Under the pieces are notes generated by a model, which was not told where the DNA came from, did not search any database, and worked only from the letters and a program-made list of their open reading frames with translations. Source: Candidatus Sigynarchaeum calidifontis (GTDB lineage Archaea; Asgardarchaeota; Lokiarchaeia; Sigyniarchaeales; Sigyniarchaeaceae). From it: 15,125 nucleotides of DNA. The position numbers and the translations under genes were made by a program. The number at the start of each line of letters is the position of its first letter. Position 1 is the first letter of the stretch. The stretch spans positions 1 through 15,125 of the forward strand of contig JAUQYZ020000249.1 of NCBI GenBank assembly GCA_030587475.2. Reading direction: 5' to 3'. Below, piece by piece: positions 1 through 15,125 of this stretch.

Positions 1-2
1 CG

Positions 3-581
3 GACCTTGTCGGAAGACCATGCAAAGACAAGGACATGCGGAGGGTGTGAACCATCTTTTTCAGCACGGCCAAGGCGATGATTGCGGAAGGGACCGCCAA
101 GGAAATCAGCAAGCAAGAAATGCTCGGCTTGCTCGACGAGTACCGGAAAGTGGGATTCGTGCTCCAGCCGGAGAACAACTTGAAGCCGCATTTCATGTGC
201 AGCTGCTGCGGCTGCTGTTGTGGTGTCTTGACCGGCGCAAAGCTCCTCCCCAAGCCCGCGGAACTCTACCATTCCAATTACATCGCCAGCAGCAGCGTTG
301 AAAAGTGCACAGGATGCGGGATCTGTGCCGAGCGATGCCAGATGAATGCCATCACGATCGAAAGCAAGAAAGCAAAGGTGAATGATGACCGGTGCATCGG
401 TTGCGGGAATTGCATTCCCACGTGCAAAGCGGGAGCAATGCAATTGAATGTACGGCCCTCGACCGTCGTGCCTGCAAAGAACCGGATGGCATATTACACG
501 AAACTCATCATGAAAAAACGAGGCGTGGCGAAAACACTTGGCGGAATAATCGGCAAGTCGCTTCTTGGCAAGAAATTTTAA
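3..581 (+). CDS. 4Fe-4S binding protein (CxCCxCCC motif plus 2[4Fe-4S] ferredoxin domain), 5'-truncated by the window; in-frame TGA at 48-50
   Basis: The frame reads DLVGRPCKDKDMRRV*TIFFSTAKAMIAEG...GFVLQPEN...MCSCCGCCCG, followed by two CxxCxxCxxxC motifs (CTGCGICAERC, CIGCGNCIPTC). The ORF track starts at ATG 78, but family-like sequence continues upstream through the TGA to the window edge. Confidence 0.85.
48..50 (+). other. In-frame TGA at a predicted conserved Cys position: candidate selenocysteine codon (or nonsense mutation/sequencing error)
   Basis: cgg agg gtg TGA acc atc ttt is in the same frame as ATG 78. As I recall the family consensus (G.PC...D.RETC..F), a Cys sits at this position. 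Confidence 0.6.
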
Positions 582-888
582 GCGCTGCTTATCTTTTCAC
601 TTGTCTTCATTCGCCGATTGACCGTGCCATAATTGAAGCGAATACCGAATATCACTCGATGACCAGCCAATATCTTCCAACACGCCAAACCGATCATGAG
701 ATAAGACGTTTCACTCGCATCCATGCGTTTCCGAGTTATCGTGTTAGATCTCGATCTTTGGAAAGCACGAAACACAAATCATTTATCGCGCCGTGGGTAC
801 GAAGTGGGAAAAATTGAGTTGTAAAAGTGTTGTTGGTACGAACAAGTTGTATCATTTTATATCAAAATTCTTATTTTTTGCCAGAATG

Positions 889-896
889 TTTATAAG
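889..896 (+). promoter_or_regulatory. Candidate archaeal TATA box upstream of the tfb paralog
   Basis: TTTATAAG in AT-rich intergenic DNA, about 200 nt before ATG 1098. An alternative TTTTATAT lies at about 855-862. Confidence 0.35.
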
Positions 897-1097
897 CACG
901 AAGTCGCGTGGTCCATACTATCCTCCAAACCACCGATGATGCTCTAAAGAAAAGCAATTACTCCTTCGCGCGCGCTCAAACGCGGCACCCGCCGGCCGCG
1001 AGTCCCATGCTGGTTTTTCGACAAAAATCTGCGCGGACATTGAACTACGCGCGTCATATTCCATCCTTAAAATCACAAGCCTAAAATTGCATAATAT

Positions 1098-2111
1098 ATG
1101 ACACTCAAGGATAATCAGCACATCCATTCAAGTGTGTATGACATGGTAACGTCCAAGAAACACCCGGCCACGAACAATAAACTTGTCGGAAAGCCCGACG
1201 ATAATATTAATCCCGATTTCGACGAGCCGGCGTGTTGTGAACAGCCGGATATCTTCGTGACAGTCGAAGGGAATGTCGTGTGCCGGCATTGCGGCTCGTG
1301 CTTTGGATCCCAGCTCGTGGAAAACGAGCGGCGGGCCTACACGGTCGACGAGCTCAAGAATCGCAAGCGCACGGAGCCCGTGTGGCGCACGTTCGGCCCG
1401 CGGACAGTCATGAGCGCCATCAAGAACGATTCTAAAGGCAATTCCCTACCCCCGGCGAAGCAAGCGCTGTTTGCCCGCTTGTCCAAGATCCAGGGCTCCC
1501 TCATCTCCTCGATCGAGCGCAATTACTGGGAAGCCAAGCCGAAACTGCAGGCGTTTGCTCACAAGCTCGGCGTGCCCGATCACATCATCGAAACGGCGTG
1601 GAAGATCTACTCGGAGGTCGCCAAGCAGAAGCTCACGATGGGCCGCTCGATCCAGGCCTTCACCGCCGCGAGCCTCTACGCGGCAATTCGCATCCACAAC
1701 TTCCCGCGCCTGCTCGAGGAGGTCGTCGACACGTCGACCGTCTCGACCAGGAAAGTACACCAGTCGCTAGGCATGATATTGCGCAGCGTGCTGCCCAAGC
1801 TCGATTACATGTACCGGCCCATCACGCCCCGGTCGCTCGTCTTCCGGTTCGGTAACGACCTCGATTTATCCATCAGCATCCAGAAACAAGCAGCCGATCT
1901 CCTCCACGAGGCCGCGAAGGGAGGCATGACCCGCATCGGCAAGGATCCGAAGGGCCTTGCCGCCGCGGCGCTTTACATCATCGCAAAAAAGACCGCGGAG
2001 AAGAAAACGCAGACGAACTTTGCAGATGTCGCCCGCATCACGGAGGTGACCCTCCGAACGAGGGTCAAGGAGATCCTCAAGCACGTCAAAAACGGTAGCA
2101 GCTATTATTGA
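1098..2111 (+). CDS. tfb: Transcription initiation factor IIB (TFB) family protein, probably a paralog
   Basis: N-terminal Zn ribbon (CCEQP...VVCRHCG), an E-R-R-A-Y B-reader-like segment, and two cyclin repeats with GRS...AASLYAAIR and GKDPKGLAAAALY...ITEVTLRTR. The start could be the later Met at 1143. Confidence 0.92.
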   Translation: MTLKDNQHIHSSVYDMVTSKKHPATNNKLVGKPDDNINPDFDEPACCEQPDIFVTVEGNVVCRHCGSCFGSQLVENERRAYTVDELKNRKRTEPVWRTFGPRTVMSAIKNDSKGNSLPPAKQALFARLSKIQGSLISSIERNYWEAKPKLQAFAHKLGVPDHIIETAWKIYSEVAKQKLTMGRSIQAFTAASLYAAIRIHNFPRLLEEVVDTSTVSTRKVHQSLGMILRSVLPKLDYMYRPITPRSLVFRFGNDLDLSISIQKQAADLLHEAAKGGMTRIGKDPKGLAAAALYIIAKKTAEKKTQTNFADVARITEVTLRTRVKEILKHVKNGSSYY

Positions 2112-2136
2112 GGCCCCCTTATTTATGTTCAGGCCC

Positions 2137-2343
2137 CTATAAAACGAAGCCTCGTGTTCTCAGCTCATACACGTTCGCGAACTCGGCGAGCTTTGCCATT
2201 AATTCTTGGGGGCTAATCGCCTCCTCGCGAATGAATGAAAACGCGACCATATCCCCGCGGATAACCAGGTCGCACCCTTTCTTTTTGAAATAACCATAGA
2301 TTGTGAGGATTCCGTGATCATATTCGTCCCAAGAAATCATCAT
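2137..2343 (-). CDS. Small hypothetical protein (68 aa)
   Basis: Fills the gap downstream of the VWA gene on the same strand, has a purine-rich AGAAAAGGAA ending 7 nt before the ATG, and has globular-like composition. No family recognised. Confidence 0.55.
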   Translation of the reverse strand: MMISWDEYDHGILTIYGYFKKKGCDLVIRGDMVAFSFIREEAISPQELMAKLAEFANVYELRTRGFVL

Positions 2344-2436
2344 GTGTCAATTCCTTTTCTCGTATCAGTTGCAACACATTCTCAAGTTATTTTTCAGTGG
2401 ATTGAAGGGATTTTTTTGTCATTGCGGTTTGACCCT

Positions 2437-4242
2437 TCAAGTACCATCGTTTGGAGAATATGCACGTTTTATTTCGTCCACAACAAGCCCGATCAGGTTC
2501 CGCACGTTCCGAATGCAGTAGATGCACCCGCCTTGCGCCATGAACTCCGTGAACCGCTTCTTCTGCAAATCCGCGGCGCGACCGCCGATGAGAAAGAAGA
2601 TGATCTTGTGTCCCCTCTCCATCAGCGCCGCGAGCGGTTGCATTTCCGACTGCCAGTCGTACAATCCCGCGTCCGAGATGATGAACACGAGCGTTGGCCG
2701 CCCGTTCTGCTTGGCGAGCTTGATGACCGCGCGGGTCGGTAGCACGGTCCCGTCTCCCTCGTATTCCAGCAGCGTGCGCTCGATGGCGGACACGTCGCGG
2801 GTCCACTCGCATTCCCGCCAGTTGCCCGAGAAGTTGATGGCCGCGAGCTGAATGCCCTTGAGCCGGGCAAAGTGGACGGCGGCGAACGCCGCGACCAGCG
2901 CGGTGTCGTATTCCCCCTTGGCATGATCCGAGTCGGGATGCCAACCCATGGATCCCGACGAGTCGATGACGATGAGGAAATCTGGATAATTTTTCTCCGG
3001 CACGAGGCCGGTCTGCATGACTTGCTCCCACTTTCGCGTGGTGAAATTGGGGATGATCAGCGGCGAGTTGAGCAAGGTCAGCGTGAGGTCGAGCGTCTCG
3101 ACCGGGTCGCCGAGCCGCCACGTGACGGGGGTGATGGGCATCGAGCCGGTGTCGCGCCGGGTCATGAGTGTGACCTGTATCAGCCCGGCGGCGCGGCTCC
3201 GGTACCACGAGGCGAGCACGTGCTCCACGCGCAACAAGCCCATCGCCACTGCCGGGCCGCCGAACTCGCCGACATTCTTCGATCTTTTCGCGAGCTCGAC
3301 GAGTATGCGCGTGTCGTTCTTTTCCGGCTCTTGACGGGGGACATCACCCCGTTTGCCCCGCCCGCGGCGGCATCGCCCTTGCTTGAGCGTCCGCTCGTTC
3401 ATCCGGCCGTTGTCCTTGTCGGATGTCTTCGAAACATCCCCGCTTTGCTCAAGCACGTCCACCGGGATCTCGATGAAGGTATCATCGCTGCCCGGCACGT
3501 CACGCCGGTTCGTCGATGGCGCGGGATCCACGGTCGCCACGAGCACGGGGAAATCTTGTTGGACATATTTCTTGAGGATCCGCGAGACGCTGGCGACGAG
3601 CGATGGCCACGCGTTCATATCTCGCAAGTTCTTGCCAACAAGGCTGGCGATCTTCTTGGCATCCGCGATGACCTCCTTGAAATCGGCAGCGTGCTCGACT
3701 TCTTCAGGAACGGGCTGCCCGGTCACGAGTGATTCGGCCTTGACGATGAGCCGCCACGTGAGCGACAACTCTTTCCCAGCCATGTCGCGTGCCACCTTGC
3801 TCACGCTCTCGGTAAACCGCCACGCGGTCAAGTCCTTGAACCGCCGGCTGAGTTCCTGCTCGATGATCAAGTCGGAAACGATGTTGCACGCGATCGGCGC
3901 ATGGGTAGGGCCGAGCACGCGCTGGGCGGCTTGCAACATCAAGCCGTTCGTGATGCCATCATACGGGCAGATGGTGTAGTGGGCGAGCTCGTGGTGGCTA
4001 ATTGATCGCGTGAACTCCCTGATGCCGGCCTCGTCGAGGGCGGGCGAGTGGGCAAGATTGAGATGTACCGTCCAGTCGCGCACATCGATGTAGAACGGTT
4101 CCTTGTAATCATTAGAAAACGAGATGACCGGATCTGGCACGGCTGGATTGTACATGTCAAACTTTGCTTGCTGCCAACCATCGAGCGCTGCTTGCACGAG
4201 CCTTGATTCCGCGTGCTCGCCTCCATTGGATCTTTCTCGCAC
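2437..4242 (-). CDS. VWA-domain protein with N-terminal HExxH metallopeptidase-like domain (MoxR partner)
   Basis: HELAH at 3993-3979. C-terminal MIDAS elements IVIDSSGSM, GDGT and FIISDAG. GTG start lies 11 nt after the AAA gene stop. Confidence 0.88.
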   Translation of the reverse strand: MRERSNGGEHAESRLVQAALDGWQQAKFDMYNPAVPDPVISFSNDYKEPFYIDVRDWTVHLNLAHSPALDEAGIREFTRSISHHELAHYTICPYDGITNGLMLQAAQRVLGPTHAPIACNIVSDLIIEQELSRRFKDLTAWRFTESVSKVARDMAGKELSLTWRLIVKAESLVTGQPVPEEVEHAADFKEVIADAKKIASLVGKNLRDMNAWPSLVASVSRILKKYVQQDFPVLVATVDPAPSTNRRDVPGSDDTFIEIPVDVLEQSGDVSKTSDKDNGRMNERTLKQGRCRRGRGKRGDVPRQEPEKNDTRILVELAKRSKNVGEFGGPAVAMGLLRVEHVLASWYRSRAAGLIQVTLMTRRDTGSMPITPVTWRLGDPVETLDLTLTLLNSPLIIPNFTTRKWEQVMQTGLVPEKNYPDFLIVIDSSGSMGWHPDSDHAKGEYDTALVAAFAAVHFARLKGIQLAAINFSGNWRECEWTRDVSAIERTLLEYEGDGTVLPTRAVIKLAKQNGRPTLVFIISDAGLYDWQSEMQPLAALMERGHKIIFFLIGGRAADLQKKRFTEFMAQGGCIYCIRNVRNLIGLVVDEIKRAYSPNDGT

Positions 4243-4253
4243 TTTTGACGTTG

Positions 4254-6020
4254 TCAGACCCCCTTTCCCCGCTTTCTTGGAACTAGATCATCTTCCTTGT
4301 ACACTCCCGCCCGGACGAGAATATCCTTGATCACCAGCGCGTCGTTACCGCCGGAGATGTCCAGAAACACCTCGGAATCGTCCTCCCGGCCCGTGACGCT
4401 GAGACCGATCGTGCTATCTTTTGTCCGCATTTGCTTCTGCATGGGCATTTTCAAGCTCTCGCGCAGCACCGGCTCGAGAAAATGAAACTCAACGGCCATT
4501 TCAGCCCATATTTGATCACGCCATTTCGCGAACGGGAATTTATACGTCCGCTGCGTGAGGATGTCAAGATAAATGCCGATCTTCGTGAGCAATTCTCCCT
4601 TGTTGAGCATCTCCGTGTCATTGTAAAGGTCGCGCTTCATTTCGAGCAAGGAATCGATGTTCTTGGCGCCATAGGCATCCTCGATGCGCTTCAAGTAATC
4701 CCGGTATCGCTCGTCGAGGTACATCCTGGCCGCGGGGAGAAAATCGGTCTTCACGACGAGGTCGTTCTTCGCATATGCCTCGAGGATATCGATCGCGTCC
4801 TTGGCGGCATCGCCCCGCTTGATCGCGTTCATGATGGCCATAGCTTCCCGCCGTAGCATGAATCTATCCTTCACGATGCCGAGGAGCATGCGCGTGAATT
4901 TCATCTTGTCACCGAAGTATGGTCCCTGGGAAATCTCCGTCGAGACGTACTTGACCCGGTGTTGGATGATGTATGGTGCTACCGTCAGGACCAAGTAGAT
5001 ATCCGCGGGCACGTCCATGAGCCACGCCAATGCCTTCACGTAGCGCTGCAAATCCTTCGCTGCACGTACACTAAGGATCGTGGTCACCTTGTTGCAAACG
5101 ACTTTCGTCGTGTTGAGATGGCAGTCCGCACACAAGTCCGGACCAATTTCCTTCTCGCCAGAGACCCCTTTATTGATACGATCGCAAACAGAAAATTCCC
5201 TTATGATCGCATGTATGAATTCCTCGGCCTCCTCTGTAATTTTCTGGGCATCAACAAGTCTCCAGATGCGCATCAGCTCCTCGACCGTGAGGATTGCCGG
5301 TACCTGCATGAACTCGTCGTAGCCGTAGAGCTTGGTATCCTTGCTCTTGAGGATGAGAGACAAGTCGTTCGTCGTCGGCATGGAGAACGGCAGGGATATG
5401 CCGAACCGGTCGAGAAAAGGCACTGGAAGATCAAACGTGCCAGCATCTTGCGGATTCATCGTGGCGAACAAGCAAAATTGCGATACCGGGTGGCTCGCGT
5501 CGTAGAACTTGACCCGCTGCTCTGCGAGGAGTGATAATAAGATGTTTTGAGCATAAGGTGTCATACGATTAACTTCATCGATGATTTTCCAGAAATCCTC
5601 CACGAATCTTCGCCATTTGACGACCTCCTCGCCTTTCATGAGCTTGGGAAGATCCAGCGTGGCAAGGATTTTCTCTTCCGTGAGCTGCGGGTGGCCGCGG
5701 AGGATGCCCTCCTCGATGTCGTCGAGGGGCTTGCCCGTGAACATGCGGCCGAGGAGTTTAACCAGGGTTGTCTTGGCGCCACCGTGGCCGCCCATCATGA
5801 GGCAGCTGCTGTTGGGGACGAGGGCATTGAGCACGCAAATCGTGAGGATCTCGGGCACGGGCCGCGACGCGATGACCTCCTTTTTTCCATTCATTTCCTT
5901 GTAATGTACTTCCAGTTGGCTCGAATGCACGAATAATTGGTTGGCTTGGGTTAGGTTGATGATGTTCCAAACCTTCTCCCGCAATCCCGCGTTGTCGTTG
6001 AAAACCTGGGCCAATGCCAT
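4254..6020 (-). CDS. MoxR-like AAA+ ATPase with Cys-rich insert and long C-terminal extension
   Basis: Walker A GGHGGAKT, Walker B IIDEVNR, sensor-1 ATMNP, Arg-finger region FLDRF, sensor-2-like LSVRA. Adjacent to a VWA gene, as is typical of MoxR proteins. Confidence 0.9.
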   Translation of the reverse strand: MALAQVFNDNAGLREKVWNIINLTQANQLFVHSSQLEVHYKEMNGKKEVIASRPVPEILTICVLNALVPNSSCLMMGGHGGAKTTLVKLLGRMFTGKPLDDIEEGILRGHPQLTEEKILATLDLPKLMKGEEVVKWRRFVEDFWKIIDEVNRMTPYAQNILLSLLAEQRVKFYDASHPVSQFCLFATMNPQDAGTFDLPVPFLDRFGISLPFSMPTTNDLSLILKSKDTKLYGYDEFMQVPAILTVEELMRIWRLVDAQKITEEAEEFIHAIIREFSVCDRINKGVSGEKEIGPDLCADCHLNTTKVVCNKVTTILSVRAAKDLQRYVKALAWLMDVPADIYLVLTVAPYIIQHRVKYVSTEISQGPYFGDKMKFTRMLLGIVKDRFMLRREAMAIMNAIKRGDAAKDAIDILEAYAKNDLVVKTDFLPAARMYLDERYRDYLKRIEDAYGAKNIDSLLEMKRDLYNDTEMLNKGELLTKIGIYLDILTQRTYKFPFAKWRDQIWAEMAVEFHFLEPVLRESLKMPMQKQMRTKDSTIGLSVTGREDDSEVFLDISGGNDALVIKDILVRAGVYKEDDLVPRKRGKGV

Positions 6021-6382
6021 TCCTCACTTGTTCGTCGATATGCGATCAATATCCCCCGGGCGAGCAGATAAATTGTTTATGTGCTGGGAATTTGTAAAAA
6101 CTACTCATTCAGGATTGCAATGAAGCCTTTGAAACCAATCGAACCGACACTTTTTTATTCAATTTAATTTAATGCATATCATTTTAATTTTAAATGCCGG
6201 TATTCTCCGGAAAACATGCGATCGCATCTGCATATTTCTCGTGTTTATTTGGTCATAAAGGATTGAGAAAAAGGCTTTTACCTTAGAGTCTTCCGTCAAC
6301 ATCGAGATTATTGTAGAAATCGAGTTCATCTTTGTCCTCACGCGATCCAAGCCATTTATCTCGTGTATAGAAGCAGTAACAA

Positions 6383-6402
6383 GAGAAAAAAGAATTTAAA
6401 TG
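6383..6402 (+). promoter_or_regulatory. Candidate BRE/TATA promoter for the 6477-9894 gene run
   Basis: Purine-rich GAGAAAAAAGAA directly followed by TTTAAATG (6395-6402), about 75 nt before ATG 6477. Confidence 0.5.
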
Positions 6403-6476
6403 CGCAAGGTTTGGTTTGAATACGCGCGTGGAATGTTCATACTTGCTACAAAACGCAGAGACGAGCTTGTTTCGCA

Positions 6477-7220
6477 ATGAACCAGAAAGACAAGATCAAC
6501 ATCTATAAAGCCGTCCCCTTGCTTTTTGCATTTACATTCGCGTTGATTTTGTTTGTTTTCTTCTTCTGCGTGAAAGAAACGATCTCGGCCCTGCCCTTGT
6601 TTGCAAGCTACATCGACGCGGGCAATTCTGTTTTCCTCCCGTTCATTCCACGGGTTAATCTGCTGTTTTTCTTGCCGGAGTCGGCTCAAGTCTTGCCGTT
6701 CACCATCGGACATTTAATCGATTTCATAATTATCGTGAATCTTATCGTGGTGGTTAACCCGGTCGCGTATCCATATTACAAGAAGATCAGCAACGAGTAC
6801 CAATACAACCAGTTCTATGATTTGTATGTTGGATACTCTCATTCCTTGCAGAAAGAGCCTCAAATCTTGCTCGACATCGATCCCATGATCCTCGTGAACC
6901 GCCAATGCGTGTTCGATGATTTGAAGGAGCTCGAATCGGGGCACGTGTCAATGCAACCGGGAACAATCGATGAACAATTGGTCCACCACGATGCCACGGA
7001 TAAGCACGCCGTCCGATTCGTCGAGCCGCCGGGGTCAAGGCAGCTGCAATCAACCATATGCTTTCATCCAGCACCGGATGTCCCACGCTCTTCCTCGTTG
7101 CACCGAACTCGTGCGATATTTCTTGGATATGGACGGAATGGAACGCGATCCCGCGTTGCACGCGCTGTTTTTACATTGCTCTTTTCATTGATACCGATAT
7201 TTTGTTCGAGGCATCGATAA
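6477..7220 (+). CDS. Hypothetical membrane protein, copy A (paralog of 13840-14595)
   Basis: Hydrophobic N-terminal segments. Residues 40-87 align without gaps to the same residues of 13840-14595 (22/48 identical by manual count). Stop TAA 7218-7220 overlaps the next ATG. Confidence 0.75.
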   Translation: MNQKDKINIYKAVPLLFAFTFALILFVFFFCVKETISALPLFASYIDAGNSVFLPFIPRVNLLFFLPESAQVLPFTIGHLIDFIIIVNLIVVVNPVAYPYYKKISNEYQYNQFYDLYVGYSHSLQKEPQILLDIDPMILVNRQCVFDDLKELESGHVSMQPGTIDEQLVHHDATDKHAVRFVEPPGSRQLQSTICFHPAPDVPRSSSLHRTRAIFLGYGRNGTRSRVARAVFTLLFSLIPIFCSRHR

Positions 7221-8422
7221 TGACCCAAGAAGAAACCTTCATGGCAGACTTGAAAGAAACCGTCAAAGGAACGGCCAGGGATTGCAAGGTATATGGCGAT
7301 CTCTGTAAGAAACAAGAATACGACCTGGACAAGACGATCACAGATGCTACCCTTCAGGATATCCCGTACATCAACTGGCAACACTTCAAGATGTCCAACC
7401 AGCTATACCACGAGCTCTTGCGCATTCCCATCGACCAGATCGCCTACTGGACGCTGAGCAGCAGCTCGACTGGTGACCCGTCCCTCGTGGGCCGCGTGGG
7501 AAAGGATGTCGAGGTGTTTCGGGAAAATTATCGTAAGGGCTTCGAGGAGTACGCGAAGATGAAGACGTTGAAGCGGCTCATCCTCTTCGCGCCCTCTCTC
7601 AAGTTCTTGAACCATGTACGCGTTAGAGCCATGGGAAAACCAGGATTCCTCTTTTACCGGGACATCACGACCATTTGGGATGGCTTCCAGACCGACTTCT
7701 TGCTCCAGTTCAAGATGTTGAAGGCGATAGCATACTTGCTAACACACTTCAAGCCCAAGGCTTTCATCGAGATCAATGGCAGCCAGTTCGAGAAAGCCTT
7801 GAAGAGCGTGGAGAAGGAGAAGACCCCCACGCTCATGGCGAATTCCGTACCCCTTATCTACATGAACGTGATGGACCTTATTAAAAAGCGGAAGGGTGTC
7901 GGCTATGCGATGGAACCGACGTTTCGAGTGCACACGGGCGGTGGCGGGTGGAGCGGCGTGAAGGGCACCGTGAAGCTGGACAAGCCCATTGAAAAAGCGG
8001 AATTCTTCGAGAAGATTGGCAATTTTTTCAACATCCCCATCGAGAATTTCAGCGACACGTTCGGCGCGACCGAAACGCCCATATGCTGCGGCGGGCACTG
8101 GAGCAAGAAATACAACGACATCGTCTTGCATCTCGACAAGATGCAGGCCCGAATGGTCATCAGGAACACCGAGTCTGGCGAGAGGATCAAGACGACCAAG
8201 GAACCTGGCCTGCTGGAGATCGTGACGCCTTACGGCGTGGACAGCTATGCCGGGGTAGCCGTGCTGCTTGATGACGTTGTGGAGATTCTCGACTTCAACC
8301 GGTGCGAGGAGTGCGGACGTGAAAACCTGGTCCTGTTCCGGATTGTCAAGAAATACACGCCGGAATCGGGAAAAGGCTGCACGTCGTTCACCGTGTATCG
8401 GCCCTTAAAAAAGAACAATTAA
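7220..8422 (+). CDS. LuxE/PaaK-like acyl-protein synthetase (adenylate-forming enzyme)
   Basis: P-loop-like LSSSSTG, TGGGGW, DTFGATE, EPGLLEIVTPY, SYAGVAVLLDD, CEECGR and C-terminal KGCT (LuxE-type GC). The probable start is ATG 7220 (MTQEETF) rather than 7058, which overlaps the upstream ORF. Confidence 0.78.
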   Translation: MTQEETFMADLKETVKGTARDCKVYGDLCKKQEYDLDKTITDATLQDIPYINWQHFKMSNQLYHELLRIPIDQIAYWTLSSSSTGDPSLVGRVGKDVEVFRENYRKGFEEYAKMKTLKRLILFAPSLKFLNHVRVRAMGKPGFLFYRDITTIWDGFQTDFLLQFKMLKAIAYLLTHFKPKAFIEINGSQFEKALKSVEKEKTPTLMANSVPLIYMNVMDLIKKRKGVGYAMEPTFRVHTGGGGWSGVKGTVKLDKPIEKAEFFEKIGNFFNIPIENFSDTFGATETPICCGGHWSKKYNDIVLHLDKMQARMVIRNTESGERIKTTKEPGLLEIVTPYGVDSYAGVAVLLDDVVEILDFNRCEECGRENLVLFRIVKKYTPESGKGCTSFTVYRPLKKNN

Positions 8423-8454
8423 GAGGTTTTTCATATCACGTACACGTGAAAAAA

Positions 8455-9894
8455 ATGGCAACCTTTCAACTTTCCGTGGCATACAACTGGGATCCGCGCC
8501 TCTTGGAAGAGGTCGTGAAAAACAAGTACCCCGTCAAGGATTTCTTCGCATCCGCGCAGCACACGGCCGTGGGGGGCGGCAGGCCCTCGTCGATCTTGCC
8601 GGAAACGAACGAGAAGATGATGAAACAGCAGATCAAGAAAATGCACGATAGCGGGATCGAGTTCTACTATACCATCAATGCACCATGCATGGCAGGCCAG
8701 GAATTCGTCCGCGAGACTCACGAGAAGATGTTGAAAGAGTTCGAGTGGATCCAGCTTATTGGCGCGGACGGTGTCGTGTTAGCGATCCCGTATCTCATCG
8801 AGCTCGTGAAGGAACAGTTCCCGAGGCTCAAGATCCGCGTTTCGACCGTGGCGAAGGTGAACACGGTCAACAAGGCCAAGTATTTTGAAGTACTCGGTGC
8901 TTCCAGCATCACTCCCGACGTGATGATCAACCGGAACTTCAAGGTGCTCGAAAAAATGGCAAAGGGAACGACTTGCGCGATCGACTTGATCGTCACGGAC
9001 GGCTGCTTGTTCGAGTGCCCGTTCAGGCTGTACCATTACACGCTCACGGGTCACGCGTCCCAATCTTACAGCAACCGGGAAGCTTACATCGACTATCCCA
9101 TACTCCGCTGCAATATCGAAAAATTCACGCACCCGGCAGAAGCCATGAAGTGCCGGTGGGTTCGTCCCGAGGATTTACGGCATTACGAGGCTGTCGGGAT
9201 CCATCAATTCAAGATCGGCGGCCGGCGGCTCACGACCGACATGATCCTCCGCTCCGTGAGGGCATATTCCGAACAAACATATAAAGGCAACCTCACGGAC
9301 ATCATCGAAGGTTTTAGCTTCGAGTACGGAGGTATCAAGGAGGATCCAAACAAAAAAATGGGGATGGTAAATGCCGGTGTAAATAATCCAGAGAACAAGG
9401 CTATATTAGTCATCGATAACACGAAGCTCGATGGATTCATCGATTTCTTCAAGAAACAAGATTGCGCGGCCAATTGCAATGAATGTACCTATTGTGAAAA
9501 CTGGGCGAAAAAAGCGATCACGGTAGACAAGGAAGGCGTGGAAATATTCTTGAGTTCTGTGCACGCATTCCATGATGATCTCATAACCAGCAGGGAATTC
9601 GGCCTCGGGAAAACGGAGTCACGCGAAGGCATGAAAAAAAAGAAGGATGGTATCGATTGGGATCCGCTCGCGAGAAAGAATTTCGACGAGATAATCAGCA
9701 GATCGCCTCCCGCGACCCGGGGCATGGCCCGCATGGTCATCGGTTCCCTTGCCGAGAAAAACGCGAAAAAACGAGGGGCCAGGAAGGTCGAGAACGATGA
9801 TGTTTCGATGGCATTCCTCACGGGCGTGCCGGGCCCCTTCCAGAAGGGCTTGAAGAGGGATTTGAAAGAACTCGGCATGAAGTACGAACTATAA
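8455..9894 (+). CDS. U32 'peptidase' family Fe-S protein with C-terminal Cys cluster and helical PCP_red/DUF2621-like tail
   Basis: GGGR, YYTINAPC, GADGVV, VSTVA, GCLFECPFR...RC, WVRPEDL and FKIGGR are U32-type motifs. A CAANCNECTYC cluster follows. Alternative GTG start at 8446. Confidence 0.88.
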   Translation: MATFQLSVAYNWDPRLLEEVVKNKYPVKDFFASAQHTAVGGGRPSSILPETNEKMMKQQIKKMHDSGIEFYYTINAPCMAGQEFVRETHEKMLKEFEWIQLIGADGVVLAIPYLIELVKEQFPRLKIRVSTVAKVNTVNKAKYFEVLGASSITPDVMINRNFKVLEKMAKGTTCAIDLIVTDGCLFECPFRLYHYTLTGHASQSYSNREAYIDYPILRCNIEKFTHPAEAMKCRWVRPEDLRHYEAVGIHQFKIGGRRLTTDMILRSVRAYSEQTYKGNLTDIIEGFSFEYGGIKEDPNKKMGMVNAGVNNPENKAILVIDNTKLDGFIDFFKKQDCAANCNECTYCENWAKKAITVDKEGVEIFLSSVHAFHDDLITSREFGLGKTESREGMKKKKDGIDWDPLARKNFDEIISRSPPATRGMARMVIGSLAEKNAKKRGARKVENDDVSMAFLTGVPGPFQKGLKRDLKELGMKYEL

Positions 9895-9914
9895 TCGACC
9901 CACTATTCCCAAAC

Positions 9915-9930
9915 TCTTAATTTCTTTTTG
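9915..9930 (+). terminator. Possible archaeal oligo-T terminator after the U32 gene
   Basis: TCTTAATTTCTTTTTG, about 20-35 nt after the stop. Confidence 0.3.
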
Positions 9931-9982
9931 AACGAATAACCTTCATTCGATACTCTTGTTGAACGAATGGGGCGATAACACC

Positions 9983-12850
9983 ATGCAAACTCGGAAATCA
10001 AGCGTTATGCTCGATGATGCTTGCTCGGGGCCCGTGGAAAGGATCGTGTCGCTATTGCAAACAGACATGGAAACCGGTTTGTCATCGAGCGAAGCAGCAG
10101 CTCGATATGCAGCTCTGGGGCCGAACGCAATACCAGAAGCAAAGATATCCCCGTGGAAGCTATACATCGCTCCTTTTATCGAGAACTGGCTCGTCATCAT
10201 CTACTTGATCGCGGGCATGTTACTCTTTGTGCTCAGCCTCGCTATAAACAAGATAGATTTCTCGGCGTTCACGTTCATTTTCGTCATTATCAATGCAATC
10301 CTCGCGATATTCCAGCAAGTCCGGGCACACAAGGCTTTGAAAGCACTTCGCCAACTCACGAGGGACAAATGCACGGTCATCCGGGATGGCCAGAAGGTCG
10401 AGATAGATGCGACCCAGATCGTCAAAGGGGACATCTTGAGCCTGCAAGAGGGCGACAAGATCGCAGCGGACGCGAGGCTATTTTTCGCCAACAGCTTGTT
10501 CATCAACGAGGCTTCGCTCACGGGCGAGAGCATTCCCGTCGAAAAGGATCCTGCGCCCTTGGATAATGCCGTTGCGGGCATCTCGGGCATGAAAAACATC
10601 GTGTTCATGGGTTCCTATGTCACGAAAGGCAATGGCAAGGCAATAGTGTTTGCAACTGGGCTGCAAACGGAGATGGGAAAGGTAGCGGGCGAACTGAGCA
10701 CGGCCAGCGATCAAGAAATCCCGTTGATCAAGAAAATTAATAAATTTGCCAAGTACCTCGGCATCCTCGTGTGTGTCATGTTCGCGGTCATTTGCACCTA
10801 TAACATCGCAAGGAATATCGTAGATCCATTTGGATCTCCCTTGGAAGTGCTGCGAGATTCAATAATTCGGGCAGTGCAATTTATGCCGATCAACATCATC
10901 TTGCTCGTGACCGTCATCTTATATACCGGCGTGCTCGCCCTGGCCAAGAAGGGTGTCATCGTGAGAAAACTTAGCGCGACAGAAGCGCTCGGGCGGATAT
11001 CGATCCTCTGCACGGACAAGACAGGAACCCTCACGCAAAACGAGATGACCGTGAAACATGTCTTCGTGGATGGGAAAATCTATGATATAACAGGCAGCGG
11101 GTATGTGCCCGAGGGGGAGATAATGATCGCGGGCAAGCCCTTGGGAAAAGATGCCTCTCCAGCCTTGCTTGCCTTGATGACAAGCGGGATGCTGAACGGG
11201 AACGTGGACCTGGTCGATGAGTCCAGAAAGGTAGCAGGCGGGCGCAAGAAGGTAAAGGTTACCCGCAAGGTGATTGGAGATCCCTTGGAGGCTGCCCTAC
11301 AAGTCCTGGCGGAAAAAGCAAGGATGGACAAGAAACAACTGCTTTCCCAGCTGGCACGCATCCGGGAGTTCCCGTTCGATTCTGACTTGAAACGGATGAC
11401 CACGGTCTACGCCATGGAAGGCAAAGACGTCAAGCCAAAGTGGAAAATATTCTCGAAAGGTGCCACGGAAATTATCCTCAAGTTATCTAGCATGATCGCA
11501 ACTGACGGCGGTTCTGTCCCGCTATCAGCACAACAACGCGACGAGATCATCTCGATCATGGAAACGTGGGCTGAAAAGGGATACCGCACACTCGGCATCG
11601 CATCGAGGGAGCTAGAAGGATTCAATGACGTGGCAAAGCTCGCGCGCGATGAAATCGAAAAGGATCTCGTGTTCCTTGGCTTCGTGATGATCACGGATCC
11701 GTTGCGGATTGGCGTTAAAAAAGCCGTAGAATCATGCGCGTCGGCCGGCATCAAGGTCATCATGGTGACTGGTGATCACCCACGAACCGCAAAGGCGATC
11801 GGCGCAGAACTCGGGATCTGGAAGGAAGGCGACAAGATAGTCGAAGGAAGCGAGATCAAGAATATCGAGAGCAAGGATATCGGTGACGTGTCGATCTACG
11901 CCCGTGTTGATCCTCGCGACAAGGATATCATCGTGCGACGGTACCAGGATCGTGGAACTGCCAACCGGGTGGTGGCCATGACCGGCGACGGCGTGAACGA
12001 CGCGCTCGCGCTCGGCATGGCAGATGTCGGTATCGCCATGGGAATCAGTGGCACTGCCATCGCCAAGGAGGCTGCAGACATGATCATCACGGACGACTCG
12101 TTCAACACGATCGAGCTCGGCATCAGGGAAGGGCGCGCGCTCTTTGCGAAAATCCGCACGATCATCTATTTTTTCATATATACCAACCTGATCGAGGCAT
12201 CTTTCCTTTTCTTGACTTCTTTCATTCCGGGTTTCGCGCTTCTTACGGCCATGCAAGTATACATGATAGTCGGCATGTCTCACGCGGTTCCACCCATGGG
12301 CCTCACGTTTGACAGAACTGCTTACGAGATAATGCAGGAACGACCGCGGAACGAGGAGGAAATATTCAACAAGAACACGCTATTACTCATGATCGTGCAC
12401 ATGGGCCTGCTCGTTGTTGGATTTCTCATTTCGTTGGGTTTAGTCTATCCGGCATACGCTGAGATCCATCAACGTCTCATTGACGGGATTATCGATGAAG
12501 AAGAATTTTCGGCGATGATGACGTATTCAGCACTTATCAACAAGCCACGCTCGGTTGCACTGGCGATCATCATGTCGATCGAGATCTTCACGATATTCTC
12601 GATCCGAAGGCCGAACCTCCCCGTCTGGAAAAGTTTCCGGCGCGATCTGGGACCGATCTTGTTGATGTTCACCGTTTTTGCTTATAGCAACTTCGTTGCA
12701 GCATATTACATCCCCTTCTTGGCATTCATATTCAATCTGGAGGTGTTAGGAGCGGGGGATTGGGCTCTGGCCATTATAATTGGCTTTGGTGCAGTCTTAG
12801 GGCTCGAGACCGCGAAGTGGCTCATCCGGAAGTACCGGGGCCCGTTTTAA
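9983..12850 (+). CDS. P-type ATPase, P2-like scaffold with atypical transport-site residues
   Basis: LTGES, phosphorylation motif DKTGT (11015), KGATE, MVTGD, MTGDGVNDA and about 10 hydrophobic helices. ATG 9983 is preferred over TTG 9956. Confidence 0.95.
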   Translation: MQTRKSSVMLDDACSGPVERIVSLLQTDMETGLSSSEAAARYAALGPNAIPEAKISPWKLYIAPFIENWLVIIYLIAGMLLFVLSLAINKIDFSAFTFIFVIINAILAIFQQVRAHKALKALRQLTRDKCTVIRDGQKVEIDATQIVKGDILSLQEGDKIAADARLFFANSLFINEASLTGESIPVEKDPAPLDNAVAGISGMKNIVFMGSYVTKGNGKAIVFATGLQTEMGKVAGELSTASDQEIPLIKKINKFAKYLGILVCVMFAVICTYNIARNIVDPFGSPLEVLRDSIIRAVQFMPINIILLVTVILYTGVLALAKKGVIVRKLSATEALGRISILCTDKTGTLTQNEMTVKHVFVDGKIYDITGSGYVPEGEIMIAGKPLGKDASPALLALMTSGMLNGNVDLVDESRKVAGGRKKVKVTRKVIGDPLEAALQVLAEKARMDKKQLLSQLARIREFPFDSDLKRMTTVYAMEGKDVKPKWKIFSKGATEIILKLSSMIATDGGSVPLSAQQRDEIISIMETWAEKGYRTLGIASRELEGFNDVAKLARDEIEKDLVFLGFVMITDPLRIGVKKAVESCASAGIKVIMVTGDHPRTAKAIGAELGIWKEGDKIVEGSEIKNIESKDIGDVSIYARVDPRDKDIIVRRYQDRGTANRVVAMTGDGVNDALALGMADVGIAMGISGTAIAKEAADMIITDDSFNTIELGIREGRALFAKIRTIIYFFIYTNLIEASFLFLTSFIPGFALLTAMQVYMIVGMSHAVPPMGLTFDRTAYEIMQERPRNEEEIFNKNTLLLMIVHMGLLVVGFLISLGLVYPAYAEIHQRLIDGIIDEEEFSAMMTYSALINKPRSVALAIIMSIEIFTIFSIRRPNLPVWKSFRRDLGPILLMFTVFAYSNFVAAYYIPFLAFIFNLEVLGAGDWALAIIIGFGAVLGLETAKWLIRKYRGPF

Positions 12851-13686
12851 ACCGATGTGGTTTTCCTTCTCCTTTCTTGCATTTTCCGCATGAGCTTCTT
12901 GAAAAGAAATGGTATCTCGAATCTCGCCGTGAACGGGGGTGGATATGCGAGGAACGTCTCGGGTATATCGCGCGCGATGTCTTCCACGAGCCACCGCCGG
13001 ACAGCGAGCGATAACAAGTTCCTGGGCAGGTGGCGGCGAGCGACCGGGTCCCAGAATCCCATCACGGCATCGGGCTCGGGCTCTTGTTTCATAAGCAAGG
13101 GGAAGTTCAAGATGGCCTGGCAGCCGGAGCCGCCAGGGGAGCGAACAAAGAGGTTATCATCGCGGTTGAAATGCAATAAATTGATCATCTTTGCCATGTC
13201 GTCGGGCATAACAAAGAAAAGAACGAACTCGATTTTTTGACTGTCAGGGATCTCCTTCAATCGTTGGAACACGATGTACTTGGTTCCAGCCGGGCGCTTG
13301 ACCGGGCCGGGATACTTGATGACGTGGGCTCCCCTTGCGGGGTTCTTTTTTAAATGCTCGCCGCGGCCACCAAAACAATCCCAACGGCCGCCAGTCGATA
13401 AGAACACCGTGATGCCGCGCGGCGGATACTTCGAAAACCCGGCCCACCACAAGCCACCAGGACAACCATGCCCCTCGGCCACGACGCTGGACTTGCCTTT
13501 CGCAGCGGCAGAGAACGCCATTCGTGGAAGACATCTATTGAATATGTTGGTTCCAAAACGCGCCTTTCCGATCCAGCGTGGTAACGTGTCAGAAAAGTAG
13601 ACGCCCAGGGGCTTGTACTTGAATTTCGCGTACTTGTCGAACAAGGCGGCGATCTCGGCGTTGTTCAAGCCTTTTTTTACAGACAT
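12847..13686 (-). CDS. DUF169 (COG2043-like) family protein
   Basis: PLGVYF, NRCL, GCPGGLWWAGF, SGCQ and MGFWDPVARR match the DUF169 pattern. Confidence 0.8.
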   Translation of the reverse strand: MSVKKGLNNAEIAALFDKYAKFKYKPLGVYFSDTLPRWIGKARFGTNIFNRCLPRMAFSAAAKGKSSVVAEGHGCPGGLWWAGFSKYPPRGITVFLSTGGRWDCFGGRGEHLKKNPARGAHVIKYPGPVKRPAGTKYIVFQRLKEIPDSQKIEFVLFFVMPDDMAKMINLLHFNRDDNLFVRSPGGSGCQAILNFPLLMKQEPEPDAVMGFWDPVARRHLPRNLLSLAVRRWLVEDIARDIPETFLAYPPPFTARFEIPFLFKKLMRKMQERRRKTTSV

Positions 13687-13711
13687 TTTCCTCGTAACTA
13701 ACGAACACGAT

Positions 13712-13719
13712 GATTTAAA
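13712..13719 (-). promoter_or_regulatory. Candidate TATA box for the DUF169 gene (near-leaderless transcript)
   Basis: Minus-strand TTTAAATC ends about 25 nt upstream of the ATG at 13686, the usual archaeal TATA-to-TSS distance. Confidence 0.5.
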
Positions 13720-13763
13720 CTTGGAACCCCAACTTGTGACGGTAAGGGGGCAGAGTAAGAGTG

Positions 13764-13771
13764 TTTTTAAT
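13764..13771 (+). promoter_or_regulatory. Candidate TATA box for the 13840 gene run
   Basis: TTTTTAAT about 70 nt before ATG 13840, similar to the spacing upstream of the paralog at 6477. Confidence 0.35.
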
Positions 13772-13839
13772 CCTAGCCGTTGATTCTAGCAAATAACGAT
13801 TCTATATCATGCCGGCATCAAGAACGCTAGGGAATTCAC

Positions 13840-14595
13840 ATGAAACGTGGCCAAGGAAAATTACAGCGGAAGGGCATCACCTCCTTGTCCATCATCACGA
13901 CGCCGGTGATAATCCTTGCTGGAATCCTTTGTCTCCTCATATCCCAGCAAGCAGGGCCATTAATATACGGAAAAATCGCGTCCGGCAGCTCGTTCTTCAT
14001 CCCGTCCATCCCGGCGATCAATTTATTCTATTTGTTTCCAGAAACCGTCTCCATGATGCCCTTCACACTCGGGAACCTCGTTGACCTGATCATCGATGTC
14101 TACATCGTATTGTCCATCGGGATCATCCCGTATCGATGGCAGAAAATCGCCAGGGAGCCGTGGGTCACCTTCGTGGACTTGCGGAGCCAGGGCTTGTTTG
14201 ACATCACCAACCCTCGATCCGTGTCCTACCCCGCCTCCGGTTCCGAAGCTTCGCAACGCCTGGCAAGGGTGATGGAAAAGGAAGCAATGCCACCGGGTGT
14301 CGCTCTCGCTGGCACGCCCAAGCTCGGGTATCACGAAAAGGCAATGGGCTCGAGAAATCGTGCCTTGCATACAGCGCAGCTTCCAAAGGATCAGCCGGCT
14401 CATAGAAATATAAAAGCGAATAATGGCGTGGTTGTTGCCTTCTTGTTTTTTTGCATATCGACAGGTTCGTTCTATCCTTGTTTGCGCGCATCGGAACCCG
14501 GCGCGCGTGATGTCCATCCTCTCTTTTTTAAGCAAAAATCGAATTATCGATGCTGTATAATCAAGCAACAAAATGAAAGGAAGGAGAAGAAATGA
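13840..14595 (+). CDS. Hypothetical membrane protein, copy B (paralog of 6477-7220)
   Basis: Shares the PL....I..G.S.F.P.IP..NL....PE.....PFT.G.L.D.II.V core at the same offset from Met1. Stop TGA 14593-14595 overlaps the next ATG (ATGA). Confidence 0.75.
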   Translation: MKRGQGKLQRKGITSLSIITTPVIILAGILCLLISQQAGPLIYGKIASGSSFFIPSIPAINLFYLFPETVSMMPFTLGNLVDLIIDVYIVLSIGIIPYRWQKIAREPWVTFVDLRSQGLFDITNPRSVSYPASGSEASQRLARVMEKEAMPPGVALAGTPKLGYHEKAMGSRNRALHTAQLPKDQPAHRNIKANNGVVVAFLFFCISTGSFYPCLRASEPGARDVHPLFFKQKSNYRCCIIKQQNERKEKK

Positions 14596-15125
14596 CACCA
14601 GACATTTTACGGTTTTCGTTCGAAATCGTTTTCCCAATAATATTACTAGTCTTGATCGTTTTGCTATTCCTGACAAGCATCAAGAACAAGCCGCCGAAGG
14701 ACACGGAATACATGTCCACGAAGGAATACATGAAAGAATGGATGCGAAGCCACGGCCAAGCACACGACCTTGACCGGATCGTCGAGGAGATCCAGCAGAA
14801 GGGGAATCCCTTCGGGTCGATATGGACGCCCATCGTCGTGAAGAACGCCAAGATATTCGGCAAGATGGGGCTGACGCCAAACAAGGTCTCGATAATGAGC
14901 GTCCTCCTCACGTTCTTGATCTTTTACCTTGCCATCATTGTCGGGCAACACCAACCAGGTGCAAACCCGATCGAGCGGCTCACGTTCGGGTTGCTCGCGA
15001 TCCCGGCAGCATTGCTCGTGCTCTATGCCGGTATAACGGACGGTGTTGATGGTGCACTCGCGACATTGCAGAAAAAGAAGTCGAAAAGCGGTGCTTGGGC
15101 AGATGGCGTGCTCGATCGCGTCAGC
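14592..15125 (+). CDS. CDP-alcohol phosphatidyltransferase family protein, 3'-truncated by the window (absent from the ORF track)
   Basis: Manual translation gives MTPDILRFSFEIVFPIILLVLIVLLFL...GLTPNKVS...TDGVDGALATLQKKKSKSGAWADGVLDRVS, containing TPN and the DxxDGxxA...GxxxDxxxD signature. AAGGAG lies just upstream of the ATG. Confidence 0.9.
   Translation, partial: MTPDILRFSFEIVFPIILLVLIVLLFLTSIKNKPPKDTEYMSTKEYMKEWMRSHGQAHDLDRIVEEIQQKGNPFGSIWTPIVVKNAKIFGKMGLTPNKVSIMSVLLTFLIFYLAIIVGQHQPGANPIERLTFGLLAIPAALLVLYAGITDGVDGALATLQKKKSKSGAWADGVLDRVS

Follow-up and report, generated by a model that had tools for sequence, protein, structure and literature searches.

A lineage-specific membrane-protein family encoded beside lipid-type enzyme genes in Lokiarchaeal genomes

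The two membrane ORFs of the window (the whole stretch of 15,125 nucleotides that was analysed) belong to a new family, a lineage-specific membrane protein previously undescribed, for which we use the working name FAM, and the data favour a membrane protein of ordinary function over a ribosome-stalling leader peptide. FAM is a marker of a patchy, 15-25 kb Lokiarchaeal accessory cluster of lipid-type enzymes, several of which share a previously unnoted docking-like domain, here called MEW. Lokiarchaeales belong to the archaea most closely related to eukaryotes. FAM and its cluster offer a concrete way to find and study a putative Asgard membrane-lipid or natural-product pathway, which bears on how this order makes and remodels its membranes. 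The features of the window are collected in Table 1.

Table 1. Position and description of the features found in the window, in order of their first nucleotide.
Feature	Position	Strand	Remarks
BRE/TATA-like block, FAM copy 1	6383..6420	+	GAGAAAAAAGAwTTTAAAkGCkCAAGG kept in G000 and at the orthologous G001 locus; about 75-85 nt before the ATG
FAM copy 1 (P0001)	6477..7220	+	247 aa; full-length orthologs 44-72% identical
FAM copy 1, membrane domain	6477-6881		about residues 1-135
FAM copy 1, tail			residues 136-247; fast-evolving, basic
LGY..SR motif, FAM copy 1	7122..7166	+	LGYGRNGTRSRVARA; present here, absent in orthologs
LuxE-like acyl-adenylating enzyme	7220..8422	+	400 aa; PF04443, E 1.9e-15
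U32-family-like protein	8446..9894	+	482 aa; partial Peptidase_U32 match, weak TrhP-like match
MEW helical domain of the U32-like protein	9652-9891	+	about 80 aa, C-terminal
P-type ATPase	9956..12850	+	E1-E2_ATPase, Cation_ATPase_N, Cation_ATPase_C; last in same-strand unit
DUF169 gene	12847..13686	-	PF02596; divergent from FAM copy 2
TATA-like block, FAM copy 2	13760..13775	+	GTTTwTAAyC kept in G000, G001 and G003
FAM copy 2 (P0002)	13840..14595	+	251 aa; 43% identity to G001 ortholog
LGY..SR motif, FAM copy 2	14323..14364	+	LGYHEKAMGSRNRA; not kept in P0014, the P0002 ortholog
CDP-alcohol phosphatidyltransferase	14592..15125	+	PF01066; archaetidylinositol-phosphate-synthase-like; truncated by window end

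The coordinates and lengths of the two FAM copies agree with those of the first-pass annotation, which had taken them for paralogs. This holds: BLASTP aligned them over residues 11-116 with 35/106 identities (E 6e-17), and a recount over residues 40-87, ungapped, returned the 22/48 identities claimed. The homology is far beyond chance, because a third paralog is encoded in the same genome (contig C221) and a database search recovered about 110 FAM clusters at 50% identity. Members were found in the window's own order and in one genome of the same class, and nowhere else. The distribution is patchy, with FAM present in 16 of the 61 relatives and with up to four paralogs per genome. The results given below rest on about 140 members for the motif scan, a 93-sequence consensus, 137 tails and 28 loci with genomic context.

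The suggestion that this is an undescribed archaeal family was borne out, and no match was obtained in Pfam, NCBIfam, the PDB or the Atlas. Pfam-A and NCBIfam gave no match for FAM, including to any known RiPP leader family, the best hit of the PDB profile search was not significant (E 0.52), and the Atlas yielded no usable match. The FAM model retrieved nothing in Foldseek and reached a best Z of 3.9 in VIA-align, fold searches in which a distant fold could be missed. In addition, no description of the family or of its gene cluster was found in the literature. A likeness to PEN-2 (PF10251), which 5 of 93 members matched with a best E of 0.0067, was rejected as noise: in whole-genome scans FAM scored E ~0.6, many stop-containing frames scored equally well or better, and the PEN-2 model also found matches in 9 of 14 control genomes; no match anywhere passed the cut-off. 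Fusions of the N-terminal domain to known domains were also sought in a representative search without length limit, which gave none, the longest matches carrying no Pfam domain.

FAM proteins have two parts. The strongly conserved membrane domain, of about 135 residues and always N-terminal in FAM, consists of two long hydrophobic helices around a Pro/Phe-rich loop, and is followed by a tail of 110-220 residues, complete members measuring about 220-360 aa. The second helix carries an Asp82 that is invariant across the family, and Gly49, Ser51 and Phe53 are nearly so. AlphaFold2 gave a pLDDT of 92-96 at residues 41-80 and of about 50 over the tail. According to the positive-inside rule, the predicted topology is N-in, loop-out and tail-in, which would put the 49-76 loop and Asp82, where conservation is highest, on the outer face of the membrane and so on the opposite side from the cytoplasmic enzymes. 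The tails are basic (median charge +8; 87% positive), and nothing in them could be recognised as a DNA-binding, RNA-binding or signalling domain.

The two parts are under very different selection. In copy 1, dN/dS is 0.11 for the N-domain versus 0.79 for the tail; N-domain values range from 0.11 to 0.30 and tail values from 0.40 to 0.85 in four of five pairs, with tails evolving 3-7 times faster than N-domains. Tail composition tracks genome GC. Tails are homologous only within ortholog groups (that of P0002 comprises 9 tails in the tail comparison); they begin with a shared DL...LxD and have an F-rich patch in common, and no family-wide tail consensus was seen in the 93-sequence consensus. 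Furthermore, the tail is translated, and its frame contains no stops in the 28 loci, versus 229-439 in each of the five other frames. An overlapping gene or RNA concealed beneath the tail was rejected, as the FAM frame alone is open, and so was a non-coding run-on, given that all 28 loci keep the tail open and that shuffled AT-rich tails were open in 0 of 2000 trials.

The TATA-like box noted earlier before each FAM gene was confirmed about 70-85 nt 5' of the ATG and is kept in orthologous loci. The core of the P0001-type block is GAGAAAAAAGAwTTTAAA (~6383-6402) and that of the P0002-type block is GTTTwTAA (~13762-13770), both blocks being putative promoters of the FAM copies. The two stop/start overlaps were also found as described, the copy 1 stop running into the start of the LuxE-like gene (TAATG, 7218-7222) and the copy 2 stop into that of the CDP-alcohol phosphatidyltransferase (ATGA, 14592-14595). 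For the LuxE-like gene, a start at an upstream in-frame ATG (7058) was rejected in favour of 7220, because the G001 ortholog, 89% identical, is also 400 aa long and starts 4 nt 5' of the FAM stop. Both FAM 3' ends contain sequence resembling the ribosome-binding site of the next gene: GAGG lies 9 nt 5' of the LuxE-like start, and AGGAGAAG lies 2 nt (GGAG 6 nt) 5' of the ATG of the CDP-alcohol transferase, whose full-length ortholog matches NF040950 below cut-off. Of the other neighbours, the P-type ATPase gene is syntenic in G001 and the DUF169 gene recurs next to FAM in G001, G003 and G005.

The overlap with the next gene, taken at first as a feature of these ORFs, is typical of GC-rich lineages but does not extend to AT-rich ones, in which a spacer, mostly of 46-176 nt and overall of 4-396 nt, separates FAM from the next gene. 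T-runs and TATA-like elements occur in many of these spacers, and the next gene has its own GGTG-type Shine-Dalgarno. AT-rich loci also contain small ORFs behind FAM. Considered as conserved precursors, these proved inconsistent and low in complexity. Folding of three stop/start junctions gave z values of -0.48, +0.44 and +0.52 with respect to shuffles, and no stable conserved RNA hairpin was seen at them, although weak structures may escape such an analysis.

The genomic context ties FAM to lipid-type enzyme genes, as had been proposed from the window: a same-strand gene is located within 400 nt downstream in 28/28 loci, and FAM is mostly directly 5' of one cluster enzyme gene. The cluster enzymes comprise a CDP-alcohol transferase, GT2, LuxE/LuxC, U32-like proteins, which are putative anaerobic hydroxylases, radical SAM-SPASM, B12-radical SAM and an ABBA prenyltransferase, and the families directly downstream are Radical_SAM, CDP-OH_P_transf, LuxE, GT2, MFS, U32 and SCP2. 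One downstream B12-radical SAM protein is TIGR04072-like ('lipid biosynthesis'), with an E of 4e-81 that is below cut-off. The radical SAM-SPASM neighbours are of AhbD/NirJ/Gms-like type, and in this they resemble the archaeal radical SAM systems that modify tetraether lipids (Gms, Tes, GrsA/B). Gms homologs have been reported in Asgard archaea (PMC11186832), in a text that contains neither 'membrane protein' nor 'operon'. Both points support a lipid theme for the cluster.

The MEW domain, of about 85 aa, is common to the U32-like protein and, in related clusters, to radical SAM-SPASM proteins and the prenyltransferase. It is all-helical, resembles DUF2621/PCP_red below threshold and is not PqqD-like, and attempts to assign its fold returned generic helical bundles alone (best Z 8.1 with an AAA+-lid-like domain, 6.1 with 2L09). 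MEW was found in 16/61 relatives, and 14 genomes carry both MEW and FAM; G003 has FAM and lacks MEW. The prenyltransferase occurs in 12/61 relatives, 10 of these 12 with FAM. One genome, G032, contains a single FAM together with a FAM-less operon of orthologous type (CDP-alcohol transferase-GT2-LuxE) in the same cluster. We also compared FAM paralogs with their downstream enzymes. N-domain paralogs tracking enzyme type were rejected by the N-domain tree, in which paralogs group by lineage (11 partner-label changes versus a minimum of 6), and a match of tails to downstream enzyme type was likewise rejected, as tail similarity follows ortholog group or lineage.

Our preferred reading, held tentatively and at somewhat less than an even chance, is that FAM works in trans, as the membrane-embedded part of the cluster pathway. 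With its conserved hairpin in the membrane, FAM would use the cytoplasmic tail to hold or organise the cluster enzymes there, and the stop/start overlap would keep the output of the two genes matched, as ordinary operons do, and would not reflect stalling control. The same-strand downstream gene of all 28 loci, the combination of a conserved domain with an open, basic tail, the co-occurrence of FAM with MEW and the prenyltransferase, and the Shine-Dalgarno-like sequences in the FAM 3' end were counted in its favour, and one FAM copy can serve a whole cluster, since G032 has the FAM-less operon beside its single FAM. GtrA-type partners of GT2 enzymes are small accessory membrane subunits found in operons with their enzymes, and FAM is like them in being a small membrane protein that is co-transcribed and translationally coupled with membrane-associated enzymes; it differs from them in its lack of homology to any Pfam family, its partners of unrelated folds and its long, fast-evolving tail. 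Several observations count against this reading, however. The unrelated folds of the genes directly downstream (adenylating enzyme, radical SAM, integral-membrane transferases) are odd for a dedicated subunit, and no partner-specific co-evolution was seen, because N-domains follow lineage and tails follow ortholog groups. Additionally, the conserved loop and Asp82 are predicted outside whereas the enzymes are cytoplasmic, and it would be unusual for a simple anchor to keep a near-neutral tail open for 110-220 codons.

We consider it unlikely that FAM is instead a RiPP-like substrate in which the N-domain is a membrane leader, the tail is the core and the enzymes dock via the MEW domain. In such a pathway the tail would be cross-linked, methylated, prenylated, glycosylated or lipidated by the MEW-docking cluster enzymes and FAM would be a membrane-anchored scaffold, which is unlikely to the same degree; if true, Asgard archaea would have a RiPP-like pathway that is templated by a protein. 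FAM does share with long-leader RiPP precursors (NHLP/Nif11, proteusins) a conserved N-terminal part, a hypervariable C-terminal part, paralogs (up to four per genome) and tailoring-type neighbours, here two radical SAM-SPASM proteins, a B12-radical SAM, the ABBA prenyltransferase and GT2, and the presence of MEW in three enzyme classes, along with the 14 of 16 genomes in which it accompanies FAM, is consistent with docking. In contrast to these precursor families, to which FAM has no sequence similarity, the FAM 'leader' is hydrophobic and membrane-embedded and the 'core' is 110-220 aa long, and we know of no precedent for a RiPP with so large a hydrophobic leader (~135 aa) and core. Moreover, the 93-sequence consensus has no conserved GG/GA cleavage site and neither the family nor the tail consensus has a pattern of modifiable residues; the cluster enzymes carry the helical MEW and not a PqqD-like RRE; G003 has FAM but no MEW; and the CDP-alcohol transferase, LuxE/LuxC, SCP2 and TIGR04072-like enzymes indicate lipid chemistry.

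Two further possibilities appear improbable, to a similar extent. In the first, FAM would be a device to be translated through, whose membrane-targeted nascent chain tethers the polycistronic mRNA and ribosome at the membrane and delivers ribosomes to the enzyme gene, the tail sequence being nearly free. The tail that is open in 28/28 loci at dN/dS values of up to 0.85, its GC-tracking composition, the Shine-Dalgarno-like GGAGG/GAGG of the next gene in the FAM 3' end and the overlapping stops are all in line with this. However, the loop and Asp82 are strongly conserved and therefore indicate a specific molecular function beyond targeting, tails are homologous within ortholog groups and keep the DL...LxD start and F-rich patch, AT-rich lineages are uncoupled and the G032 operon is FAM-less. 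In the second, FAM would be a trans-acting membrane sensor or regulator, its outer loop sensing a lipid or envelope cue and its basic tail signalling to the cytoplasm. The predicted N-in, loop-out, tail-in topology with conserved residues outside, the basic tail and the patchy, cluster-linked distribution would suit a sensor, but the tail lacks a recognisable DNA-binding, RNA-binding or signalling domain, is poorly conserved and is modelled with low confidence, and the overlap with enzyme starts suggests stoichiometric co-production.

Lastly, we regard as very improbable the role first proposed for these ORFs, that of a cis-acting monitoring substrate in which insertion of the N-domain governs arrest at the tail and hence expression of the downstream gene, and a tempting claim of an archaeal arrest peptide has been removed as unsupported. 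The resemblance to SecM, MifM, VemP and RAPP-type (ApcA/ApdA/ApdP) systems lies in an N-terminal targeting or membrane segment, a variable middle or linker and a position directly upstream of another gene, sometimes overlapping it as FAM does in GC-rich lineages; furthermore, one upstream element before many genes of one theme is typical of cis-regulators, and the tail is kept open despite weak sequence constraint. In SecM, MifM and VemP, what is conserved is the arrest motif at the C-terminus. Conservation in FAM is inverted relative to these peptides, falling on a folded membrane domain of ~135 aa with no conserved C-terminal motif behind it, in proteins 226-334 aa long, and the genes that FAM precedes encode a variety of enzymes and no paralog of the sensed machinery. 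The shared LGY-x6-SR-x(1-2)-RA sequence is indeed present at the positions noted in the two ORFs, but it is unique to the window: among ~140 members it is conserved nowhere else, even when loosened, and LGY-x6-SR is absent even from a 72%-identical ortholog, the P0001 ortholog group loosely keeping TRSRxAxAxF only. RAPP, RAGP and polyproline (PPP) motifs are absent from the 137 tails. Nor do the junctions speak for such control, as the three that were folded are not more structured than shuffles and show no stable RBS-sequestering structure, and the next gene of AT-rich loci, 4-396 nt away, has a Shine-Dalgarno of its own. Finally, FAM is not always first in its operon: in L016 the stop of a CDP-alcohol transferase gene overlaps the FAM start, placing FAM mid-operon, and in L036 and L053 it comes after same-strand genes. 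FAM is also dispensable in cis, as the G032 operon has no FAM in front.

Both window ORFs that the first-pass annotation had described as paralogous membrane-protein genes, P0001 and P0002, are present, and their N-terminal homology was recovered by BLASTP (35/106 identities over residues 11-116, E 6e-17), with 22 of 48 residues identical between positions 40 and 87, exactly as first counted. The stop of P0001 overlaps the start of a LuxE-like gene (TAATG) and that of P0002 the start of a CDP-alcohol phosphatidyltransferase gene (ATGA), while TATA-like blocks about 70-85 nt 5' of both ATGs are kept in the orthologous loci. The LuxE-like gene starts at 7220; an in-frame ATG at 7058, 54 codons upstream and overlapping the end of P0001 (7058-7219), is probably not in use, since the 89% identical ortholog in the related genome G001 has 400 aa.

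Window features and further positions of two recurrent cluster components
Feature	Position	Remark
TFIIB gene	1098-2111	marks the window as archaeal
FAM copy 1 (P0001, 247 aa)	6477-7220	
U32-like protein	8446-9894	
MEW domain	9652-9891	
P-type ATPase	9956-12850	final gene of the FAM-LuxE-U32-like unit
FAM copy 2 (P0002, 251 aa)	13840-14595	
U32-like proteins	L055:1048-4536	
MEW domain	L043:5911-6180(-)	
MEW domain	L051:2815-3084(-)	others in alignment A7

The family, which we call FAM, has a third paralog in the same genome, P0003 (232 aa, contig C221), whose stop overlaps a LuxE-like gene followed by a LuxC-like gene. A profile built from the three N-terminal membrane domains (N-domains, about 135 residues) retrieved 110 FAM clusters from a library of 1.84 billion proteins; complete members have about 220-360 aa and the N-domain at the N-terminus in every case. 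P0001 orthologs are full-length, of equal length and 44-72% identical, and database homologs of the window proteins carry the label 'Candidatus Lokiarchaeota archaeon'. FAM was found in 16 of 61 relatives from the window's order and in 22 of 301 genomes sampled across the phylum, all from that order but one, a member of its class; in this sample 27 other families, represented by about 225 genomes, gave zero matches. Searches of Pfam and NCBIfam, of PDB sequences (best E 0.52) and folds (best Z 3.9) and of Atlas clusters gave no match. A weak apparent homology to PEN-2 was noise (E about 0.6, with many random matches scoring equally well or better), and the PEN-2 model also responds in 9 of 14 control genomes. 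FAM and its tie to lipid-type genes are genuine and undescribed, as had been proposed.

A same-strand gene follows FAM within 400 nt in 28/28 loci, the gap being -14 to +231 nt in 26 of them. This gene varies, and the types identified by Pfam tallies (ten members scanned singly) and BLAST clustering are radical SAM-SPASM, CDP-alcohol transferase, LuxE-like, GT2, U32-like, MFS and SCP2-like. The wider regions form one recurrent super-cluster. In AT-rich genera its order is B12-radical SAM, FAM, two AhbD/NirJ-like radical SAM-SPASM genes, B12-radical SAM and ABBA prenyltransferase (PTase_Orf2), with U32-like, CDP-alcohol transferase, GT2 and LuxE genes nearby; the second B12-radical SAM matches TIGR04072 'lipid biosynthesis' (E 4e-81, under the model's cut-off). 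The full cluster, extended by two U32-like and two zinc-ribbon proteins, is seen at L055 (G032:C27:169000-183000) and L052, where the genome has just one FAM. The GC-rich family carries three units, two of them present in the window: DUF169 divergent from FAM-CDP-alcohol transferase-GT2, FAM-LuxE-LuxC, and FAM-LuxE-U32-like-P-type ATPase. Archaea, Asgard included, are known to have radical SAM-SPASM lipid enzymes of the Gms type (PMC11186832).

Several of these enzymes share a helical domain of about 85 aa, MEW (consensus MEWxxExExLF...PExFRxSVxPML...ITPEAFQP...LGID), which is N-terminal in the radical SAM-SPASM and prenyltransferase proteins and C-terminal in the U32-like proteins. Its AlphaFold2 model is all-helical (pLDDT 91), in Pfam it matches DUF2621 and PCP_red with sub-threshold scores, and a fold search returned generic helical-bundle matches only. 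MEW occurs in 16 of the 61 relatives, 14 of them with FAM, and the prenyltransferase in 12, 10 of them with FAM, given as bare counts because related genomes are not independent. Since both track FAM, the family belongs to a patchily distributed accessory system, lipid-type in theme. The U32-like proteins gave partial Peptidase_U32 matches and a weak TrhP-like match; relatives such as UbiU/UbiV and TrhP are oxygen-independent hydroxylases, and by analogy the cluster proteins may be anaerobic hydroxylases rather than peptidases.

Conservation in FAM is concentrated in the N-domain. Asp82 never varies among 93 aligned sequences, and Gly49, Ser51 and Phe53 are more than 90% conserved, within the consensus YIxSGxSxFxPxxPxINLxxFLPxxxQxxxFTxGxLIDxIIIxNI, and the tail has no family-wide consensus. 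AlphaFold2 predicts helices at 9-31, 33-48 and 77-109, a loop at 49-76 with pLDDT above 90, and a tail with pLDDT of about 50, a short helix at 224-236 excepted; from the positive-inside rule we infer an outward-facing conserved loop, with the N-terminus and tail in the cytoplasm. The tail is translated: its frame contains 0 stops in the 28 loci, and of 2000 shuffles made per tail in AT-rich genomes none stayed open. A hidden second reading was rejected, the other five frames holding 229-439 stops each. In four of five close pairs dN/dS was 0.40-0.85 for the tail versus 0.11-0.30 for the N-domain, values that are only rough because dS is partly saturated. Between the window's genome and the congeneric G001 (locus L035), identity is 53% and 43% for the two FAM proteins, versus 75-89% for their neighbours (LuxE-like, CDP-alcohol transferase, DUF169, P-type ATPase). 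Tails have a median net charge of +8 (positive in 87%), and their homology can be recognised only inside ortholog groups (15 P0001-type, 9 P0002-type, 5 P0003-type and 40 AT-rich tails); shared across groups are DL right after the domain, LxD around residue 133 and a hydrophobic patch rich in Phe.

These proteins had been proposed to be cis-acting leader or arrest peptides. The putative arrest motif, LGY-x6-SR-x(1-2)-RA, lies precisely where it was first placed (7122-7166 and 14323-14364), and among about 140 members only the two window proteins have it; it is missing from the 72% identical ortholog, where the corresponding sequence is FNGHKRAGTRSRAARA, and from the ortholog of P0002. RAPP, RAGP and PPP-type motifs were absent from 137 tails. 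At the very C-terminal end, the residues that persist (RHR among P0001-type proteins, EG in other groups) coincide with a Shine-Dalgarno-like GAGG or GGAGG for the next start, so we infer that their conservation would be at the nucleotide level, and junction RNAs were no more stable than shuffles. The stop/start overlap holds in the GC-rich families and fails in the AT-rich family, which has spacers (mostly 46-176 nt, overall 4-396 nt), many with T-runs and TATA-like elements, and where the gene after FAM has its own GGTG-type Shine-Dalgarno sequence. Nor is FAM always first in its operon: at L016 a CDP-alcohol transferase stop overlaps the FAM start, L036 reads LuxE-LuxC-FAM-MFS, and L053 (G038:C47:1-16500) has three tandem FAM genes on one strand (283, 334 and 329 aa), each with a GT2 or CDP-alcohol transferase gene after it. 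Pairwise identity among the L053 tails is 36-52%, suggestive of a recent duplication of the module. At L055 and L052 a CDP-alcohol transferase-GT2-LuxE operon runs on the strand opposite to the cluster; in G032 it has no FAM in front, just a 206-nt divergent spacer, and the transferase it encodes is the same type as the window's (35% identity, full length, E 5e-75). Finally, FAM combines a strongly conserved membrane domain with a free tail, the reverse of SecM, MifM and VemP. Stalling itself aside, these eight contrary observations leave the arrest mechanism unsupported.

Our preferred reading, held tentatively and at somewhat less than even confidence, is that FAM would act in trans as a membrane component of an accessory cluster, for lipids or natural products, specific to Lokiarchaeales and would be made together with the cluster enzymes through ordinary operon coupling. 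Three minority readings are kept alive by the single upstream gene type that precedes differing enzymes, by the N-domain tree and by the tail, which at 110-220 codons, nearly sequence-free yet uninterrupted, is an atypical anchor. In the tree paralogs group by lineage and not by partner (11 label changes needed, minimum 6), indicating that FAM would have been repeatedly duplicated and re-paired, or else homogenised by gene conversion. FAM could accordingly be a RiPP-like scaffold in which the tail is the substrate and MEW the module that recognises it, a device for translation-through or membrane tethering, or a trans-acting sensor.

At seven loci (L016, L039, L041, L043, L044, L051 and L052) a predicted small ORF of 22-37 codons, 0-110 nt past the FAM stop, precedes the radical SAM gene. 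In several AT-rich loci FAM ends GGAGGGA-TAA-nn-ATG, or with an ATGA overlap, into such an ORF, and the predicted peptides have low-complexity sequences that are not conserved.
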